Positions 1 to 24,404 of a stretch of DNA of 24,404 nt are shown piece by piece. This DNA is from a virus. The notes beneath the pieces were generated by a model. The model did not search any database and was not told the DNA's origin. It saw only the letters and a list, made by a program, of their open reading frames with translations. The position numbers and the translations under genes were made by a program. How positions within the stretch are numbered: the stretch's first letter is position 1; each line of letters opens with the position of its first letter. The stretch lies in the UHGV virus genome UHGV-0166778; one strand, given 5' to 3'.

Positions 1-1103
1 GGTACCTGATTTTCTCCTGTCCCCACATTCCTCTTTGCCGCTTCTCCCAAACCAAGGTATGTGAGAAGACCAGTTACATCCTTTCCACTCAAATTAGTCA
101 GCGTATTGTCCAGCGGTTGTTTACCTGCCAGTGCATTAAGCATTGTCGTGGCAAAGTTCGGGTCATTCCCCAGCGCCGCCGCCAGTTCGTTCAGTGTATC
201 CAGTGCCGCAGGTGCAGAACCCACCATTGCCGCAATCGCCGATTTCACAAATGCCGTGGTGGCAATTTGTGTATTGTTGACCGACTGTGCCGCAGTAGGT
301 GCGGTTGGCGTTCCGGTGAGTGCCGGACTCGACAACGGCGCTTTTAGTGCCAGCGCATTGTTAATGGTGGTACTGAATTTCGGATCATTGTTAATGGCTG
401 CGGCTATTTCTTTCAGCGTGTCCAGCGTGGCTGGCGCACCATTAATAAGAGCCGTCAGAGCCGCCTGAACAAACTCGGTGGTCGCAATCTGCGTGGTGTT
501 ATTCCCTGCTGCTGGCGTTGGCGCTTTGGGTGTCCCGGTAAACGTCGGACTTTCTTTGGGTGCATACTGTGAATGCGGGTCCGGTGCGGCAAGATGTTTT
601 GCCATCTGATCATCCGCGTACACCTTCAGCTCCAGTGCCTTGTCATCCACATACTTGCGGGTTGCCAGCACTACAGCAGGGTCGATTTTCAGGGTGATAT
701 TGTCCGTGCTGCTGGTAATCAGCACCATGCGCACGGTCTGAGTGCGCCCGCTACCTTCAGCCAGTTGCGGCTTATAGCTTTCCGGGCAGTTGCCCACGGC
801 AATCAATGCCCCGGACTCATCAAACAAGCCCACTTCACGTATCCACCAACCGCCCTCGTTTTCAGGGATCACCTGTTCGGCAATAATCTGACTGCTGTTC
901 TGCGGGTCGATATAGAGCATATTCAGCGCAGCCCGGCGTTTCTCATTTACCAGTGCAGTCTGCTTTGAGTCTGGCGTTGGCAATACTCCGCCGCCATCGC
1001 CGACCGCCATATGGGTAATTTTTAGCGGCACACCGAGCGCGGCGGCGCTGGCAAGTTTCGCCGCGCCAATATCCGTCAGCAGGGTATAAAATTTTGTGCT
1101 CAT
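1..1103 (-). CDS. H: Tail fiber protein (P2 gpH-like), partial; 3' end runs off the window
   Basis: Minus-strand frame open from ATG at 1103 to the window edge; translation begins MSTKFYTLLTDIGAAKLASAAALGVPLKITHMAVGDGGG, with repeated TQIATT.FV..A and ALDTL.E.AAA..NDP blocks typical of P2-family tail fibers. Start overlaps the gpI stop (ATGA). Confidence 0.8.
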   Translation of the reverse strand, partial: MSTKFYTLLTDIGAAKLASAAALGVPLKITHMAVGDGGGVLPTPDSKQTALVNEKRRAALNMLYIDPQNSSQIIAEQVIPENEGGWWIREVGLFDESGALIAVGNCPESYKPQLAEGSGRTQTVRMVLITSSTDNITLKIDPAVVLATRKYVDDKALELKVYADDQMAKHLAAPDPHSQYAPKESPTFTGTPKAPTPAAGNNTTQIATTEFVQAALTALINGAPATLDTLKEIAAAINNDPKFSTTINNALALKAPLSSPALTGTPTAPTAAQSVNNTQIATTAFVKSAIAAMVGSAPAALDTLNELAAALGNDPNFATTMLNALAGKQPLDNTLTNLSGKDVTGLLTYLGLGEAAKRNVGTGENQV

Positions 1104-1705
1104 GGATTCACTCTCATTGTGTCAATAACATGGACCGCCCCGCCTTCATGCGCGGTGCCGCCAGAAATAATTGTTTCGTTGATATACGGATAGATCGTGA
1201 TTTCTTCGCCAAGATAGCTGGCGGCCCCCACCCAATGCGGACCGCTGGTCTGCAGATTGATGGACATGCCGATCATGTGACGGCTACATGGTTTGGCATC
1301 GCTTATCAGCCGCTCAAGTTCCAGATAGGTATCTTCAGTGATGCCCTGGTCCTGCACGCCGATATCCAGGCGAAACGTGCCCGGTGTTTCTCCGGTCTGC
1401 CACCACTCAATAATGCGGATCAGGAATCCGAACGGTTCCACCACCCGCCGCACGGCACTGGTAGTTCCTTTATGCTGATGAATATAAAAAGCATCCTTCA
1501 CTACCTGGCGTTTGACGCTTTCTGTCCAGCCCTCGTCCCAGCGATCCACAGAGAACGCCCAGGCGAGATAAGGCAGGAAGCTGACCGGACAGGTAGCCGG
1601 ATTCCACAAGTCACGCAGCGGCACCTGCAGATCAGAAATCCCGCTACAGGTTTGCGCCAGTCGGCGCTCCAGTGAAGTTGAACCCGGTGGCAGCAGACTA
1701 TTCAT
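1100..1705 (-). CDS. I: Baseplate assembly / tail protein (P2 gpI-like)
   Basis: 201-aa ORF (MNSLLPPGSTSLERRLAQ...) in the position between J and H of the P2 late operon; start overlaps the J stop. Confidence 0.8.
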   Translation of the reverse strand: MNSLLPPGSTSLERRLAQTCSGISDLQVPLRDLWNPATCPVSFLPYLAWAFSVDRWDEGWTESVKRQVVKDAFYIHQHKGTTSAVRRVVEPFGFLIRIIEWWQTGETPGTFRLDIGVQDQGITEDTYLELERLISDAKPCSRHMIGMSINLQTSGPHWVGAASYLGEEITIYPYINETIISGGTAHEGGAVHVIDTMRVNP

Positions 1706-2606
1706 CCGTTCCTCCGTTGGTTACGCTCCACTGCGTACATGATGCCGCCTGTGTTTTGTTCAGGACCACATCCGCCAGCGGAGAAGCCAGTTCCACACGT
1801 TGAACACCCTCAACATGCAGAGCAGCAAAGATGGCGCTACGGCGAATATCCCGACCAAGCCTCGTCTGGCTGGCAATGTACTTCTGCAGACTGGCTTTTG
1901 CCGCTGCCATTACCGGCTCTGCTTCCGGTCCCGGATAGAGAAAAATGGTGGCTTCCACGCGATACGGGATGATTTCTGCGCTGCGAACCGTAAGACGGTC
2001 AGCCACCGGGCGGACGTTCTCACTGTTCAGAGCTTTTTCCACCACGTCCAGCAGGTCTTTTTCTGCAGTTCCATCGCCTTCGCGGCTAAGGACAGTCAGC
2101 ACCACCTCTGCAGGTGCCGGGCTGGTTGCACTGGCATCCGCCACCCGACCGTCGGCGCTTCGGGCATGAAATTCATAAGCTGCAGTTGGCCCCGCAACAG
2201 AAAGCCCTTCAAAGGCTGCAGGCACACGCAGGCGTAACGCTTCATCGCTTTCCATCACAGCTGCAACGGGCGGCACAGCATCATTATCAGCAGGCGTCAC
2301 CGTCAGGCGTGTCACGTTGTAGTTGGCAGCGAGCTGGTCAAGATCGCCGCCCATCGCGTAAGCCACCATCACCGCCTGCGCGGCTTCGTTAATGCGCTGG
2401 CGCAGAAGCAACTCACGGTAAGCGTTCTCCTGCAACAATTTAGTGACGGGTTCAGATTCCAGTTCCAGCGTGCGGATCACGACTTCCTGCTCATCTTTCG
2501 GATGAAGCGCCACAAATTCTGCCTTGCGTTCGGCAAGCAGCGTCTCAAAGTCCGGCACATCCACAATCTGCGGTGCAGGCAACTGCGAAAGGTCAATCAC
2601 TGCCAT
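1698..2606 (-). CDS. J: Baseplate assembly protein (P2 gpJ-like)
   Basis: ORF 1698..2645; likely true start is the internal MAVIDLSQLPAPQIVDVPDFETLLAERKA, resembling the gpJ N-terminus; short overlap with the W stop. Confidence 0.85.
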   Translation of the reverse strand: MAVIDLSQLPAPQIVDVPDFETLLAERKAEFVALHPKDEQEVVIRTLELESEPVTKLLQENAYRELLLRQRINEAAQAVMVAYAMGGDLDQLAANYNVTRLTVTPADNDAVPPVAAVMESDEALRLRVPAAFEGLSVAGPTAAYEFHARSADGRVADASATSPAPAEVVLTVLSREGDGTAEKDLLDVVEKALNSENVRPVADRLTVRSAEIIPYRVEATIFLYPGPEAEPVMAAAKASLQKYIASQTRLGRDIRRSAIFAALHVEGVQRVELASPLADVVLNKTQAASCTQWSVTNGGTDE

Positions 2607-2952
2607 TCTCTGCTCCTGTTGATACGGAAAGGGACACAGGCACACCGTTATTCCGCCGCCCGGTCAGCTCCACCACCATAGAACCGTCAAAGTTGCTGTT
2701 GATGGTAATGGAATCCAGCGTCAGCCGTGGCTCCCAGCGACTCAGCGCCACATACACTGCCGACATGACCTGCAGGCGTAATGCCGGATTTTGTGGCTGA
2801 TCTATTAAAACCGACAGGAGGGATCCATATTCCCGGCGGGCAATGCGGCTACCCTGCGGTGTCAGCAGAATGTCCCGCACCGACTGGCGCAGATGATCAA
2901 TATCAGTAATGACTTTGCCGCTGGTATTGTTCATCCCGCTATAAAGCGTCAT
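2593..2952 (-). CDS. W: Baseplate protein (P2 gpW-like, GPW/gp25 family)
   Basis: 119-aa ORF MTLYSGMNNTSGKVITDIDHLRQSVRDILLTPQGSRIARREYGS..., between V and J. Confidence 0.85.
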   Translation of the reverse strand: MTLYSGMNNTSGKVITDIDHLRQSVRDILLTPQGSRIARREYGSLLSVLIDQPQNPALRLQVMSAVYVALSRWEPRLTLDSITINSNFDGSMVVELTGRRNNGVPVSLSVSTGAENGSD

Positions 2953-3527
2953 ACCGGGCCTCCGGTTGTATCGCCGCCTTTCAGGACGCCAGTATGCTGA
3001 TGCGCATCAACCACAATCCCGTTAGAGCTCATCGCTCCGCCGCCCTGGGTAACGCCACCATTGATCACCACTTCGCTGTTAATACGCGTGCGGTCAGCCT
3101 CCAGCACAAACTCACTGGTTTTCAGGGTGATATTGTCAGCGGCCTCAATGACCATTGATTTGATGCCCCTAACATACCAGCGCCCGGTGGCGGGTTCGTA
3201 TTCAAACCAGCCGCCGTCCGGGTATTCCGTCACGTTGCCGTCCTCAGAGCCTGAAGGTGGCGGAAACTGGTTTGAGTAGACCGCAGGCAGGGCAAACGCG
3301 GTTTCCAGATTGCCGCCAAGGCTGAACAGCACAACCTGCTCACCCACAGACGGTTTCCACCAGGTGCGCGATTTGCCCGCGCGCAGTGTCAGCCAGTTAA
3401 TCCAGTTGGTTTCGAGGTCGCCAGTTTTCACCCGACACAGCCAGTTTGCCCTGTCCACTTCGGTGACTACACCTGTGCGGATCAGGTTGGTGATAAGGCG
3501 CATGATTTCGGTTAATTGTGCGTTCAT
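2949..3527 (-). CDS. V: Baseplate spike / tail protein (P2 gpV-like)
   Basis: 192-aa ORF MNAQLTEIMRLITNLIRTGVVTEVD...WWKPSVGEQVVLFSLGG...SSNGIVVDAHQHTG, close to the gpV pattern as recalled. Confidence 0.85.
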   Translation of the reverse strand: MNAQLTEIMRLITNLIRTGVVTEVDRANWLCRVKTGDLETNWINWLTLRAGKSRTWWKPSVGEQVVLFSLGGNLETAFALPAVYSNQFPPPSGSEDGNVTEYPDGGWFEYEPATGRWYVRGIKSMVIEAADNITLKTSEFVLEADRTRINSEVVINGGVTQGGGAMSSNGIVVDAHQHTGVLKGGDTTGGPV

Positions 3528-3573
3528 AGGGAAAGGTTGCCATCAGGGGAAGAAAGGCGGCAGTGCTGCAACT

Positions 3574-3591
3574 TGTATCAGTGCTGATACA
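3574..3591 (-). promoter_or_regulatory. TGT-N12-ACA dyad (Ogr/Delta/B-type late activator site) upstream of V
   Basis: tgtatcagtgctgataca lies inside the palindrome ttgtatcagtgctgatacaa in the S-V intergenic gap, 47-64 bp upstream of the V start codon. Confidence 0.5.
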
Positions 3592-3595
3592 AAGA

Positions 3596-4042
3596 TCACC
3601 CCGCCAGCCATTGCAGAATCATGTCGCGGGTCATTGCCTCAACATCATCATTTACACCCAGAAGGCGACGCTCTGCGTAACGGACCTCAGGTCCTTTGCG
3701 ACTGACGCGATCGCGCAAGCCGTAATGGTGAACACGGGCAATGCGCTGCACCTTACCTTCAAACTGCACGCTGGCAGAGTCGGCGCTGGCGGCAGTTTTC
3801 AGGTATTTTGTGGTGCGCAGCTTTGTAAACATCTGACGTTTGATGCGCCCCTTTTTGCTGCGTGCTGTTACTCTGCGCGGCTCATAACTGCTGCCATCTG
3901 GATTGCGCTGCATCCTGATGTTCTGCTGCTGTGTCCGGCGCAGTTCCTGCGCCAACTGGCGCATCATACGGCTTCTTGCGGCTGGCTCCAGATTCGCCAG
4001 CAAGGCACTCAACCAGTCGTCCACCTTCTGCAATTCAGCCAC
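3596..4042 (-). CDS. S: Tail completion protein (P2 gpS-like)
   Basis: 148-aa ORF in conserved position downstream of R; start overlaps the R stop. Confidence 0.8.
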   Translation of the reverse strand: MAELQKVDDWLSALLANLEPAARSRMMRQLAQELRRTQQQNIRMQRNPDGSSYEPRRVTARSKKGRIKRQMFTKLRTTKYLKTAASADSASVQFEGKVQRIARVHHYGLRDRVSRKGPEVRYAERRLLGVNDDVEAMTRDMILQWLAG

Positions 4043-4487
4043 GTTTCACCGTCCACATTTCTTCAGGTTCATCGGGTTCCGCTACAGTTTCAACACTCGA
4101 CACACTGCCATCAGTGCTGACCAGCACACGCTCCGTCAGTTGCAGGTTAAGGCTGATATCACAGACATCATTGCGCAGAATATCCAGCTCAAAGGTGAAT
4201 AACTTTTCCCGTAACGCCGGGTTATTGATGGCATCAGGCTGATTATCCCGCAGCCACAGCAAAACCGGGGCCATCAGCAGATTCTGGTCGCCGCTGAAAT
4301 CCTCAATCACCACGTTCAGGGTATAGCGGTACTCCCATGACATGGAGCTGGCCCCCGTGGCAACCAGCGAACCGTTATCCACAAACAGATGCAGTTTGTC
4401 CGGGTTATTGCGGACATAAGGCACTGCTTTATTGAGGGCGTGGCGCAGGGATTGTGGTTTGTTCACTGTTTCGCTCCTGACACGCAA
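4035..4487 (-). CDS. R: Tail completion protein (P2 gpR-like)
   Basis: 150-aa ORF containing PQSLRHALNKAVPYVRNNPDKLHLFVDNGSL...YTLNVVIEDFSGD; the true start may be a downstream non-ATG codon. Confidence 0.8.
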   Translation of the reverse strand: MRVRSETVNKPQSLRHALNKAVPYVRNNPDKLHLFVDNGSLVATGASSMSWEYRYTLNVVIEDFSGDQNLLMAPVLLWLRDNQPDAINNPALREKLFTFELDILRNDVCDISLNLQLTERVLVSTDGSVSSVETVAEPDEPEEMWTVKRG

Positions 4488-4719
4488 TAATCATGTCCAC
4501 TTTGTCTGCACAGACCGCCCAGGCGACCTCCGTTTCATCCAGCAATGCGTTCAGATCACCGTTAGTGCGCGGCGCTGCCTGATCCAGCCGACACGGCGTC
4601 ACTCGCGGACACCCACTGACGGTAAGCTGCACCTCCGGTGAGTGCCGGACGTTCCCGCAGCCGGATAATGTCAGCAGGCAAAGGAGTATCAGCCCAGCGG
4701 CGTAAATCCTCGTTCTCAC
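4429..4719 (-). CDS. lysC: LysC / Rz1-like outer-membrane spanin lipoprotein, embedded out of frame across the lysB-R junction
   Basis: 96-aa ORF with a lipoprotein signal and lipobox (MRTRIYAAGLILLCLLTLSGCG); overlaps the 3' end of lysB and the 5' end of R as in P2. Confidence 0.6.
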   Translation of the reverse strand: MRTRIYAAGLILLCLLTLSGCGNVRHSPEVQLTVSGCPRVTPCRLDQAAPRTNGDLNALLDETEVAWAVCADKVDMIIACQERNSEQTTIPAPRPQ

Positions 4720-4990
4720 GTTTCAGTTCCTCAATCCGATGTTGTCGTTGTCTCAGCAGTGCACTGGTCTGTTCTGCTTCGGCGTAGAGCCGCGCCTGCT
4801 CCCGGTTGTTGGTTTCAGCCAGAATGGACAGACTGATCAGCTGGCTGTTTTTCTTCGTCAGTTCCTGCGCTTTACTTTTCAGCGCCGCGCGCTGCGTTTC
4901 GATGGTATGGCTGGCGCTGTTAAGCCGCCACGACTGCCAGCCCAGCGCAACGAGTGCCAGCGCCGCCACTACCGCCAGCGCACGTGTCAT
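4562..4990 (-). CDS. lysB: LysB / Rz-like inner-membrane spanin
   Basis: 142-aa ORF with an N-terminal TM segment (ALAVVAALALVALGW) and a charged coiled-coil region; immediately downstream of the endolysin with ATGA overlap. Confidence 0.7.
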   Translation of the reverse strand: MTRALAVVAALALVALGWQSWRLNSASHTIETQRAALKSKAQELTKKNSQLISLSILAETNNREQARLYAEAEQTSALLRQRQHRIEELKRENEDLRRWADTPLPADIIRLRERPALTGGAAYRQWVSASDAVSAGSGSAAH

Positions 4991-5502
4991 AGTCCAGCTC
5001 CTTTAAGGCACCAGGCCATCTCCCGCGCTCGGCGGTTATCCAGCCCCTGATTAAACACACCTTTTACATACACCCAGCGCGGCAACTGTCGGCACGCATC
5101 CGCCCAGCGCCGCTGATTGAGCAATTTCACCAGCGTGGAGCTGCAGGCATTGCCTGTCCCCACGTTGAAGGCAAATGACACCACCGCGTCATACACTTTC
5201 TGCGGTGGCTGTTGCTTCACACACCTTTCCAGTGACCGCTCCACACGCAGCACGTTGGAGATAAGCCCTTCTGCTGCCTGTCGTTCCGTAATGGTTTTGC
5301 CGGGAATGACGCCCGACGTATTACCAATGCCGTCAGTCCAGACACCCGCGCTGCACTGATACGGCTGCAGACGACAGCCTTCGTAATCGGCAATCAGTTT
5401 CAGTCCCTCCACGGAGGTGTGAAGCTGCTGAAAACCCGGCAGCGTGGCAGCAATAGCCAGCACGGCCCCGACAAGGCAGCGTTTAACGATTGATGGATTC
5501 AT
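4987..5502 (-). CDS. K: Endolysin (phage lysozyme, P2 gpK-like)
   Basis: 171-aa ORF with N-terminal EGLKLIADYEGCRLQPYQC...VWTDGIGNT, a lysozyme-type catalytic region; position after the holin. Confidence 0.85.
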   Translation of the reverse strand: MNPSIVKRCLVGAVLAIAATLPGFQQLHTSVEGLKLIADYEGCRLQPYQCSAGVWTDGIGNTSGVIPGKTITERQAAEGLISNVLRVERSLERCVKQQPPQKVYDAVVSFAFNVGTGNACSSTLVKLLNQRRWADACRQLPRWVYVKGVFNQGLDNRRAREMAWCLKGAGL

Positions 5503-5698
5503 AATCCTCCCGCGAGATCTGCCCGTCGCGCAGAAGCTGGTAGGCTTTGTGTTTGTAGTACCAGTTGATAGCCAGCATCAGTACACCAATCATCAGGCCG
5601 CCCAGCGTTGAGGCATCCTTGATGGACAAATCGCCCAGCCAGGCCAGCACAACGGCGATGCAGTACGTGATAAAGGCGCTGATTCGCTCAAGCGTCAT
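5483..5698 (-). CDS. Holin (small two-TM membrane protein)
   Basis: 71 aa with two hydrophobic helices (ISAFITYCIAVVLAWLGDL; LGGLMIGVLMLAINWYY) and a charged C-terminus, sitting between X and the endolysin. Confidence 0.7.
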   Translation of the reverse strand: MTLERISAFITYCIAVVLAWLGDLSIKDASTLGGLMIGVLMLAINWYYKHKAYQLLRDGQISREDYESINR

Positions 5699-5701
5699 AA
5701 T

Positions 5702-5905
5702 TCAGTCCCATAGCTGGACGGTCTGCACGGTGGTGGTGGTCGGAATGTCCGGCAGCTCCACCTGCAGCCCGTGAGGTAAAAAGGGGCCGTATTCGGCAAG
5801 CCCCGGATTTGCCTTCAGTACCTGCTCCGTGACACCCTGCGTGCGCCCGTAATGACGCCAGCAAAGCGCGTCCACCGTGTCATACTGATGCGCACGCACT
5901 TTCAT
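5702..5905 (-). CDS. X: Tail protein (P2 gpX-like)
   Basis: 67-aa ORF (MKVRAHQYDTVDALCWRHYGRTQGV...) of the same length and position as gpX. Confidence 0.8.
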   Translation of the reverse strand: MKVRAHQYDTVDALCWRHYGRTQGVTEQVLKANPGLAEYGPFLPHGLQVELPDIPTTTTVQTVQLWD

Positions 5906-6432
5906 CAGATAAGCTCCACTGTGCAGTGCGGCGCATCCTGCACCCGGCTGATGGCCCAGCGGGCGTCACGCCACAAATCACCGCTTGCTTCCGCCAGTTC
6001 CTCGCCCCGCTTCACACCGGATGCCGTGGCGTCATAGTCCTGATAACGCTCGTTGAGCATGGCGCGTGCCCAGCAGTAAACCGCGTTGAAATAGTGATGA
6101 ATGCGCTCACTTTTGCCGTCCAGCTGTTCCGCCGGAACCTCTGCCAGCGAGGCATATCCCAGCATCTGCTGACGTCTGCGAAACTCATACAGCTCTGCGT
6201 TGACCTCCGAAATTGCCGACAGCGCAACCTGCTTTAAACGCGGCTGCGTCACCGTGCCGTCAGTGCGCATGACACAGCGAAACTCCGACAGGTCCACATC
6301 AGGCCAGAACGGCGTATTTCTGATGATTTCCGCCTGTTCCGGTGCCTGTTCTGGCGCAACAAACTTCATGCTGCTTTCTCCTGAAATAAAGGGCGGTGGA
6401 CGGGATTTTGATGTGGCAGTGCCTTTCGCCAC
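5905..6432 (-). CDS. L: Head completion / stabilisation protein (P2 gpL-like)
   Basis: 175-aa ORF; real start may be the internal MKFVAPEQ. Position between M and X. Confidence 0.8.
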   Translation of the reverse strand: MAKGTATSKSRPPPFISGESSMKFVAPEQAPEQAEIIRNTPFWPDVDLSEFRCVMRTDGTVTQPRLKQVALSAISEVNAELYEFRRRQQMLGYASLAEVPAEQLDGKSERIHHYFNAVYCWARAMLNERYQDYDATASGVKRGEELAEASGDLWRDARWAISRVQDAPHCTVELI

Positions 6433-6464
6433 CCCGTGCCGCCCGTGCGCGGGGGCACGTTCTG

Positions 6465-7115
6465 TCAGCGGCTGTCATTGCGCAGTCTGCGCTCCAGCTG
6501 CTGTTTGTCTTTTTTCACGCCACAGCGGGGATCGAGCTGTAACGCATGGTTGAGATGATTAAGGGCGGAAGCCGGATTGCTTTCACTCAGGACAGCGCCA
6601 ATCGCTTTATGCAGACGTGCCCGTGACTGGTCCGGCATATCCAGACCGTCTGTCAGCTCCAGCGTCTGCAGCAACAGATCAGCATCAAAGCCGGTGGCGG
6701 CAAGCATTGCGCTCTGCGCTGCGTCTGCCATTTCCTCTGCCAGCACGGTCTGCACGTTGCGGTTACCCAACGGCATCACCCAGCCATGACGCAGGGCGTG
6801 ACGCCCGATCTCCAGCGCCCCGGCATAATCTCCGGCATCAATGCGCCACAGCATCACGTACATCAGCACGTCATCCTGTTGCGCGCCTCCGCCAGCCAGG
6901 ACACCCTCTGCCCAGGCGGCGTATTTCGGCAGCAGTTCCACCTTGATTTCCGCTTTTTTGACCGTGGACTGAACGCCCTTGAGACGGCGGCGGTCTTCCG
7001 CCAGTTGCAGCAGCATCAGGTCATAGCCCGACGCGTGGCGAACACTGCCACCCTCGCGAGCGGCCTGTTCAGCCTGAACGCGCAGGCGATGCTGCCGTGC
7101 GGGACTCAGGCTCAT
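6465..7115 (-). CDS. M: Terminase endonuclease (small) subunit (P2 gpM-like)
   Basis: 216-aa ORF MSLSPARQHRLRVQAEQAAREGGSV..., immediately downstream of N. Confidence 0.85.
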   Translation of the reverse strand: MSLSPARQHRLRVQAEQAAREGGSVRHASGYDLMLLQLAEDRRRLKGVQSTVKKAEIKVELLPKYAAWAEGVLAGGGAQQDDVLMYVMLWRIDAGDYAGALEIGRHALRHGWVMPLGNRNVQTVLAEEMADAAQSAMLAATGFDADLLLQTLELTDGLDMPDQSRARLHKAIGAVLSESNPASALNHLNHALQLDPRCGVKKDKQQLERRLRNDSR

Positions 7116-7118
7116 GAA

Positions 7119-8177
7119 TTACACTCCGGTTTCTGCTGCGGCGGCGCTGAAGTCACCAATCTGGATGTTTTCCACCAGTGCGGCGCAGCGGTAGTCCTCA
7201 ACCACATAGGCTTCGTTAACGGATTCAAAATTTTCAATCCGGTCACGTTTCGGGTTGTCGATAACTGAACGGCGGCGGGTATCTTCCTGCCAGTAGATGG
7301 ACAGGTTATCCAGACGGGTGATCAGCAGCGCATTCGGCGGGAAGAACGGCGCACGCACGGCCTGCAGGCCACCCATGCGTTTCTGACTGATGATCATATC
7401 GGCTGCCAGTTTTTCACTGTTTTCCTGCTCTTTGTTGACCAGCGGGAAATACTTGTCAGACAGCAGTTCACGACCGCAAATCACCACCAGATCGTCATCG
7501 TCCTGGTAGACCACGTCGATAAGCTCATTGACCGCATCCATCACCACAGCGTCCAGGTTGGCATATTCGCCACCTTTCCCGACTTTCACCGCACCCGGTG
7601 TGGTTTCGCCGCCCGTGGTGGTGCTGCCCATGACGTGATCCGGTGCATCCTCACGGATTTTCTGCAGCCAGCCTTTGTTCACATCCTGCAGCAGCGGGTT
7701 TTCACTACGGTTGGAGGTTTTCGCACGCTTCACGCCGTTAAAGCCGATCATGATGCGGTCCAGTGCCTGACGTTTCACGATGGCGTCACGGATACGCACC
7801 TGGAAATCCTGAAACTTCGCCCACAGGTCCAGCTTCGCGTAGGTCAGCACCGTGTCAAAGTTGGTCTGCTCGCATTTGTATTCCACATCGACCATCAGCG
7901 TCGGATCGACAGGTTCACGCTCTTTCGCGGTGGTGTCAGTGGTTCCGGCAATGGTGCTGCCAACACCCAGCCCCAGCAGCTGACCGGACTGCTCAGTCAC
8001 TGGCGTGACGTTAATCAGCGTCAGGAAAGCGGCGGACTGCTGGATCTGGTCTTCCAGCGTCTGCTGCACAGACGGCTCTACAGTGAACTTGCTGGACAGT
8101 TCTTCAACTGCCACACCGTTCAGACGTGCCAGTTGCTGCAGGTAAGCGTTAAAAGCAAAGCGGGTATTCTTCTTCAT
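7119..8177 (-). CDS. N: Major capsid protein (P2 gpN-like)
   Basis: 352-aa ORF MKKNTRFAFNAYLQQLARLNGV... matching gpN in length and N-terminus as recalled. Confidence 0.9.
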   Translation of the reverse strand: MKKNTRFAFNAYLQQLARLNGVAVEELSSKFTVEPSVQQTLEDQIQQSAAFLTLINVTPVTEQSGQLLGLGVGSTIAGTTDTTAKEREPVDPTLMVDVEYKCEQTNFDTVLTYAKLDLWAKFQDFQVRIRDAIVKRQALDRIMIGFNGVKRAKTSNRSENPLLQDVNKGWLQKIREDAPDHVMGSTTTGGETTPGAVKVGKGGEYANLDAVVMDAVNELIDVVYQDDDDLVVICGRELLSDKYFPLVNKEQENSEKLAADMIISQKRMGGLQAVRAPFFPPNALLITRLDNLSIYWQEDTRRRSVIDNPKRDRIENFESVNEAYVVEDYRCAALVENIQIGDFSAAAAETGV

Positions 8178-8193
8178 CAGGTTTTGTGCTCCA

Positions 8194-9027
8194 TCAGCAA
8201 TTGGTCAGAGTGTCAGCGGGGGCGTTACCGCCTGTTGCACGCTGGCGGTAGTCCTGGCGGCTGTCTTCATGACTCAGCTTATTCACCAGTTCGTTAAAGG
8301 CGGTTTGCTGCTCCTGCAGAGCAGTCTCCAGCTCAGACAGGCGTTCTTCCTGCTCAGACAGGGATTTTTCGGTGCGTGCGCTCAGGTTCTGCTGCTCAGT
8401 GGCGACCAGCTCCACGGCCTTATGCACATCAGAGAACCGGGCGTCATCGGACTGCTCTTTTTTGGTAAACAGCGCCGTGACACGGGCAAACAGGGACGGC
8501 TTGTCCTCCTGGATTTCTTCCAGTTCGATCACCGTTTCCTCTGCAGCGGTAAAAAGATTGGCGGGATTCTGCTTGCGGTTTGCCAGCGGGTTATGGGCTG
8601 CACTGGCGCTGAATGTCAGCATTTCAGTGCCCAGACTGGCAGGGTCATCAGTGGCCGCCAGGCCGACCAGGTAGGCTTTGCCCGTATCAGCAAACTTCGG
8701 GCTGACTTCCATAGATGTGAATAATTTCTGGCCTTTTTTCACCAGCTCCACCAGGGACTCCGTTGGCTCAACGTCGGCATACAGCGCCATCTTGCCCGCC
8801 AGCGGACCTTCCGTGATTTCTTCAGCAAACAGCGCCGTCACCTTGCCGTAGCGGTTAAAGGTGCTGTCCGGCAGATAAGACTTAATGTGCTCAAGGTTAA
8901 TCAGCGCGGTATACACCGCCGGGTTGTAGCTGGCTGCCATCTGTTCCAGCCATTCACGCTGGATTTCACGTCCGTCGGTAGTGGCACCTTCCACCCCGAT
9001 GCGAAAACGCTTTGCTTTCACTGTCAT
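8194..9027 (-). CDS. O: Capsid scaffolding protein (P2 gpO-like)
   Basis: 277-aa ORF MTVKAKRFRIGVEGATTDGREIQREWLEQMAASYNP..., divergent from P. Confidence 0.9.
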   Translation of the reverse strand: MTVKAKRFRIGVEGATTDGREIQREWLEQMAASYNPAVYTALINLEHIKSYLPDSTFNRYGKVTALFAEEITEGPLAGKMALYADVEPTESLVELVKKGQKLFTSMEVSPKFADTGKAYLVGLAATDDPASLGTEMLTFSASAAHNPLANRKQNPANLFTAAEETVIELEEIQEDKPSLFARVTALFTKKEQSDDARFSDVHKAVELVATEQQNLSARTEKSLSEQEERLSELETALQEQQTAFNELVNKLSHEDSRQDYRQRATGGNAPADTLTNC

Positions 9028-9105
9028 GAGCCGTGCTCCGTTAGAAAAAACTTACTGGAGCCTTATGGTTGCGGTGATGGGGGCAGTGAAACAATGCGCG
9101 GTATT

Positions 9106-9123
9106 TGTACCGACAACCACACA
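9106..9123 (+). promoter_or_regulatory. TGT-N12-ACA dyad (late activator site) in the divergent O/P late promoter region
   Basis: tgtaccgacaaccacaca, 47-64 bp upstream of the P start codon. Confidence 0.5.
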
Positions 9124-9169
9124 AACCGCAGGCGGGGAAAGCCTTCATTCAAGGCTGTAGGTTTGTGCC

Positions 9170-10936
9170 ATGAACACCACACTGACACCCGCAGATCTCG
9201 ATCCCCGTCGGCAGGCCATGCTGCTGTACTTTCAGGGATACCGCGTAGCCCGCATTGCTGAAATGCTGGGCGAGAAAGTTGCAACCGTTCACAGCTGGAA
9301 AAAACGCGACAAGTGGGGTGACTATGGGCCGCTGGATCAGATGCAGCTCACCACCGCCGCACGCTACTGCCAGCTCATCATGAAGGAGCACAAAGAAGGG
9401 AAAGATTTCAAAGAGATTGACCTGCTGGCGCGCCAGTCTGAGCGCCACGCGCGGATCGGCAAGTTTAACAATGGCGGCAACGAAGCCGACTTAAACCCTA
9501 ACGTCGCCAACCGCAACAAAGGCCCGCGTCGTCAGCCGGAAAAGAACGTTTTCACTGATGAACAGATTGAGAAGCTGGAAGAAATCTTCCATTCCTCCAT
9601 GTTCAACTACCAGCGCCACTGGTGGGAAGCCGGAAAAACCAACCGCATCCGCAACCTGCTGAAGTCACGCCAGATCGGCGCGACCTTCTATTTTGCCCGT
9701 GAAGCCCTGATTGACGCCCTGCTTACCGGACGTAACCAGATTTTCCTTTCTGCCAGTAAGGCTCAGGCCCACGTCTTTAAACAATACATCATCGACTTCG
9801 CCAAAGAAGTCGAGGTGGAGCTAAAAGGCGATCCGATGGTGCTTCCTAACGGAGCCACGCTTTACTTCCTCGGCACCAATGCCCGCACGGCCCAGAGTTA
9901 TCACGGCAACCTGTATCTGGATGAATATTTCTGGATACCGAAATTCCAGGAGCTGCGCAAAGTGGCTTCCGGGATGGCTATTCACAAAAAATGGCGACAA
10001 ACCTATTTTTCCACGCCATCCAGCCTGACCCACAGTGCTTATCCGTTCTGGTCCGGTGCGCTGTTCAACCGTGGACGCAACAAAGCTGACAAGGTGGACA
10101 TCGACCTGTCCCACAGCAATCTGGCCCCCGGCCTGCTGTGCGCAGACGGGCAATACCGCCAGATAGTCACCGTGGAAGATGCGGTGCGCGGCGGCTGTAA
10201 CCTGTTCGACCTCGACCAGCTACGCATGGAGTACAGCCCGGACGAATACCAGAACCTGCTGATGTGCGAGTTCGTGGACGATCTCGCGTCCGTGTTCCCG
10301 CTCAGCGAACTGCAGGCGTGCATGGTGGACAGCTGGGAAGTCTGGACCGACTTTCATGCACTGGCCCTGCGCCCGTTTGGCTGGCGCGAAGTGTGGATCG
10401 GTTATGACCCGGCAAAAGGTACGCAGAACGGCGACAGTGCCGGATGCGTGGTGGTGGCTCCGCCAGCCGTGCCGGGTGGTAAGTTCCGCATTCTTGAGCG
10501 TCACCAGTGGCGCGGGATGGACTTCCGCGCCCAGGCTGACGCCATCAAAAAACTCACCGAACAGTACAACGTGACCTATATCGGTATCGACTCAACCGGC
10601 GTTGGTCACGGGGTTTATGAGAACGTGAAAGCATTCTTTCCTGCCGTCCGGGAGTTTGTCTACAACCCCAATGTTAAAAACGCCCTGGTACTCAAGGCCT
10701 ACGACATTATCAGCCACCGCCGTCTGGAGTTTGACGCCGGGCACATCGACATTGCGCAGTCATTCATGGCAATCCGTCGCGCCACCACCGCCAGCGGCAA
10801 CCGCCCGACCTATGAAGCCAGCCGCAGCGAAGAAGCCAGCCACGCCGATCTGGCCTGGGCAACGATGCACGCACTGTTTAACGAACCGCTGCAGGGCGAA
10901 TCCGCCAATACCAGCAATATTGTGGAGATTTTTTGA
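9170..10936 (+). CDS. P: Terminase ATPase (large) subunit (P2 gpP-like)
   Basis: 588-aa ORF MNTTLTPADLDPRRQAMLLYFQGYRVARIAEMLGEKVATVHSWKKRDKW..., P2 gpP-like in length and N-terminus. Confidence 0.9.
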   Translation: MNTTLTPADLDPRRQAMLLYFQGYRVARIAEMLGEKVATVHSWKKRDKWGDYGPLDQMQLTTAARYCQLIMKEHKEGKDFKEIDLLARQSERHARIGKFNNGGNEADLNPNVANRNKGPRRQPEKNVFTDEQIEKLEEIFHSSMFNYQRHWWEAGKTNRIRNLLKSRQIGATFYFAREALIDALLTGRNQIFLSASKAQAHVFKQYIIDFAKEVEVELKGDPMVLPNGATLYFLGTNARTAQSYHGNLYLDEYFWIPKFQELRKVASGMAIHKKWRQTYFSTPSSLTHSAYPFWSGALFNRGRNKADKVDIDLSHSNLAPGLLCADGQYRQIVTVEDAVRGGCNLFDLDQLRMEYSPDEYQNLLMCEFVDDLASVFPLSELQACMVDSWEVWTDFHALALRPFGWREVWIGYDPAKGTQNGDSAGCVVVAPPAVPGGKFRILERHQWRGMDFRAQADAIKKLTEQYNVTYIGIDSTGVGHGVYENVKAFFPAVREFVYNPNVKNALVLKAYDIISHRRLEFDAGHIDIAQSFMAIRRATTASGNRPTYEASRSEEASHADLAWATMHALFNEPLQGESANTSNIVEIF

Positions 10937-11964
10937 TGGGAAAGAGTAAGAAAAACCGCGCTGCGGCGACGAATCAGCTCAAGCATAAAAGCCAGACTTC
11001 AGCCGAAGCATTCAGCTTTGGCGATCCCGTTCCTGTTCTGGACCGCCGTGAACTGCTGGACTATGTGGAATGCGTACAGATGGACCGCTGGTATGAGCCG
11101 CCCGTCAGCTTTGACGGACTGGCACGAACCTTCCGCGCTGCCGTGCATCACAGCTCACCGATTGCAGTAAAATGCAACATTCTGACCAGTACCTACATCC
11201 CTCACCCGCAGCTCAGCCAGCAGGCTTTTTCACGTTTTGTGCAGGACTATCTGGTATTTGGTAACGCCTACCTGGAGAAACGCACGAACCGCTTCGGTGA
11301 AGTTATCGCCCTTGAGCCTGCTCTGGCAAAATACACCCGACGCGGGTTAGACCTGGATACCTACTGGTTTGTGCAATACGGTATGACAACCCAGCCGTAT
11401 CAGTTCACGAAAGGCAGCATTTTTCATCTGATGGAACCGGACATTAACCAGGAGATCTACGGCCTGCCCGGCTATCTTTCTGCCATTCCGTCCGCCCTGC
11501 TCAATGAGTCCGCCACGCTGTTCCGCCGCAAGTATTACATTAACGGTAGTCATGCAGGCTTCATCATGTACATGACCGATGCTGCGCAGAACCAGGAGGA
11601 CGTGAACAACCTCCGCAATGCAATGAAAAGTGCCAAAGGTCCGGGTAACTTCCGCAACCTGTTTATGTACTCGCCTAACGGCAAAAAGGACGGCCTTCAG
11701 ATCATCCCTTTGTCAGAAGTTGCGGCGAAGGATGAGTTTCTAAATATCAAGAACGTGAGCCGGGATGACATGATGGCAGCACATCGCGTTCCGCCACAGA
11801 TGATGGGGATTATGCCGAATAATGTTGGGGGGTTTGGGGATGTGGAGAAGGCTAGTAAAGTATTTGTTCGTAATGAGTTATTACCGTTGCAAAAAAGATT
11901 ACAGGAAATAAACATATGGCTAGATGAGGAAATAGTAACATTCGATAGTTATCAGCTTACTTGA
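10933..11964 (+). CDS. Q: Portal protein (P2 gpQ-like)
   Basis: 343-aa ORF overlapping the P stop (ATGA). Confidence 0.9.
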   Translation: MMGKSKKNRAAATNQLKHKSQTSAEAFSFGDPVPVLDRRELLDYVECVQMDRWYEPPVSFDGLARTFRAAVHHSSPIAVKCNILTSTYIPHPQLSQQAFSRFVQDYLVFGNAYLEKRTNRFGEVIALEPALAKYTRRGLDLDTYWFVQYGMTTQPYQFTKGSIFHLMEPDINQEIYGLPGYLSAIPSALLNESATLFRRKYYINGSHAGFIMYMTDAAQNQEDVNNLRNAMKSAKGPGNFRNLFMYSPNGKKDGLQIIPLSEVAAKDEFLNIKNVSRDDMMAAHRVPPQMMGIMPNNVGGFGDVEKASKVFVRNELLPLQKRLQEINIWLDEEIVTFDSYQLT

Positions 11965-11970
11965 AAAAAC

Positions 11971-11998
11971 GGAGTCAGATATTCTGACTCCTTATTTC
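11971..11998. terminator. Bidirectional rho-independent terminator between convergent Q and the TM-TIR gene
   Basis: Stem ggagtcag / ctgactcc with a 5-nt loop, flanked by an A-run on one side and a T-rich tract on the other. Confidence 0.5.
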
Positions 11999-12599
11999 AA
12001 CCAAGAATGGACTTCAATGACAAATTGAGCTTATCAATTAATTTTTCATCCTCATAGTTTACAGACTTGATGTTTTTGAGCATCGCAGGCAATTCAGCAT
12101 CACCAATTATCACAGGAATTATAGGAACATAGTTTTCATCTTTTACCGTAGCTTTACGGAGAAAGCCCTCTACCTCCTTTCTTATATATGACTCCATATC
12201 TTCATTAGACAGAAGCAATATAGCCGCAGCGCTATTGTCTATAGCCTGATTAATTTGCTTTTCAATAATCTGCCCGGGCAATATGTTATTTTCATCAAAC
12301 CATACATCAAAACCTAACTCATTAAGCTTACAAGTTATTTGACGGGCCTTATCTTTTTCTTGTACGGGATACATTAGAAATATTTGCTTTCCTTTTTTAA
12401 CGGCCTTTAGTCTTCTTTCCCTTAATTTCATTAACACAATCAAACTCAGGCCAGAATAGGCAAAAGATAATCCAATAACGGAGATGATAATCTCATCATT
12501 AACTCCTTGAAATAAATATGGGAGCCGTGGAATAAGAGCCATAAGAAACCCAACAACAGCCAATGCAATTGAAATAATATAAAGAGTATTTTTTTTCAT
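11997..12599 (-). CDS. Membrane-anchored TIR-like domain protein (two N-terminal TM helices plus C-terminal TIR-like fold)
   Basis: 200 aa. N-terminal hydrophobic helices (LYIISIALAVVGFLMALIP; IIISVIGLSFAYSGLSLIVLM), then IFLMYPVQEKDKARQITCKLNELGFDVWFDENNILPGQ...AIDNSAAAILLLSNEDMESYIRKEVEGF, which follows the TIR beta-A / alpha-A / beta-C pattern. AT-rich, unlike the flanking phage core. Confidence 0.6.
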   Translation of the reverse strand: MKKNTLYIISIALAVVGFLMALIPRLPYLFQGVNDEIIISVIGLSFAYSGLSLIVLMKLRERRLKAVKKGKQIFLMYPVQEKDKARQITCKLNELGFDVWFDENNILPGQIIEKQINQAIDNSAAAILLLSNEDMESYIRKEVEGFLRKATVKDENYVPIIPVIIGDAELPAMLKNIKSVNYEDEKLIDKLNLSLKSILG

Positions 12600-13016
12600 T
12601 TACACACCCTTAATCCACAAAACAAAGGAAGCAAAAAATAATATGCCGACTAAATTACACCCAATACATAAAACCCAAATTTGACCTTTTGGATTTCCTG
12701 TTCGCCCTTCCCAATCTTGATGAAAAGACATGATCCCCAGTAATACAAAAAGAGAGAAGGCAAGAAAGCTAGTAGTTCCAATGTACTGATTAACCACTTG
12801 GTTAACCGTGGTTACTGTTTGAACAGTTTTAGTCAAATCATATAAATTCAACAATGATGCACCAATTGTCGATAATATCAACTCATTCCCAAAGTAAAAA
12901 TCACTCTTTTGCCAACCAGAGGATCTGGCAAGTTTTTTTACAAAAGCCCCACATAGAATCATCAACAATGGAAAAATTAAAGCAACAACGTATTTATTAC
13001 CAATGACATCAATCAT
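12600..13016 (-). CDS. Small polytopic membrane protein, function unknown; first gene of an operon with the TM-TIR gene
   Basis: 138 aa with about four hydrophobic helices; its stop codon directly abuts the ATG of the TM-TIR gene; AT-rich. Confidence 0.55.
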   Translation of the reverse strand: MIDVIGNKYVVALIFPLLMILCGAFVKKLARSSGWQKSDFYFGNELILSTIGASLLNLYDLTKTVQTVTTVNQVVNQYIGTTSFLAFSLFVLLGIMSFHQDWEGRTGNPKGQIWVLCIGCNLVGILFFASFVLWIKGV

Positions 13017-13206
13017 TAATCATCATTCCTTCAATAAATCGCATCATGCCTTTTTGTTTTTAGCTTCATCCACAACCAGTCACCATCGACATCAATATAT
13101 CACATACTAAATATATAATAATTTTATCGAACTATACAAAGCAACCAAGAGTAAAAATAACATACTCTGCCTTACATTCGAAAGGACATTATCATCCCAA
13201 CGCGCG

Positions 13207-13225
13207 CTCGTATCCCCGCCACGCC
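13207..13225 (-). other. Candidate cos (cohesive end) core
   Basis: Reverse complement reads GGCGTGGCGGGGATACGAG; the first 13 nt match the P2/186 cos overhang as I recall it (GGCG[A/T]GGCGGGGAAAGCA). An isolated GC-rich block in an AT-rich intergenic region, at the map position expected for cos. Confidence 0.3.
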
Positions 13226-13270
13226 TGCCCGCTTTATGTAGTAGTTTTCATGCAGGTGCATGATCTACGC

Positions 13271-13294
13271 AAAAGCCCGCCAGTTCTGGCGGGC
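13271..13294 (-). terminator. Rho-independent terminator downstream of the 13343..14185 gene
   Basis: Stem gcccgcc / ggcgggc with a short loop; on the minus strand it is followed by TTTT. Confidence 0.4.
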
Positions 13295-13342
13295 CTTAGC
13301 AAAAACGATCCTCAAACGATCATGCGATCTCATGCAGCATAG

Positions 13343-14185
13343 TCATGCACGATCATTTGACTCAGCATCTGCTGCACGCTTGCTGCGCGAAGATGCACTT
13401 TTACTACCAATCTTTCGACAGTTCTTTCTATCCCTGGCTTCATTTTCTTTAAATTTGTTATATGTCTCAGTATCAAAAAACGAAATTGTTTCAACCTCAT
13501 CTTTTGGTATGAGCACACGGAAATCTTCGATATTAAGCCGAGACATTCCACTTATCACACCACTATCAAGATAATGTTGGTGATAGTTAGTCGTGATACT
13601 AATCGTTAGATCATCTTTATCCCGATATCCGCTTAACATCGGGAGAAGTTCAAGGTGTTCTGAAAGCCCGTTTTCTAACGCCGGACAAGTAACAAGACCA
13701 ACATAGATTTTGCGAGACGACAGAGTTGCTATGATCGGAAACTGTCTTGCGGACGCTTCCATGAGTAATGATTCGAAAGCGTTATTACCCACAGCTTTAG
13801 CTAAGGCATCCCAGCGACGATCTCCACGTGATGTGCGTAACTTATTTCCAAAACCTGAAATCGCAGCGAGGACAATTGAAATCATAACCCATGCTATCTG
13901 TTTGATTTCATTTATTCTTTGAAGTTTGTCTTTCGATGAAGACAACATGCCGTTAAAACTGTCAGGTGTTAGATTCAAGGCATTAGCCAGCCAACGAAAC
14001 CCTCCGCTGACGTTCAAAATAAAGGTGAAAAAACCGCCAAGGAGAAAAAAAACGATACCCCAGGCAGCCACAAAAAAATAAGCGTCCCAGCCGTTGGAAC
14101 GCTTATATCGGTATCTTGTTGAAAGTGATAGGTTTACATAAATAAAACCACTAACCAAAATCACTGCTAAAAGTAATGTTGCCAT
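13343..14185 (-). CDS. Membrane-anchored protein of unknown function (N-terminal TM helices plus about 170-aa soluble domain)
   Basis: 280 aa with hydrophobic segments (LLLAVILVSGFIYV; YFFVAAWGIVFFLLGGFFTFIL; IAWVMISIVLAAISGF) and a charged Ser/Arg/Lys-rich C-terminus; AT-rich; start overlaps the stop of the upstream small gene (TAATG). Confidence 0.5.
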   Translation of the reverse strand: MATLLLAVILVSGFIYVNLSLSTRYRYKRSNGWDAYFFVAAWGIVFFLLGGFFTFILNVSGGFRWLANALNLTPDSFNGMLSSSKDKLQRINEIKQIAWVMISIVLAAISGFGNKLRTSRGDRRWDALAKAVGNNAFESLLMEASARQFPIIATLSSRKIYVGLVTCPALENGLSEHLELLPMLSGYRDKDDLTISITTNYHQHYLDSGVISGMSRLNIEDFRVLIPKDEVETISFFDTETYNKFKENEARDRKNCRKIGSKSASSRSKRAADAESNDRA

Positions 14186-14400
14186 TATCTGGTTCTATTA
14201 GTTTTCTCTTTTACAGTGCTCGTTTTGATGCCTTCAAGCTTATCCATCTGTGCCTTGATGGCATCCATTGCTCTTTTGTTAGACAAGTCTACGGACACAA
14301 AACCATCTTTACTAAGATTGAGTTTGTCCTGGTTCTCTTTAAGAACCCTTGCCAGACGTTCAACTGGGTTACCCAGGCTAAATGCGGCGATGCTTGACAT
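14185..14400 (-). CDS. Small hydrophilic protein of unknown function, translationally coupled to the downstream membrane protein
   Basis: 71-aa ORF MSSIAAFSLGNPVERLARVLKENQDKLNLSKDGF...; AT-rich cargo region. Confidence 0.45.
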   Translation of the reverse strand: MSSIAAFSLGNPVERLARVLKENQDKLNLSKDGFVSVDLSNKRAMDAIKAQMDKLEGIKTSTVKEKTNRTR

Positions 14401-14670
14401 AACTCCCCCTTTTCACATGGCGCGGAAGTCTACACTCCGACGCCTACAACCTCAACAGATTATCTTTAAAATTTAGACAACAATATCATCTGTTGATTTC
14501 GTTACTTAAACTTAAGTTCAATGCGCTCGATCATGCAAGCGGTTTCTTAAGAACTGTTAATTTCCTGGCATATATAGTGGTTAAGGTAACAAATTGACAC
14601 TAACGCCTCGCATAGCTCGTTGTTCAACCTTGCTGACGCCAGAAGCAAGTTCAGACGCCAGCAACGTTTC

Positions 14671-14904
14671 TTAATGCAGCCAGCTGTCGTCTTCCCACAC
14701 CTTCTGCATAATTTTCATTACTTGTTTCCTTTCTTCGTCCAGTTGCAGTCCGGTCAGTTCCACACCGTTAGAGCTACCTTTACGGATACGAATTACCGTT
14801 TTGGGATACAGGGGGCGCAGATTGCGGTAAAGCTCGGATTCAAAGGCGTCCAGGGTAGACTGGCTAATCTTCTGCTCTTTATCGATCATTATTTCAATGC
14901 GCAT
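14671..14904 (-). CDS. dinI: DinI-family protein
   Basis: Internal start MRIEIMIDKEQKISQSTLDAFESELYRNLRPLYPKTVIRIRKGSSNGVELTGL...VWEDDSWLH fits the DinI length and pattern (MRIE... N-terminus, acidic W-containing C-terminus); GAGGTG ribosome-binding site upstream. Confidence 0.75.
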   Translation of the reverse strand: MRIEIMIDKEQKISQSTLDAFESELYRNLRPLYPKTVIRIRKGSSNGVELTGLQLDEERKQVMKIMQKVWEDDSWLH

Positions 14905-14914
14905 AAAAGTCACC

Positions 14915-15103
14915 TCAACTGATGACATCCATTGAGCGGTTGTATTCGTGGGTTCTGATTTTTGCCATAAGTTCATCTGTCAGTTCAGAAACCCACTGCA
15001 AAGCCAGCCCCTTCTCTTCATCACTACACTCACTAGCCGCTACAAGCTTAAGAAAAAAATCAATGCGCTGGAGCTTCAAAGACTCCAAAAAATAGTCCTG
15101 CAT
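14915..15103 (-). CDS. Putative Tum-like antirepressor (small protein transcribed from the LexA-controlled promoter)
   Basis: 62-aa ORF with a GGAGGA ribosome-binding site, directly downstream of a LexA-box promoter and upstream of dinI; the position matches tum of phage 186. Confidence 0.4.
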   Translation of the reverse strand: MQDYFLESLKLQRIDFFLKLVAASECSDEEKGLALQWVSELTDELMAKIRTHEYNRSMDVIS

Positions 15104-15143
15104 CTTTCCTCCTATAACACCAAAGAAATACTGTATAAATAAC

Positions 15144-15186
15144 CACTGTTTACATTTACAGTATATAATAATCTTACTGATGTAAA
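15144..15186 (-). promoter_or_regulatory. SOS-regulated promoter: LexA box (CTGT-N8-ACAG) overlapping the -10 element
   Basis: Plus strand 15146..15161 is ctgtttacatttacag. On the minus strand, -35 TTTACA (15181..15186), a 17-bp spacer and -10 TACTGT (15158..15163) are overlapped by the LexA box. Confidence 0.6.
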
Positions 15187-15255
15187 ACGTTTTTTTACGT
15201 TCATCGGCCTGATATGCCTGGTATTATTAAGAGCACGAATTGTTAACCCGCGTAA

Positions 15256-17670
15256 TTAATACAGGTTTCGCCACTTATCATCTTCCTGCAAACGCTGGTT
15301 CCGATAGAAGATACGCAGGCCTGCTCCTGACGGAATACTGCCGCCGCGAAGCAGTAAATCGACCTCTTTCTCGCTGCCATCAAATCCCCTGGACTTCAGT
15401 TCATACACGAGCTGCTGTCGCTGATGATCTGTAATTCGCTGTTTGTAGTCTTTACGCCGTTTCGGTTTCACCAGGCGTAACCTTGCTGCCAGTTCCCGGC
15501 GCTCTTTTTTGCTCATACTGTGCAGGTAATCGTGCAACTCCTTGTCATCCATGCGGGTGATATCCGTTCTGGTATCTCCATCAGCTGATTTGTCTTTCCC
15601 TTGTTGGTACAAATTTTCAGCAAGGGGACAGTTATTGCCACGAGTCCAAGGGGCGCAAGCGCCCTGGTCGGCTGCCGCCTCCTGAACGTCAACGGCCTTA
15701 CGAACCATTTTCCACTTCACTGCATGAGTGCAGATCTTGCCCTCTGCAATGGGTGACCAGATGCCATAAATACGAATACCGTGATCGCCATAGGCGGTCG
15801 GCTCTTCGTTGATTTCATAAGCGGTTCTGATGAGGTGATATTTGCGGGGAACCAGTACGCCGCCCTGCTTCATGATGTAGGAGGCAAAACAACCAGCATC
15901 AGCAGCAGCCAGGATGGCATCAAGGCGCGGGTTATCCAGTACCGGCGCACCTGCTTTTTTGTCACCCTGTTGCCTTGCCGCCTGACCAGCCAGCAATCGC
16001 AGTTCACGGTAAGCCTGACGCCCCGGAATGCCAAAGAAGCGGAATTGCTGAACACGATGCAGAGACGCCCAGGCATTAACGTATTCAGCGTTATCACGCA
16101 GGGATTTACCCGTTTCCTTACTGATCTCGCCAGCCAGACCACGCCCGTCAATATTCTTACTGATATATTTCGCAATGTAGCTTGTCGGCGTTCCTTTGCG
16201 CGGGTTTATCAGCTCAGACTTAAAGCGTGGCCCCGTGTTATTGCCCAGCTCCTCGCGGTCTTCACGGATGGCAAACTTACGCAACAATGCAGTAATGGCG
16301 CGGCGGTCTTTTTTGCGCATGAAACACAACAGGTGCCAGTGAACTGTGCCGTCATGATGCGGCTCAGCCACCCGCACGCCATACCAGCGCAACCCGGCTT
16401 TGTGCATAGCCTTACGAAATGCAGCAAACATGCCGACCAGATAATCGCTGCTTTGTCTTACTGTCGCGTTGGTCCAGGTCGGGTTTGGCCTGCCGTTATT
16501 TAGCGTGGAATGGAAACGTGACGGACAGGTGATGGTGTAGAAAACGGCGCAGTCACCACGCATTTCCGCGATAAGCTCCAGGCCTTTAACACAGGCCATC
16601 ATCTCGTTGCGGCGATGCGCCGGGTTGCTGCTGCTGGCGTTTACCACATCCTCCATGTTCAGCGTGTCGCCGTCTTCGTTCACCAGTTCATGAGAACGGA
16701 AAAACTCCAGCGACTTACGGCGCTGCTCACGTTTATGCATCACGGCTTCATAGCTGACATAGGGAGATGCTTTTTTGCTGACCAGGCAGACAGCACGCAA
16801 CTGCTCTTCCCGCCATTCGCAACGCATCTTCCATAATTTCCGATACCACCAGTCGGCGCACAGCATACGCGCCAGCGAACCCGGAATGAGTTCATAAGGC
16901 ACAGGTTTGCGGCGGTTTCTTTTCCGGCGGAGTTGCTCAAACGCTGGCGGTATGACATCCAGTCGCAGGGTTTCTGCAGCCACCTTTTCCCATGTCTTGC
17001 GGATTTCTTCTGGCTTAACATCATCGGAGGCGTACAAATCACCACAAGCGGCATCAAGACACATGCTCATATGCGCAGCGACAAGGGTAGACAGGCGTTT
17101 CACCTGATCCTGACTCATTTCAGGCAGGATCATCAGACCGTCCAGCCCTTCATGGCTTGCCATAAAACGAAAAGATGCAGATAGCTGGCTGTCGCGTACA
17201 TGCTCCAGTCGTTCCAGACATGGCTTAATCGTCTCACGCAAATAGCGGGAATAAGCCTTTGGCCTGCCCAGGCTGCTGAAATATTCAATACGTTGCATCA
17301 GCGGCTTGCTGATATGGGAAGGCTGGGCGTTGACGTCAGTCAGAATGACCATGTCTGGATTAAAACGCTGCTGCTCATGCGCCATCTTTGCCCGGCTAAT
17401 GAGCTTATCCTGCTCCATTTCGCGTTGGACAGGATCACGGGATTCATTAAAGAAATAACGCTCCCAGACCTGATCACTCAGTGCCTCGCGGCGCAGTTGT
17501 TCCTGCTCGTTATCAGTAGCGTACAGAGTGATCAGGTTTGAAAGCGCAGAAACCGGCGCAACTTCCGCCGGGTCCAGATAAGGGTTAATGGCCTTTTTCG
17601 GGCTGTTCCATGAGAACGATGCGGCAGCTTCGTTAAAGCTGCAGCAGTTGTTCATATCGGCATGACTCAT
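15256..17670 (-). CDS. A: Replication initiation endonuclease (P2/186 gpA-like)
   Basis: 804-aa ORF in the conserved early-operon position; size and position match gpA. Confidence 0.85.
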
Positions 17671-18524
17671 GCACGTACTCCGTACACGGCAGAACTATCC
17701 ACGCCACGCGAATAATCAAATCCCACCCAGCAGCGCGGCCCGGAAACAGCAATGATTTCTGTTGCTGATTTACCCTCGCCAGCTGCCACACCGATGCTGC
17801 GTTTTGCCTTGATGTAGTGGTGAGTAAAATTGCGATACAGCGAACGGATCAGGGATGTGTCACTGTTAGAAACAATGACCGGATGTCCTTCTGATGACCG
17901 ATGTTCAAGAACAGATGCCAGGTGATACTGGTCATCTTCAGTGAAGCCGTCAGTGTGATAGCCGGAAAACGTACCGTCATACGGCGGATCGCAATACACC
18001 ACATCCCCCGCCTTCAACATCGCCAGCGTTTCATCAAAGCTGGCGCAGATAAACGTTGCTCGCTGGGCCTTTTCTGCAAATGCGCGAATTTCTTTTTCAG
18101 GGAAATACGGATTTTTATAATTACCGTAGGGAATGTTGAAATGCCCGCTCTTGTTATAGCGACATAAACCACGGTAACCGTGACGATTGAGATACAGGAA
18201 ATATACCGCTTTCATGAAATCAGTAATTTCAGTTGAGTAATTAAACTCCTGCCTTATGTTGTAATAAGCCACCTCCCTGTTTGCGATCTCAAATAAAACT
18301 CTGGCGCGAGATATAAACGATTCACAATCAGCGGCAACCTTTTTATAGAGGTTGATTAAATCAGGATTAATATCCGCAACCAGATAGCTGGGATAATCCG
18401 TCTCCATCATCACAGCACAGGAACCCGCGAAAGGTTCAACCAGTCGCGGGCCAGCAGGAAGATGTTTTTTCAGTTCGGACATTATGGCTGTTTTATTTCC
18501 CGCCCATTTCAGGATGGTGCTCAT
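17667..18524 (-). CDS. dam: DNA adenine (N6) methyltransferase, Dam / D12 class
   Basis: Contains [12 protein letters not shown] (AdoMet motif) and DPPY (catalytic motif). Start taken at MSTILKW, overlapping the upstream stop, rather than at the longer ORF start at 18584. Confidence 0.85.
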
Positions 18525-18748
18525 ACAGCACCTCCGTTGTAATGTTTGCCTTTCAGCTCTGCGATTTCCTGACAGGTAATGCAAAGCTGCACACCCGGAA
18601 TGGCACGGCGGCGTGCTGGCGGAATTGGCGCTTCACACTCAATGCAAAGCACGCGGGACACGCCCGGCGTTTTGGCACGGGCAGCACGGATATGGCGTTG
18701 GCGTTCTTCTTCAACGCGCTGCTGTACGAGATCCATTGCATCAGCCAT
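18521..18748 (-). CDS. TraR/DksA-family C4 zinc-finger protein
   Basis: 75 aa with CIEC-x17-CITC in the C-terminal half. Confidence 0.7.
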   Translation of the reverse strand: MADAMDLVQQRVEEERQRHIRAARAKTPGVSRVLCIECEAPIPPARRRAIPGVQLCITCQEIAELKGKHYNGGAV

Positions 18749-18987
18749 TAGTGGATCTCCTGCGCTTCGTTCTGGATTGCTTCAGCAGTCACACGAAGCA
18801 GTTCTGCCGCTTCGACGTGGGTTAGCTGGCGGGATGTGATATGACACGCCAGGCTATCAAGGCGAGCTGCCATTGCTTCAGCCCTTGCCCGGCGTTCTTC
18901 CAGACGAGCCTCTGTCAGTAAAATATTAAGCCCTGCGTCATCCGGTCCGGTTTTGGTCGAGAGGGTTTCAATATTACGCATAATCAA
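18748..18987 (-). CDS. Hypothetical small early-operon protein
   Basis: 79-aa ORF, translationally coupled (overlapping stop/start) with the zinc-finger gene. Confidence 0.5.
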   Translation of the reverse strand: MIMRNIETLSTKTGPDDAGLNILLTEARLEERRARAEAMAARLDSLACHITSRQLTHVEAAELLRVTAEAIQNEAQEIH

Positions 18988-19048
18988 TTCTCCTGAATTT
19001 AGATAAAGGGATGCCCGGCGGGTTTACGCCATTAATTTCATTAGTTGG

Positions 19049-19390
19049 TTAATTCGGCATGGTTAGCCGTCTGGGAAATAAGCTCACCACTGCACGAAAA
19101 TGATTCATTGCTTTAATCAACTCCCGCTTTTCGTCAGTGGTCAGCTCATTAATGCTGATGCTATGACGTTCAGCTGGAATTTTTGCCATAAAGAATATGG
19201 CAGCCAGTGCCCGTTTATTTTGTTCGCTATTAATATCCCGTGAATCACGCATATCTTTAATAAACCGCTCAAGCTCTGACTCAATATTCAGGCCAAAAAC
19301 TTTCGCCCTTAACTCCGCAATGTGATTAAGTCCATTCAGGCGTTCACCGGGGCTTAATGGAACAGTCGCCGCAGTGCCTTCAATAGCCAT
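19049..19390 (-). CDS. Hypothetical protein (early region, AT-rich)
   Basis: 113-aa ORF; no family recognised. Confidence 0.5.
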   Translation of the reverse strand: MAIEGTAATVPLSPGERLNGLNHIAELRAKVFGLNIESELERFIKDMRDSRDINSEQNKRALAAIFFMAKIPAERHSISINELTTDEKRELIKAMNHFRAVVSLFPRRLTMPN

Positions 19391-19616
19391 TTATGCATCC
19401 CACAACACATCTACTAAAAAATTTTTGATATGATCCATTACCAACATATTGATAGCTAGAAGGAATCATCAATGTTGAACCCGGTTGAAAGAGAGCGTAT
19501 AGAGCAACTTGAAAACGAGATCTCCAGTCTTCGCGATGAGGTTGCTGTTCAACGAATTCTTGTTTCAGGTCTGATCCACTCCTTATTTCGAACTGACTCA
19601 GCAAATCAATCAGCAT
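19380..19616 (-). CDS. Hypothetical protein; antisense-overlapped by the ORF at 19472..19720
   Basis: 78-aa ORF with a GGAGGAG ribosome-binding site 7 nt upstream; its stop overlaps the start of the 19049..19390 gene, continuing the minus-strand early operon. Confidence 0.35.
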   Translation of the reverse strand: MLIDLLSQFEIRSGSDLKQEFVEQQPHREDWRSRFQVALYALFQPGSTLMIPSSYQYVGNGSYQKFFSRCVVGCINGY

Positions 19617-19720
19617 TTTTTGAGCTCCTCCGCGAAGAATTAAACAAACTTCCTTTAGGTTCGGTTAAACAACAAGAATTCACTCATCTGATACAGACAC
19701 TGATAGATCGTTACCGATAA
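19472..19720 (+). CDS. Hypothetical coiled-coil protein on the opposite strand of the early operon
   Basis: 82-aa ORF with an AAGGAA ribosome-binding site; ERERIEQLENEISSLRDEVAVQRIL is a heptad-like coiled coil. Overlaps the minus-strand ORF 19380..19616; which of the two is real cannot be decided from sequence alone. Confidence 0.35.
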   Translation: MLNPVERERIEQLENEISSLRDEVAVQRILVSGLIHSLFRTDSANQSAFFELLREELNKLPLGSVKQQEFTHLIQTLIDRYR

Positions 19721-19935
19721 ATATTTCGCCGATAACGTTCAAGAGGTGATGTCTTTATACGCATCACTTCTTGTACTTTTTCACCACGTATAAAGGTTCC
19801 ATCCTTTAGCGTGAAAAAGTAGCTACCATCGCCCGACAACGACGGATAGCAACAGAGCAAATCATCTTCAGGTACTGAATAATTCTCCCCTCTGTAACGA
19901 AAGTGATAAACCACTTTATTTTCTGCCGCATACAT
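19711..19935 (-). CDS. Hypothetical small protein
   Basis: 74-aa ORF MYAAENKVVYHFRYRGENYSVPEDDLLCCYPSLSGDGSYFFTLKDG... preceded by GGAGAAAG. Confidence 0.5.
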   Translation of the reverse strand: MYAAENKVVYHFRYRGENYSVPEDDLLCCYPSLSGDGSYFFTLKDGTFIRGEKVQEVMRIKTSPLERYRRNIYR

Positions 19936-20096
19936 TTGGACTTTCTCCGTTTCCTCGTGGTCAATTCAGACAGCAATTCATCTTGTGAACGGCACGGATG
20001 CCAGCGTTTACCATCCTCACCCATGATCCAGCCGTGACCGTAGTGCATTGCCGGACTTTGTTTTACCAGGAGCGATGCAAATGATGGTTCTTTCAT
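19806..20096 (-). CDS. Hypothetical small protein just downstream of cII; 3' end uncertain
   Basis: Starts MKEPSFASLLVKQSPAMHYGHGWIMGEDGKRWHPCRSQDELLSELTT; the distal part overlaps the 19711..19935 gene in another frame and has a low-complexity look, suggesting a shorter real protein or a frameshift. Confidence 0.35.
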   Translation of the reverse strand: MKEPSFASLLVKQSPAMHYGHGWIMGEDGKRWHPCRSQDELLSELTTRKRRKSKCMRQKIKWFITFVTEGRIIQYLKMICSVAIRRCRAMVATFSR

Positions 20097-20109
20097 CAGC
20101 ATAAGCACC

Positions 20110-20619
20110 TCACAGCAAACCGAATGAAGCACCGAGGCCAGTCACGGTATCAACCGCACTCGCCATCGCAGGATTAGCCTGTAAACGGGCCTGCAATGAA
20201 ACAGCAGCCAGCGCCATCAGTCGTGTAACAGAGTTAATGCTGCTGATCGCATCACGACGGCCTGCACTGGTTTTTACATCGCCAGAAACCGCACCTGCCG
20301 CGACACGCCCGATCTCTGCGGTTGCACTCATGACGTAATGTGGCAGTTTCTCTTTTGCCACCTCATTAATCGGTACACATGGCAGGCAGTGAATCTGAGC
20401 CAGAAAACCATCTACCAGCGTTGAATCTTCAGTCAGATCGGTAAGCAACCAGATTTCTGGTGCAGTTAATAAATGAGGTTGAGCTGGGTTCAGCTTGTTC
20501 CGCAGAATCTGCACATTCATGCCTGCACGTTCTGCCAGTTGCACCAGGTTGTGGCGCAGTGCAAAAGCCCTACAGGCTTCATCGAAATGCGGATGTTTGG
20601 AAATCTTGTAATCAAACAT
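20110..20619 (-). CDS. cII: CII-like lysogeny establishment regulator (phage 186 CII family)
   Basis: 169-aa [76 protein letters not shown]..., following an Apl-like gene as in 186. Confidence 0.8.
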
Positions 20620-20651
20620 GGTGCCCCCTTAGAAAGTTCCCATAATTGAAC

Positions 20652-20894
20652 TTACTTACCAACAATGACGCGGAAGTTGGAATGACCGAGGGATTCACGG
20701 ACCTGATCGGTTTTGTACATCAGATAACGCAGGCTTACGCGGCCTTTGTTTTTTTCTTTCTTGACCATGTACTTAGCAAGTTGACCATGGTGAATTTTTT
20801 GGTAAACAGAGCCGCGGGAAATACCCTCCCACTCTGCGAACTCTGCAGGCGTAGCCATCTCTTTTGGTACACGAATTGAAATATCAGTACTCAT
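20652..20894 (-). CDS. apl: Apl/Cox-like excisionase and transcriptional regulator
   Basis: 80-aa helix-turn-helix-like protein (PAEFAEWEGISRGSVYQKIHHGQL) as the first gene of the lytic operon, divergent from cI. Confidence 0.7.
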   Translation of the reverse strand: MSTDISIRVPKEMATPAEFAEWEGISRGSVYQKIHHGQLAKYMVKKEKNKGRVSLRYLMYKTDQVRESLGHSNFRVIVGK

Positions 20895-20940
20895 AGTGCA
20901 GTATCTCTTACTTTGTGTGCGTGTTAGTTCGTTTTAGCCC

Positions 20941-20996
20941 GTCTCTTAAACTCTCACATCAAGAGACATGAAGACATTACGATCTTGATTCAAGAT
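20941..20996. promoter_or_regulatory. Switch-region operators between apl and cI
   Basis: 7-bp inverted repeat gtctctt...aagagac (20941..20947 / 20961..20967), direct repeat agacat x2 (20964..20977), and the 15-bp palindrome atcttgaTtcaagat (20982..20996). Confidence 0.4.
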
Positions 20997-21015
20997 TGTC
21001 AAATGGAGATCACCA

Positions 21016-21648
21016 ATGTTAAACATCAGAATGGGTTCCGATACGGGAGGTAAGGCAGCTATTGGAAGGCTGCTTGAGGCTTATGGATTCACAACTAAGC
21101 AGGCATTAAGCGAGCACCTGAATGTCTCAAAAAGCACTATGGCAAACAGAGTGTTACGTGACAGCTTTCCTGCTGACTGGATAATTCAGTGCGCACTAGA
21201 AACCGGTGTTTCGTTGCTTTGGTTAGCTACAGGACAGGGAAGCATGAAAGGAGGAGCTGAGCCTGAGAAAAGTTCTCATAATGAGAACAAACAAGCAATT
21301 AAACCGTTATCCAAACTCATAACTCCAGCTATTCCTAAAGGAACCCTGGAGAATGGACAACTCAGTATTGATGAAGAGATTTTCCTAGACCACAGCATAT
21401 TACCTGCAGATTATGAAGAATTGATGTTCTTAGAAACCCCTACTAATTGTTATCTCATCGATAAATCAATTAAACAGGTCAGCAATGGATTCTGGCTTAT
21501 CAATATTGATGGAATGATTATTGTTGCAAAAATCATGCGGATTCCCGGCAATAAGATTGTAGTAAATCAAGATGAAGCGTCTTTCGAGTGCTCTACTGAT
21601 GATGTGGAAGTTATTGGGCGTGCAGTCAAAGTAATAAAGAGTATCTAA
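21016..21648 (+). CDS. cI: CI immunity repressor (phage 186 CI family)
   Basis: 210-aa ORF with an N-terminal helix-turn-helix region (LLEAYGFTTKQALSEHLNVSKSTMANRV...CALETGVSLLWLATGQG) resembling 186 CI; followed directly by int. Confidence 0.8.
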   Translation: MLNIRMGSDTGGKAAIGRLLEAYGFTTKQALSEHLNVSKSTMANRVLRDSFPADWIIQCALETGVSLLWLATGQGSMKGGAEPEKSSHNENKQAIKPLSKLITPAIPKGTLENGQLSIDEEIFLDHSILPADYEELMFLETPTNCYLIDKSIKQVSNGFWLINIDGMIIVAKIMRIPGNKIVVNQDEASFECSTDDVEVIGRAVKVIKSI

Positions 21649-21650
21649 AC

Positions 21651-22664
21651 ATGACTGTCAGAAAACAGCCAAACGGTAAATGGTTGTGCGAGTGCTATCC
21701 CCATGGACGCAATGGCAAGCGCGTGCGTAAGCAATTTGCTACGAAAGGCGAAGCCATTGCTTTTGAAAGCTTCACAATGGAAGAAGTGAACAAAAAGCCA
21801 TGGCTGGGGGAAAAGGAAGATCGGCGACACCTATCAGAATTAATTGAGCAGTGGTATTCCCTGTATGGTCAAACACTCGCAGACCCCAAGCGCCTCATGG
21901 CGAAACTTAGAATTATCTGTAATGGTCTAGGCGATCCCATCGCCTCAGAGCTGACAGCCGGTGATTTTACTAAATACCGAGAAGCGCGGCTAAAAGGTGA
22001 AGTGCGAAATGAAGAGGGCACGCTTATGTCGCCCGTTAAGCCCCGCACTGTAAACCTTGAACAGCGCAACCTATCATCTGTTTTTGGCACACTGAAAAAG
22101 TTGGGCCACTGGTCAGCCCCCAATCCGCTTGCCGGGCTGCCAACATTTAAAATTGCTGAGGGTGAACTGGCGTTCCTGACCCCGGAAGAAATTAAACGTC
22201 TGCTGGATGCCTGTGCTGATTCTCAAAGCCCCAGTCTACTTTTAATTGCAAAAATATGCCTGGCCACCGGCGCGCGCTGGAGTGAAGCCGAAAATCTGCA
22301 GGGCCATCAGTTATCGAAATACCGGATCACCTATACCAAGACTAAGGGCAAGAAAAACCGTACCGTGCCGATATCTCAGGATCTGTATGACGAACTCCCT
22401 AAGAACAGAGGGAAGTTATTCACTCCTTGCAGAAAAGCCTTTGAACGAGCAGTAAAGCGAGCTGACATTGAGTTACCAGAGGGCCAATGCACCCACGTTC
22501 TGCGCCATACATTCGCCAGCCATTTTATGATGAATGGTGGTAATATTTTGGTTTTACGAGATATTTTAGGCCACTCTGATATAAAAATGACTATGATTTA
22601 TGCACATTTTTCCCCAGAGCATCTTGAAGATGCAGTAATAAAAAACCCTCTGGCTAATTTATAA
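21651..22664 (+). CDS. int: Tyrosine integrase (P2/186 family)
   Basis: 337-aa ORF with a C-terminal catalytic region (ARWSEAENL...HVLRHTFASHFMMNGGNILVLRDILGHSDIKMTMIYAHF) showing the R...H-x-x-R...Y signature. Confidence 0.9.
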   Translation: MTVRKQPNGKWLCECYPHGRNGKRVRKQFATKGEAIAFESFTMEEVNKKPWLGEKEDRRHLSELIEQWYSLYGQTLADPKRLMAKLRIICNGLGDPIASELTAGDFTKYREARLKGEVRNEEGTLMSPVKPRTVNLEQRNLSSVFGTLKKLGHWSAPNPLAGLPTFKIAEGELAFLTPEEIKRLLDACADSQSPSLLLIAKICLATGARWSEAENLQGHQLSKYRITYTKTKGKKNRTVPISQDLYDELPKNRGKLFTPCRKAFERAVKRADIELPEGQCTHVLRHTFASHFMMNGGNILVLRDILGHSDIKMTMIYAHFSPEHLEDAVIKNPLANL

Positions 22665-22690
22665 TAACTTTACAAATATAGGATTTTGAT

Positions 22691-23476
22691 ATGCTGTCTG
22701 AAATAGAAATCAATGATGAAATTCAGCGAGGCAACATTTTTGATCCATTAACGGTATTAAATGGAACATTTAAAGTTCAATCTGCAAGCATTGATCTCTC
22801 TGTAAAAACAATACATATACCAGACTGTCAAGACAATAAAAAAACACGTAACAACCATATCCTGATGCCAGGGGAAACTGTAATATTAGAGTTAAATGAA
22901 AAATTCCAACTTGCAAAAAATTTAGCTGGTGTAATATTCCCAAGAAACACACTATCAAAAAATGGAATTATCATGACGAATCCAGGGCATATTGACCCTG
23001 GATATAATGGCATAATTTCAATATATCTTGTAAATATGTCAAAAGAACCATTCTCATTGACACAAAATTCTGCAGTAGCCCGAATGTTATTATTTAAAAC
23101 AATAATACCGACTAAAGGTTACCAAGGAAAAATCGTAAATAAATTGGATGATGATCAACTTTCTAGAATGGGAAAGGATTTTGCAGGACTTGATAAACGA
23201 CTTCCGAAAGAAATCAATAAAATCATTGCGAAAAAAACTGGCTTTATAATTGCGATAGCAGCCTTAATGCTAACGTTGATAACCCTAGCAATTCCTTTCT
23301 TATTTCAAATAGTATCCAGTAATGTCAGTAGTACAAAAGATCTTGAATTAACAATAAAAGTTCAACAAAATGAAATAAATAGCCTAAAAAGCACCGTTGA
23401 ATTACTAAAAAATGCTAAATCAAACGAACCAAAGGTTGATGCTAAAGTAAGCACCCCAAAAGCTATACGGGAGTAA
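22691..23476 (+). CDS. dCTP deaminase (Dcd)/dUTPase-fold protein with a C-terminal TM helix and coiled-coil tail
   Basis: 261 aa. The N-terminal ~185 aa show Dcd-family landmarks (LNGTFKVQSASIDLSV; PGETVILELNEKFQL; GIIMTNPGHIDPGYNGIISIYLVN); followed by a TM segment (FIIAIAALMLTLITLAIPFLF) and a Lys/Glu-rich coiled coil. AT-rich; ThyX start codon 2 nt after its stop. Confidence 0.7.
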   Translation: MLSEIEINDEIQRGNIFDPLTVLNGTFKVQSASIDLSVKTIHIPDCQDNKKTRNNHILMPGETVILELNEKFQLAKNLAGVIFPRNTLSKNGIIMTNPGHIDPGYNGIISIYLVNMSKEPFSLTQNSAVARMLLFKTIIPTKGYQGKIVNKLDDDQLSRMGKDFAGLDKRLPKEINKIIAKKTGFIIAIAALMLTLITLAIPFLFQIVSSNVSSTKDLELTIKVQQNEINSLKSTVELLKNAKSNEPKVDAKVSTPKAIRE

Positions 23477-23478
23477 AA

Positions 23479-24246
23479 ATGATAAAAATCTCTGATTTAT
23501 CAGTAAAATGCATATCACACCCTTCATTTGAAAGTAATGTTTTTGATGATTTTTTAAACACATCATCATTGCAATGGGTTCGCAAAGGGCAGGCGACCGA
23601 AGCTGAGCTTCTGGTAGAGGCCGCTGGCAGGCTATGTTATATGTCTTTTGGAGAGGATAAGCAGTCTCCACGGACTACAAGTCAATATATCAACAATTTA
23701 ATTATTCAAGGGCATGAAAGTGTCTTAGAACATTTGAACTGGACCTTTTTAATTACTGGGGTATCTCGTGCATTTACACACCAGCTAGTTCGGCATAGAG
23801 CTGGTTTTTCATATAGCCAGTTATCCCAACAGTATCATGATGAATCCGATGCTGAATTCGTAGCCCCTATAGAAGTAAAAAATGACCCAGAATTGTTTAA
23901 GTCATGGTGCCAACATATTGAAAGTAGTCTGGATTTTTATAAGCAATCCTTGAAAAAAATCCGTGAAAACCAATCGTATGAGAACAAAAAAGAAAAAATG
24001 CGGGCCCTAAGAAGCGCTTCTCGCTCTATATTGCCTAATGCAACCGAGACAAAAATAATCGTCACAGCAAATGCTCGCGCAATTCGACACTTCTTCGAAA
24101 TGAGAGGAGCAATACAGGGTGACTATGAAATGAGAACAGTTTCAGAAAAACTTTACGATATTGTAACTCAAGATGCCCCTGCCTTGTTCCAAGATTTCGA
24201 AAAAGTCAATGGAGGAACGGCGCACGTTAAGATAATAAAACAATAA
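23479..24246 (+). CDS. thyX: Flavin-dependent thymidylate synthase (ThyX family)
   Basis: 255 aa with the ThyX signature region GHESVLEHLNWTFLITGVSRAFTHQLVRHRAGFSYSQLSQQY (RHR-x7-8-S motif) and C-terminal ETKIIVTANARAIRHFFEMR; strong GGGAG ribosome-binding site. Confidence 0.85.
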   Translation: MIKISDLSVKCISHPSFESNVFDDFLNTSSLQWVRKGQATEAELLVEAAGRLCYMSFGEDKQSPRTTSQYINNLIIQGHESVLEHLNWTFLITGVSRAFTHQLVRHRAGFSYSQLSQQYHDESDAEFVAPIEVKNDPELFKSWCQHIESSLDFYKQSLKKIRENQSYENKKEKMRALRSASRSILPNATETKIIVTANARAIRHFFEMRGAIQGDYEMRTVSEKLYDIVTQDAPALFQDFEKVNGGTAHVKIIKQ

Positions 24247-24256
24247 GACAAGATCT

Positions 24257-24281
24257 CGCCAGTTCAACGAACTGGCGTTTT
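24257..24281 (+). terminator. Rho-independent terminator after thyX
   Basis: Stem cgccagtt / aactggcg with loop caacg, followed by tttt. Confidence 0.5.
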
Positions 24282-24363
24282 ACCATTCAATTTTTTTGGC
24301 GGCATTTTGGCGGCAGAGAACTAAAACCCATATAAACCCCTTAACACCACATAAACATAATAC

Positions 24364-24404
24364 CTGTCTCTTATACACATCTGACGCTGCCGACGACTTA
24401 ATAG
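24364..24404. other. Illumina Nextera adapter read-through plus index (non-biological)
   Basis: ctgtctcttatacacatctgacgctgccgacga is the Nextera transposase adapter (Tn5 mosaic end CTGTCTCTTATACACATCT plus the read-2 tail); the final cttaatag is consistent with the reverse complement of an 8-nt i5 index. Confidence 0.85.

Follow-up and report, generated by a model that had tools for sequence, protein, structure and literature searches.

A membrane-anchored TIR protein and its four-helix partner occupy a cos-proximal cargo slot of a P2/186-type prophage as a candidate anti-phage module

Two abutting minus-strand genes are situated between the portal gene terminator and the cos core of the P2/186-type prophage in UHGV-0166778, forming an insert of about 1 kb; the whole stretch of 24,404 nucleotides that was analysed is referred to as the window. 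The open reading frames, 12600-13016(-) encoding 138 aa (gene A) and 11997-12599(-) encoding 200 aa (gene B), have exactly the limits first given for them, and the TAA of gene A directly abuts the ATG of gene B. The portal gene lies at 10933-11964, cos at 13207-13225 and gpA at 15256-17670. The portal stop and the cos coordinates confirm the placement between Q and cos proposed in the initial annotation, and the description there of an AT-rich minus-strand pair holds equally, with a GC content of 0.35 for the cassette as against 0.54 for the terminase and portal genes. The features are as follows.

11971..11991, unstranded: bidirectional intrinsic-terminator hairpin, common to the convergent portal gene and gene B (terminator scan)
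11997..12599, minus strand: gene B, membrane-anchored TIR protein of 200 aa, annotated by PGAP as "TIR domain-containing protein", WP_000742490 (open reading frame, Pfam)
12000..12383, minus strand: TIR domain, residues 73-200 of B (alignment with AbTir and PdTIR)
12384..12599, minus strand: residues 1-72 of B, two-TM hairpin plus polybasic juxtamembrane segment KLRERRLKAVKKGKQ (hydropathy, charge distribution)
12600..13016, minus strand: gene A, four-helix inner-membrane protein of 138 aa (open reading frame, AF2, family search, dN/dS)
13017..13206, minus strand: region upstream of gene A up to the cos core, 190 bp, GC 0.34 (sequence)
13207..13225, minus strand: cos core 19-mer of 186 type, GGCGTGGCGGGGATACGAG, the boundary of the cargo slot and outside the system (unique exact match)

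The terminator hairpin has a 9-bp stem with T-runs on both strands, and is positioned between the portal stop (11964) and the stop codon of gene B. At the other end, an RBS-like GAAGGA precedes the ATG of gene A, and the 190 bp between gene A and the cos core presumably carry both the promoter and the RBS of the cassette; the promoter is presumed rather than recognised because a sigma-70 consensus scan of this strand gave no site of 9/12 or better in the region upstream of gene A. About 70 bp around the cos core are kept in approximately 1,250 E. coli genomes, and the 19-mer also adjoins cargo cloned from the P2-like hotspot (PMC9122126 Table S2). The neighbouring genes are the portal gene, backbone genes, DinI and gpA, consistent with the earlier statement that the pair has no cyclase, SIR2 or soluble sensor partner. 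Two genes across cos, coding for 280 aa and 71 aa, were considered as additional components and rejected, as they are backbone genes in cassette-less sibling prophages and are absent from the cassette-bearing Klebsiella phages.

Experiments have established the gpA-gpQ/cos region of P2-like phages as a hotspot of defence systems (Rousset et al. 2022, PMC9122126), and the cassette corresponds to cargo of this hotspot: it lies between gpA and gpQ, next to cos, at a site that otherwise similar prophages use for different genes. In sibling E. coli prophages with portals 94% identical, exactly this slot is occupied by a DUF262 protein or by one of 422 aa, which bears out the original view of the pair as variable cargo of a P2-like prophage. 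In L060, a distant relative in the same phage slot, the pair adjoins an AIPR abortive-infection gene, and it is the TIR-bearing versions of the pair that occur in phage hotspots and have AIPR or a ParE toxin as neighbours. The location strongly suggests a defence role for the cassette; cargo with no defence function, such as partition systems and cytolethal distending toxin, is known from this hotspot as well (PMC9122126). WP_000742490 was not found in the accessible portion of Table S5 of Rousset et al. 2022 (PMC9122126), nor in the available part of the supplements of a survey of Thoeris systems (bioRxiv 10.64898/2025.12.03.692087). A set of 64 E. coli TIR clusters is described in PMC11350192.

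The cassette is rare, being present in 3 of 5,426 complete E. coli genomes, and is not a core gene, and the initial annotation stands in this respect. An E. coli O157:H16 remnant retains it with 100% identity, and an Enterobacter prophage remnant retains the pair with 79% identity in B and 89% in A, while in Klebsiella phages it is the sole cargo between gpA and Q. Overall, Enterobacter, Klebsiella and three metagenomic lineages have versions of the pair that are 40-80% identical and keep its gene lengths and junction, and A and B are always found together, with stop and start codons abutting or overlapping, in the five lineages of the TM-TIR clade and in L011 and L012. The dN/dS values over both genes are 0.04-0.21 (0.04-0.18 for A and 0.07-0.21 for B), and together with the recurrence in five diverged lineages these rule out chance open reading frames. 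Between the same phages B is only 40-64% identical as compared with 86-92% for the portal, with dN/dS still below 1, and such fast divergence under dN/dS <1 is the pattern typical of defence genes. A scan of genome contigs with B alone gave no match, and scans of genomes and metagenomes with the B alignment returned mostly generic TIR proteins, with an A-family neighbour only in L059, which is identical to the window, and in L060.

Protein A is modelled by AF2 as a confident four-helix bundle (pLDDT 93.9), with helices at residues 8-31, 43-64, 71-103 and 109-136. Cytoplasmic loop 1 contains the motif KKLxRxxxWxxxDFYxGxE (KKLxRG..W...DFYLG.E in its family form), cytoplasmic loop 3 contains HQDWE (codons 12708-12722), and VKG is present at the C-terminus. 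A corresponds to phrog_25392, whose function is unknown there, and has no family in Pfam, NCBIfam or PADLOC. At least 218 representatives at 50% identity were recovered with E of 1e-3 or better, and these constitute a sizeable, hitherto undescribed membrane-protein family with which A shares the four helices, both motifs, the C-terminal VKG and a coupled downstream gene for a two-TM hairpin. The partner repertoire was sampled in nine A-family lineages of the at least 218 representatives. All nine have the hairpin gene, at gaps of -4 to +19 nt; the hairpin carries a TIR domain in three and is without any TIR in the other six. The TIR-less pairs are located in ordinary chromosomal neighbourhoods, beside lipid, cell-wall or tRNA-modification genes, and the membrane module therefore has its own function. 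That A belongs to a broad family mostly paired with TIR-less hairpins alters the reading of the system. A reading of P0124 as a hairpin joined to a ParE/RelE-like toxin found no support in Pfam.

Protein B begins with two hydrophobic helices (TM1, residues 6-24; TM2, residues 37-58) followed by a polybasic juxtamembrane stretch (residues 59-72). The juxtamembrane segment is invariant across the clade, and the partners of all sampled A homologues have the same hairpin architecture. The predicted topology is N-in/C-in, which would place the TIR domain in the cytoplasm, where NAD+ is. Residues 73-185 match Pfam PF13676 (TIR_2) with 63.4 bits against a cut-off of 28, and PF01582 is matched with 28.9 bits (cut-off 21.3); among PDB profiles the matches include TIR-STING, PdTIR and AbTir. 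B corresponds to phrog_24215, again of unknown function there. The AF2 model of B was built from only 5 sequences and reaches a pLDDT of 53.9, with alternating strands and helices and beta-C modelled as a helix, and the top Foldseek matches of this low-confidence model are SEFIR and TIR domains with E of only ~2e-3. Because the model is poor, the TIR fold rests on the sequence profiles. The anatomy put forward in the initial annotation, a four-helix membrane protein with a TM-anchored TIR protein, is thus upheld by the open reading frames, the AF2 model of A and the TIR_2 match in B; the TIR assignment within it is robust at the level of sequence, and the structure model of B is its weak part.

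The catalytic glutamate, proposed at the outset as a check on this assignment, is present in B. The putative catalytic residue, E142 (codon 12174-12176), aligns with AbTir E208 and with the catalytic Glu of PdTIR, and the KKE motif that includes it is invariant in a clade whose members are only 53% identical. D102 (codon 12294-12296), likewise conserved, is the equivalent of AbTir D167, the conserved K149 matches AbTir R215, R86 corresponds to AbTir R151 (with Gly in one lineage), and the BB-loop P108-G109 is encoded at 12273-12278. Other positions agree less well. The equivalent of AbTir S140, which is needed for NADase activity (PMC11374754, as for the roles of the other AbTir residues), is Met76, and the W of the WxxxE motif (AbTir W204) is Y, H or F in the clade and Tyr in B. 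The Glu is lost in two distant TM-TIR relatives, with Ala in L060 (where a Glu is found two residues later) and Ile in L012, and as both of these keep the pair, NADase chemistry is not universally required for its role.

No model in PADLOC, NCBIfam or Pfam matches the pair beyond the generic TIR domain. The claim that the architecture is without precedent was nonetheless overstated: the general kind, TIR plus small TM proteins, is already known, since the AC1 '2TM+1TM+TIR' system is validated and TM-only effectors of Thoeris have been described, although the proteins are not homologous. AC1 (Rst_2TM_1TM_TIR), which protects against lambda, LF82_P8 and P2 in experiment (PMC9122126), is similarly cargo of the gpA-gpQ/cos hotspot of P2-like phages and a compact operon of TIR and small TM proteins. 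It has three genes rather than two, and its TIR protein is a soluble one of 315 aa that starts with the TIR and ends in a long helical region, whereas in B the TIR is fused to the hairpin. Comparison of its three proteins with A and B by BLASTP and hhalign gave no significant similarity for any component: in neither sequence nor profile do the AC1 2TM and 1TM proteins resemble A or the B hairpin, and homology of A to them was rejected.

Thoeris systems with membrane effectors, including type II with TM-Macro and the TM-only effectors of type V (ThsF/DUF2270, 3 TM) and type VII (ThsH/SLATT) (bioRxiv 10.64898/2025.12.03.692087), share with A/B a layout of two genes, one for a short TIR protein and one for a small multi-TM protein, and both are plausible abortive-infection systems. 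The ThsB TIRs are soluble signal generators, whereas B is membrane-anchored, and B scores 14-20 bits with the PADLOC ThsB models and 25.5 bits with the NCBIfam Thoeris model, against a cut-off of 220 bits, which sets it outside Thoeris. None of the Macro, DUF2270 and SLATT models matches A, nor does any recognised Thoeris effector family, and A homologues mostly have TIR-less partners, unlike the Thoeris membrane effectors. The SLATT Pfam models gave no match at E of 0.1 or better to either A or the B hairpin.

The best solved-structure and profile matches of B are the NADase TIRs of the AbTir/PdTIR/TcpC type and the TIR effectors of CBASS (TIR-SAVED) and Pycsar. B and the NADase TIRs have in common the FxxY beta-A strand, GFxVWFD, the PG BB-loop and the alpha-C Glu, but B is only ~23% identical to AbTir-type TIRs and differs from them in its membrane anchor, the Met in place of S140 and the Tyr in place of the WxxxE W. 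It contains no SAVED or cNMP-binding domain, no cyclase is nearby, and the match to the PADLOC SAVED_TIR profile is confined to its TIR portion (positions 15-99 of 404), which separates the pair from CBASS and Pycsar. Lambda RexAB and RexAB-like systems are likewise prophage two-gene exclusion modules with a four-TM partner of ~140 aa; RexA is a soluble non-TIR protein, unlike B, and A as a RexB homologue was rejected, as hhalign gave a probability of 0.1% when the A family was compared with a RexB-like protein. In topology only, B recalls the animal Toll-like receptors, in which a membrane span is fused to a cytoplasmic TIR and activity arises by induced proximity, as it would in B. B has no ectodomain, a two-pass hairpin in place of a single pass and a separate four-TM partner, and is probably catalytic, and the likeness is one of analogy, not homology of architecture.

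Most probably the cassette is a module for defence against phages, of a type that is familiar in general terms. More specifically, we favour, with a probability of roughly 0.4, a two-gene prophage abortive-infection module in which A and B form a heteromeric inner-membrane complex with a TIR NADase at the membrane. This reading draws on the hotspot location, rarity, foreign composition, TIR identity, topology, pairing, autonomy and evolutionary rate; Met76, the non-W residue in WxxxE, the loss of the Glu in L060 and L012, the TIR-less pairs, the poor AF2 model of B and the undetected promoter all count against it. We infer a physical complex of A and B, autoinhibition, a trigger, NADase activity and an abortive outcome, which might be connected as follows. 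The four TM helices of A and the hairpin of B, which their closely coupled genes would supply at a constant ratio, would pack together in the membrane, with the polybasic juxtamembrane tail of B resting on the acidic cytoplasmic loops of A (DFYxGxE, HQDWE). This contact would prevent the TIR domains in the cytoplasm from meeting and so keep them inactive. A sign of infection, registered by the membrane module or transmitted through it, or else detected by the rapidly evolving surface of the TIR itself, would lead to clustering of B, TIR-TIR assembly and a composite active site around E142 and D102. NAD+ would then be hydrolysed at the membrane such that the infected cell no longer supports phage growth, and the lysogen population and its resident P2-like prophage would be guarded from competitors.

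A broader version of this proposal, which we consider unlikely, is that the 4-TM protein and 2-TM hairpin are a widespread and as yet uncharacterised module of bacteria for sensing the state of the membrane, to which P2-like phages have fused a TIR. Such a complex would be the bacterial analogue of a Toll-like receptor: perturbation of the envelope by an incoming phage (genome entry, depolarisation or holin insertion) would directly cause the TIRs to cluster and NAD+ to be cleaved, with neither a soluble sensor nor a second messenger.

A credible if doubtful alternative is that the roles are reversed, in a Thoeris- or Rex-like manner. The TIR of B would be the sensor of infection, recognising a phage protein, self-assembling and possibly making an ADPR-derived signal, and the bundle of A and the hairpin would be the killer, depolarising the membrane through a pore or ion leak, with NAD+ depletion secondary or absent. 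The absence of TIR from A/hairpin pairs in most sampled lineages is consistent with an intrinsic membrane activity to which the TIR was added, and L060 and L012, having lost the Glu and kept the pair and the phage slot, fit a non-catalytic assembly role. Operons of a TIR with small TM-only effectors are validated in AC1 (PMC9122126) and Thoeris V and VII (bioRxiv 10.64898/2025.12.03.692087), the conserved basic residues K27, K28 and R31 in a cytoplasmic loop of A could bind a nucleotide-derived ligand, and B, the putative sensor, evolves faster than A. However, the invariant KKE142 and D102 in the clade argue that catalysis matters, a TIR tethered beside its effector has no obvious need of a diffusible signal, and A is not homologous to the effectors of Thoeris, CBASS or Rex systems. 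The housekeeping context of the TIR-less pairs also speaks against A as an intrinsic suicide pore.

Most sampled A-family pairs being chromosomal, in ordinary neighbourhoods and without TIR would also accord with a non-defence function in lysogenic conversion (a 'moron'), with A and the hairpin as a membrane homeostasis or stress complex that aids the lysogen or the phage cycle, for example in envelope stress tolerance or lysis timing, and the TIR as a regulatory or interaction domain. The non-defence cargo in the hotspot (PMC9122126) and the lack of the Glu in some TM-TIR relatives point in the same direction. We nevertheless regard this as quite improbable, given that the great majority of bacterial TIR_2 domains with the catalytic Glu serve in defence or as NADases, that the phage hotspots and the AIPR and ParE neighbours belong to the TIR-bearing versions, and that extreme rarity and fast divergence relative to the backbone ill suit a housekeeping benefit. 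Very improbable, in our estimation, is superinfection exclusion, whereby the A-B complex would stop genome entry or an early membrane step of an incoming phage and the host would survive, the TIR being an oligomerisation scaffold only. A and B are both integral membrane proteins of a temperate phage, as many prophage Sie proteins are small inner-membrane proteins, and the catalytic Glu is missing in some relatives. TIR domains are, however, absent from known Sie proteins, a cytoplasmic TIR with conserved Glu and Asp is left unexplained, and there is no sizeable periplasmic domain: B has just a hairpin loop of 12 residues on that side, and A just one that is short and variable.

Should the cassette not be protective, it would be one further uncharacterised moron in a well-known hotspot. 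If it is protective, it would be a 1-kb, E. coli-native two-gene system in which a TIR is physically wired into a membrane complex, and a simple model for the control of TIR assembly at the membrane. It would also give the first functional handle on a family of small membrane proteins that comprises at least 218 clusters and has no entry in Pfam or NCBIfam, and the Q-proximal side of cos, in addition to the old/tin side, would be a cargo slot in 186-type phages.

The window carries a P2/186-type prophage, in which the initial annotation placed two minus-strand ORFs between the stop codon of the portal gene (Q) and the DNA-packaging site cos. Both are present exactly as described. We refer to their products as A, a four-helix membrane protein, and B, a 2-TM hairpin followed by a TIR domain, and to the pair as the cassette.

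Features of the prophage and the cassette
Left end of the window: tail and baseplate genes, then the capsid module
9170-10936, plus strand: terminase P
10933-11964, plus strand: portal Q
11971-11991: hairpin with a 9-bp stem and T-runs on both strands, common to the convergent portal and B genes
11997-12599, minus strand: gene B, ORF of 200 aa
12600-13016, minus strand: gene A, ORF of 138 aa
13207-13225: cos core, GGCGTGGCGGGGATACGAG
14671-14976, minus strand: DinI-like gene
15256-17670, minus strand: replication protein gpA, early region
17667-18584, minus strand: D12-class Dam methyltransferase (PF02086, 258 bits)
Early region: CI repressor and integrase

The ATG of B immediately follows the TAA of A, and the cassette together with its 190-bp upstream region has a GC content of 0.34-0.35, as against 0.53-0.54 in the phage backbone. 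The Dam methyltransferase and DinI-like genes are usual accessory genes in 186-type phages. Directly downstream of the integrase (22691-24246, plus strand) are genes for a 261-aa protein of dCTP-deaminase/dUTPase fold (PF22769, 56 bits) and a ThyX thymidylate synthase of 255 aa (PF02511, 165 bits), and PADLOC matches neither; these two genes, at the int-proximal end, may represent a moron for nucleotide metabolism or a defence of the nucleotide-depletion type. The stretch between cos and DinI (13343-14400, minus strand) encodes a protein of 280 aa whose N-terminal half is rich in TM segments (phrog_3630) and, from an overlapping gene, a 71-aa product (phrog_9843), with no Pfam or PADLOC match to either; both genes belong to the conserved backbone of sibling E. 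coli prophages with other Q-cos cargo and are missing from cassette-bearing Klebsiella phages.

The gpA-gpQ interval around cos is a published defence hotspot of P2-like phages (PMC9122126). Its known contents include old/tin in P2 as well as retrons and restriction enzymes, among others, and it is the source of several novel systems that have been validated. A stretch of about 70 bp at cos is shared by some 1,250 complete E. coli genomes. The cassette occurs in exactly 3 of 5,426 such genomes, all 100% identical, also at blastn sensitivity, and in one IMG/VR contig; it was not found in 50,697 phage records. Across related prophages the Q-cos interval is indeed a variable locus, as first supposed. 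Sibling E. coli prophages, which have portals 94% identical and share the downstream backbone (280-aa gene, 71-aa gene, DinI, gpA), hold there either a 593-aa DUF262 protein (locus L021, 1644-3425) or a 422-aa hypothetical protein (locus L022, 2127-3395) in place of the cassette, which indicates that the Q-proximal side of cos is a cargo slot of its own in 186-type phages. The Klebsiella phages have no cargo between gpA and Q other than the pair.

The pair, each gene keeping its length and the junction abutting as in the window, is found again in an Enterobacter prophage remnant (B 79% and A 89% identical), in Klebsiella P2-like prophages (B 64%, A 82%), in two short metagenomic contigs (B 53-55%, A 59%) and in L060, a metagenomic P2-like phage fragment (B 40%, A 57%). 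In L060 a 555-aa AIPR (abortive infection) gene (224-1891) lies directly upstream of the pair in the same hotspot. With dN/dS values of 0.04-0.21 and synonymous sites close to saturation, both ORFs are protein-coding and under purifying selection. Between pair-bearing phages the portals are 86-92% identical, A 57-82% and B 40-64%, and the cassette, B most of all, is diverging far faster than the phage backbone. Degraded prophages that have lost structural genes still keep the pair. E. coli O157:H16 98-3133 (NZ_CP051001; L001) has a cassette 100% identical to that of the window, a truncated portal and no remaining capsid or terminase genes; in Enterobacter sp. BNK-8 (L002), which carries the diverged remnant pair, only early genes and ogr are left, and KAP-NTPase and HNH genes lie in its neighbourhood. 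This survival suggests host retention independent of the phage.

A has no match among the Pfam, NCBIfam and PADLOC models, and PHROGs places A and B each in a small family of unknown function. An exhaustive HMM search covering 1.84 billion representatives recovered 218 relatives of A at E <=1e-3 (96 at <=1e-10), nearly all of 125-160 aa and matching over their full length; 60 members were aligned, and none of them falls in a Pfam family. The alignment has four hydrophobic segments and, in predicted cytoplasmic loops, two conserved polar motifs (KKLxRGxxWxxxDFYLGxE and HQDWE); an Asn and a Gly of helix 4 and a VKG at the C-terminus are also conserved, and the periplasmic loop is variable. In all nine A-family lineages sampled for genomic context, the product of the immediate downstream gene starts with a 2-TM hairpin, at a spacing of -4 to +1 nt (+19 in one case). 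A TIR_2 domain follows the hairpin in the window clade, L011 and L012 (proteins of 200-216 aa). The other six lineages (L013, L015, L016, L018, L020 and L023) have a partner of 59-115 aa that consists of the hairpin and a short tail, usually basic; these pairs form an unannotated conserved two-gene membrane module in non-phage contexts, in diverse metagenomes and MAGs, among ordinary chromosomal genes. Since every lineage sampled has the hairpin, and no A-family gene lies beside other TIR proteins related to that of B in about 70 loci, the conserved unit is A plus hairpin. Only a subset has the TIR, added at the C-terminus of the hairpin, and these are the pairs found in phage hotspots or adjoining toxin genes.

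The TIR-like domain originally proposed for B is borne out by profile searches, residues 73-185 matching Pfam TIR_2 at 63.4 bits (cut-off 28) and the B-family profile matching the solved TIR domains of TIR-STING, PdTIR (3h16) and AbTir (7uwg and 8g83). An AF2 model from a 5-sequence alignment is poor (pLDDT 54), its best Foldseek matches being SEFIR and TIR domains with weak E-values, and our assignment rests on the sequence profiles. B has a short basic N-terminus, TM1 (6-24), a 12-residue loop, TM2 (37-58) and an invariant polybasic segment, KLRERRLKAVKKGKQ, a layout of hydropathy and charge that places the TIR, by prediction, in the cytoplasm. In alignments with AbTir and PdTIR, E142 falls in the catalytic-Glu column (AbTir E208), and the KKE motif is invariant in all four clade lineages (53-100% identical). 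Five further AbTir residues are required for NADase activity by mutagenesis (PMC11374754), and their mixed conservation in B makes catalytic competence plausible but not assured.

AbTir NADase residues and their counterparts in B
D167: D102, invariant
R215: K149, K or R
R151: R86, Gly in one lineage
W204: Y138, Y, H or F
S140: Met76, not conserved

Searches for known systems gave only generic TIR-region matches in PADLOC (SAVED_TIR 40 bits, PDC-S66 37 bits, ThsB <=20 bits) and sub-threshold TIR matches in NCBIfam. The validated AC1 '2TM+1TM+TIR' system shares the hotspot, but it consists of three genes and its TIR protein, of 315 aa, is soluble, whereas the cassette has two genes and a hairpin-anchored TIR; neither A nor B resembles any AC1 protein. 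A RexB-like 4-TM protein likewise proved unrelated to A. Thoeris has been expanded to TIR proteins with the TM-only effectors DUF2270 and SLATT (bioRxiv 10.64898/2025.12.03.692087); A matches neither, and the A/B sequences were not found in those of its supplements that were searched. E. coli TIR proteins were surveyed in 2024 (PMC11350192); that study defined 64 clusters, tested 32 and mentions one validated system with a TM element. Judging from its sampling fractions, the cassette is very unlikely to be among the systems validated there.

The most economical reading makes the cassette a defence module with a membrane-embedded TIR. That A and the hairpin of B would form a complex is suggested by the tight coupling of the genes, by their obligate co-occurrence and by helices rich in small residues; the basic juxtamembrane tail of B would then lie opposite the conserved acidic loops of A. 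An infection-dependent rearrangement would allow the TIR domains to assemble into an active NADase in which, by homology, E142 and D102 would serve, and this activity would lead to abortive infection.

The main rival inverts these roles, with the TIR as a sensor or assembly domain and the A/hairpin bundle as the effector that damages the membrane, much as in RexAB or in those Thoeris systems that have TM effectors. The existence of A/hairpin pairs without a TIR is in its favour, and so is the fact that L012 and L060 have lost the catalytic Glu, B of L060 having Ala in that column and Glu two residues on; however, the TIR-less pairs are in housekeeping contexts, and the catalytic motif is strictly conserved in the window clade. 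It is also possible that the cassette is a non-defence moron or has a superinfection-exclusion function.

The cassette had been put forward as an undescribed abortive-infection module, a proposal that the findings support in part. It stands as a good defence candidate in a known hotspot, but its architecture is not categorically new, the general kind, TIR with small membrane proteins, being already known. What is new is an undescribed 4-TM family, its obligate hairpin partner and a TIR captured by that hairpin.

Follow-up and report, generated by a model that had tools for sequence, protein, structure and literature searches.

What lies between the two small gene cassettes in the middle of this P2-family prophage, and could the short stretch that separates them be the site at which the phage genome is cut for packaging? 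The window analysed here, by which we mean the whole stretch of 24,404 nucleotides (24.4 kb) of virus genome UHGV-0166778, is a P2-family prophage in the orientation reverse to that of the P2 map. Comparison of its sequence with annotated phages and prophages makes it very probable that positions 13201-13350 are the cos site of an E. coli P2-family prophage that has a 186-type CI/int module and a cos of the Fels-2/SEN8 type.

Gene order and state of the prophage

The segment proposed as the cohesive end is placed between the portal gene and gpA, as in P2, and the same portal-cos-gpA order is found in Fels-2, RE-2010 and Klebsiella phages (Table 1). Three complete E. coli genomes match the region 11900-14500 at 100% identity. 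E. coli 1002W03 carries a complete prophage of ∼34.5 kb at ssrA in which the cos region is identical to that of the window. The same cos and both cassettes are also retained in E. coli O157:H16 98-3133 (locus L143, 29549-30370), where the prophage has lost the region from the tail fibre to the portal, so that the portal is truncated and gpP, gpO, gpN and gpM are missing. The presence of this cos is thus no proof of an active phage.

Such a headless prophage with an identical cos-plus-cassette region raises the question of whether the block in the window is itself a relic, homologous to cos and no longer used for packaging, the more so as the window covers part of the tail region only. This is very unlikely, given that the window holds full-length open reading frames for gpM, gpN, gpO, gpP, gpQ, gpA, CI and int, that the identical cos region resides in a complete prophage in 1002W03, and that all of the conserved cos motifs described below are intact in the window.

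Directly after the integrase gene, two plus-strand genes with ∼32% GC (22691-24246) encode proteins of 261 aa (dCTP deaminase/dUTPase-like) and 255 aa (ThyX-like thymidylate synthase). The sister prophages of 1002W03 and 98-3133 lack these genes at the corresponding position, and the pair could be cargo of an integrase-att slot or part of a neighbouring island.

Table 1. Positions of the genes and of the proposed cos elements in the window (strand: +, - or, where none applies, a point).
Feature	Position	Strand	Basis or remarks
Small terminase subunit, gpM-like, presumed cos reader	6465..7115	-	Pfam PF05944 Phage_term_smal, E = 3e-40
Large terminase subunit, gpP-like, ATPase and nuclease	9170..10936	+	Terminase_6N, Terminase_6C, Terminase_5 (PF03237, PF17289, PF06056)
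Portal, gpQ-like, bounding the Q-side cargo slot	10933..11964	+	Pfam Phage_portal; portal in the annotation of an identical E. coli prophage
Q-side cargo, TM-TIR protein and 138-aa membrane protein	11997..13016	-	
TM-TIR protein, 200 aa	11997-12599	-	TIR_2, E = 3.6e-17; weak PADLOC TIR matches; two N-terminal hydrophobic segments
138-aa membrane protein	12600-13016	-	∼4 hydrophobic segments in translation, no family match
Equivalent (proposed limits) of the 55-bp P2/P4 core: CGCGC flank, 19-mer, TGCCCGCTT...TTTTCATGCA	13200..13254	.	
Extended cos (entire conserved island), with a variable cargo slot on either side	13201..13350	.	Class alignment
Cohesive-end segment GGCGTGGCGGGGATACGAG	13207..13225	-	Homology to annotated cohesive ends
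Proximal inverted pair TCATGCA-gg-TGCATGA (inverted repeat I5)	13248..13263	.	ATGCA 25 bp from the nick
GC-rich hairpin GCCCGCCA-gaac-TGGCGGGC, then TTTTG (inverted repeat I1)	13275..13294	-	Folding
Two direct AAACGATC repeats (D3), copies at 13303 and 13314, 11 bp apart	13303..13321	+	
Distal array, three TCATGCR units starting at 13320, 13330 and 13343	13320..13349	+	Proposed terminase-binding array
A-side cargo, 280-aa and 71-aa proteins	13343..14400	-	N-terminal hydrophobic segments in the 280-aa protein
DinI-like protein	14671-14976	-	
Replication protein gpA	15256-17670	-	
D12-class N6-adenine DNA methyltransferase, directly downstream of gpA	17667-18584	-	
186-type CI	21016-21648	+	
Integrase	21651-22664	+	

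A proposed cohesive end of the SEN8 type

Read on the minus strand, that is as the reverse complement, positions 13207-13225 give the 19-nt sequence GGCGTGGCGGGGATACGAG. Reference records annotate a 19-nt cohesive end that reads GGCGTGGCGGGGAAAGCAT in 186 and PSP3 and GGCGAGGCGGGGAAAGCAC in P2 and P4; the ends of P2 and 186 were reportedly sequenced chemically. The window 19-mer agrees with the 186/PSP3 end at 15 of 19 positions, including all of the first 13, and with the P2 end at 14 of 19, including 12 of the first 13 (P4 likewise agrees at 14 of 19). The divergence is at the far side of the overhang, the last six nucleotides being TACGAG in the window versus AAGCAT or AAGCAC in P2, 186, PSP3 and P4. 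An earlier note on this DNA had recognized that the reverse complement of a GC-rich block here starts like the P2/186 cohesive end and then diverges, which is what these alignments show. It had also described that block as the only GC-rich one in the intergenic region; this was mistaken, as there is a second at 13272-13300, which corresponds to the hairpin discussed below. Identity is complete (19/19) with the annotated cos of the Salmonella phage SEN8, which is reported as the same exact 19-mer and was 'identified by annotation' (PMC5427200). By pattern search, GGCGWGGCGGGG has a single occurrence in the window. Searching the window for the full 186 19-mer with up to three mismatches gave no match, because the site differs from it at four positions.

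The ends of phage records provide a second line of evidence. In a BLAST comparison of 13170-13360 with phage records, the matches to four of them (PSP3, SEN8, SEN1 and EtG) run to the last base of the record, and this end falls at 13225|13226 in every case (query position 57 corresponds to window position 13226). With the nick positions taken by homology from the P2/186 record annotation, the plus strand would be nicked at 13206/13207 and the minus strand at 13225/13226, which would leave 19-nt 5' overhangs; since the last six nucleotides differ from the 186/PSP3 and P2 ends, the exact overhang length and cut positions are extrapolated. The exact 19-mer of SEN8 cos, its homology to the P2, 186 and PSP3 ends, the coincidence of four record ends and the location between Q and A together support the suggestion of the earlier note that this region is a candidate cos site.

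A conserved island around a P2-family core

A pattern scan of IMG/VR yielded 120 loci, 112 of which had enough flank on both sides and were combined with the window to give 113 sequences. The 19-mer of the window defines the commonest cos class among them (39 of 113, including the window). Across these 39 same-class loci, identity to the window is ∼90-100% from 13201 to ∼13350 and ∼25%, the background level, on both sides. The sharp drop at either edge indicates that the conserved element is 150 bp long. Towards the portal gene it ends only 6 bp past the cohesive end, and towards the replication genes it runs on for 125 bp. BLAST matches to Fels-2, RE-2010, SopEPhi and Klebsiella phages are similarly confined to 13188/13201-13351. 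The cos block is present in 1,274 of 5,426 complete E. coli genomes.

Within the island, the part nearest the cut is shared more widely. A core of 55 bp is described as common to P2-family cos regions, P2 and P4 included, and is attributed to Ziermann and Calendar 1990 (PMC5694545; PMC3931495). An alignment of ten prophage-type records with the circular junctions that we constructed for P2, 186, PSP3, SEN8 and P4 brought out a shared core consisting of CGCGC, the 19-mer and then TGCCCGCTT...TTTTMATGCA. The earlier note had proposed alignment to P2 and 186 cos as a check, and the core is indeed shared with both. Its equivalent in the window is best placed at 13200-13254, the exact limits being set by inference. 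Over these 55 positions, the window is identical to P2 at 40, P4 at 41, 186 at 42, PSP3 at 43, ENT90 at 44 and Fels-2 at 53, and to Fels-2-type phages in general at 52-53, while the 60-base flanks of the core show 7-30/60 identity, which is at the random level; for P2, 186, PSP3, P4 and ENT90 the flank values are 11-26/60.

The block does not resemble a gene or a structured RNA family. A search of Rfam over the block gave no credible match (best E = 0.09 and 0.63, far below gathering thresholds), no reading frame across it stays open in a majority of the 39 homologues, and its variable columns are split 35/34/31 by codon position, that is with no codon periodicity. Some phage records annotate 'hypothetical proteins' of 49-69 aa over the block. 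In the light of the missing conserved frame and codon periodicity these small proteins are unlikely to be real, and we rejected them.

Repeats at fixed distances from the predicted cut

To the right of the GC-rich block the sequence is packed with short repeats, as the earlier note had remarked. All of the repeats that it quoted are present (catgcagg at 13249, gcatgatc at 13258, gatcatgcgatctcatgcagcat at 13318 and gtcatgcacgatcat at 13342). The stretch 13245-13354 contains 5 CATG, 5 GATC, 4 ATGCA and 5 CATGCR, compared with window means of 0.40, 0.41, 0.24 and 0.10 per 110 bp, and it is the densest 110-bp stretch of the window for all four motifs; the counts of CATG, GATC and CATGCR are each equalled in <0.1% of 110-bp windows.

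The ATGCR units stand out by their positions. In the proximal inverted pair, the ATGCA at 13250 is found in 111 of 113 loci, covering all cos classes, and the TGCAT at 13257 in 75 of 113. The distal ATGCR units, the most informative part of the block, start at 13322, 13332 and 13345, which is 97, 107 and 120 bp from the nick. At least three ATGCR lie within the distal 39-nt interval in 92 of 113 loci of all classes, most commonly at a spacing of 10+13 bp, and each of two control intervals is free of ATGCR in 107 of the 113 loci. The positions are the same in P2, 186, PSP3, ENT90, P4 and P4-like satellites. Hence ATGCR occurs at +25, +97, +107 and +120 from the nick across every P2-family cos class sampled, P4 satellites included. 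The 65-bp spacer between the proximal and distal units is unrelated between classes (window versus P2, only 14/65). Repeats spaced by about a helical turn and held at a fixed distance from the cut, both in phages and in satellites that hijack their terminase, have the look expected of a terminase-binding array, and this pattern supports the assignment of the ATGCR units as putative terminase recognition elements. It is conceivable that their positional conservation across classes is already contained in Ziermann and Calendar 1990.

GATC sites and the phage methylase

The GATC sites behave differently from the ATGCR units with which they are interspersed. All five lie on one side of the cut, spanning 93 bp. 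Two of them, both inside the direct AAACGATC repeats, are conserved within the class (13307 in 37 of 39 members and 13318 in 36 of 39), and the remaining three occur in 3-18 of 39 members each. The AAACGATC copies themselves are kept in 27 and 30 of the 39 members, and the GATC sites that they bear are absent from other cos classes. The suggestion of the earlier note that the repeats could be terminase recognition elements thus gains support for the ATGCR/CATG type, with its fixed positions in all classes and in P4 satellites, and little for the GATC type, with two of five sites conserved and these in one class.

Five GATC in 93 bp nevertheless form the densest spot of the window for this motif, and a D12-class methylase gene, which the sampled P2-class and 186-class loci lack, follows gpA. 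We considered whether packaging might respond to Dam methylation of this cluster, in the manner of the P1 pac site, with the Dam-like methylase of the prophage (17667-18584) serving it. We regard this as improbable. The conservation of two sites in 36-37 of 39 class members, and the finding that most same-class phages with enough flank have the methylase, would fit such a link. Yet three of the five sites are poorly conserved, the class members without a methylase (L027, L029 and L050) retain both of the conserved sites, and phages of other cos classes that do carry a methylase (L104, L129 and L135) have 0-1 GATC. GATC content therefore tracks the cos class rather than the presence of a methylase in the phage, and the exceptions indicate that the association is explained by shared ancestry, from which a GATC-methylase link is inseparable; we therefore rejected it. 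The location of the conserved GATC inside an 8-nt direct repeat suits a protein-binding site. In comparison with the P1-type Dam-regulated packaging site, where conserved GATC repeats flank the cleavage and have to be methylated, two of five sites are conserved here and all are one-sided.

A class-specific hairpin

The hairpin lies between the proximal and the distal repeats and within the second GC-rich block. Its predicted folding energy is −26.2 kcal/mol (z-score −4.8), and none of 200 shuffled sequences folds as well. The median energy at this place is −22.8 kcal/mol in the class, compared with −5 to −13 in other classes and −4.9 in a control interval. The hairpin resembles an intrinsic terminator that would act on transcription coming from the A side, although a simple consensus terminator scan did not list 13275-13294. 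The loop (13283-13286) reads GTTC in the window, SEN8 and SopEPhi and GAAC in Fels-2, RE-2010 and several Klebsiella phages, with the stem unchanged, so that the loop appears to have been inverted between relatives.

A strong minus-strand hairpin and the T-run after it lie 47 nt downstream of the 280-aa open reading frame, and the corresponding region has the promoter of the gene old in P2 and a terminator in 186. This could be taken to mean that the block as a whole is mainly a transcription control element (terminator plus promoter) for the cargo slots and that its likeness to cos is incidental. We give this reading almost no credence. The hairpin covers only ∼20 of the 150 conserved bp and is strong in this class alone, conservation of the 19-mer, core and ATGCR units extends across classes and to P4 satellites that have unrelated neighbour genes, and the consensus scan gave no promoter-like site inside the block.

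A different hairpin, with a 9-bp stem and T-runs on both strands, is located at 11971-11991 directly after the portal stop codon. It occupies the same position as the tQ/tW terminators annotated in P2 and 186 and marks the inner edge of the portal-side cargo slot.

Exchange of cargo on both sides of the block

The TM-TIR cassette lies on the Q side of cos and the second cassette on the A side, as the earlier note had predicted for the case that this is cos, and both the gene order and homologous prophages agree with this arrangement. The TM-TIR cassette is rare, being present in only 3 of 5,426 complete E. coli genomes. The 280-aa and 71-aa proteins of the A side, for which no Pfam or PADLOC match was obtained, recur as a pair in other E. 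coli prophages and in Klebsiella phage ST15-OXA48phi14.1, where they stand beside different portal-side cargo. In E. coli MS14386 the portal-side slot is occupied by retron St85, the replication-side slot again by the 280-aa/71-aa pair, and similarity to the window starts at 13198-13201, which coincides with the left edge of the island and marks the swap breakpoint. In Fels-2, RE-2010, SopEPhi and several Klebsiella phages, different genes flank the same block on both sides. The two cassettes are hence best read as occupying separate slots that flank a fixed junction, in what is a published defence hotspot of P2-like phages.

Terminase lineages and satellites

The terminase proteins differ between cos classes. 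The gpM proteins of the same class are 81-100% identical to that of the window and those of other classes 48-53%; for gpP the values are 84-100% within the class versus 59-70% outside. Portal and gpA co-vary with cos class too, and for that reason the co-variation of class and terminase fails to isolate the protein that reads cos. Locus L104, considered as a candidate natural recombinant that might tell whether the cos class goes with the terminase or with the replication module, has diverged in both.

A P4-like satellite (integrase, ATP-binding cargo, psu and an ogr/delta-like gene) is situated directly beside the identical P2-like prophage of E. coli 1002W03 (locus L144, 36275-41507). Its cos-like site (39760-39776) is of a different class, with an overhang that ends in ...AGAGCAT, and shares with the window the CGCGC flank, the first 13 nt, TGCCCGCTT, ATGCAGGTGCA and the ATGCR triple. 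The cos class of the window was found in none of the 10 P4-like satellites that were present among the 120 sampled IMG/VR loci.

It is possible, though we consider it rather doubtful, that the class-specific middle of the block (the hairpin and the AAACGATC repeats with their Dam sites) and the divergent last six nucleotides of the overhang form a specificity module that selects the terminase lineage, and hence the satellites, able to use the site. Such a module would fit the absence of this class from the 10 satellites and the ...AGAGCAT class of the satellite beside the identical prophage in 1002W03. Were it real, the cos classes of the P2 family would partition the compatibility between helpers and satellites.

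Proposed role of the block in packaging

Homology, position, the boundaries of conservation and the conserved placement of the repeats are direct observations, while the cut positions, the pairing of ATGCR with gpM and the terminator function of the hairpin are inferred. We propose that, after induction and replication, gpM (6465-7115) and gpP (9170-10936) would recognize the block. The 186-type CI and a DinI/Tum-like module point to induction by the SOS response. Recognition would most likely involve the ∼55-bp core together with the ATGCR units, namely the inverted pair at 25-37 bp and the phased triple at 97-124 bp from the nick, all on the replication-gene side. The terminase would then cut the plus strand at 13206/13207 and the minus strand at 13225/13226, giving the packaged genome 19-nt 5' cohesive ends, of which the portal-side end would begin GGCGTGGCGGGGATACGAG. 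Following injection, the ends would be expected to anneal and be ligated, by which cos would be recreated. The hairpin probably halts minus-strand transcription from the A-side cargo and the replication genes before it reaches cos. The block is moreover a fixed junction on either side of which defence and other cargo cassettes are exchanged independently.

The location of cos fixes the ends of the packaged genome. This is useful for prophage annotation and for reading the TM-TIR and 280-aa/71-aa cassettes as exchangeable cargo, and it leaves knowledge of packaging unchanged.

Comparison with known cos sites and cargo hotspots

The closest relatives are the Fels-2-type cos sites of SEN8, Fels-2, RE-2010 and SopEPhi and of Klebsiella Peduoviridae prophages, in which the 19-mer is identical. 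Besides the core, the window agrees with them at 48-62/65 positions of the spacer and 23-30/31 of the distal array. The site has the same portal-gpA position with cargo on both sides, and differs only in what the flanking cargo is. In the records of this type, cos is annotated by homology or is unannotated, and physical mapping of the ends was not found for the class.

With the cos sites of P2, 186, PSP3 and P4, the window shares the GGCGWGGCGGGGA start, the CGCGC flank, TGCCCGCTT...TTTTMATGCA on the A side, the ATGCR triple at equal distances from the nick, adjacency to the portal and a terminase of the P2 gpM/gpP type. In contrast, the class of the window alone has the strong hairpin and the AAACGATC repeats, and the P2-type terminases are only 48-53% (gpM) and 62-70% (gpP) identical to those of the window.

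In the cos of lambda (cosQ-cosN-cosB), a nicking site generates 5' cohesive ends and an adjacent array of short repeats is read by the small terminase subunit. The proposed cos of the window would follow the same scheme of a nick site plus an adjacent repeat array. However, the two are unrelated in sequence, the overhang measures 19 nt here and 12 nt in lambda, the repeat array of the window is on the side away from the terminase genes, and an IHF site was not identified. The packaging substrate also differs, P2 using circular monomers, unlike lambda. A preference for closed circular or monomeric DNA is reported for some phages (PMC6893505).

The cargo arrangement too has precedents. The cos-adjacent hotspot between gpA and gpQ is published (PMC9122126), with Dodd and Egan 1996 given as a further source, and the replacement of DNA beside cos by retrons in 186-related prophages goes back to an earlier report cited in PMC5694545. 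Like the published hotspot, the locus has variable cassettes right beside cos, between gpA and gpQ, with a retron in the slot of a sister prophage, and there is no substantive difference; here both sides are filled, the Q side with TM-TIR and the A side with the 280-aa/71-aa pair. The exact 19-mer, the kind of site, where it lies and the hotspot next to it have each been published or annotated before, so the site belongs to what is already known. What is modestly new in comparison is that the ATGCR positions are constant in all cos classes and the intervening spacer is class-specific, which suggests a division into universal terminase contacts versus possible specificity parts.

Follow-up and report, generated by a model that had tools for sequence, protein, structure and literature searches.

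What do the two genes encode that occupy, in this prophage, the cos-proximal slot where phage P2 carries old and tin, and could they act against other phages? The original prediction had read them as a defence or exclusion moron and recognised neither protein. We analysed the whole stretch of DNA in which they lie (24,404 nt of the virus genome UHGV-0166778, hereafter the window). The element is a P2/186-like E. coli prophage that carries genes for a CI repressor, CII, integrase, Dam, replication endonuclease A, DinI, portal Q and terminase P. E. coli O157:H16 98-3133 is 100% identical across the cassette; both genes are annotated there as 'hypothetical protein', and RefSeq likewise labels both as hypothetical proteins. 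The cassette sits between A/DinI on one side and portal Q on the other, which is the old/tin position of P2, as had been proposed. The cassette and its surroundings contain the following features.

15256..17670: replication gene A, flanking the cassette
14671..14976: DinI, flanking the cassette (Pfam E 3.7e-22)
14401..14670, minus strand: intergenic region of 270 nt downstream of DinI, candidate promoter region
14403..14412, minus strand: Shine-Dalgarno sequence of the small gene (AAGGGGGAG), read from the sequence
14185..14400, minus strand: small gene, 71 aa (ORF; phrog_9843, E 1e-36)
13343..14185, minus strand: large gene, 280 aa (ORF; phrog_3630, E 3.3e-99)
13268..13298, minus strand: terminator-like hairpin AAGGCCCGCCAG-AACU-CUGGCGGGCUU, then UUGCG (RNA fold)
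11997-13016, minus strand: separate cos-proximal cassette encoding a 138-aa multi-TM protein (phrog_25392) and a 200-aa TM-TIR protein (TIR_2, Pfam E 3.6e-17)
10933..11964: portal gene Q, flanking the cassette

The AT-rich two-gene operon described in the original prediction was exact in coordinates, lengths and strand. The pair has a GC content of 41.2% versus 51.7% for the remaining prophage, and the stop of the small gene and the start of the large gene have one base in common (…CAGATAATGGCA…, TAATG). Upstream of the small gene is a strong Shine-Dalgarno sequence (AAGGGGGAG); the large gene is without one. Because the large gene lacks its own Shine-Dalgarno sequence and starts inside TAATG, its translation is probably coupled to that of the small gene. 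Some 45 nt past the stop of the large gene there is a G+C-rich hairpin of 11 bp, with UUUUG after it. RNA folding of 13255-13345 (minus strand) gave -37.3 kcal/mol (z -3.9), and none of 200 shuffled sequences was equally stable; a simple terminator scan missed the hairpin because its T-run is short. This terminator-like hairpin ends the two-gene unit and sets it apart from the TM+TIR cassette. The cassette promoter should lie within 14401..14670, where a consensus scan returned no convincing minus-strand sigma-70 promoter. A search of the whole window against Rfam gave zero matches.

Compared with three orthologues (from a Klebsiella phage, Serratia sp. L9 and E. coli MB06173; a fourth, from Serratia inhibens, was saturated), the large gene had a dN/dS of 0.04-0.05 and the small gene one of 0.18-0.22. 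Judged by these comparisons, both ORFs are real genes under purifying selection. In comparisons with the loci L002, L005 and L092, the small gene had a dS of about 0.46, roughly fourfold below the value of about 2 for the large gene next to it in the same genome pairs. The difference points to either a recombination breakpoint within the cassette or an extra constraint on the DNA of the small gene.

Our analyses place the large protein in the inner membrane and predict that it has three transmembrane (TM) helices and a cytoplasmic Sm-fold domain, followed by a basic, variable C-terminal tail. The original prediction of a small hydrophilic protein and a partner with about three N-terminal TM helices was borne out by Kyte-Doolittle hydropathy, which gave three TM segments in the large protein (centred near residues 12, 48 and 103) versus none in the small one. 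The AlphaFold2 (AF2) model of the large protein (pLDDT 76) agrees, with long helices at residues 2-29, 33-60 and 87-119; beyond these it has a helical linker, a helix and then five or six strands. Two regions of the large gene were delimited in this way.

13829..14185, minus strand: membrane part, residues 1-119 (hydropathy, charge counts, AF2 helices and region-wise conservation)
13445..13783, minus strand: cytoplasmic Sm/LSm-like domain, about residues 135-247 (motifs SRKxYVG and LSGYRDKDxLT)

The membrane part runs from TM1 through a conserved, K/R-rich cytoplasmic loop (RYRYKRSNGW) to TM2, a variable periplasmic loop and TM3. We infer an N-out/C-in topology because the TM1-TM2 loop and the stretch after TM3 are both K/R-rich (positive-inside rule). 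In a region-wise comparison, conservation was highest in the Sm core (SRKxYVG, LSGYRDKDxLT) and the first cytoplasmic loop, and lowest in the periplasmic loop, TM3 and the basic C-terminal tail. The conserved residues are K159, Y161, G163, S185, G186, R188, D189 and D191. The poor conservation of TM3 does not favour a precisely built channel.

The assignment of the C-terminal domain comes from structure comparison. The best 50 Foldseek matches of the large protein were only Sm/LSm or Sm-like chains, or complexes containing them, with target TM-scores of up to 0.74. The modelled domain has the layout of the Sm fold: an alpha-helix at the N-terminus and, after it, an antiparallel beta-sheet of five strands with a strong bend. 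It differs from Sm, LSm and Hfq in the helices inserted between beta4 and beta5 in the AF2 model and in its fusion to three TM helices, an arrangement that we found in no PDB entry. The Sm1/Sm2 motifs gave no match in the large protein with the Pfam LSM or Hfq profiles even at E<=1, and sequence searches of the PDB with the family profiles of both proteins returned zero matches. The earlier description of a soluble domain of unrecognised family still holds for Pfam, NCBIfam and PADLOC, none of which matched it, and needs amending at the level of fold, now specified as Sm/LSm-like. A WYL-type Sm-like sensor domain, considered for the resemblance of YVG and GYRD, was rejected: the strand order differs, Pfam WYL did not match and no WYL structure was found.

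In MscS-type channels, which form rings, three TM helices also come before an Sm-like beta domain in the cytoplasm, and this order of parts resembles that of the large protein. The MscS/MS_channel domain (TM3 plus beta domain) gave no profile or fold match to the large protein, and none of the Foldseek matches was full-length. Because there is no full-length match and MscS is absent from the matches, three TM helices joined to an Sm-like domain have no solved precedent.

The 71-aa protein is hydrophilic (pI 9.9) and is predicted to fold as a helix, a beta-hairpin and a second helix. Its conserved portion is the C-terminal hairpin and helix (…KDGFVSVDLSN…AIKAQMDKL…). All that the small partners have in common is this C-terminal hairpin, h-x-h-x-x-x-G-x-h-x-h-[DN], and the amphipathic helix after it. 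Remote homology and structure prediction, which gave the large protein its Sm-like fold, were less informative here; the fold search with the small protein returned no significant match, and neither a DNA-binding nor a known antitoxin fold was found in it. The name 'multidrug ABC transporter ATPase', under which the 71-aa protein appears in NCBI and UniRef, is a propagated mis-annotation that no profile supports.

We then delimited the family. A word-indexed search returned 57 clusters of the large protein, and an HMM scan built from their alignment returned 2,887 clusters at 50% identity (E<=1e-3), with 2,022 at E<=1e-10. Among the matches listed, most proteins are 240-290 aa long, and a few are shorter fragments or domain-only proteins. 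Neither protein had a significant match in Pfam, NCBIfam or PADLOC; in PADLOC-DB v2.0.0 (5,027 models) the large protein gave only a 9.8-bit noise match and the small protein none. PHROGs matched both only to families without assigned function, phrog_3630 and phrog_9843. Clear homology to a housekeeping or structural phage function was found in none of these four collections, and a literature search by accession, sequence or PHROG identifiers returned no paper on the family.

Scanning one genome per species by motif yielded 84 loci, from Enterobacterales, Vibrionales, Shewanella, Pasteurellaceae, Neisseria, Psychrobacter, Pseudomonas, Xanthomonas and Acidobacteria. Each of the 84 has an ORF of 47-100 aa immediately before the large gene. 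The spacing between the two genes is mostly -13 to +35 nt, and TAATG and ATGA overlaps are frequent. An HMM of the small protein matched solely at this upstream position and nowhere else in the flanks of +/-8 kb; it missed four loci, where a recognisable partner was seen by inspection. No third conserved gene accompanies the pair beyond clade-specific synteny. Across these genomes, the two genes behave as an obligate two-gene module.

Such a module could be a toxin-antitoxin or addiction system with no dedicated anti-phage role, in which the small protein would neutralise a toxic membrane protein and the carrier prophage or islet would be stabilised. The small-first order, the one-base overlap and the large gene without a Shine-Dalgarno sequence resemble antitoxin-toxin operons, the obligate pairing and the coupled bicistronic arrangement are kept in the 84 loci, and the pair has spread on mobile elements and low-GC islets. 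The large gene is disrupted beside an intact small gene at seven loci, and the reverse was seen at none, as an addiction module might show. However, this 7:0 asymmetry is what the gene lengths lead one to expect and is not significant. The small protein has no recognisable DNA-binding or known antitoxin fold; overall, our results neither favour nor disfavour the antitoxin-like role that the original prediction considered for it. We consider a pure addiction module unlikely.

To learn how the pair is distributed, we surveyed genomes and virus contigs. It occurs in 52 of 5,426 complete E. coli genomes, and 50 of these copies are >=99.5% identical. Its GC content is below that of the flanks in 78 of 79 loci, with a mean deficit of 8.5 points. 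In IMG/VR, 58 of 80 loci adjoin gpA and/or portal Q of P2-like phages, and both flanks were detected in 50. The pair is the sole cargo in about 20 IMG/VR P2-like contigs, where it ends about 300-500 nt from Q, and in Salmonella phage SEN5, where it abuts the portal gene. These gpA-gpQ copies extend to distant P2-like phages whose A protein is only 31-39% identical. Across related prophages, the A-to-cos interval has the cassette present in some and absent in others, and the contents of the adjacent slot vary. Between gene A and the cassette, at 14671-15103 on the minus strand, the hotspot has a fixed inner edge: a DinI-like gene and a 62-aa ORF (phrog_698), both conserved in the E. coli P2-like prophages that we examined.

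Other phages carry the pair elsewhere. In Cronobacter phage phiES15 its place is between int and attP, and in Pseudoalteromonas phage C5a and a Shewanella P2-like prophage it adjoins the immunity repressor. At least a dozen siphoviral contigs, from several lineages, have it inserted between the major-tail/chaperone genes and the tape-measure gene.

About 6001-6840 in the IMG/VR siphoviral contigs L146, L147, L157, L159-L168, L170 and L171: the pair, at the tail-assembly-chaperone/tape-measure site

In L161, an extra minus-strand ORF (phrog_3983) follows the pair. The archetypal moron, HK97 gene 15, occupies the same site, and its product is an inner-membrane superinfection-exclusion protein (PMC3594210). 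Two properties expected of a moron were observed: a deviant composition (41.2% versus 51.7% GC) and presence or absence among related phages at cargo sites, here of four types. There are also chromosomal copies, which form low-GC two-gene islets among metabolic genes with varying right-hand neighbours, for example in the Pseudomonas fluorescens group. The pair thus moves as one unit between phage moron sites and chromosomal islets.

This distribution bears on two further explanations. A membrane protein encoded in phage genomes, at times inside the tail operon, might serve the carrier phage's own cycle, in lysis timing, as a holin/antiholin-like pair or in DNA exit or entry. But only a small share of close P2-like prophages carry the pair, as estimated from the 52 of 5,426 complete genomes, and a lysis-gene block appears elsewhere in the window (from ORF layout only). 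The pair also has the composition of foreign DNA, occupies cargo positions of unrelated phage types and is found in chromosomes with no phage genes nearby, and we regard a role in the carrier's own cycle as highly improbable.

The chromosomal copies point in another direction. Stand-alone copies between housekeeping genes in Pseudomonas, Shewanella and others, and a family that is large and phylogenetically wide, would suit a lysogenic-conversion or physiological membrane function unrelated to phages, such as an ion or solute channel, an envelope-stress factor or colicin/toxin immunity, carried as host-beneficial cargo. The three TM helices with an Sm-like beta domain, which recall the MscS core layout, count in the same direction, as does the fact that morons often carry non-defence fitness factors (PMC3594210). 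A physiological role of this kind seems to us unlikely.

The neighbourhood of the pair offers a further line of evidence. Experiments have established the P2 A-Q interval as a defence hotspot, and the same gpA-gpQ slot beside cos holds P2 old/tin, DUF4238, 3HP, DprA+PRTase and the AC1 2TM+1TM+TIR system (PMC9122126). The proteins of P2 old/tin and of the validated P2-hotspot systems are unrelated to the pair, which is listed for this hotspot only as 'hypothetical + hypothetical'. Other E. coli P2-like prophages encode a DUF4062 protein, a 557-aa hypothetical protein, a retron St85 RT or a P-loop NTPase between the pair and the portal gene. Table S5A of Rousset et al. lists WP_000094764 with WP_000212611 or WP_021556032 beside SieB, PIN_12 or DUF262/DUF1524. 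Around non-P2 loci, known defence genes (MADS, PARIS AriA, SoFic, PD-T4-5 and MTases) make up about 6% of 149 neighbours, an enrichment that is mild at best.

In the window, the neighbouring cassette encodes the 200-aa TIR protein, which has two N-terminal TM helices before TIR_2 and whose nearest PADLOC models are SAVED-TIR and PDC-S66. This TM+TIR cassette is present in three of the 5,426 complete E. coli genomes, and it stands alongside the pair in only three of the 52 genomes that carry the latter. The pair is independent of it. In Klebsiella phage ST15-OXA48phi14.1 (locus L002, 4353-5992), the pair is followed by a unit of a 69-aa and a 477-aa TIR protein, so a TIR protein again adjoins the pair, although its sequence is unrelated to that of the window's TIR cassette.

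Just past the integrase, the window has a further low-GC region (22691-24246, plus strand, 31-38% GC), which encodes a dCTP-deaminase/dUTPase-like protein of 261 aa and ThyX (Thy1), a flavin-dependent thymidylate synthase of 255 aa. These genes could be nucleotide-metabolism cargo or a nucleotide-depletion type of defence.

The large gene had been flagged computationally before. A 100%-identical copy has the RefSeq accession WP_000212611.1, which Table S5 of DefensePredictor lists as a 'Predicted novel defense gene', with a mean log-odds of 5.10 (sd 0.86, range 3.9-6.2; cutoff 4) and with no HHblits or Foldseek defence homologue (PMC13092281). The validation rate of these predictions is about 45% overall and lower near log-odds 5 (PMC13092281). 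WP_000212611.1 is absent from the units cloned or validated in that study (DS-1 to DS-45, Tables S6-S8), and none of the window's four cargo proteins is among the systems cloned by Rousset et al. (Table S2). Two apparent identities were rejected. The AC1 system of Rousset et al. (2TM+1TM+TIR, in pFD240) could have been the pair with or without the TIR cassette; its TIR (MKIFISWSGQDS…) differs, and Table S2 does not contain the window's cargo sequences. DS-35 (RED5), also of 280 aa and 843 nt, is an unrelated PD-(D/E)XK protein/nuclease. The characterised superinfection-exclusion (Sie) proteins HK97 gp15/YebO and SieB showed no homology to the pair by Pfam, annotated PHROGs or NCBIfam, and have position alone in common with it.

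We interpret the pair as a prophage-expressed anti-phage module, for defence or superinfection exclusion, composed of a ring-forming effector and a small cytoplasmic regulator, and we give this reading an even chance of being right. We read it in this way because the pairing is obligate, with the small partner upstream at every locus of the survey; because the cassette is mobile and accessory, being rare in E. coli, low in GC and equipped with its own terminator; because it recurs at phage moron sites and beside varied known defence genes; and because the DefensePredictor score is joined by a three-TM/Sm structure whose cytoplasmic parts are the most conserved. Against it stand the lack of a PADLOC match, the absence from the cloned systems of both Rousset et al. 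and DefensePredictor, the many Pseudomonas copies among metabolic genes, the low share of defence neighbours in non-P2 loci, the promoter scan with no convincing match, the limited validation rate of DefensePredictor predictions and the poorly conserved TM3. For the original proposal of a defence or exclusion moron, this means that the moron is well described by presence and absence, low GC, the terminator, the four moron sites, the defence neighbours and the DefensePredictor listing, and that the defence function itself is our interpretation of these data.

Under the anti-phage reading, the cytoplasmic domain would assemble into a hexameric or heptameric ring, as other Sm domains do, and so bring together a bundle of 18-21 TM helices. 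Translational coupling would supply the small protein in at least equal amounts, and it may sit on the conserved cytoplasmic face, formed by the Sm domain and the RYRYKR loop, as an inhibitor or a sensor. Upon infection, the complex would switch state. It might then permeabilise or depolarise the membrane, an abortive, Rex-like outcome, or block genome entry at the inner membrane, as HK97 gp15 and P22 SieA do. The regulated-effector (abortive) version is slightly favoured over the entry block, because the conserved surfaces and the partner are cytoplasmic and the periplasmic loop is free to vary.

Known systems offer partial parallels. The RexA/RexB proteins of lambda are a two-gene, prophage-borne abortive-infection system of a cytoplasmic sensor and a membrane channel and, like the pair, combine one soluble with one polytopic membrane protein. 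By this analogy, we favour a functional model in which the soluble partner would control the membrane effector. RexB has four TM helices and no Sm domain, and RexA has 279 aa as compared with 50-90 aa in the pair's partner; we know of no homology between the two systems. Pairs of a membrane toxin and a small antitoxin, such as CptA(YgfX)-CptB(SdhE), also join a small soluble protein to an inner-membrane protein through tightly coupled genes and, to our knowledge, are not homologous to the pair either. HK97 gp15 and P22 SieA are, like the large protein, inner-membrane products of prophage morons for which expression in the lysogen is expected. They have no sequence or fold similarity to it, and they act singly, having neither a conserved cytoplasmic domain nor an obligate soluble partner, whereas the conserved surfaces of the large protein are cytoplasmic.

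A bolder version of the anti-phage reading would make the pair a membrane immune effector of a new class. Here, an Sm ring at the inner face of the membrane would sense a signal from nucleic acid or a small protein, such as the arrival of phage DNA or RNA or the loss of the small guard protein, and would open or plug the assembly of 18-21 helices. We regard this version as distinctly unlikely; if true, it would be the first Sm-fold sensor directly joined to a membrane effector, and one found across Proteobacteria and Acidobacteria.

Prophage hotspots are a main source of new bacterial immune systems, and the pair is among the recurrent 'hypothetical + hypothetical' entries of the P2 hotspot. 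It is now a discrete, obligate family of about 2,900 clusters. The flag as a candidate defence gene in DefensePredictor was already on record; new here are a predicted architecture without precedent (three TM helices joined to a cytoplasmic Sm fold, with a conserved mini-partner) and the occurrence at four independent moron sites, including that of HK97 gp15. An anonymous machine-learning prediction has thereby become a concrete target in which the conserved residues are defined. Should the pair prove active, it would represent a new effector type in membrane-based phage defence or exclusion and a new bacterial role for the Sm fold.

Follow-up and report, generated by a model that had tools for sequence, protein, structure and literature searches.

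Organization of the Locus

The window, meaning the whole 24,404-nt (24.4-kb) stretch of virus genome UHGV-0166778 that was analysed, carries on its minus strand a small operon that lies directly downstream of the gene for gpA and on the same strand (Table 1). A promoter with LexA sites is followed by a 62-aa tumA-like gene (ORF62) and then, as a separate reading frame, by a 77-aa DinI-family gene. Beyond these come a structured 3' element, a cargo cassette encoding a 71-aa product and a 280-aa membrane protein, and a terminator-like hairpin just before cos. The surroundings are those of a 186-like Peduoviridae genome: CII, CI, the integrase, and, where apl would be, an 80-aa ORF stand in the 186 order, and the same layout after gene A is found in 186, PSP3, and Fels-2. 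An earlier note on this DNA had described the 62-aa ORF and the DinI-family gene, each with its own ribosome-binding site, and both AGGAGG and GAGGTG are present. It had also placed the operon at the map position of tum in phage 186; the 186 record agrees, showing p95, a LexA site over its -10, and tum immediately behind gene A, an order and strand that the window shares. The analysis covered sequence architecture, homologies, and conservation.

Table 1. Features of the SOS operon and of associated elements in the window.
Feature	Position	Strand	Basis
Gene for gpA	15256-17670	-	Pfam Phage_GPA, 4.6e-127
-35 hexamer TTTACA	15181..15186	-	Read from sequence; p95 analogue
Alternative -10 TATACT, 15-nt spacer, overlapping the LexA box	15165..15160	-	Sequence
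-10 hexamer TACTGT, 17-nt spacer from the -35	15158..15163	-	Hexamer shared with the -10 annotated for 186 p95
LexA (SOS) box 1, TACTGTAAATGTAAACAGTG, overlapping the -10	15144..15163	-	Perfect CTGT-N8-ACAG
LexA (SOS) box 2, CAGTGGTTATTTATACAGTA, left half degenerate (GTGG)	15129..15148	-	Sequence, conservation, colicin match
Shine-Dalgarno AGGAGG of tumA-like gene	15108..15113	-	Sequence; invariant in 9 relatives
tumA-like gene (ORF62), 62 aa, putative antirepressor	14915..15103	-	Homology to N-terminal half of 186 Tum
Shine-Dalgarno GAGGTG of DinI-like gene, overlapping the tumA stop codon	14911..14916	-	Sequence; conserved junction
tumB / DinI-family gene, 77 aa, ATG at 14904	14671..14904	-	Pfam DinI
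Conserved structured 3' UTR element: 18-bp hairpin, then invariant GGTTGAACAAC and GCGAGGCGTTAG	14596..14670	-	Covariation
Cargo cassette: 71-aa ORF and 280-aa membrane protein	14595..13352
Terminator-like hairpin GGCCCGCCAG-AA-CTGGCGGGC, then TTTT, just before cos	13271..13295	-	Read from sequence
186-type CI immunity repressor, inferred target of the tumA product	21016..21648	+	Pfam Phage_CI_repr and Phage_CI_C

The 62-aa Gene and Its Putative Target

ORF62 is nearly identical to STM2728 of Fels-2 (61/62 residues, 98.4%). It matches three PHROG families, phrog_698 (3.6e-38), phrog_8554, and phrog_1993, and the N-terminal 70 aa of Tum match the same three. When the ORF62 family profile was aligned by hhalign with the profile of the Tum N-domain family, the two were collinear (2-46 vs 2-46) at 96% probability (E=4e-9); against the single PSP3 TumA sequence, the ORF62 profile gave a weak match (8.6% probability). 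BLASTP aligned ORF62 with neither 186 Tum nor PSP3 TumA and likewise failed to align PSP3 TumA with 186 Tum, so the method is too weak for 60-aa proteins of this kind. The similarity of the 62-aa product to Tum-like antirepressors, on which the earlier note had staked its reading, is thus seen by profile and not by BLASTP. Because of the hhalign and reciprocal PHROG matches, ORF62 is, by homology, a TumA-type counterpart of the N-terminal half of Tum; its connection to proteins with experimental support is remote and profile-based, given the lack of pairwise BLASTP similarity and the weak PSP3 hhalign result. ORF62 found no match in Pfam, NCBIfam, or PADLOC, and its family profile found none among PDB sequences. 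An AlphaFold2 model is a helical hairpin (pLDDT 88), for which a Foldseek search of the PDB returned generic helical hairpins only, none at E<=0.001. Nearly all database records call the gene a 'hypothetical protein' or, wrongly, a 'levan regulatory protein'; the practical gain lies in annotation, as the gene can now carry the label of a candidate TumA-type antirepressor.

The window encodes a 186-type CI, which matches 186 CI along its whole length at 30% identity (E=7e-34) and in which Pfam detects no Peptidase_S24 domain. As this CI has no autocleavage domain, induction by the SOS response needs an antirepressor. Among phages that share the TumA type of the window, the N-terminal domain of CI is 63-77% identical and the C-terminal domain 26-54%. 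From this co-variation, seen in 8 phages whose shared ancestry confounds it, we infer that TumA may contact the N-terminal DNA-binding domain of CI.

It could be argued that the operon is LexA-controlled and that the 62-aa protein is nevertheless not an antirepressor of its own CI, having some other role in the SOS response or in superinfection, with prophage induction dependent on something elsewhere or absent. The remote similarity to Tum and TumA would fit such a role, as would the lack of a curated family or solved structure for the protein; moreover, an identical 62-aa protein is found beside CIs that are only 39-58% identical to that of the window (39-53% in 4LV2017, KP12, and Kp4845-2), which is unusual for a specific antagonist. 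However, the CI N-terminal domain keeps 63-77% identity in all phages with the same TumA, the homology to the Tum N-domain is collinear and supported by the reciprocal PHROG matches, and the genomic slot, the regulation, and the DinI partner are those of 186 tum and PSP3 tumA. A CI of this type requires an antirepressor for SOS induction, and there is no further LexA box in the 24.4 kb. Bunny et al. 2002 (reference 22 of PMC3121763) also tie, in their title, the lethal phenotype of a lexA null to the Fels-2 prophage. Taken together, this makes a role other than antirepression quite unlikely.

Promoter and Operator

The promoter has a LexA box over its -10, as in the 186-type SOS module: the 20-mer of box 1 (15163..15144) begins with TACTGT, and the position of this box relative to the -10 matches that of the annotated LexA site of 186. 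The LexA box overlapping a minus-strand -10, the TTTACA -35, and the 17-bp spacer described in the earlier note can all be read in the sequence. The note had given the operator as one canonical box at 15144..15163; the box there is perfect, but the operator is not single, since a second box lies at 15148..15129. The 16-nt cores of boxes 1 and 2 (15161..15146 and 15146..15131) share one base, and over its full 35 nt the operator corresponds to a double SOS box that precedes a colicin-like bacteriocin operon on pCKO3. The left half-site of box 2 is degenerate, which counts against this reading. The 40-nt version of the operator found in Fels-2 has matches in 1194 plasmid records, agreeing at 36/39 positions on pCKO3. 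Judged by these overlapping cores and the colicin match, the operator is a colicin-type pair of overlapping SOS boxes rather than one box. Colicin operators are bound by two LexA dimers, which prevents untimely lethal expression (PMC2994835); two dimers may likewise give the phage promoter a colicin-like tight and late induction.

Conservation follows the regulatory elements closely. TATACTGTA, CAGTG..TACAG, and the Shine-Dalgarno sequence of the tumA-like gene are invariant in 9 diverged relatives, and the box 2 pattern CAGTG..T.T...TACAG is unchanged across the same number. TTTACA is kept in all 8 of those relatives (9 compared) whose fetched slice reaches the -35, and the spacer holds a constant 17 nt while varying in sequence.

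A fortuitous match to the LexA box, over a promoter that is constitutive or controlled by a phage factor, is very improbable. CTGT-N8-ACAG has a chance expectation of ~0.35 per whole window, and 29% of shuffled windows hold at least one occurrence somewhere; in addition, a generic consensus-based promoter scanner made no call at the SOS promoter, because TACTGT agrees with TATAAT at 3/6 positions only. On the other hand, the sole occurrence across the 24.4-kb window is box 1, which falls exactly on the -10 and inside a 152-bp intergenic region, where the expectation is roughly 0.002. The box is invariant in relatives whose flanks have diverged, the arrangement is duplicated in 186 and PSP3, and boxes 1 and 2 together reproduce the colicin double operator at ~90% identity.

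The DinI-family Gene and the Division of tum

The second product matches Pfam DinI (PF06183) over the full profile (positions 1-63/63; E=1.9e-22; 79.8 bits vs a cut-off of 24.2). It aligns to residues 71-145 of 186 Tum with 43% identity (E=4e-25), which agrees with the statement in the earlier note that Tum has a DinI-like region, and also to E. coli DinI itself (PDB 1GHH, E=8.8e-6). It is 77% identical to PSP3 TumB and differs from Fels-2 STM2726.1 at a single residue (76/77 identical). Against NF007893, the NCBIfam equivalog for chromosomal DinI, it scored 40.5 bits where the cut-off is 111. By this score the protein is not the product of host dinI but a TumB-type phage paralogue within the DinI family, encoded directly downstream of ORF62 as a separate gene.

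The two products total 62 + 77 = 139 aa, as the earlier note had counted. It had offered two explanations for this, a natural split and a frameshift relative to a fused ancestor, of which the first stands and the second does not. The junction TGAGGTGACTTTTATG is common to Fels-2, 813R9, and Cartapus, and the same split with diverged junctions occurs in MLG42, SEN8, SopEPhi, and PSP3. The 62-aa family comprises 484 clusters across the Enterobacterales; at the 50% identity level it has 66 representatives; apart from a few, these are free-standing and 35-104 aa long, and in the few longer members the ORF62 match is at the C-terminal end. A DinI motif was found in 0/181 retrieved members of this family, and 112/120 homologues of the 186-type N-domain also stand alone. 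With no DinI fusion among the 181 members and a conserved junction, the split of tum is, on comparative grounds, natural and not a frameshift.

A fused 146-aa tum broken by a frameshift or nonsense mutation, whether through gene decay or through faulty sequencing, would fit two ORFs in different frames and 199 nt apart that total nearly the 146 aa of Tum, but it is effectively refuted by the conservation of the split among relatives, with a strong Shine-Dalgarno sequence before each gene and an annotated GTG start of its own for the DinI half of 186 tum also counting against it, and was rejected.

The 3' Region

The element that follows the DinI-family gene is conserved as a structure. In 11 sequences, compensatory changes were seen at 10 of the 18 pairs of the hairpin, and 93% of cells were paired, compared with 31-45% when the partners were slid. 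A covariance model found one copy in the window (91.8 bits); neither the model nor a 3-mismatch search with the 30-nt core found a second. Rfam has no family for this hairpin, nor for anything else in the window. The element sits at the edge of a variable cargo region, a defence-cargo hotspot. In the window, the cargo cassette follows it, the 280-aa protein of which is unrelated to Orf97 of 186. The terminator-like block is conserved in 813R9 and MLG42, where it adjoins the hairpin element; a terminator scanner made no call at 13271..13295. If transcription reads through the cassette, this hairpin is possibly the 3' end of the SOS transcript.

Interpretation

The best reading of the locus is that it belongs to a 186-like (Peduoviridae) prophage of the Fels-2 type and is its SOS-induction module, in the split tumA-tumB form; we put the probability of this reading, antirepressor mechanism included, at about 85%. 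LexA binding to the operator and SOS derepression, the antirepressor activity of the ORF62 product, and the role of the DinI-family protein are all proposed by analogy with 186, PSP3, and Fels-2, and for LexA also with colicin operators. In the lysogen, LexA would occupy the double operator, overlapping a sigma-70 promoter at its -10 and start region, and keep the operon silent. Upon DNA damage, RecA would become active and LexA would cleave itself, and the promoter would then fire to yield a bicistronic mRNA. The 62-aa helical-hairpin protein would bind CI and keep it off its own operators, which would free the early lytic promoter and lead to prophage induction. The DinI-family protein corresponds to the C-terminal half of Tum, and also to the truncated Tum that 186 makes as a separate translation product; it would modulate RecA and the SOS response.

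A further set of suggestions goes beyond this reading and is offered tentatively, as rather doubtful. The Fels-2-type TumA could have broad specificity as an antirepressor, through recognition of a CI N-terminal DNA-binding domain that stays conserved while the other CI domain diverges, and might thereby cross-induce co-resident P2-like prophages, perhaps heteroimmune ones. The double operator could set a late, all-or-none threshold. Transcripts may also pass the 3' hairpin into the cassette of 71-aa and 280-aa ORFs, which would place the cargo under SOS control, as with orf97 in 186.

The module explains how prophages of the Fels-2/186-like group can be induced by DNA damage, including that caused by antibiotics like the fluoroquinolones, despite a non-cleavable repressor. 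The group is widespread, occurring in Salmonella, Klebsiella, and E. coli.

Comparison with Known Systems

The module is real but ordinary. The split tum of Fels-2 and PSP3 (tumA/tumB) has already been published (PMC3121763), so there is no novelty in the module itself; the mechanism has been established in 186 and reported in Fels-2 and PSP3, and this instance therefore adds no new principle. A literature search under the names tumA and tumB returned unrelated papers only. The earlier note had missed both the published status of the split and the double nature of the operator. What goes beyond the published split is the double operator, the tracking of the CI N-terminal domain by TumA type, and the hairpin with covarying pairs that borders the defence hotspot, each of them a small lead.

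The more distant parallels share parts of the design. The dinI-gfoA/gftA operons of Gifsy-1/2/3 are LexA-controlled, and their antirepressors are able to act in trans on other prophages (PMC3121763). Like the operon of the window, they pair a DinI homologue with a small antirepressor directed against a non-cleavable repressor; unlike it, they have dinI first and belong to other phage and repressor families; the comparison was of operon layout. The operators of colicin and cloacin operons are nearly the same in sequence (TATACTGTATATAAAACCAGTGGTTATATGTACAGTATTT on pCKO3 vs TATACTGTAAATGTAAACAGTGGTTATTTATACAGTATTT in the window), but they drive unrelated genes for bacteriocin, immunity, and lysis. 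Their boxes also lie just 3' of a separate -10 (TAATTT), whereas in the window box 1 itself contains the -10.

The experimentally defined prototype is p95-tum of 186, in which a LexA-repressed promoter follows gene A and has its TACTGT -10 inside the LexA box, and the Tum protein, made under LexA control, acts as an antirepressor by inhibiting CI (PMC7708051). The 186 promoter differs in having TTCACA in place of TTTACA at the -35, an 18-nt spacer, and a single LexA box, and outside that box its DNA cannot be aligned with the window. Both halves of 186 tum are fused into 146 aa, with the DinI half also translated from an internal GTG, and tum is followed by orf97 and the terminator t95a.

PSP3 is closer, having the same two-gene split in the same slot after gene A, a LexA box over a TACTGT -10, and the 3' hairpin element. 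Its record describes tumA as 'similar to 5' end 186 tum; UV induction of prophage' and names the second gene tumB. In contrast to the window, PSP3 has a single box, a gap of 3 nt rather than 10 nt between tumA and tumB, and a 60-aa TumA of a different sequence type from ORF62. The passage of PMC3121763 on this subject gives tum as being in two parts in Fels-2 and PSP3 and, citing a personal communication, assigns antirepressor activity to the upstream PSP3 gene.

Fels-2 is the nearest relative. After the DinI gene it has a 243-aa ORF, where the window has the 3' hairpin and then the cassette of 71-aa and 280-aa ORFs, and the covariance model did not find the hairpin element in the Fels-2 stretch that was fetched. 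Its CI is only 57.5% identical to that of the window. The module itself, STM2728/STM2726.1, is essentially the same: the DNA is 96.3% identical over 15300..14673, and the promoter and the double operator are shared, with one base differing in the spacer of box 1.

Organization of the module

Downstream of gpA the 186-like (Peduoviridae) prophage of the window carries, as the earlier note had observed, a LexA-box promoter followed by a 62-aa ORF (ORF62, tumA-like) and a DinI-family gene; the observation is confirmed, and homology supports its interpretation as a split antirepressor operon. Inferred from homology in the same way, the whole mechanism is probable (roughly 85%): LexA would repress the promoter of the tumA-DinI operon, the SOS response would derepress it, the TumA product would block CI, and the DinI-like protein would modulate RecA.

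Features of the SOS module and its surroundings
Feature	Position	Strand	Sequence, match or location
Integrase gene			listed after CI
CI repressor	21016..21648		Phage_CI_repr + Phage_CI_C
80-aa ORF			apl position
CII homologue	20110..20619
Dam-type methylase gene			precedes gpA
gpA replication protein gene	15256..17670	same as module	upstream of module; Pfam Phage_GPA 4.6e-127
-35	15186..15181	-	TTTACA; 17-nt spacer next
-10	15163..15158	-	TACTGT; first bases of box 1
LexA box 1	15163..15144	-	20-mer TACTGTAAATGTAAACAGTG
LexA box 2	15148..15129	-	20-mer CAGTGGTTATTTATACAGTA, defined by conserved columns of relatives
Shine-Dalgarno, ORF62	four bases 5' of ATG	-	AGGAGG
ORF62, 62 aa	15103..14915	-	sequence
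Shine-Dalgarno, DinI gene	overlaps ORF62 TGA stop codon	-	GAGGTG
DinI-family gene, 77 aa	14904 (ATG)..14671	-	sequence
75-nt element	14670..14596	-	directly 3' of DinI stop codon; 18-bp hairpin, then invariant GGTTGAACAAC and GCGAGGCGTTAG
Cargo cassette, 71-aa + 280-aa predicted membrane protein	14400..13343	-	PHROG: phrog_9843, phrog_3630
Terminator-like hairpin	13295..13271	-	inside conserved block
cos, 19-nt cohesive-end sequence	13225..13207	-	GGCGTGGCGGGGATACGAG; in conserved block; aligns to right end of 186 genome
Second cassette, 138-aa (phrog_25392) + 200-aa TIR-domain protein	13016..11997	-	between cos and portal gene gpQ

Promoter and operator

Every part of the minus-strand promoter previously described, with its -35, 17-nt spacer and LexA box lying on the -10, can be read in 14671..15186. 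Since only about 0.35 copies of the CTGT-N8-ACAG core are expected by chance in the whole 24.4-kb window, which holds one, its occurrence in this 152-bp intergenic region is improbable by chance (about 0.002). The promoter was not reported by a generic promoter scanner, which called no promoter-like site in 14300..15400, because TACTGT agrees with TATAAT at three positions only; p95, the SOS promoter of phage 186, is annotated with this very hexamer as its -10. An alternative -10, TATACT with a 15-nt spacer, likewise lies under box 1.

Alignment of nine Fels-2-type relatives showed the stretch 3' of box 1 to be conserved equally with box 1 (invariant columns TATACTGTA ... CAGTG.T.T...TACAG), with a variable -35/-10 spacer and 5' UTR. 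The resulting box 2 has a degenerate left half, GTGG, and its 16-nt core shares one base with that of box 1. In its 40-nt Fels-2 form the operator matches 1194 plasmid records; the pCKO3 copy, TATACTGTATATAAAACCAGTGGTTATATGTACAGTATTT, precedes an operon of colicin-like bacteriocin, immunity and lysis genes.

Two separate genes

Both genes have their own ribosome-binding sites, as originally proposed. The second gene appears in a longer version (101 aa) in a mechanical ORF list; DinI homology begins at the ATG at 14904. The 77-aa protein matches Pfam DinI (1.9e-22) and PDB 1GHH (E=9e-6), and it aligns to residues 71-145 of Tum, the 146-aa antirepressor of 186 (43% identity, E=4e-25), bearing out the DinI-like region ascribed to Tum in the earlier note. 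It scores 40.5 bits against a cut-off of 111 bits for the chromosomal DinI equivalog and is therefore a phage paralogue within the DinI family. In a 6-bp hairpin, GTCATC...GGTGAC (14909-14926, minus strand), the Shine-Dalgarno of the DinI gene base-pairs with the last part of the tumA reading frame, which hints at translational coupling of the two genes; the hairpin is kept among the closest relatives only.

The likeness of the 62-aa product to Tum, on which the earlier note had made its reading depend, was upheld by profile comparisons. Pairwise BLASTP gave no match of ORF62 to 186 Tum or to PSP3 TumA, but PSP3 TumA and 186 Tum were also without a match to each other, so that BLASTP is uninformative for such short proteins. 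ORF62 matches phrog_698 (3.6e-38), phrog_8554 (2.4e-8) and phrog_1993 (2e-3), and Tum, over its first 70 residues, matches the same families (5.9e-6, 3.4e-12 and 1.5e-23, respectively), with protein and profile positions collinear in both. When 28 diverse ORF62 relatives were compared by hhalign with a 16-member alignment of Tum N-domain relatives and PSP3 TumA, residues 2-46 aligned on 2-46 with 96% probability (E=4e-9). Both families share a conserved Glu close to the N-terminal end, a hydrophobic helix, a turn bearing a Cys, and a helix of the form 'ALxxxxEL'. An AlphaFold2 model of ORF62 is a two-helix hairpin (H2-23 + H28-61, mean pLDDT 88). In public records (P0018; MK422454) ORF62-type proteins are 'hypothetical protein' nearly everywhere; the label 'levan regulatory (domain) protein', carried by a UniRef entry and one phage record, looks spurious.

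A natural split and a frameshift relative to a fused ancestor had been left as alternatives. Judged by its relatives, the split is natural. The module DNA is 96.3% identical to Fels-2 across 15300..14673, with 61/62 residues of ORF62 identical to STM2728 and 76/77 of the DinI protein to STM2726.1. The junction TGAGGTGACTTTTATG is identical in Fels-2, 813R9 and Cartapus, and diverged yet split junctions occur in MLG42, ST437-OXA245phi4.1, ST13-OXA48phi12.1, SEN8, SopEPhi and PSP3. Clustered at the 90% level, the ORF62 family forms 484 clusters spread over Enterobacterales; at the 50% level it has 66 representatives. Nearly all of these representatives stand alone, with lengths of 35-104 aa, in the few longer ones the match to ORF62 is C-terminal, and a DinI motif was found in none of the 181 members retrieved. 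The frameshift reading is rejected on the same split in relatives and on this lack of a DinI motif. Of the 120 top-ranking relatives of the 186 Tum N-domain, 112 stand alone and 7 are fused, making the fused 186 form a minority within this sample. Even in fused Tum the DinI half can be translated from its own start, the 186 record giving an internal GTG start for a truncated, DinI-like Tum.

The CI repressor as target

A domain search found no S24 peptidase domain in the window CI, and the protein shares 30% identity with 186 CI from end to end; it therefore belongs to a class not inactivated by RecA-stimulated self-cleavage. In phages with a 98-100% identical ORF62 (Fels-2, Kp4845-2, KP12, 4LV2017 and ST258-KPC3phi16.2), CI is only 39-58% identical overall to that of the window, with 63-77% in the N-terminal and 26-54% in the C-terminal domain; in 186, PSP3 and ESSI-2, with other TumA types, the corresponding domain values are 40-49% and 26-36%. 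This comparison of eight phages, confounded by shared ancestry and a lead rather than a result, suggests that TumA may contact the DNA-binding N-terminal domain of CI, which fits the 186 annotation of tum ('expression repressed by LexA; inhibits CI DNA binding'). Cross-induction between prophages with differing CI repressors is a possibility raised by these identities. One helix-turn-helix copy is present in the window CI (210 aa) and in 186 CI (192 aa). The N-terminal helix-turn-helix domain is duplicated in the CI of ST258-KPC3phi16.2 (L010, 292 aa), and PSP3 CI (L017; 861-nt CDS, about 286 aa) may have the same duplication.

The 3' element and adjoining cargo

The 75-nt element also follows DinI/tumB in 813R9 (sequence slice L001, 3731-3806), Cartapus, MLG42, ST437-OXA245phi4.1, ST13-OXA48phi12.1, SEN8 and SopEPhi; two copies flank orf37 in PSP3 (L004, 3555-3628 and 3959-4033), and in 186 it lies after orf97 (L002, 6343-6417). 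Across 11 sequences, compensatory changes occur at 10/18 hairpin pairs, and pairing holds in 93% of cells vs 31-45% with partners slid. The many G.U pairs on the tum-sense strand point to a hairpin acting as an RNA structure. No U-run follows it, and Rfam gives no family for the element. Similarity of the window to 813R9 and PSP3 ends exactly where the element ends, which, by these alignments, marks the boundary of a variable cargo region.

In 813R9, MLG42 and Kp4845-2 a conserved block adjoins the element at once; in the window it lies at 13351..13188 (minus strand), displaced by 1.25 kb. Because of this arrangement in relatives, the 71-aa + 280-aa cassette is read as an insertion between hairpin element and terminator. 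The cassette has no Pfam or PADLOC match and is unrelated to 186 Orf97; by analogy with orf97 in 186, the SOS promoter may transcribe it together with the tumA-DinI genes. Within the 280-aa ORF, in its 5' portion, lies a strong terminator-like hairpin (12-bp stem, then TTTTTTT; 14078-14106, minus strand), which might be an internal attenuator or have arisen by chance.

The 200-aa protein of the second cassette matches Pfam TIR_2 (3.6e-17) and TIR/ThsB-like PADLOC models, and with its 138-aa partner is a candidate anti-phage defence in the gpA-gpQ interval, a known P2 defence hotspot (PMC9122126, PMC13586616); those two papers mention neither DinI, tum nor the hairpin. Just past the integrase gene, two plus-strand ORFs (22691-24246) encode two proteins without a PADLOC match, one of 261 aa that is dCTP deaminase/dUTPase-like and one of 255 aa; they could be cargo of the P2-like prophage int-att hotspot, or host genes.

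Comparison with known systems

The module occupies the map position of 186 tum, as had been claimed: the 186 record places p95 ('SOS-dependent transcription of SOS operon') directly 3' of gene A, with the LexA site beginning at the first base of the p95 -10. The promoters are alike in architecture (TTCACA, 18 nt and TACTGTATGTTTATACAGTA in 186; TTTACA, 17 nt and TACTGTAAATGTAAACAGTG in the window). Both 186 and PSP3 have a single LexA box, in contrast to the double operator of the Fels-2-type module, which would imply tighter repression and later firing in the SOS response. In 186, p95 is LexA-regulated and CI is inhibited stoichiometrically by Tum (PMC7708051); Lemire, Figueroa-Bossi and Bossi 2011 (PMC3121763) liken Tum to an antirepressor joined to DinI. 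In the PSP3 record the split genes appear as tumA ('similar to 5' end 186 tum; UV induction of prophage') and tumB. The module is thus one already known: experiments have characterised it in 186, and it has been described in Fels-2 and PSP3.

What the first reader, a model, noticed from the sequence alone, without database searches (positions are those of the whole stretch)
19380..19720. Antisense-overlapping ORF pair in an AT-rich island of the early operon
Two ORFs of about 80 codons on opposite strands overlap by about 145 bp, each with a plausible ribosome-binding site. The minus-strand ORF fits the early-operon chain (its stop overlaps the next gene start). The plus-strand ORF encodes a clean coiled-coil peptide and converges on the 19711..19935 gene with a 10-bp overlap. 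In AT-rich DNA long open frames on both strands are unexpected by chance, so this may be a genuine antisense gene pair (for example an exclusion or toxin-like moron), or one is a shadow ORF.
Basis: seen in the sequence. Interest (0 to 1): 0.4.

Follow-up and report, generated by a model that had tools for sequence, protein, structure and literature searches.

The report
Prophage gene with a frame-only antisense ORF
Inside the early operon of a P2/186-like E. coli prophage, a real small gene faces backwards, and the ORF on its opposite strand has kept its start signal and open frame, but not its peptide, across related phages, as if only its translation matters.

Summary
The two ORFs are 19472-19720 (+, 82 aa) and 19380-19616 (-, 78 aa), and they overlap by 145 bp.

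**Plus ORF: a genuine gene.**
- It belongs to a family of 79-86 aa found only in P2/186-like prophages of Enterobacterales.
- It always lies opposite to the early operon.
- It shows a coding substitution pattern.
- It has a conserved extended -10 promoter, an SD and a hairpin downstream.
- Its function is unknown. It is predicted to form three helices, with no fold or family match.

**Minus ORF: neither an ordinary gene nor a plain shadow.**
- Its peptide is unconstrained: its second codon positions differ at about 50% of sites between lineages.
- It is absent from distant relatives and broken in one subclade.
- In the other two subclades its ATG, its SD and its open frame are all kept. The frame stays open through a promoter region that carries indels.
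- In 11 related lineages I counted 2 antisense stops where 14.9 were expected. Every control frame and control gene gave a ratio near 1.

**Best reading (inferred).** The minus ORF is translated as a pass-through ORF. It would carry early-operon ribosomes across the backward gene to the next early gene. Experiments are still needed.

The parts
19472..19720 (+). Plus ORF: an 82-aa small helical protein (phrog_26925; PGAP WP_000934004.1, 'hypothetical protein'). This is the real gene of the pair, transcribed against the early operon.
   Evidence: Homologs of 79-86 aa sit at the same position and orientation in E. coli, Klebsiella, Lelliottia, Pseudescherichia, Pantoea and Pectobacterium prophages. 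Substitutions by codon position are 123/89/240 and 67/41/172. AlphaFold2 gives pLDDT 87 and three helices.
19426..19434 (+). Predicted extended -10 promoter element TGATATGAT for the plus ORF. The TSS is inferred near 19441.
   Evidence: A TGnTAnnnT motif is conserved 38-46 nt upstream of the plus start in 9 of 10 near-clade lineages. Three of the four far-clade loci have CATAAT there. The strict two-hexamer scan finds no -35/-10 pair, so this is a consensus-level inference.
19460..19464 (+). Shine-Dalgarno AAGGA of the plus ORF.
   Evidence: GGGGA, GAGGA or AAGGA occurs at the same place in relatives.
19740..19781 (+). Terminator-like hairpin (a stem of 12 Watson-Crick or G-U pairs by hand pairing, one of them G-U; the scan tool counts 13) plus TACTTTTT, 20 nt after the plus stop. 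It lies inside the coding sequence of the convergent orf74.
   Evidence: the only terminator-like site in 19200-20000. The hairpin is conserved in all but one of the lineages examined (not evident in L033). The T tract is weak in several relatives, and the hairpin also exists in phage 813R9, which lacks the plus ORF.
19380..19616 (-). Minus ORF, 78 aa. It is antisense to plus codons 1-48 and to the plus promoter and 5' UTR, and it ends 11 nt inside DUF5347. Proposed role: a translated pass-through ('bridge') ORF of the early operon.
   Evidence: Antisense stops in this phase: 2 observed against 14.9 expected in 11 non-window lineages, with controls near 1. The in-phase frame is open through the spacer in 6/6 group-A lineages despite spacer lengths of 76-82 nt. 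The peptide is not conserved.
19614..19616 (-). Conserved start codon of the minus ORF (CAT on the + strand: the last two bases of plus codon 48 plus the first base of codon 49).
   Evidence: ATG is present in 10 of the 12 near-clade lineages, even where the plus amino acid changes among Ala, Thr and Ser (GCA, ACA, TCA). It is absent in L036, L068 and the whole far clade.
19625..19631 (-). Shine-Dalgarno GGAGGAG of the minus ORF, 8 nt upstream of its ATG.
   Evidence: GGAG, GAGGA or AAGGA lies 8-11 nt upstream of the ATG in 9 of the 10 near lineages printed. None is present in the far clade.
19711..19935 (-). orf74 (phrog_4312): a conserved small early-operon protein with the motif DGSYFFTLxDGTFFRGE. 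It is convergent with the plus ORF (from a 35-nt overlap in L040 to a 10-nt gap in L039; mostly a 4-10 nt overlap) in every locus where it is intact; in L034 only a broken 41-codon remnant remains, about 70 nt away.
19049..19390 (-). DUF5347 early gene: the next cistron after the minus ORF.
   Evidence: Pfam PF17282, E = 1.8e-33. PGAP annotation.
19806..20102 (-). fil (cell-division inhibitor) with a replaced C-terminus. Only 19947-20102 is Fil-like; the rest of the frame runs out of frame over orf74.
   Evidence: Pfam PF10893 positions 1-49 of 56. PGAP calls it a pseudogene with the C-terminus missing.
19391..19729 (.). A 339-bp segment (plus promoter and plus ORF) that is replaced by 41 bp in the otherwise collinear phage vB_EcoM-813R9.
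   Evidence: blastn gives window 19000-19390 = L002 1501-1891 (97%) and window 19730-20200 = L002 1933-2403 (91%).

Best explanation
The window is a P2/186-like prophage. Its early lytic operon runs on the minus strand in this order: apl/cox, cII, fil', orf74, DUF5347, DUF2732, DksA-like, Dam, gpA.

**(1) The plus ORF (shown).** The plus ORF (19472-19720) is a bona fide small gene that faces the operon. It has its own predicted extended -10 promoter and SD, and a hairpin just downstream. It encodes an 82-aa three-helix protein of unknown function. Inferred: it is expressed from the repressed prophage, when the early operon is silent.

**(2) The minus ORF (shown by comparative statistics; translation itself is inferred).** The minus ORF (19616-19380) is kept as a translatable frame. 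Its SD, its ATG and the absence of stop codons are conserved, but its amino-acid sequence is free to drift.

**(3) Mechanism (inferred).** When the early operon is transcribed, ribosomes start at this ATG. They read across the antisense of the plus gene and its promoter, and they stop within -3 to +37 nt of the next cistron's start. In one subclade they instead run in frame into fil. This would shorten the untranslated gap in the polycistronic mRNA from about 320 nt to about 94 nt. That should protect the expression of the downstream replication genes against three things:
- Rho-type polarity;
- RNA polymerase stalling in head-on traffic from the plus promoter;
- antisense pairing with the plus mRNA.
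For: **The plus ORF is a real gene.**
- Homologs of 65-71% identity, all 82 aa, sit at the same place and strand. Remote homologs down to 28% identity are all 79-86 aa. Every locus fetched (down to 37% identity) is a P2-like early region.
- Substitutions fall mainly at plus codon position 3: 123/89/240 in the overlapped part and 67/41/172 outside it.
- PGAP and PHROGs both call it a gene.
- The promoter motif and SD are conserved, and there is a terminator-like hairpin.

**The minus ORF is under selection for its frame only.**
- Within-gene synonymous-codon permutation gives 1 antisense stop against 12.5 expected in this phase over plus codons 1-48, in the first 10 lineages.
- The same test gives observed/expected ratios of 0.81-1.28 in 14 control comparisons: the other two antisense phases of plus codons 1-48, all three phases of plus codons 49-82, and all three phases of orf74, DUF5347 and cII.
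- The far clade shows 17 stops against 14.5 expected.
- After adding new lineages, the count is 2 observed against 14.9 expected (Poisson 4e-5). Conservative subsets of deeply diverged lineages give p of about 0.001-0.002.
- The ATG is kept in 10 of 12 lineages through A/T/S replacements in the plus protein.
- The SD is present in 9 of the 10 near lineages printed and in none of the far clade.
- In group A the in-phase frame is open through the 76-82-nt spacer in 6 of 6 lineages. Off-phase frames are open in 4 of 12.
- Group-A ORFs end -3 to +37 nt from the DUF5347 ATG. Group C reads in frame into fil.
- The L036 and L068 lineages (and, for the stops only, L038, which keeps ATG and SD) lose the features together: no ATG, stops present, weak SD.
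- There is no drop in the plus synonymous rate within the overlap (0.50 against 0.52 differences per site). So the peptide itself is not selected.

**Background knowledge.** P2 operons are known to be sensitive to Rho polarity. That is how the P4 Psu 'polarity suppression' protein was defined (PMC11718236, listed).
Against: - There are no expression data of any kind. Translation and transcription are inferred.
- The ORF is dispensable. Subclade B (L036, L038, L068) has the same gene order but a broken ORF. The far clade tolerates an untranslated gap of about 270-290 nt.
- The minus-strand RNA over 19391-19711 has more G than C (70 against 54). That makes it a poor classical rut site, which weakens the Rho version of the mechanism.
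- DUF5347 has its own SD-like GGGA, so coupling is not strictly required.
- The lineages are not fully independent. Third-position differences are 0.39-0.70 among the deep lineages, but only 0.21 for L040/L050. The smallest p-values are therefore optimistic.
- A 94-nt untranslated gap remains between the orf74 stop and the minus ATG.
- The function of the plus protein is unknown.
Confidence: 0.55

Rival explanations
1. The minus ORF is a chance shadow ORF. Only the plus ORF matters. The open antisense frame was present by accident in an ancestor and has simply not yet decayed.
For: The peptide is unconstrained. The ORF is absent in the far clade and broken in subclade B. PGAP does not annotate it. 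The per-lineage probability of an open frame is not tiny, at 0.03-0.6. Many shadow ORFs of 100 aa or more exist elsewhere in the window.
Against: The depletion of stops is specific to this phase and this segment, while all 14 controls give about 1. Plus third positions differ at 40-70% of sites between most lineages, so inheritance alone cannot keep the frame open; conservative subsets still give p of about 0.001. The frame survives indels in the spacer. The ATG is kept across amino-acid replacements, and the SD co-occurs with it. Loss of ATG, SD and frame occurs together in L036/L068, which is the pattern expected when a functional unit decays.
Confidence: 0.2
2. This is a true antisense gene pair: the minus ORF encodes a functional, fast-evolving or recently overprinted peptide, for example a host-takeover or exclusion factor.
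For: The SD, ATG and open frame are conserved. Gene callers sometimes call it, as 78- and 87-aa 'hypothetical protein' entries. Young overprinted genes are often poorly conserved.
Against: Minus codon position 2 (which is plus position 3) is the most variable position, the opposite of a coding pattern (240 against 123 and 89). There is no reduction of the plus synonymous rate in the overlap. Length and C-terminus vary (73-87 aa) with 1-2-nt indels, and the last 30 residues are encoded by the plus promoter region. In group C the same frame is fused to fil instead of standing alone. It has no family hit.
Confidence: 0.12
3. The unit acts mainly at the RNA or transcription level. Convergent transcription from the plus promoter interferes with, or gives an antisense RNA against, early-operon transcripts of this phage or of incoming relatives (immunity or exclusion). 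Under this view the two ORFs are secondary.
For: The plus gene is always convergent with the operon, and its 3' end overlaps orf74 up to a conserved hairpin. Antisense-RNA exclusion is documented for prophage BTP1 STnc6030 (PMC7067206).
Against: The plus protein is under clear purifying selection with invariant length, so the protein matters. This rival does not explain the conserved minus ATG, SD and frame. No Rfam family matches. It is not exclusive of the best explanation.
Confidence: 0.1

Closest known systems
Phage morons and lysogenic-conversion cassettes (for example P2 old, tin, fun(Z); HK97/lambda morons)
   Same: The plus ORF is a single small gene with its own predicted promoter and a hairpin after it. 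It is more AT-rich than its neighbours, sits between two genes of a phage operon, and is missing from an otherwise collinear relative (813R9).
   Different: It is not sporadic cargo. The family occupies the same slot, always reversed and always next to orf74, across genera and down to about 37% identity among the loci fetched. It looks like an old resident of the early region, and 813R9 may have lost it. It has no homology to known morons, and expression in lysogens is untested.
ORFs whose translation matters rather than their product (leader peptides and uORFs; translationally coupled cistrons that prevent Rho polarity in polycistronic operons)
   Same: The start signals and open frame are conserved while the peptide is unconstrained. 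The stop lies next to, or overlaps, the next cistron's start. The ORF sits within a tightly coupled phage operon.
   Different: Here the ORF is 73-87 codons long, lies entirely antisense to another real gene and its promoter, and appears to serve as a spacer-crossing device rather than a sensor. I know of no described example in which such an ORF is maintained opposite a convergent gene (my own knowledge; the literature search found none).
Antisense overlapping genes claimed in E. coli (for example the embedded antisense OLGs of the Neuhaus/Scherer/Ardern work; bioRxiv 10.1101/2020.11.18.388249, listed)
   Same: A long ORF is embedded antisense to an annotated gene, has an SD, and is conserved as an open frame in relatives.
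   Different: The codon-position pattern shows no protein-level constraint on the antisense ORF. Only part of it (48 of 78 codons) overlaps the gene.
Prophage antisense RNAs such as lambda OOP and BTP1 STnc6030 (PMC7067206)
   Same: A prophage transcript runs antisense to lytic-operon mRNA and ends at a hairpin inside a lytic gene.
   Different: Here the transcript encodes a conserved protein. No RNA-level function has been tested.

Membership tests
Moron (autonomous transcription unit inserted in a phage operon) | Own promoter upstream and terminator downstream of a single gene | tested here: inconclusive
   A conserved extended -10 motif TGnTAnnnT lies at 19426-19434, and a terminator-like hairpin lies at 19740-19781. 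But the strict sigma-70 scan finds no two-hexamer promoter, the T tract is weak in relatives, and the hairpin also exists without the gene.
Moron (autonomous transcription unit inserted in a phage operon) | Present or absent between otherwise collinear relatives | tested here: met
   Window 19391-19729 is replaced by 41 bp in phage vB_EcoM-813R9. It is also absent from the Klebsiella phage 4LV2017 group.
Moron (autonomous transcription unit inserted in a phage operon) | Base composition different from neighbours | tested here: met
   GC is 0.39 over 19391-19711, against 0.50-0.57 a few hundred bases to either side.
Moron (autonomous transcription unit inserted in a phage operon) | Expressed from the repressed prophage | not testable with these tools
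   No transcriptome data for a host of this prophage were available.
Antisense overlapping protein-coding gene pair | Both ORFs intact with start signals | tested here: met
Antisense overlapping protein-coding gene pair | Purifying selection on the amino-acid sequence of both products | tested here: not met
   The plus frame shows 123/89/240 differences at codon positions 1/2/3. For the minus frame this means its position 2 is the most variable. There is no drop in the plus synonymous rate in the overlap.
Antisense overlapping protein-coding gene pair | Both ORFs conserved across the family | tested here: not met
   The plus ORF is present in all lineages. The minus ORF is absent in the far clade (3-5 stops each) and broken in L036, L038 and L068.
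Translation-only (coupling or anti-polarity) ORF | Start codon, SD and open frame conserved beyond chance while the peptide is not | tested here: met
   2 stops observed against 14.9 expected, with controls near 1. ATG is present in 10/12 lineages, and the SD in 9 of the 10 near lineages printed. The peptide is unconstrained.
Translation-only (coupling or anti-polarity) ORF | Ends at or near the start of the next cistron | tested here: met
   The stop lies -3 to +37 nt from the DUF5347 ATG in group A. Group C is in frame with fil.
Translation-only (coupling or anti-polarity) ORF | Translation demonstrated, and downstream expression depends on it | not testable with these tools
   This needs Ribo-seq and silent-stop mutants.
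Toxin-antitoxin or known anti-phage defence system | Sequence or fold similarity of either product to a known toxin, antitoxin or defence protein | tested here: not met
   There are no PADLOC hits, no Pfam hits, and no significant PDB sequence hit (best E = 0.11). Foldseek finds nothing at E <= 0.001 against PDB or BFVD.
PHROG phrog_26925 (unknown function) | Full-length profile match | tested here: met
   E = 1.6e-57, residues 1-82 against profile positions 1-82 of 82.

The most novel reading that the evidence does not exclude
The minus ORF may be a 'ribosome bridge'. That is an antisense ORF that evolved, and is maintained, only as a translatable frame (SD, ATG, no stops). It would let the ribosomes of a phage early operon cross a convergently transcribed resident gene and its active promoter. 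This would protect downstream replication genes from polarity, from head-on transcription or from antisense pairing. It would be a class of overlapping ORF selected for being translated, not for what it encodes. It would also caution against using conserved open antisense frames as evidence for antisense proteins.
Probability: 0.5. Interest if true: 0.65.

Novelty: new variant of a known kind. Interest (0 to 1): 0.55.

Why it matters
- **Interpreting antisense ORFs.** Long conserved antisense ORFs are usually read in one of two ways: as meaningless shadows or as hidden antisense proteins. This locus supports a third reading. The frame, start codon and SD are under selection while the peptide drifts, so the act of translation is what is kept. 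If confirmed, this shows how a phage operon can tolerate a gene inserted backwards into it. It would also give a clean experimental handle, because stops can be placed in the minus frame by changes that are silent in the plus gene.
- **A new gene family.** The work also defines an unstudied, widely conserved small gene family and its constant partner orf74. Both sit in the early region of P2/186-like prophages. About 1% of complete E. coli genomes carry this version (65 of 5,426).

Tried and rejected
- **Family and fold searches for the plus protein.** Pfam, PADLOC, a PDB sequence profile, and Foldseek against PDB and BFVD gave nothing significant. The function therefore remains unknown.
- **tblastn of the plus protein against INPHARED phages.** No hit.
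- **Genome-contig scan with the family alignment.** No confirmed locus.
- **Metagenome scan with the broad alignment.** The narrower alignment mostly returned lineages I already had.
- **Rfam.** Only chance-level hits.
- **First simulations of the overlap.** These read the wrong antisense phase. They were replaced by exact and permutation calculations. The intergenic shuffle was in the right phase and was reproduced.
- **Resampling Ser across TCN and AGY codons.** This overstated the expected number of stops. I corrected it by keeping the two Ser codon blocks separate.
- **Fisher combination of per-lineage p-values.** Rejected as inappropriate for such discrete outcomes. I used total stop counts instead.
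- **LexA box upstream of the plus ORF.** None has the right spacing (read directly from the sequences).
- **orf74 as 186 dhr.** tblastn finds orf74 only in 15 Escherichia and Klebsiella records, none of them phage 186.
- **Which strand's RNA uses the orf74 hairpin.** Folding energies are mixed between the two strands, so this is unresolved.
- **Literature.** The first search returned noise. Later searches found no description of this gene or of such an ORF.
Full report
**Context**

The window is a P2/186-like (Peduoviridae) prophage of E. coli. On the minus strand lies the early lytic operon:
- Apl/Cox-like, 20652-20894;
- CII, 20110-20619 (PF06892);
- a Fil gene, 19806-20102, which keeps only Pfam positions 1-49 of 56 and which PGAP calls a pseudogene;
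- a 74-aa ORF, 19711-19935 (phrog_4312, here called orf74);
- DUF5347, 19049-19390;
- DUF2732, a DksA/TraR-like protein, a Dam methylase and the replication endonuclease gpA.

CI and integrase lie on the plus strand from 21016. The identical 550-bp stretch occurs in E. coli chromosomes. 65 of 5,426 complete genomes carry at least 80% of it.

**The observation**

- The minus ORF is 19380-19616 (78 aa) and the plus ORF is 19472-19720 (82 aa).
- They overlap by 145 bp.
- The minus ORF overlaps the DUF5347 start by 11 nt. The plus ORF overlaps orf74 by 10 bp.
- Both have SD-like sequences: AAGGA at 19460-19464, and GGAGGAG, the complement of 19625-19631.
- GC is 0.39 here, against 0.50-0.57 a few hundred bases to either side.

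**The plus ORF is a real gene**
- PGAP annotates it (WP_000934004.1) and does not annotate the minus ORF. It matches phrog_26925 end to end with E = 1.6e-57. The minus ORF matches nothing.
- Homologs of 65-71% identity are all exactly 82 aa. They lie at the same place and in the same orientation in Lelliottia, Klebsiella and metagenomic prophages.
- A profile search of 1.8 billion representative proteins finds only 15 proteins. Thirteen of them are 79-86 aa; the other two are a 33-aa fragment and one 2,059-aa protein with a weak partial match.
- Every locus I could fetch is a P2-like early region with the gene reversed relative to the operon.
- Among five star-like lineages (nucleotide identity 0.68-0.74), differences fall at plus codon positions 1/2/3 as 123/89/240 in the part overlapped by the minus ORF and 67/41/172 outside it. 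That is a classic coding signature.
- Upstream, a TGnTAnnnT extended -10 motif (window 19426-19434, TGATATGAT) and the SD are conserved.
- 20 nt after the stop lies the only terminator-like hairpin of the region, 19740-19773 followed by TACTTTTT.
- AlphaFold2 with a 22-sequence alignment gives three helices (residues 4-40, 44-57 and 65-81) at pLDDT 87.
- There is no significant sequence or fold match in Pfam, PADLOC, PDB or BFVD. Its function is unknown.
- Phage vB_EcoM-813R9 is collinear but has 41 bp in place of window 19391-19729. So the promoter and gene behave as a cassette. Because the gene is present next to orf74 in near and far relatives alike, loss in 813R9 is as likely as gain here.

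**The minus ORF: the peptide is not selected**

In this antisense phase, plus position 3 faces minus position 2. Minus position 2 is therefore the most variable position (240 differences, against 123 and 89). The plus synonymous rate is not reduced in the overlap (0.50 against 0.52 differences per site). The minus peptides of different lineages are barely alignable. They range from 73 to 87 aa, and their last 30 or so residues are encoded by the plus promoter and 5' UTR. This rules out a conventional protein gene.

**The minus ORF: the frame, start and SD are selected**

Unexpectedly, the same antisense phase is open in relatives whose plus third positions differ at 40-70% of sites.

I tested this by permuting synonymous codons within each plus gene. 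This keeps its protein and its own codon usage, with the two Ser codon blocks kept apart. I then counted antisense stops.
- For plus codons 1-48 in this phase, the first ten lineages show 1 stop against 12.5 expected.
- The same test gave observed/expected ratios of 0.81-1.28 in 14 controls:

| Control | Observed/expected stops in the antisense phases |
|---|---|
| Plus codons 1-48, other two phases | 17/14.1, 28/33.6 |
| Plus codons 49-82 | 20/20.5, 31/24.4, 23/18.0 |
| orf74 | 26/32.1, 60/56.7, 27/26.5 |
| DUF5347 | 58/60.3, 20/17.9, 42/42.0 |
| cII | 65/72.9, 47/44.0, 41/40.7 |

- Four distant lineages (37-46% identity) have 17 stops against 14.5 expected.
- I then fetched further lineages as a replication set. 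Over all 11 non-window lineages the count is 2 observed against 14.9 expected (Poisson 4e-5). Subsets of only deeply diverged lineages give p of about 0.001-0.002.

Three further features agree.
- **Start codon.** The minus ATG is CAT on the plus strand, spanning plus codons 48 and 49. It is kept in 10 of 12 lineages, even where plus residue 48 changes among Ala, Thr and Ser (GCA, ACA, TCA).
- **SD.** GGAG, GAGGA or AAGGA lies 8-11 nt upstream of that ATG in 9 of the 10 near lineages printed. In the distant clade neither SD nor ATG exists.
- **Spacer.** In the spacer between the plus start and DUF5347, lengths are 76, 78, 79, 80, 81 and 82 nt, so all three phases relative to DUF5347 occur. The in-phase frame is nevertheless open to the next gene's start in 6 of 6 group-A lineages, against 4 of 12 off-phase frames.

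The ORF ends between 3 nt before and 37 nt after the DUF5347 ATG.

**Three subclades**
- **Group A** (window, L003, L005, L009, L028, L037): the ORF is intact, with 0 stops against 6.3 expected.
- **Group C** (L035, L040, L050): the gene order is cII-orf74-[plus ORF]-fil. The ORF is intact (0 against 5.3 expected) and runs in frame into fil.
- **Group B** (L036, L038, L068): the gene order is as in group A, but the ORF is broken. L036 has lost the ATG and has a spacer stop. L068 has lost the ATG and has one stop. L038 has a stop forced by an Ile-Ile pair in the plus protein.

In L036 and L068, ATG, SD and frame decay together, as expected for a unit that was functional. The ORF is therefore useful but dispensable.

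**Mechanism (inference)**

The features common to groups A and C are a start signal and uninterrupted reading through the antisense of the plus gene and its promoter, up to the next early cistron. The simplest reading is that translation itself is the function.
- Without the ORF, the early mRNA would have about 320 untranslated nucleotides between orf74 and DUF5347. With it, about 94 remain.
- P2-type operons are known to suffer Rho polarity. That is how P4 Psu was defined (PMC11718236).
- The minus RNA here has more G than C (70 against 54), so classical Rho loading is not obviously favoured.
- Ribosome-assisted passage of RNA polymerase through head-on traffic from the plus promoter, or protection from pairing with the plus mRNA, are equally plausible.

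I cannot choose among these without experiments.

**Rivals**
- **Pure chance shadow** is disfavoured by the phase- and segment-specific stop depletion and by the linked ATG, SD and spacer evidence. It is not excluded, because the lineages are few and partly related.
- **A functional fast-evolving peptide** is disfavoured by the inverted codon-position pattern, by the variable ends and by the fusion to fil in group C.
- **An RNA-level role for the plus transcript** is compatible with everything. But it explains neither the conserved plus protein nor the minus-strand signals.

**Novelty**

Neither gene has a described function. Databases hold both only as 'hypothetical protein'. I found no description of an antisense ORF maintained as a frame only, opposite a convergent gene (and my own knowledge). 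I rate it a new variant of known kinds: translation-only ORFs, operon coupling and antisense overlap. Interest is moderate. All functional claims rest on comparative statistics.

Noticed in passing
window 19806-20102 (-) against 19711-19935 (-): fil keeps only the first 49 of 56 Pfam Fil positions. It then runs 130 nt out of frame over the well-conserved orf74. PGAP flags it as a pseudogene lacking its C-terminus. In groups C and D an intact fil instead lies after the plus ORF, so the early region has been rearranged between lineages.
   Followed up: partly
window 19740-19773, inside orf74: A hairpin (arms CAAGAGGTGATG and CATCACTTCTTG) is conserved in nearly every lineage examined (not evident in L033), including phage 813R9, which lacks the plus ORF. 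There the arms differ but still pair (GAGATAC/GTATCgTCTC). Folding energies do not show which strand's RNA uses it.
   Followed up: partly
window 19711-19935 (-); L003-L040: orf74 (phrog_4312; motif CCYPSLSGDGSYFFTLKDGTFFRGEQVKEV) is a conserved small early protein of unknown function. Wherever it is intact it is convergent with the plus ORF (35-nt overlap to 10-nt gap), which suggests a functional pair. A few database entries name shorter versions 'regulator'.
   Followed up: partly
window 19425-19430 and 19449-19454: Two direct TTGATA repeats lie 24 bp apart in the plus-ORF promoter and 5' UTR. The second motif ([AT]TGATAGC) recurs in four of the nine other near-clade lineages (L005, L009, L037 exactly; L003 as TTGATTAC). 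It could be a second promoter element or an operator.
   Followed up: no
window 11997-12599 (-), 12600-13016 (-), 13343-14185 (-): A TIR-domain protein (PF13676, E = 3.6e-17, with weak PADLOC ThsB/SAVED-TIR-like hits) sits with two unknown ORFs in the variable region next to the portal and terminase genes. This is probable anti-phage defence cargo.
   Followed up: partly
window 22691-23476 (+) and 23479-24246 (+): A dCTP-deaminase/dUTPase-like protein and a ThyX thymidylate synthase lie directly after the integrase gene. They may be a nucleotide-metabolism or defence module at the prophage edge.
   Followed up: no
L034 1-1480 and 4478-6028; L005-L008 6127-7578 (in L008: 2611-4062): Related prophages carry other cargo around the same early region. 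The Pantoea locus has two reverse transcriptases and a retron Ec48-type effector. The Klebsiella-type loci have a KAP NTPase between cI and int.
   Followed up: no
window 14671-14976 (-): A DinI-like protein (PF06183, E = 3.7e-22) lies downstream of the replication gene in the operon's direction (lower window coordinates).
   Followed up: no

Follow-up and report, generated by a model that had tools for sequence, protein, structure and literature searches.

The window analysed here, a stretch of 24,404 nucleotides of viral DNA, contains a 121-bp spacer (20895-21015) between the start of apl (20894, minus strand) and the start of cI (21016, plus strand). The ORF order places cII and apl on one side of the spacer and cI and int on the other; cI is transcribed divergently from apl, and int comes next after cI. 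The genes of the switch are the following.

20110-20619, minus strand: cII, 169 aa (Pfam PF06892, 3.2e-42).
20652-20894, minus strand: apl, a Cox/Apl-type excisionase and regulator of 80 aa, first gene of the lytic operon.
[quoted passage not shown]
21651-22664, plus strand: int, a tyrosine integrase of 337 aa (Pfam PF24624 and PF00589), co-transcribed with cI.
About 14674-15102, minus strand: a Tum-like ORF with a C-terminal DinI domain (3.7e-22).

CI contains the Pfam domains PF07022 (1.5e-29) and PF16452 (3.3e-29) and matches the structure of the 186 repressor (PDB 2FJR, E = 4.6e-26) and its C-terminal domain (PDB 2FKD, E = 5e-12). The 186 CI has the same two domains, but the window protein is only 30% identical to it and has a linker that is 18 aa longer. 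The window Apl shows 30% identity to that of 186 (E = 4e-13) and has matches in two PHROG families, 575 ("Cox-like excisionase and repressor") and 6912. For CII the identity to the 186 protein is 68% across all 169 aa. In 186, int and cI lie on one side and apl, cII and fil on the other, and the same order is found in the window, where apl is followed by cII (CP76 family) in the lytic operon, as in a 186-type switch. A possible counterpart of 186 Tum is the Tum-like ORF with its DinI domain, directly upstream of which lies a candidate LexA box (CTGT-N8-ACAG, 15146-15161); the box count alone is at chance level, with at least one box in 29 of 100 shuffles. The initial annotation had likened this region to the 186 arrangement, and this is borne out by the gene order, the CI domains with the 2FJR match, the homology of Apl and CII, and the alignment of sites with the 186 record. 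The stretch 20895-21015 is therefore very probably the core of a 186-type lysis-lysogeny switch in a Peduoviridae prophage similar to RE-2010 and Cartapus.

Across apl, the spacer and cI, the DNA is 99.4-99.5% identical to Salmonella phage RE-2010 and Escherichia phage Cartapus (Felsduovirus), in which the elements described below as I2, I3, FL and FR are identical to those of the window. CI is 98.6% identical to that of RE-2010, 57-59% to those of Fels-2 and a Klebsiella phage, and 30% to that of 186. Apl has 99-100% amino-acid identity with Fels-2 and the Klebsiella phage ST15-OXA48phi14.1, and it is identical among phages with differing CI. A search of 5426 complete E. coli genomes found the same immunity region in 64 of them, at 95% identity or more. 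In a scan of one genome per species the same immunity type was absent, and the CI of the relatives was mostly 34-46% identical, with one locus at 69%. A distinct immunity specificity had been proposed for this phage. The proposal stands relative to 186, to Fels-2 (CI 57%) and to P2, which has a repressor of an unrelated family, but the type is already public in RE-2010 and Cartapus. A literature search found no operator studies for the RE-2010/Cartapus immunity type. In the GenBank annotation of RE-2010, both cI and apl are truncated.

Two promoters that face each other were predicted by sequence comparison.

20998-21003, minus strand: predicted pR -35 (TTGACA), aligned with the annotated 186 pR -35.
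20975-20980, minus strand: predicted pR -10 (TAATGT), 17 bp from the -35.
20876-20904, plus strand: predicted weak pL, with -35 TTGAAA (20876-20881), a 17-bp spacing and -10 CAGTAT (20899-20904).

The conserved, strong minus-strand promoter TTGACA-17-TAATGT is taken as the predicted pR. Its -35 is kept as TTGAC[AG] across all immunity types examined and has one variable column among 42 same-type sequences. Its -10 reads TAATGT, TAATAT, TAATTT or TAGTAT in relatives. The -35 of pL occupies apl codon positions +14 to +19, exactly as in the annotated 186 pL, and pL is conserved in all relatives. It fails a consensus scan, since only 3 of 6 positions of its -10 match, which is expected of a weak promoter. 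The start of pR would lie near 20968 and that of pL near 20911, which would give a transcript overlap of about 58 nt; the 186 promoters are face to face, with an overlap of 62 bp. A 186-type switch was taken here to have convergent lytic and lysogenic promoters 40-60 bp apart. Another promoter returned by a scan tool (TTAACA 21022-21017 / GACAAT 20995) was set aside, as the cI codons that contain its -35 are not conserved in one relative (L042).

The spacer contains the following repeats.

20979-20988 and 20990-20999: inverted repeat I2, 10-nt arms with 90% complementarity and the perfect core ATCTTGA t TCAAGAT at 20982-20996.
20981-20997, no strand: O1 (= I2), GATCTTGAtTCAAGATT, predicted and probable CI operator.
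20941-20967, no strand: dyad I3, GTCTCTT-N13-AAGAGAC, about +1 to +27 of pR.
20958-20964 and 20983-20989: inverted repeat I4, ATCAAGA / TCTTGAT, absent from the initial annotation, which interlocks with I2 and I3.
20964-20969 and 20972-20977, plus strand: the two copies of agacat, the first of which runs into the right arm of I3 and the second into the pR -10.

To estimate chance levels, the spacer was shuffled 5000 times with its dinucleotides preserved. One or more inverted repeats with 7-bp arms and a gap of up to 20 arose in 15% of the shuffles, and in 3.5% when the gap was limited to 3. Two or more were present in 4.3%, and the real spacer has three that share arms. Together with their conservation, these levels mark I2 and I3, the two inverted repeats of the initial annotation, as real, non-random elements at the stated places. 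It might still be argued that the repeats are coincidental, that only the promoters and ribosome-binding sites matter and that CI binds elsewhere. This is very improbable. The frequency of single 7-bp inverted repeats in shuffles speaks for it, as do the repeated 6-mers in 78% of shuffles and the conservation of close relatives, which leaves most columns uninformative. Against it stand the rarity of multiple inverted repeats, the fact that O1 and FL are the top two sites on an independently derived model, variable columns that fall exactly between elements, and elements that match experimentally mapped 186 sites in position. Moreover, a different inverted repeat recurs at the place of I3 in other immunity types (P ~5e-6 for at least four of seven types). 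Coincidence is disfavoured for I2, I3, FL and FR, and it is the best reading for agacat alone.

The O1 palindrome ATCTTGAtTCAAGAT occupies the entire 17-bp spacer of pR, the position of the central pR operator of 186, so that a dyad operator, in the window a predicted one, lies in the pR spacer of both phages. An operator model was built from the palindromes of Xenorhabdus relatives only. The CI of these relatives is 44-46% identical overall to that of the window (69% for locus L038) and has the same recognition helix, SKSTMANR. On this model O1 ranks second in the 24.4-kb window with 13.8 bits, and the chance expectation is 5e-4 in 121 bp. Among the 42 same-type sequences, O1 varies only at its centre and at the symmetric positions +-3 and +-4. 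TC..GA.TC..GA is invariant, and one symmetric pair changes from T-A to C-G in L042 and L043. These data suggest that O1 is probably a CI operator. Phages with an identical helix-turn-helix region (residues 18-75) differ at 5 of the 17 positions of O1, so either the recognition rules of CI are loose or residues 3-17 matter. The core TCTY-N5-RAGA differs from the 186 cores TTCAC-N5-GTGAA (FL, FR and pB) and ATCTC-N8-GAGAT (pR); a difference from the operators of 186 or P2 had been noted in the initial annotation. The definitions of the 186 pR operators are those of the GenBank annotation.

The 186 pattern of three pR operators two helical turns apart was not identified in the window, which has one clear operator and the I3 dyad 35 bp away. 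Two further candidates were considered. The sequence TGGAGATCACCA (21004-21015), 20.5 bp from O1, is not supported as a third operator; it is only a 10/12 palindrome with 8.1 bits on the model, and position 21011 in it changes from C to T in most relatives. A site named O2, TCTTGAtGTGAGA, lies 29-31 bp from O1 with 9/13 matches (P = 0.16); it is lost in L043 and is a weak possibility only.

Three distal elements outside the spacer complete the comparison with 186.

21272-21288, no strand: predicted FL-like distal CI site, GTTCTCATaATGAGAAC, a perfect 17-bp palindrome inside cI.
20636-20651, no strand: predicted FR-like distal CI site, GTTCCCATAATTGAAC, in the 32-bp gap between apl and cII, about 345 bp from O1.
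20593-20619, minus strand: probable CII-binding site at pE, ATGTTTG...CAAACAT, at the start of cII.

The FL-like site is centred 291 bp from the centre of O1. It tops the ranking of the window on the Xenorhabdus model with 24.7 bits, a score that was never reached in 400 shuffles. A scan tool had flagged it as a terminator; this was rejected, as it is antisense within cI, has no upstream promoter and is better explained by its operator-model score. The exact 11-mer GTTCNCATAAT is common to FL and FR, and these are its only two exact matches in the window. The FR-like site aligns base for base with the annotated 186 FR, TTCACTTTATGTGAA, and was found in every relative examined. It fails the 17-mer model because it is 1 bp shorter than FL. 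The distal palindromes lie about 290 and 345 bp from the pR operator in the window and about 306 and 371 bp in 186, where the FL value was obtained by subtraction of GenBank record coordinates. The FL-like and FR-like sites thus match 186 FL and FR in position, which is consistent with a role as distal CI sites. FR is nearly identical across different immunity types and is therefore not immunity-specific; its conservation could merely reflect the conserved apl-cII block. The FL palindrome is absent at the aligned position in Fels-2, SopE-phi and Klebsiella Gegavirus-type phages. The predicted CII site and the one annotated in 186 (record 23435-23462) agree at nearly every base when aligned.

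The direct repeat agacat had been proposed as the binding site of Apl. It is present as letters, and it carries no signal. It is not above chance because 78% of shuffles hold at least one repeated 6-mer (mean 1.9 families). The columns 20968-20971 and 20973 are among the most variable in the 42 same-type sequences, and the repeat is unconserved in relatives with the same CI, in which the arms of I3 and the invariant positions of I2 are kept. As an Apl operator it was therefore rejected. A different set of repeats is common to the phages with the same Apl.

20921-20936, minus strand: predicted, probable Apl operators TAAAAC (20936-20931) and TAACAC (20926-20921), 10 bp apart.
24297-24357, plus strand: att arm, with Int arm-type repeats TGGCGGCATTTTGGCGGCA (24297-24315) and the phased units TAAAAC, TAAACC, TAACAC and TAAACA (24322-24357).

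The TAAAAC-type units sit on the apl side of I3. The stretch 20921-20936 holds the only TAA[AC]AC pair in the window with a distance of 9-12 bp, where 0.05 is expected. Weaker units with a 10-bp phase span about 20900-20959, and the lag-10 autocorrelation of the spacer is 0.46 (P = 0.005). In 13 spacers of phages with the same Apl and at least six CI types, the TAAAAC units are fixed at -42 and -32, and sometimes -52, from the apl ATG. An 11-bp insertion in L047 and L048 adds one TAAAAC-type unit. Phased motif pairs number four in the window against 0.7 expected; three are at the switch or the att arm, two of these at the att arm. Equivalent att arms were found in Fels-2 and RE-2010, and the phased units at 24322-24357 are probable Apl sites for excision. 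Helically phased direct repeats are likewise present between the promoters and at att in 186. Apl of 186 recognises direct repeats spaced by one helical turn, requires a set of three adjacent operators in vitro and spreads into the DNA nearby (PMC7498355). The spacer has only two strong TAAAAC units, in contrast to these three, and the 186 motif is TTGGCA-like with seven units. The att-arm units are on the opposite strand from the switch units, whereas both sets are on the same strand in 186. Both differences count against the assignment to Apl.

The agacat repeat could also be read as a repressor operator on direct repeats in a switch of the P2 C/Cox type. P2 has face-to-face early promoters, as predicted for the window, and a Cox/Apl-type excisionase with a second role as regulator (PMC3448106). 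P2 C binds directly repeated half-sites near Pe (PMC1904268, PMC2995052), and agacat copy 2 overlaps the pR -10. However, the P2-type C protein is short, with about half the length of CI, to which it cannot be aligned (PMC3448106), and P2 has no cII; the window has cII and a 210-aa repressor of the 186 type (PF07022 and PF16452). The membership in this protein family, together with the poor conservation of agacat in phages with the same CI, refutes a P2-type switch, and there is hardly any probability left for this reading.

Comparison with relatives indicates where the switch is divided. In E. coli prophages that have a common apl and a different cI, homology stops at 20907-20936 of the window, a boundary that was converted from the query end-points of the prophage matches. 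The homology of Fels-2 stops at about 20936. It follows from these boundaries that I3 and O1 travel with cI and the Apl units with apl. In Fels-2, SopE-phi and Klebsiella Gegavirus-type phages, Apl, pL, the TAAAAC units, FR, the CII site, the recognition helix SKSTMANR and the pR geometry are the same as in the window. Their CI is 50-59% identical, the spacer is replaced from about 20937 rightwards, and the inner bases of O1 and the downstream dyad differ. The module that is exchanged between immunity types seems to begin at about 20937 and to extend through the cI N-terminal domain, and I3 would belong to the same module as cI. These limits are mildly useful for predicting superinfection immunity groups from sequence.

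I3 consists of the arms GTCTCTT (20941-20947) and AAGAGAC (20961-20967) with a 13-nt gap. In the 42 same-type sequences, 1 of 14 arm columns and 1 of 9 columns of the loop core (20952-20960) are variable, and the columns around them vary throughout (flanks 20938-20940, 3/3; loop 20948-20951, 4/4). I3 is almost invariant among phages that share the CI DNA-binding domain. The dyad downstream of pR is TGGTTTG-N11-CAAACCA in Fels-2 and CCAACTTC-N15-GAAGTTGG in the Klebsiella type. In SopE-phi-type phages its place is taken by a second copy of their own O1, 30 bp downstream, with 12/13 matches (P < 0.001). The likeness of I3 itself to O1 is 9/13 (P = 0.16). The initial annotation had taken both inverted repeats for CI operators: I2 is credible in this role from its model rank and variation pattern, but I3 scores 0 bits on the Xenorhabdus model. 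A second zone of contact with CI is the most likely role of I3. In addition to this role, or in place of it, the dyad could fold into a hairpin, either at the 5' end of the pR RNA or within the leader of cI.

The stronger form of this alternative holds that I3, and possibly I2, are mainly nucleic-acid secondary structure and not protein sites. The I3 stem-loop would form the very beginning of the pR (apl) mRNA, or would belong to the cI leader derived from pL or pE, and it would act on RNA stability, on translation or on sense-antisense pairing in the ~58-nt overlap. This is a minority reading that we consider possible though unlikely. On the pR-sense strand the I3 hairpin has a folding energy of -10.7 kcal/mol (z = -2.85), and on the plus strand one of -7.1 kcal/mol (z = -3.87); it starts about 1-2 nt after the predicted pR start. 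In addition, the immunity types keep the complementarity of the dyad while the sequence and spacing of the arms change, and the half-site distances of 18 to 25 bp are awkward for one rigid dimer. However, 9 of the 13 loop nucleotides of I3 (20952-20960) are conserved like the arms, which argues for sequence-specific recognition, and in mosaics I3 is found together with its cI. Neither the full leader nor the pR 5' region folds better than shuffles (z = -0.6). The wobble pairs of enteric phages are contradictory, as L090 has T.G on the plus strand and the window has G.T on the minus strand. I3 has no match to an Rfam family, and an Rfam search of 20500-21400 gave no credible RNA family. An attenuator-like set of alternative hairpins formed by I3, I4 and I2 was rejected, since the I4 pairing that it needs is lost in L043 and no U-run follows.

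Further data on a fold come from the Xenorhabdus relatives. In 27 loci, compensatory double changes occurred in 7 of the 10 outer stem pairs, a result that was reached in none of 500 shuffles and was lower in slid controls. The wobble pairs favour the cI-sense strand, 22 to 10. The CI N-terminal domain is nearly invariant in Xenorhabdus, where its first 80 residues are the same in 24 of 28 loci, and the covariation of the outer arms despite this invariance points to a folded structure, not protein contacts, for those arms. On the other hand, the stem lies directly next to the -10, and the pR RNA would therefore lack most of one arm. The covarying stem encloses an operator-like palindrome. More speculatively, the dyad downstream of pR may be a conserved, so far undescribed structural element of 186-type switches, that is, a hairpin in the pR/pL overlap or a DNA cruciform. 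In this reading the element would harbour or mask a CI operator and thereby link the binding of the repressor to the fate of the RNA, with arms that drift while remaining complementary. The switch as a whole opens no new question; this recurring, covarying dyad is the only part of it that might.

With I3 taken as a second CI-contact zone, a working scheme can be proposed from these predicted sites. CI would bind O1, which fills the spacer of pR, and would thereby repress pR. In the 186 model, CI binds at pR, FL and FR (PMC3675496); by analogy, a CI multimer on pR may loop to the FL-like (~290 bp) and FR-like (~345 bp) sites, which would be of one sequence family with O1. Apl would bind the helically phased TAAAAC-type repeats between I3 and pL, with a second set at the att arm. 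From these repeats, where it may nucleate, it could extend across the two promoters in the way demonstrated for 186 Apl. The circuit would be completed by CII, acting at pE, and by a Tum-like antirepressor under LexA control.

At the level of sequence, the predicted coordinates of pR, pL, O1, FL, FR and the Apl and CII sites map the control region of a prophage type that is common in Salmonella and E. coli. They suggest that the 186 architecture of facing promoters, distal sites at about 300 bp and Apl repeats at the switch and att is kept with a CI that is only 30% identical, which is mildly useful for generalising the 186 "wheel" model, in which CI forms a 14-mer that wraps and loops DNA. 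Outside the switch, PADLOC gave no match for the two cargo genes of the window. These genes, which lie between int and att, are a dCTP-deaminase-like gene and thyX, and RE-2010 has one unknown ORF of 401 aa at the same place.

By homology, the region is an ordinary 186-type immunity switch that has already been sequenced. CI carries both Pfam domains of 186 CI (PF07022 and PF16452), and its match to the crystal structure of that protein, 2FJR, has E = 4.6e-26. Identity to the 186 counterpart is 30% for Apl (E = 4e-13) and 68% for CII, and Apl also has a match in the PHROG family "Cox-like excisionase and repressor". The genes are arranged as follows.

20110-20619, minus: cII
20652-20894, minus: apl
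20895-21015: apl-cI spacer, 121 bp
21016-21648, plus: cI
21651-22664, plus: int

Together with the alignment of the predicted pR with that of 186, these matches bear out the general reading of the initial annotation, a 186-type switch. Its inverted repeats also held, but its use of agacat as an Apl site did not, and it overlooked the promoters, the FL- and FR-like sites and the phased repeats that are real. The apl-to-cI stretch is 99.4-99.5% identical in Salmonella phages RE-2010 and SE479_1PHIH2 and Escherichia phage Cartapus, and a search of 5426 complete E. coli genomes gave 64 with at least 95% identity. Therefore, the switch sequence is not new. A literature search found no published analysis of operators in the RE-2010/Cartapus-type switch. 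The GenBank record of RE-2010 (HM770079) shortens both genes, giving a 159-nt "excisionase" and a 225-nt "repressor" (3096-3254 and 3784-4008), whereas the window and RefSeq annotations point to full lengths of 80 aa for Apl and 210 aa for CI.

Two face-to-face promoters are predicted.

21003..20998, minus: pR -35 hexamer, TTGACA
20980..20975, minus: pR -10 hexamer, TAATGT, 17 bp from the -35
20876-20881, plus: first pL hexamer, TTGAAA
20899-20904, plus: second pL hexamer, CAGTAT

Every immunity type collected retains both pR hexamers, and the predicted pR aligns with the annotated 186 pR. An alternative from the promoter scan was rejected because it was not conserved. The predicted pL is weak and fails the promoter scan; it occupies exactly the same apl codon positions as the annotated 186 pL. 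Starts placed at about 20968 (pR) and 20911 (pL) would give a convergent overlap of roughly 58 nt. This overlap is 62 bp in 186 and 40-60 bp in P2-like phages (PMC7498355).

Every spacer repeat listed initially exists, and an additional inverted repeat, I4, shares its arms with I2 and I3. A search for counterparts of the distal sites of 186 added two candidates outside the spacer, given last below.

20982-20996: I2 core, ATCTTGA t TCAAGAT
20941-20947 and 20961-20967: I3 arms, GTCTCTT and AAGAGAC
20964-20969 and 20972-20977: agacat direct repeat
21272-21288: FL-like candidate, perfect palindrome GTTCTCATaATGAGAAC inside cI
20636-20651: FR-like candidate, GTTCCCATAATTGAAC in the apl-cII gap

When the spacer was shuffled with its dinucleotides preserved, 15% of the shuffles had one or more 7-bp inverted repeats, 4.3% had two or more, 3.5% had a near-contiguous palindrome and 78% had a repeated 6-mer. 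Taken alone, the inverted repeats are modestly unusual and the agacat repeat is not.

I2, also called O1, probably serves as an operator for CI, together with the FL-like and FR-like sites. It occupies the whole pR spacer, the position that ATCTCTCAATTGGGAGAT, also a palindrome, has in 186. The 11-mer GTTCNCATAAT has exact matches in the FL-like and FR-like sites and none elsewhere in the window. An independent 17-bp operator model was built with a single input, the inner palindrome conserved in 27 Xenorhabdus relatives, whose CI is 44-46% identical overall (69% in L038) and shares the recognition helix SKSTMANR. The top match to this model in the whole window is the FL-like site (24.7 bits, reached in 0 of 400 shuffles), and the second is I2 (13.8 bits; chance expectation 5e-4 for the spacer, 0.11 for the window). 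O1 lies 291 bp from the FL-like site and about 345 bp from the FR-like site, compared with about 306 and 371 bp for FL and FR in 186 (our subtraction of record coordinates). The FR-like site aligns with 186 FR. Both phages share the geometry TCNC-N5-GNGA, with TCTY-N5-RAGA in the window and TCAC-N5-GTGA in 186 FL, FR and pB. The same-type set comprised 42 sequences (19 distinct) with CI 78-100% identical overall; N-terminal domain residues 18-75 are unchanged in the eight loci translated. O1 variation in this set is confined to positions ±3, ±4 and the centre, including one pair changed from T-A to C-G.

The I3 dyad, at roughly +1 to +27 of the predicted pR, shows a striking pattern of conservation within the same-type set. 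Variable columns number 1 of 14 in the arms and 1 of 9 at 20952-20960, against 3 of 3 at 20938-20940, 4 of 4 at 20948-20951 and 5 of 7 at 20968-20974. In E. coli prophages with the same apl and another cI, homology to the window stops at 20907-20936; therefore, the cI module includes I3 and O1, and the apl module includes pL and the Apl units. At the I3 position, the dyad is a different one in other immunity types (arm/gap/arm in bp: Fels-2, 7/11/7; Klebsiella type, 8/15/8 or 9/9/9; Xenorhabdus, 10/15/10), and an inverted repeat of at least 7 bp occurs there in at least four of seven types (P ~5e-6). SopE-phi-type phages instead have a second O1 copy 30 bp downstream (12 of 13 positions match, P < 0.001), which suggests that, in some relatives at least, CI binds in this zone. 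On balance, I3 may be a CI contact zone, with the chances slightly in its favour; a mainly structural role is rather improbable. Other results weigh against reading I3 as a simple operator: its score on the Xenorhabdus-derived model is 0 bits, it resembles O1 at just 9 of 13 positions (P = 0.16), and the outer Xenorhabdus arms covary despite a nearly invariant CI N-terminal domain (double changes in 7 of 10 pairs; 0 of 500 shuffles). The I3 hairpin is moderately stable on the pR-sense strand (-10.7 kcal/mol) and matches no Rfam family.

In L057, L059 and L060 (SopE-phi-type), the 13-14-bp palindrome TCAAATATTGRAT occurs in two near-identical copies, in the pR spacer and 30 bp downstream, apparently a clear two-operator layout unlike that of the window. 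A 186-type cI is present in about 27 Xenorhabdus species, and the first 80 residues of its product are identical in 24 of 28 loci. Their 10-bp covarying stem adjoins the pR -10, some 35-70 nt before cI starts, and surrounds a conserved TCTCA-N-GAGA palindrome; its wobble pairs favour the cI-sense strand (22 vs 10). In the pR-pL overlap of phage 186 (2570-2612), reading by eye shows GCAATTGAT...ATCAATTGC, an inverted repeat with perfect 9-bp arms separated by 25 nt, and CAATTG recurs with spacings of 32 and 35 bp, the first copy being at the central pR operator.

Apl is 99-100% identical in amino acids among the window phage, Fels-2 and a Klebsiella phage, and one Apl protein accession is common to all ten annotated E. 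coli loci except L058. CI differs among phages with identical or near-identical Apl; therefore, true Apl sites are expected to be common to these phages. The agacat repeat is not, and 20968, 20969 and 20973 vary within the immunity type; judged by this comparison, its assignment to Apl is wrong. Thirteen spacers, representing at least six CI types, have TAAAAC-type units in common; these are spaced by 10 bp and lie at -42 and -32 relative to the apl ATG, with a further unit at -52 in some cases. L047 and L048 gain one more through an 11-bp insertion. The window has the following candidates.

20936..20931: candidate Apl unit, TAAAAC
20926..20921: candidate Apl unit, TAACAC
24322-24357: phased units in the att arm, adjoining Int arm-type repeats

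Lag-10 autocorrelation across 20897-20960 is 0.46 (P = 0.005). The spacer pair is the sole such motif pair in the window (0.05 expected); a looser motif gives four phased pairs (0.7 expected), three of them at the switch or att arm. The att arms of Fels-2 and RE-2010 carry the same units. As in 186, candidate Apl repeats occur at the two Apl binding places, and the binding mode of 186 Apl fits (PMC7498355). Unlike 186, the spacer has only two strong TAAAAC-type units, and the att units lie on the strand opposite to the switch units. The last 41 bases of the window (24364-24404) start with CTGTCTCTTATACACATCTGACGCTGCCGACGA, which we take to be the Illumina Nextera transposase adapter; therefore, the contig stops in untrimmed adapter within the prophage att arm, before the core.

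Where cII begins, a putative CII site differs very little from its 186 equivalent. On the minus strand, an ORF in the 14674-15161 region (start ~15102) has a C-terminal DinI domain (3.7e-22), with a LexA-box-like CTGT-N8-ACAG, CTGTTTACATTTACAG, upstream at 15146-15161. This ORF is probably a Tum-type antirepressor behind a LexA operator, and would render the prophage inducible through the SOS response.

A 200-aa TIR-domain protein (PF13676, 3.6e-17) adjoins 138-aa and 280-aa ORFs, neither with a Pfam match, at 12000-14185 (minus). This group is flanked by the replication/Tum region and the capsid genes and could be anti-phage defence cargo. The int-to-att-arm interval (22691-24246) holds two cargo genes, neither matched by PADLOC: a 261-aa dCTP-deaminase/dUTPase-like protein (PF22769, PF00692), hydrophobic-looking by eye past the catalytic domain, and a 255-aa ThyX (PF02511). 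RE-2010 has one unrelated 401-aa ORF at the same spot, so this interval is a variable cargo slot.

Follow-up and report, generated by a model that had tools for sequence, protein, structure and literature searches.

The DNA analysed here, referred to as the window, is the whole 24,404-nt stretch of UHGV virus genome UHGV-0166778, in which a two-gene cassette and its terminator occupy positions 22691-24281. All of the features described here lie on the + strand. The cassette is preceded by a cI repressor gene of the 186 type (21016..21648; Phage_CI_repr, 1.5e-29; Phage_CI_C, 3.3e-29) and a tyrosine integrase gene, int (21651..22664; Int_N, 9.3e-29; Phage_integrase, 6.7e-25). After a gap of 26 nt, gene 1 (22691..23476) encodes a membrane-anchored Dcd/dUTPase-fold protein of 261 amino acids, identified by Pfam, phrog, profile and structure matches, and is followed by gene 2, thyX (23479..24246; Thy1, 2.6e-48; TIGR02170), which encodes a ThyX of 255 amino acids. 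Gene 1 has a ribosome-binding site, AGGA (22680..22683), 7 nt 5' of its ATG. That of thyX, GGGAG (23469..23473), is contained within the end of gene 1, the stop codon of which (23474-23476) lies 2 nt before the thyX ATG; in most homologous loci, the stop and start codons of the pair overlap. The cassette closes with an intrinsic-terminator-like hairpin (24257..24281; -12.7 kcal/mol, z = -3.6) composed of a 9-bp stem, a 3-nt loop and UUUU, which falls below the T-run threshold of our consensus terminator scan. The GC content of the cassette is 0.31-0.38, as against approximately 0.55 in the structural genes. A first-pass annotation of this DNA had described an AT-rich, translationally coupled operon of two genes with its own terminator, and both the reading frames and these signals bear that description out, with the 2-nt gap and the position of the GGGAG sequence indicating the coupling. 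A consensus scan detected no promoter-like or terminator-like site on the + strand in the gap between int and gene 1, and no + strand site upstream of gene 1 that could serve as the cassette's own promoter. The cI gene is the first of the likely lysogenic transcript that reaches the cassette.

The window contains no tRNA genes, and the attachment target is instead ssrA, situated just past the window end. In the complete genome of Escherichia coli TUM12355, a repeat of the ssrA 3' end is found approximately 165 bp past the thyX stop codon, and the opposite end of the prophage is flanked by intact ssrA. The placement of this att repeat beyond thyX marks gene 1 and thyX as phage cargo within the int-att interval; the first-pass annotation had likewise placed the pair inside the prophage, and the attR between int and position 22691 that it had named beforehand as evidence to the contrary is not where the repeat occurs. 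Between the cassette and the window end lies a tandem 11-nt repeat, TTTTGGCGGCA (24294..24315), in which TGGCGGCA occurs twice, 11 nt apart, and in TUM12355 the same pair of motifs adjoins ssrA at the opposite arm of the prophage. These repeats are putatively Int arm-type sites of attP. The gene order cI-int-gene 1-thyX is also kept in eight IMG/VR contigs of related 186-like prophages, where the pair recurs next to int. That the cassette lies beyond the prophage, in the host chromosome or within an adjoining island, is scarcely credible, although a second integrase and an island directly follow in TUM12355 and the GC content is unlike that of the phage backbone, since the ssrA repeat separates thyX from that second integrase, intact ssrA bounds the other end, the order is conserved in eight independent viral contigs and the putative arm repeats occur both after thyX and on the other arm. 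Among the related prophages, Int is 90-93% identical while gene 1 is only 48-60% identical, a pattern that indicates mosaic evolution. The int-att interval of P2-like prophages has been listed as a minor defence hotspot (2026 paper; PMC13586616), and the distance of the ssrA repeat from thyX in TUM12355 places the cassette within such an interval. The position therefore matches, but the cassette is not among the systems listed for this hotspot, and the main text of that paper mentions neither ThyX, thymidylate nor dCTP.

The N-terminal head of the gene 1 protein, composed of residues 1-150 (22691..23140), adopts the Dcd fold and is predicted to be cytoplasmic. Residues 52-137 match the Pfam families DCD (PF22769; 5.9e-15) and dUTPase (PF00692; 1e-12), residues 2-241 match phrog_1663, and a profile of the gene 1 family aligns from residue 1 with the bifunctional dCTP deaminase-dUTPase 4xjc (1.3e-16). 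An AlphaFold2 model has a pLDDT of 82 overall and above 90 in the head, and Foldseek matches this model to 4xjc (5.6e-12) as well as to Mtb DCD-DUT (2qlp) and E. coli Dcd (1xs1) at 1e-10 to 5e-09. The Dcd fold put forward in the first-pass annotation is thus upheld by Pfam, profile and structure alike. Among the viral structures of BFVD, only the head is matched, with a TM-score normalised to the query of at most 0.47. The protein nonetheless stands apart from the characterized enzymes, as the Dcd equivalog TIGR02274 gives 56.2 bits against a cut-off of 92.8, and the dut models also score under their cut-offs.

The Dcd active site is altered throughout the family. HMMER alignments to 4xjc and 2qxx set the Dcd segment ITLELfN opposite IISIYLVN of gene 1, so that the Dcd catalytic Glu (E. 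coli E138) corresponds to Tyr112 (23024..23026). The first-pass annotation had suspected this substitution by eye, and it extends to all 128 non-redundant members of the family, in which the position is occupied by Thr (110), Tyr (9), Cys (8) or Ala (1), and never by Glu or Asp. The Dcd GRSSxxR motif (Ser111, Arg115) is likewise lost, with only one Ser/Thr retained; its first Arg is mostly Pro, and Arg115 is mostly Phe, or otherwise Lys, Ser or Ile. Because the catalytic Glu is missing, the head would be unable to deaminate, and on sequence grounds a dCTP deaminase is not a valid reading of gene 1, deamination being excluded. The diversion of dCTP-to-dTTP flux by deamination, which had also been proposed for the pair, is unlikely as stated given the loss of this Glu across the family and of the Arg and Ser of GRSSxxR. 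Of the dUTPase motifs, motif II has Pro in place of its Arg, and motif IV has Thr or Arg in place of its Gln; as the phosphate-binding motif II Arg/Ser and the motif IV Gln are unconserved among the 128 members, it is doubtful that the head acts as a canonical dNTP pyrophosphatase. The C-terminal P-loop-like motif V (RGxxGFGSTG) is absent from gene 1, in which a K-D-F...R helix leads into the membrane segment instead. The signature loop MTNPGHIDPGYNG (residues 95-107; 22973..23011), on the other hand, is dUTPase motif III (G-x-I-D-x-x-Y-x-G), present here as GHIDPGYNG with its catalytic Asp kept (D102). T96, N97, P98, G99, H100, D102, P103 and G107 are invariant in the family, and position 105, that of the sugar-stacking Tyr in dUTPase, is either Tyr or Phe. 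Within the juxtamembrane K-D-F...R helix (23150..23200; helix 154-164 in the model), D163 and F164 are each found in 124 of the 128 members and R170 in 123. This helix may be the counterpart of the Dcd/Dut C-terminal lid. The invariant TNPGHxDPG loop, together with the D-F...R motif, points to a ligand site under selection and not to the decay of the domain.

The head is followed by a single transmembrane (TM) helix at residues ~184-208 (23240..23314; Kyte-Doolittle maximum 2.65), predicted in an N-in/C-out orientation, with an N-terminal flank enriched in basic residues in nearly all family members. The remainder is a predicted periplasmic, coiled-coil-like tail (23315..23473), modelled as part of one continuous helix spanning residues 166-244. 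This layout, also recognized in the first-pass annotation, holds across the gene 1 family, in which a single TM helix is joined to a helical tail of 50-65 amino acids. The tail is the fastest-evolving part of the protein, with 30-39% identity among related prophages as compared with 57-73% for the head. Relatives of gene 1 are labelled Lpp or FtsL in other databases.

Gene 2 had initially been called a clear ThyX, and its identity as such is secure (TIGR02170, 154.8 bits against a cut-off of 87.9; PF02511, 164.8 bits against 24.8), but it is not a plain one. Its nearest solved structure is ThyX of M. tuberculosis (7e-42, ~40% identity), and the RHR(x7-8)S motif and associated Tyr are present as R105, H106, R107, S116 and Y119 within RHRAGFSYSQLSQQY (residues 105-119; 23791..23835). 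Also retained are the His, Glu and Arg of GHESVLEH, along with R172 and R199 (Mtb numbering), and residues H79, E84, H85, R97, R182 and R209 of gene 2, which include the His and Arg residues that bind FAD and dUMP, are invariant in its clade. Q118 (codon 23830-23832), by contrast, takes the place of an Arg that is conserved in ThyX and contacts dUMP (Mtb R107, T. maritima R90). The T. maritima Arg90 forms direct hydrogen bonds with dUMP and also with Tyr91, the Tyr that has been proposed as the general acid of ThyX, and the R90A substitution slows methylene transfer (PMC3498832, PMC8316439). Gln occupies this position in all 108 partner ThyX proteins and in the 120 closest homologues (120/120). 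Following clustering at 50%, Gln is found in the best ~20 ThyX representatives and Arg in the relatives that come next; as a control, 71 ordinary viral ThyX retain the Arg and have no Dcd-TM neighbour. A one-residue insertion after RHR was considered as a marker of the Gln clade and rejected, as it is shared by Arg-type relatives. Gene 2 thus appears to be a specialised ThyX, catalytically equipped but with an Arg-to-Gln change at a substrate-contacting residue. The Arg that activates uracil via N3 (Mtb R199, T. maritima R174; PMC8316439) is kept in this ThyX(Q), which argues that dUMP is still the substrate and weakens the case for a switch to dCMP.

The two genes travel together. In 97 of 116 unique gene 1 homologues with downstream DNA, ThyX is encoded directly downstream on the same strand, and in a further 15 it is found within 4 kb; three of the remaining loci end too early to tell, and one (L069) carries a ThyA-type synthase instead, the only such locus found. 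This ThyA-family enzyme has Asp at the position of E. coli N177, and its substitution for ThyX implies that thymidylate-synthase-type activity is what matters. From the ThyX side, a DCD gene was found upstream in three of three genomic contexts tested, and all six Gln-type ThyX genes with upstream DNA in viral contigs adjoin a Dcd-TM gene, compared with none of the 71 Arg-type genes. By these counts, gene 1 and ThyX are obligately linked. A larger, four-gene variant adds MazG-like and NUDIX-WGR genes; MazG-like genes occur in 36 loci, NUDIX genes in 29 and PfkB kinase genes in six, and these are the only recurrent additions. Other fixed accessory neighbours were sought and set aside, as the 119 neighbouring ORFs spread over 126 Pfam families. 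The first-pass annotation had linked the pair to P2/186-like prophages, and while it does occur there, it is not specific to them. The cassette is distributed patchily over at least seven phyla, in prophages, ICEs, defence islands and isolated islets, and is carried by only two of 5426 complete E. coli genomes. It is a horizontally mobile two-gene unit that extends beyond the P2-like phages.

Elsewhere, the neighbours of the cassette include GmrSD, an RM system and AAA_15/DUF3696 in Citrobacter; NYN, a giant helicase and nSTAND in P. aeruginosa; and int, PLD-helicase, NERD and AAA_23-MC2-CTD6 in a marine element. In two loci from different phyla (L022 and L047), it adjoins a CDA-type defensive dCTP deaminase. 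Most of the 119 neighbouring ORFs are ordinary genes, with about a tenth being defence-like, and several loci are isolated islets amid housekeeping genes. PADLOC-DB v2 returned no match for gene 1 or ThyX and holds no model of the cassette, in keeping with the earlier impression that the pair is undescribed as a defence system. A megablast of the region against cultured phage genomes gave no match, and when gene 1 was compared by tblastn with 50,697 cultured phage genomes and with the PLSDB plasmids, only ordinary, partial Dcd/Dut matches emerged, the family itself being absent. A literature search found neither a description of a Dcd-TM/ThyX pair nor any data on its phage resistance, and WP_053891068 and WP_053891067 do not appear in those supplementary tables of PMC13092281 that were searched.

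Taken together, a defence or superinfection-exclusion role is plausible from position and context, and the cassette is probably an undescribed nucleotide-based anti-phage module. Our best explanation, to which we assign a probability of roughly 0.45, is a lysogen-expressed deoxypyrimidine-nucleotide conflict module, carried as mobile cargo in the int-attP interval of a 186/P2-like E. coli prophage. On the model of phage 186, the cI-int operon of the lysogen would probably extend through the cassette as its distal part, with ThyX produced in fixed proportion to gene 1. The gene 1 protein is most likely a trimer that is tethered at the inner membrane by a TM helix in each subunit and by a periplasmic coiled coil, and its head would bind a deoxypyrimidine nucleotide without deaminating it. 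The pair would act at the dUTP/dUMP node, or possibly that of dCTP/dCMP, with the head binding or hydrolysing the nucleotide and ThyX modifying the resulting monophosphate at C5, such that the deoxypyrimidine pool needed by a superinfecting phage would be drained or distorted. The TM helix and coiled-coil stalk may place or gate this activity at the membrane, and the MazG-like and NUDIX pyrophosphatases of the larger variant would enhance the drain.

This conflict module is consistent with a Dcd/dUTPase-fold head that has lost its Glu family-wide and yet keeps an invariant loop and D-F...R motif, with the tight linkage to ThyX (97 and 15 of 116 loci) and the Gln in 108 of 108 partners, and with att-bounded, low-GC prophage cargo at a P2 int-att hotspot (PMC13586616). 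It is also consistent with the defence-type neighbours found elsewhere, including the adjacent CDA-type deaminases in two phyla, with the patchy spread and with the mosaicism of Int and gene 1. Against it stand the PADLOC-DB v2 result, the small defence-like share of the neighbours and the islets amid housekeeping genes. Additionally, the unconserved motif II and IV residues render pyrophosphatase activity doubtful, a plain dTMP-supply operon would also pair a Dcd/Dut-type enzyme with ThyX, the diversion of a nucleotide pool does not explain a membrane anchor, and transcription in the lysogen is drawn from phage 186 while the consensus scan returned no promoter.

Alternatively, the cassette may be a sensor-effector system of abortive infection, in which the head would be no more than a deoxypyrimidine-nucleotide receptor controlling a toxic TM bundle and coiled coil, and infection would shift the ligand level and depolarise the membrane. 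ThyX would set that level, either by removing the ligand (e.g., dUMP) from healthy cells in the manner of an enzymatic antitoxin or by producing it. CBASS and Pycsar effectors usually join a nucleotide-binding domain to TM helices, a layout that gene 1 resembles; its phosphate-binding and catalytic residues are largely lost while the base- and sugar-binding motif III loop is invariant, and its TM helix and tail evolve fastest. The overlapping stop and start codons, as seen in toxin-antitoxin pairs, imply a fixed stoichiometry. Such a system nevertheless seems unlikely, as subunits with a single TM helix each would form pores only weakly, the tail resembles a plain coiled coil under low sequence constraint, and the four-gene variant, with its MazG-like and NUDIX enzymes, suits an enzymatic cascade better than a ligand switch.

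A metabolic moron with no role in conflict, in which the pair would serve as dUTPase-like enzyme and thymidylate synthase, increasing dTMP for replication of the element or lessening dependence on host ThyA/FolA, is an unlikely account as well. It has the merit of a coherent two-step pathway from dUTP through dUMP to dTMP, and Dcd/Dut and ThyX are common in lytic phages, as the 71 ordinary viral ThyX loci and the PHROG annotations attest. Nearly all ThyX catalytic residues are retained, and several loci sit amid housekeeping genes. However, every member of the family has a membrane anchor and a periplasmic tail, and we know of no metabolic Dcd or Dut with such an arrangement. The head lacks the Glu along with the residues of motifs II and IV, and all 108 partner ThyX have Gln at a position where replacement by Ala strongly impairs the enzyme (PMC8316439). 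Moreover, the family is absent from the 50,697 cultured phage genomes, the cassette lies on the lysogenic side after int and not among replication genes, and it is far rarer (2/5426 E. coli genomes) than a generally useful metabolic gene would be.

A more ambitious proposal, which we regard as distinctly unlikely, is a new ThyX-based immune or competition system, in which ThyX(Q) or, in one lineage, a ThyA with the dCMP-specifying Asp would generate a non-canonical C5-modified nucleotide or an irreversible dC/dU sink, and the Glu-less Dcd trimer, connected across the membrane to a periplasmic coiled coil, would be a dedicated nucleotide-handling partner or receptor linking an envelope event, such as phage DNA entry, to nucleotide chemistry. 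Quite improbable is a modified-nucleotide pathway, whereby a non-canonical deoxypyrimidine (e.g., 5-methyl-dCMP or 5-hydroxymethyl-dUMP) would mark the element's own DNA or poison phage replication. Asp at N177 is a known switch to dCMP specificity (N177D/N229D mutants; Asp179 of T4 gp42), and it is this residue that the ThyA-type enzyme of L069 carries; the change in ThyX also affects a substrate-contacting residue beside the proposed general acid Tyr, and PfkB kinases, MazG-like and NUDIX enzymes accompany some loci. Yet the ThyA-type locus is single, ThyX(Q) retains the uracil-activating Arg, most loci have no nearby DNA polymerase, glycosylase or other modification genes, and chromosomal islets of free-living bacteria fit base replacement poorly.

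Should the conflict module protect against phage, nucleotide-pool immunity would gain a fourth fold, after CDA deaminases, dGTPases and ATP nucleosidases, and the cassette would be the first such system to include a ThyX-family synthase and a membrane-spanning nucleotide-binding component. What appears to be new here is the family-wide loss of Glu, the linkage to ThyX, the clade-specific Gln and the larger MazG-like/NUDIX-WGR variant. With a Glu-less Dcd head strictly matched one-to-one to an Arg-to-Gln ThyX, two point mutations, Q118R and D102/H100, are directly testable. Since ThyX does not occur in humans and is a target of antibacterial drugs, a natural variant at its substrate contact is also of enzymological interest. 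The cassette also supplies concrete content for the sparsely populated and recently noted int-att hotspot of P2-like prophages.

Among known proteins, Dcd and the dCTP deaminase-dUTPases (4xjc, 2qlp/2qxx, 1xs1, 1ogh) share the fold of the head from residue 1, including the N-terminal MLLSD...vQpsSiDL segment and the IDPGY/F.G loop with its Asp. The gene 1 family differs from them in lacking the catalytic Glu (128/128) and a conserved GRSS..R, in its added TM helix and coiled coil, and in its pairing with ThyX. Gene 2 shares the RHR...S...Y motif of canonical ThyX (Mtb 2af6/3gwc, T. maritima 1o26) and scores above the family cut-offs, but its clade has an invariant Gln for Mtb R107/T. maritima R90 and always a Dcd-TM gene nearby. 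The defensive dCTP deaminases, including AvcD, are CDA zinc deaminases (H/CxE...PCxxC) with an N-terminal kinase-like domain, the dCTP deaminase reportedly having been described by Tal et al. in 2022. With these and dGTPase, the cassette may share a logic of dNTP starvation, and both are found on mobile elements and in defence islands; gene 1, however, is a Dcd beta-barrel and not a CDA protein, with no match to the PADLOC dCTPase models, and to our knowledge none of these nucleotide-depletion defences has a synthase partner or a membrane anchor. DefensePredictor DS-4, a validated E. coli defence composed of a ThyA-family enzyme (PF00303), an adenylate kinase, a base-hypermodification protein and TIR (PMC13092281), sets a precedent for a thymidylate-synthase-family enzyme in immunity. 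It is not the same cassette, being a ThyA-type multi-gene TIR system with neither ThyX nor a Dcd-fold protein. In its combination of dNTP pyrophosphatase-type enzymes (Dcd/Dut-like, MazG-like and NUDIX) with a C5-pyrimidine transferase, the cassette further recalls the base replacement of phage T4, and its ThyA-type variant carries the dCMP-specifying Asp of gp42. T4 base replacement pairs the dCTPase/dUTPase gp56 with the dCMP hydroxymethylase gp42. Unlike the T4 genes, the cassette resides in prophage cargo and chromosomal islets rather than a lytic replication module, uses ThyX in >99% of loci, and has a membrane anchor but no cognate polymerase or glucosyltransferase.

ORF calling in the window places four genes in one orientation, namely cI (21016-21648), int (21651-22664), gene 1 (22691-23476; 261 aa), which encodes a membrane-anchored Dcd/dUTPase-fold protein, and gene 2 (23479-24246; 255 aa), which encodes ThyX. 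Gene 1 starts only 26 nt after the int stop, and a consensus scan of the plus strand of this interval found no promoter-like or terminator-like site. An AGGA is situated 7 nt upstream of the gene 1 ATG, and the thyX ATG follows the gene 1 stop by 2 nt, with its GGGAG contained within the 3' end of gene 1. A 9-bp hairpin followed by UUUU lies 3' of thyX (24257-24281; -12.7 kcal/mol, z = -3.6). The cassette is AT-rich, with a GC content of 0.31-0.38 as compared with ~0.55 in the structural genes. Because cI and int of phage 186 share a common lysogenic transcript, the pair is by analogy probably expressed in the lysogen.

The first-pass annotation had placed the pair directly after int and inside the prophage, a position that would not hold if attR lay between int and 22691. 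The 1.76-kb region is found in two of 5426 complete E. coli genomes, at 99.8-99.9% identity. In the complete E. coli genome TUM12355, the same prophage resides at ssrA, with an intact tmRNA gene beside its ogr/D end and a 45-bp copy of the ssrA 3' end ~165 bp past the thyX stop; a second integrase, which follows this copy, is part of another island. The repeat thus lies beyond thyX rather than between int and 22691, and a location of the pair outside the prophage is refuted. The att core is projected at ~24411, just beyond the window end, and the contig stops ~47 bp short of it. The last 41 nt of the window are a sequencing artefact, as they comprise a Nextera transposase adapter (CTGTCTCTTATACACATCTGACGCTGCCGACGA plus 8 nt; 24364-24404) and TUM12355 diverges from the window after ...ACATAATAC. 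A tandem TTTTGGCGGCA repeat (24294-24315) recurs beside ssrA on the other prophage arm, and these repeats may be Int arm sites. Recurrence beside int in related prophages is also seen, as eight IMG/VR contigs keep the order cI-int-gene 1-thyX, with identities of 90-93% for Int, 77-79% for ThyX and 57-73% for the gene 1 head (residues 1-150); the TM helix and tail of gene 1 share only 30-39% identity among related prophages. One study ranks the int-att interval of P2-like prophages among minor defence hotspots, with 3% of P2 systems located there, and its main text makes no mention of ThyX or dCTP genes (PMC13586616). That the cassette of this phage is cargo at a known accessory and defence position is firmly established.

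Other accessory regions are evident in the window and in TUM12355. The classical P2 Q-A defence hotspot (11997-15255; AT-rich, GC 0.34-0.45) lies between the portal gene (10933-11964) and a replication gene (15256-17670). It holds a minus-strand gene for a 200-aa TIR-domain protein (11997-12599; TIR_2, 3.6e-17, with weak PADLOC TIR and ThsB-like matches), followed by ORFs of 138 and 280 aa without a family match, and a minus-strand DinI-like gene (14671-14976); this content is possibly a TIR-based system. In TUM12355, where the portal, tape measure and replication genes of the degraded prophage copy are pseudogenes, an AT-rich hypothetical gene outside the window (238 aa; L002 17027-17743) lies between ogr and ssrA. 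Its sole match is a sub-threshold TssR_C, and this is possibly a second gene carried as cargo near att. The second island (L001 10022-17764) comes right after the ssrA repeat and has an integrase of its own, together with a serine recombinase, a type I RM system and two ParB-like genes, so that elements lie in tandem at ssrA in this genome.

Gene 1 matches the Pfam DCD (5.9e-15) and dUTPase (1e-12) families, and the NCBIfam dCTP_deam and dut models at scores far under their cut-offs, while a phrog_1663 match spans residues 2-241. When used as a profile, the family alignment retrieves 4xjc and 2qxx, both bifunctional dCTP deaminase-dUTPases, at about 1e-16 starting from residue 1. The AlphaFold2 model (pLDDT 82; head >90) contains helices at 154-164 and, as a single long helix, 166-244. 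Foldseek neighbours of the head include 4xjc, the M. tuberculosis structures 2qlp, 2qxx and 4a6a, the archaeal enzymes 9ln3 and 8y1w, and E. coli Dcd; among viral predicted structures, the match is limited to the head. One hydrophobic helix (~184-208) is flanked on its N-terminal side by basic residues, and this helix, its basic flank and the tail are common to essentially every family member. An N-in/C-out orientation is predicted, which would place the helical tail (50-65 residues) in the periplasm. The Dcd fold and the TM helix with its tail, both proposed by the first-pass annotation, are thus borne out.

The by-eye suspicion that the Dcd catalytic Glu is substituted was likewise correct. 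HMMER alignments set the Dcd 'ITLELfN' opposite 'IISIYLVN' of gene 1, such that the catalytic Glu (E138 in E. coli Dcd) corresponds to Tyr112, and among 128 non-redundant family members this position is Thr in 110, Tyr in nine, Cys in eight and Ala in one. Across the same members, the Arg and Ser of GRSS..R and the motif IV Gln are unconserved, T96, N97, P98, G99, H100, D102, P103, G107 and N115 never vary, and a D163-F164...R170 motif beside the membrane is ~97% conserved. As judged from its sequence, it is firmly established that the head is no dCTP deaminase; its residue pattern would be that of a nucleotide-binding site maintained by selection, whose chemistry is non-canonical.

Gene 2, as first annotated, is a bona fide ThyX that passes the curated thresholds, with M. 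tuberculosis ThyX as its closest match (7e-42). It carries 'RHRAGFSYSQLSQQY' in place of the M. tuberculosis 'RHR-HFSYSQLSQRY', which puts Gln (Q118) at the position of M. tuberculosis R107 and T. maritima R90. This Gln is present in all 52 ThyX partners of the first loci and 108/108 overall, as well as in 120/120 of the nearest database homologues. After clustering at 50%, the top ~20 representatives all belong to the Gln type; the relatives that come next also have the extra residue after RHR, but retain Arg. The extra residue is therefore discarded as a marker, and it is the Arg-to-Gln change that defines the clade. T. maritima Arg90 is conserved and makes a direct hydrogen bond to dUMP (PMC3498832); it also hydrogen bonds to Tyr91, the proposed general acid, and methylene transfer is strongly slowed in R90A (PMC8316439). 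The remaining catalytic and binding residues are kept in the gene 2 group. At the sequence level, the ThyX partner is firmly established as a specialised clade.

A genome scan (51 loci in at least seven phyla), viral contigs and a metagenome scan (80 loci) together yield 137 unique gene 1 homologues, 116 of which are followed by 300 bp or more of sequence. ThyX is encoded directly downstream on the same strand in 97/116, often with a stop/start overlap, and within 4 kb in another arrangement in 15/116; a ThyA-family synthase replaces it in 1/116, and the sequence stops before its expected position in 3/116. From the ThyX side, a DCD gene lies upstream in three of three chosen contexts. In a ThyX-seeded viral scan, all six Gln-type ThyX with upstream DNA have a gene 1 family neighbour, and none of the 71 Arg-type ThyX has one within 4 kb. 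It is firmly established that the cassette is mobile and self-contained and that its two proteins co-evolve.

The module also exists in extended forms. A four-gene form, frequent in Acidobacteriota and in metagenomes from soil (L013, L016, L020, L031, L037 and ~30 soil metagenome loci, e.g. L090, L101 and L110), adds a MazG-like protein of ~330-350 aa with Zn-ribbon-like Cys motifs (CxxC), encoded no more than 4 kb away in 36 loci, and a NUDIX-WGR protein of ~255 aa (29 loci), whose gene is divergently transcribed where the module is complete. The NUDIX proteins match the PADLOC candidate PDC-S07. At the Acidobacteria locus L020, a Schlafen-group-3-like helicase gene (13554-15488; SLFN-g3_helicase, 1.5e-69) adjoins the ThyX gene. 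A PfkB kinase is added in six loci. Only one locus with a ThyA-type replacement was found (L069 8716-10508; IMG/VR UViG_2585428058_000004), a viral contig where Dcd-TM, a ThyA-family enzyme instead of ThyX, and then the kinase adjoin a portal gene. This non-orthologous displacement shows that the partner needed is a C5-pyrimidine transferase. The L069 enzyme keeps the catalytic Cys, preceded by a 13-aa insertion, and has Asp at the position of E. coli N177. ThyA enzymes become specific for dCMP through Asp at this position, examples being the N177D/N229D mutants and T4 gp42. The enzyme is thus predicted to act as a C5 transferase specific for dCMP, and this one locus hints that cytosine nucleotides may be involved.

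Several settings associate the pair with defence genes. As cargo in Citrobacter, it neighbours either an ICE or an RM system together with GmrSD and an AAA_15/DUF3696 ATPase. The P. aeruginosa copy is situated between an NYN protein, a helicase of 1708 aa and an nSTAND protein of 1598 aa. A marine integrative element likewise carries the pair after its integrase, with PLD-helicase, NERD and AAA_23-MC2-CTD6 genes on the flanks. A CDA-type defensive dCTP deaminase (PADLOC dCTPase, 8e-154) adjoins it in a Solirubrobacterales and an alphaproteobacterial MAG (L022 12122-13729; L047 7797-9563), which could reflect simple island co-location or a functional link via dUTP/dUMP. Because 119 neighbouring ORFs, surveyed blind, proved heterogeneous and mostly non-defensive, and several loci are two-gene islets amid housekeeping genes, the defence association is real but moderate.

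The preferred mechanism, held tentatively at a probability of about 0.45, is that the cassette would act as a deoxypyrimidine-nucleotide conflict module, expressed in the lysogen and placed or gated at the membrane. It is unlikely that the membrane protein is instead a ligand-gated abortive-infection effector for which ThyX sets the ligand level, and similarly improbable that the pair is a plain dTMP-supply moron. Synthesis of a modified nucleotide by the cassette is more doubtful still.

No gene 1 family member was found in cultured phages or PLSDB plasmids, no PADLOC model covers the cassette, and the literature searched yielded no paper on it. The cassette is best described as mobile-element cargo centred on nucleotides, and there is a real chance that it is something more distinct. 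Among published systems, DefensePredictor DS-4 comes nearest; it has a ThyA-type enzyme and is a different, multi-gene TIR system.

Follow-up and report, generated by a model that had tools for sequence, protein, structure and literature searches.

The window, by which we mean the whole 24,404-nt stretch of DNA that was analyzed, is a segment of a P2/Fels-2-like (Peduoviridae) prophage. Its minus strand carries a tail-fiber gene and then baseplate, lysis, and capsid genes, while terminase and portal genes on the plus strand are followed by low-GC cargo, replication gene A, Dam, and cII-like and cox/Rha-like genes. Toward the right end lie the cI repressor gene, a P2-family tyrosine integrase gene (int), a gene for a protein with a dCTP deaminase/dUTPase fold (dcd), and thyX (Table 1). 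The window shares its gene order (capsid, terminase, and portal genes, cargo, replication gene A, cox-like gene, cI, int, att) with P2/Fels-2-type prophages integrated at ssrA, and the DNA of the integrase region is 82 to 92% identical to that of Fels-2, RE2010, and Cartapus. Unlike these prophages, it carries two cargo genes, dcd and thyX, as a cassette between int and the arm of the att site. Overall, the window was most similar to the prophage of strain 1002W03, with 98.6% identity over positions 41-22644.

Table 1. Coordinates of features at the right end of the window, with the flanks and adapter copies seen in other genomes
Feature	Position	Strand	Details
cI repressor	21016-21648		Upstream of the integrase
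P2-family tyrosine integrase (int)	21651-22664	+	Pfam PF24624 and PF00589; annotation in relatives
dCTP deaminase/dUTPase-fold protein	22691-23476	+	Pfam PF22769 DCD (5.9e-15) and PF00692 dUTPase (1e-12)
thyX (FAD-dependent thymidylate synthase)	23479-24246	+	Pfam PF02511 Thy1 (E = 2.6e-48); final gene before the artifact
Hairpin	24257-24281	+	9-bp stem, 3-nt loop, then UUUU; 11 nt past the thyX stop
Final genuine DNA	24283-24363	+	Matches closed genomes as far as 24363 (100% and 99.8% identity)
Tandem direct repeats, TTTTGGCGGCA twice	24294-24304 and 24305-24315		Within the arm that precedes the att core
Tn5 mosaic end (ME), 19 nt	24364-24382	+	CTGTCTCTTATACACATCT; exact match; opens published Nextera trimming strings
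i5-side Nextera adapter segment, 14 nt	24383-24396	+	GACGCTGCCGACGA, reverse complement of TCGTCGGCAGCGTC
i5 sample index, 8 nt	24397-24404	+	CTTAATAG, reverse complement of CTATTAAG (Nextera XT v2 index S518)
Flank 1 past the att core in relatives			Integrase island type "AATATTGATGTACTG"
Flank 2 past the att core in relatives			Integrase island type "CTTTTTAGTTGTTTG"
Flank 3 past the att core in relatives			ypjA autotransporter side "ATCATGATTGGACGG"
Degraded adapter copy in NZ_CP071328.1	3147832-3147866 (L134 151-220)		...GACGCTGCCGACGA-ATTAGACG-GTGTAG...GTCGCCGTATCATTAAG; index ATTAGACG
Degraded adapter copy in NZ_CP067994.1	474715-474749 (L135 152-235)		Index CTCCTTAC, P5 tail, poly-A run; overlaps the annotated acrS CDS

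At its left end, the window (positions 1-60) starts within the tail-fiber gene. Matches to related prophages begin at positions 1-41; the alignment with 1002W03 starts at 41, inside its "phage tail protein" CDS. The left contig end is probably an ordinary break in the variable or repeated tail-fiber region, so the left prophage boundary also lies outside the contig.

At the right end, the ThyX protein carries the RefSeq annotation WP_053891067.1 in both closed genomes that match this region. The hairpin past thyX is modest, with a predicted RNA fold of -13.8 kcal/mol (z = -2.4), and was not called by a scan for consensus terminators, which missed it because its T run is only 4 nt long. It is likely the terminator of the dcd-thyX cassette.

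We compared positions 21000-24404 of the window with 5,426 complete Escherichia coli genomes by Megablast. Over positions 21000-24363, TUM12355 (NZ_CP134376.1) matched with 100% identity and WL297 (NZ_CP128613.1) with 99.8% identity, and both matches stopped at query position 3364, which corresponds to window position 24363. When the last 158 nt of the window were used in a sensitive search, the matches ended at query position 117, again at 24363. The last genomic base is therefore the C at this position, with ...CATAATAC on the left of the junction between 24363 and 24364 and CTGTCTC on its right; the genomic tail ...CATAAACATAATAC runs straight into CTGTCTCTTATACACATCT at the contig end. We also searched the same 5,426 genomes with the 41-mer that follows the junction, in sensitive mode and with E values of up to 10. 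The best partial matches were three imperfect ones of 32 to 35 nt with 91 to 94% identity. We inspected two of them, and both proved to be complete but degraded adapters, with indices other than S518 followed by a P5 tail. Five matches of 19 nt (H61-H65, query positions 1-19) consisted of the ME alone and fell in strains whose names suggest a laboratory or engineered origin (EPI300 and MG-phbCAB).

Positions 24364-24404 consist of exactly three adapter parts of 19, 14, and 8 nt, and the contig terminus is laid out as ...cataaacataatac, CTGTCTCTTATACACATCT, GACGCTGCCGACGA, and CTTAATAG. The ME has 0 mismatches, and it is the sole match to this sequence on either strand of the window when up to 3 mismatches are allowed; the count expected from shuffles of the window is 0.00. 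The reverse complement of the 33-mer at 24364-24396 is TCGTCGGCAGCGTCAGATGTGTATAAGAGACAG. This 33-mer is the read-2 Nextera adapter string supplied to Cutadapt in one study (PMC12675288) and also serves as a trimming string in another (PMC6460022). CTATTAAG is index S518, which is placed directly after the P5 sequence AATGATACGGCGACCACCGAGATCTACAC (PMC7589761, Appendix B). In read-2 read-through of Nextera and Nextera XT libraries, the order is CTGTCTCTTATACACATCT-GACGCTGCCGACGA-reverse complement of the i5 index-GTGTAGATCTCGGTGGTCGCCGTATCATT. The window agrees with this order except that the P5 tail is cut off: the P5 complement GTGTAGATCTCGGTGGTCGCCGTATCATT is absent, and the window stops at the final index base. 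The constant part of 19 plus 14 nt, the index, and the terminal, outward-facing placement are all shared with Nextera read-through, and we found no points against the adapter identity of this sequence. Other adapter and vector pieces (P5, P7, TruSeq, the Nextera read-1 tail, and the start of phiX) were found nowhere else in the window, and nothing pointed to a chimeric join inside the window or to adapter at its start. We conclude that the 41 terminal bases are almost certainly untrimmed Illumina Nextera (Tn5 tagmentation) adapter read-through and hence an artifact.

The original prediction, which was made from the letters of the window, had described the last 41 nt as library adapter rather than genome and had named a Nextera adapter plus an index at these positions. 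Its coordinates and description proved exact, and the closed genomes are identical to the window up to 24363 and then differ from it. It had also pointed to an alignment of the 41 nt with a genuine locus in closed genomes of the same species as the observation that would count against it; there was no full-length or exact match among the 5,426 complete E. coli genomes.

The same adapter is present in other public assemblies. In an exact scan for the 33-mer in one genome per species (GTDB), we found it in at least 120 contigs or stretches of unrelated bacteria and archaea (L004-L123), many of them metagenome-assembled genomes (MAGs), from taxa including Streptomyces, Pedobacter, Collinsella, Flavobacteriaceae, Planctomycetes, and a Poseidoniales archaeon. 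Among the matches listed, 120 of the 128 occurrences faced outward and lay no more than 100 nt from the end of the retrieved locus, with a median of 14 nt between the end of the 33-mer and the locus end. The locus end was the contig end in every case where the lengths of locus and contig permit this check. The 33-mer is followed by one of a small set of recurring 8-mers (ATAGAGAG, CTCCTTAC, TATGCAGT, and others) and then, where sequence remains, by GTGTAGATCTCG. We take these 8-mers to be the reverse complements of Nextera i5 indices. The index of the window, CTTAATAG, follows the 33-mer in two unrelated contigs, L060 (a Streptococcus MAG) and L089, and is itself followed there by GTGTAGATCTC or GTGTAGAT.

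Internal, error-ridden copies of the full-length Nextera read-through also occur within two E. coli chromosomes that RefSeq lists as "complete" (Table 1). These copies are adapter contamination in finished assemblies, and such contamination is widespread, affecting both of these chromosomes in addition to contigs from representative genomes in GTDB. The end of the window resembles the adapter contamination of deposited assemblies of the type handled by NCBI VecScreen or FCS-adaptor, in that it is likewise synthetic, lies at a contig terminus, and masks the true junction. In contrast to the degraded internal copies in E. coli, the copy in the window is error-free and strictly terminal, and trimming the 41 nt therefore suffices.

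The true continuation of this DNA is seen in relatives. In the assembly collection, 276 blocks list the ThyX protein. We fetched ten loci that encode an identical ThyX; they come from nine different assemblies, since L002 and L128 represent one and the same WL297 chromosome. After ...AACATAATAC, all ten loci share the same 46 nt, ATTGATAAATAATAGAATATTTTGATTTTAAAGATATATTATTAGT, with a GC content of 10.9%, versus 38 to 42% on both sides. These 46 nt are followed by a 45-nt core, ATGTAGGAATTTCGGACGCGGGTTCAACTCCCGCCAGCTCCACCA (ATGTAGGAATTTCGG...CCACCA), so that the 91-nt continuation shared across the nine assemblies reads ATTGATAAATAATAG...AGT plus ATGTAGGAATTTCGGACGCGGGTTCAACTCCCGCCAGCTCCACCA. 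The copy of the core in WL297 has the variant end CCAGCCCACCA. The 45-mer is identical to the final 45 nt of the annotated ssrA (tmRNA) gene at the opposite end of the WL297 prophage, and immediately past CCACCA the flanks diverge into three contexts. Given this identity with the 3' end of ssrA and the divergence of the flanks right after the 45-mer, we identify the 45-mer as the att core and the right boundary of the prophage.

Projected onto the window, the core falls at virtual positions 24410-24454, which is 47 to 91 nt past the last genuine base. A direct repeat equal to the 3' end of ssrA, as in P2/Fels-2-type ssrA prophages, is present in all nine related assemblies; it was not found in the window, which is cut 46 nt short of it, the core itself lying outside. 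Judging from the sequences of these relatives rather than from the contig alone, we can say with good confidence that the missing att site would be the 3' end of ssrA, and the isolate behind the window presumably continues as its relatives do. The original prediction had held that the apparent end of the prophage is an assembly artifact and that the att site and the host flank are missing. Both statements stand: phage DNA runs 46 nt further to the att core in relatives, and an ssrA-derived core would occupy the virtual positions given above. Its caution about any att inference at this end was justified insofar as att is absent from the contig, and it can be refined: the 3' end of ssrA can be inferred from relatives, and the loss amounts to only about 91 nt.

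The DNA next to the missing core can also be compared with that of 1002W03, which carries an ssrA prophage without dcd-thyX. In 1002W03, a sequence that has diverged from the region of approximately 24307-24363 and from the AT-rich spacer, but can still be aligned with them, precedes the same core. This alignment indicates that the last genuine bases of the window already lie in the conserved arm beside the att core. The arm contains the tandem TTTTGGCGGCA repeats, and a similar sequence, GTGGCGGCAAAATGGCGACAG, is found at the other prophage end, in the phage arm adjoining the intact ssrA (L133, about positions 5380-5400, minus strand). The TTTTGGCGGCA repeats and GTGGCGGCAAAATGGCGACAG are candidates for arm-type integrase binding sites.

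The contexts past the core lie at L001 9457-10851, at L125 and L127 4142-5371, and at L002 9457-14183. Two of the three open with another tyrosine integrase (Arm-DNA-bind_3, Phage_int_M, and Phage_integrase domains); the third is the ypjA side, which in WL297 comes after the variant core end CCAGCCCACCA. ssrA clearly carries tandem integrated elements and is a multi-use integration site. The prophage of WL297 (L133 and L002; NZ_CP128613.1 1154138-1168498) is a remnant of approximately 14 kb in which the regulatory and replication half is intact and the portal and head-completion genes are present only as fragments, beside ssrA.

How might the adapter have come to form the end of the contig? 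In tagmentation, Tn5 attaches adapters at internal cuts and not at pre-existing DNA ends. By the established chemistry of the method, Tn5 cut between 24363 and 24364 and the resulting fragment was shorter than the read, so that read 2 ran past the insert into the i5-side adapter. It passed in order through the ME, the complement of TCGTCGGCAGCGTC, the complement of index S518, and then P5. With the adapters left untrimmed, the assembler would have extended the contig along such reads as a dead-end tip, and it would have followed this tip because the adapters had not been removed. The true path was likely weak, given the poor Nextera coverage to be expected for 46 nt of approximately 11% GC. 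Furthermore, each genome contains at least two copies of the att core (attL and attR), and this repeat would break the assembly graph just downstream. A coverage dip together with a repeat may thus account for the loss of the true path.

We considered whether the ME could instead belong to a genuine Tn5-derived transposon downstream of thyX, either natural (IS50/Tn5) or engineered (EZ-Tn5), with the contig ending inside it. The 19-nt ME does occur in real chromosomes, as the matches in the EPI300 and MG-phbCAB strains demonstrate. However, these genuine chromosomal matches end after the 19 nt, whereas in the window the ME continues into the i5-side adapter and an Illumina index and not into a transposon body. 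The natural outer and inner ends of IS50 also differ from the synthetic mosaic end, and identical prophages in closed genomes run through 24363/24364 without an insertion. A true Tn5 or EZ-Tn5 insertion would comprise two inverted 19-nt ends, a body, and a 9-bp target duplication; the window has one ME copy with no inverted partner and with adapter and index next to it, and we rejected this candidate. A transposon at this position is vanishingly improbable. We also find it highly improbable that 24363 is a true physical DNA end, whether a linear phage terminus or the prophage boundary, which the adapter merely marks. The contig end is indeed close to the right boundary of the prophage, and phage termini can give rise to pile-ups of read ends. 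However, the related assemblies have 46 nt more phage DNA before the att core, their flanks diverge only past the core, and adapters added by tagmentation mark internal Tn5 cuts. The cos site of P2-type phages adjoins the portal gene, which would presumably place it here near 11965-11997, far from 24363. Because phage DNA continues past this position in relatives, we discarded a physical terminus at 24363.

The adapter could also be real while the break itself resulted from a mixed culture, containing the prophage together with excised circles or empty attB, or with tandem-island variants, and not from low coverage of AT-rich DNA. In favor of this, three downstream contexts are found at ssrA among strains, two of them with another integrase; with ssrA in use as an integration site for several elements, the core occurs at least twice in each genome, and branching of the graph would be expected at that point. 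However, branching caused by heterogeneity at att would begin at the core, 46 nt beyond 24363, and the window contains nothing that bears on population heterogeneity. We regard a mixed culture as unlikely, and it is quite unlikely that the break before the att core reflects heterogeneity at the ssrA hotspot through spontaneous excision or alternative tandem islands. Were such heterogeneity real, the junction at the adapter tip would be biologically unstable and not only poorly covered, and the adapter would still be an artifact. A mixed-population cause leaves the verdict on the 41 nt unchanged.

As untrimmed adapter read-through, the 41-nt end is an ordinary assembly artifact, not a biological feature, and it holds no biological novelty. 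Positions 24364-24404 should be trimmed prior to annotation, boundary calling, and database deposit, and it would be wrong to take the contig end for the end of the prophage. Little is lost, as the boundary can be recovered from relatives, in which the final 45 nt of ssrA form the right att core.

The dcd-thyX cassette that precedes this end (positions 22691-24282) has a GC content of approximately 35 to 42%, versus approximately 55% for the phage core, and it is co-oriented with cI-int. Only 2 of the 5,426 complete E. coli genomes carry it. In a related prophage, another gene, for a 222-aa hypothetical protein, fills the position occupied here by dcd-thyX; the slot between int and the att arm therefore looks like a cargo hotspot. 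Together, the dCTP-deaminase-fold protein and ThyX could provide a route from dCTP to dTMP. PADLOC matched neither protein of the cassette to a defense family, and thus we make no claim of a defense function for it.

A second low-GC cargo block (35 to 43%) adjoins the portal gene at positions 11997-14400 on the minus strand, and the same block is present in 1002W03. It encodes a 200-aa TIR-domain protein (Pfam TIR_2, 3.6e-17) with weak PADLOC matches to the SAVED-TIR, Aga_TIR, and ThsB models. The ORFs of 138, 280, and 71 aa that follow it had no family match in Pfam or PADLOC. This block may be an anti-phage system at a known P2 cargo locus.
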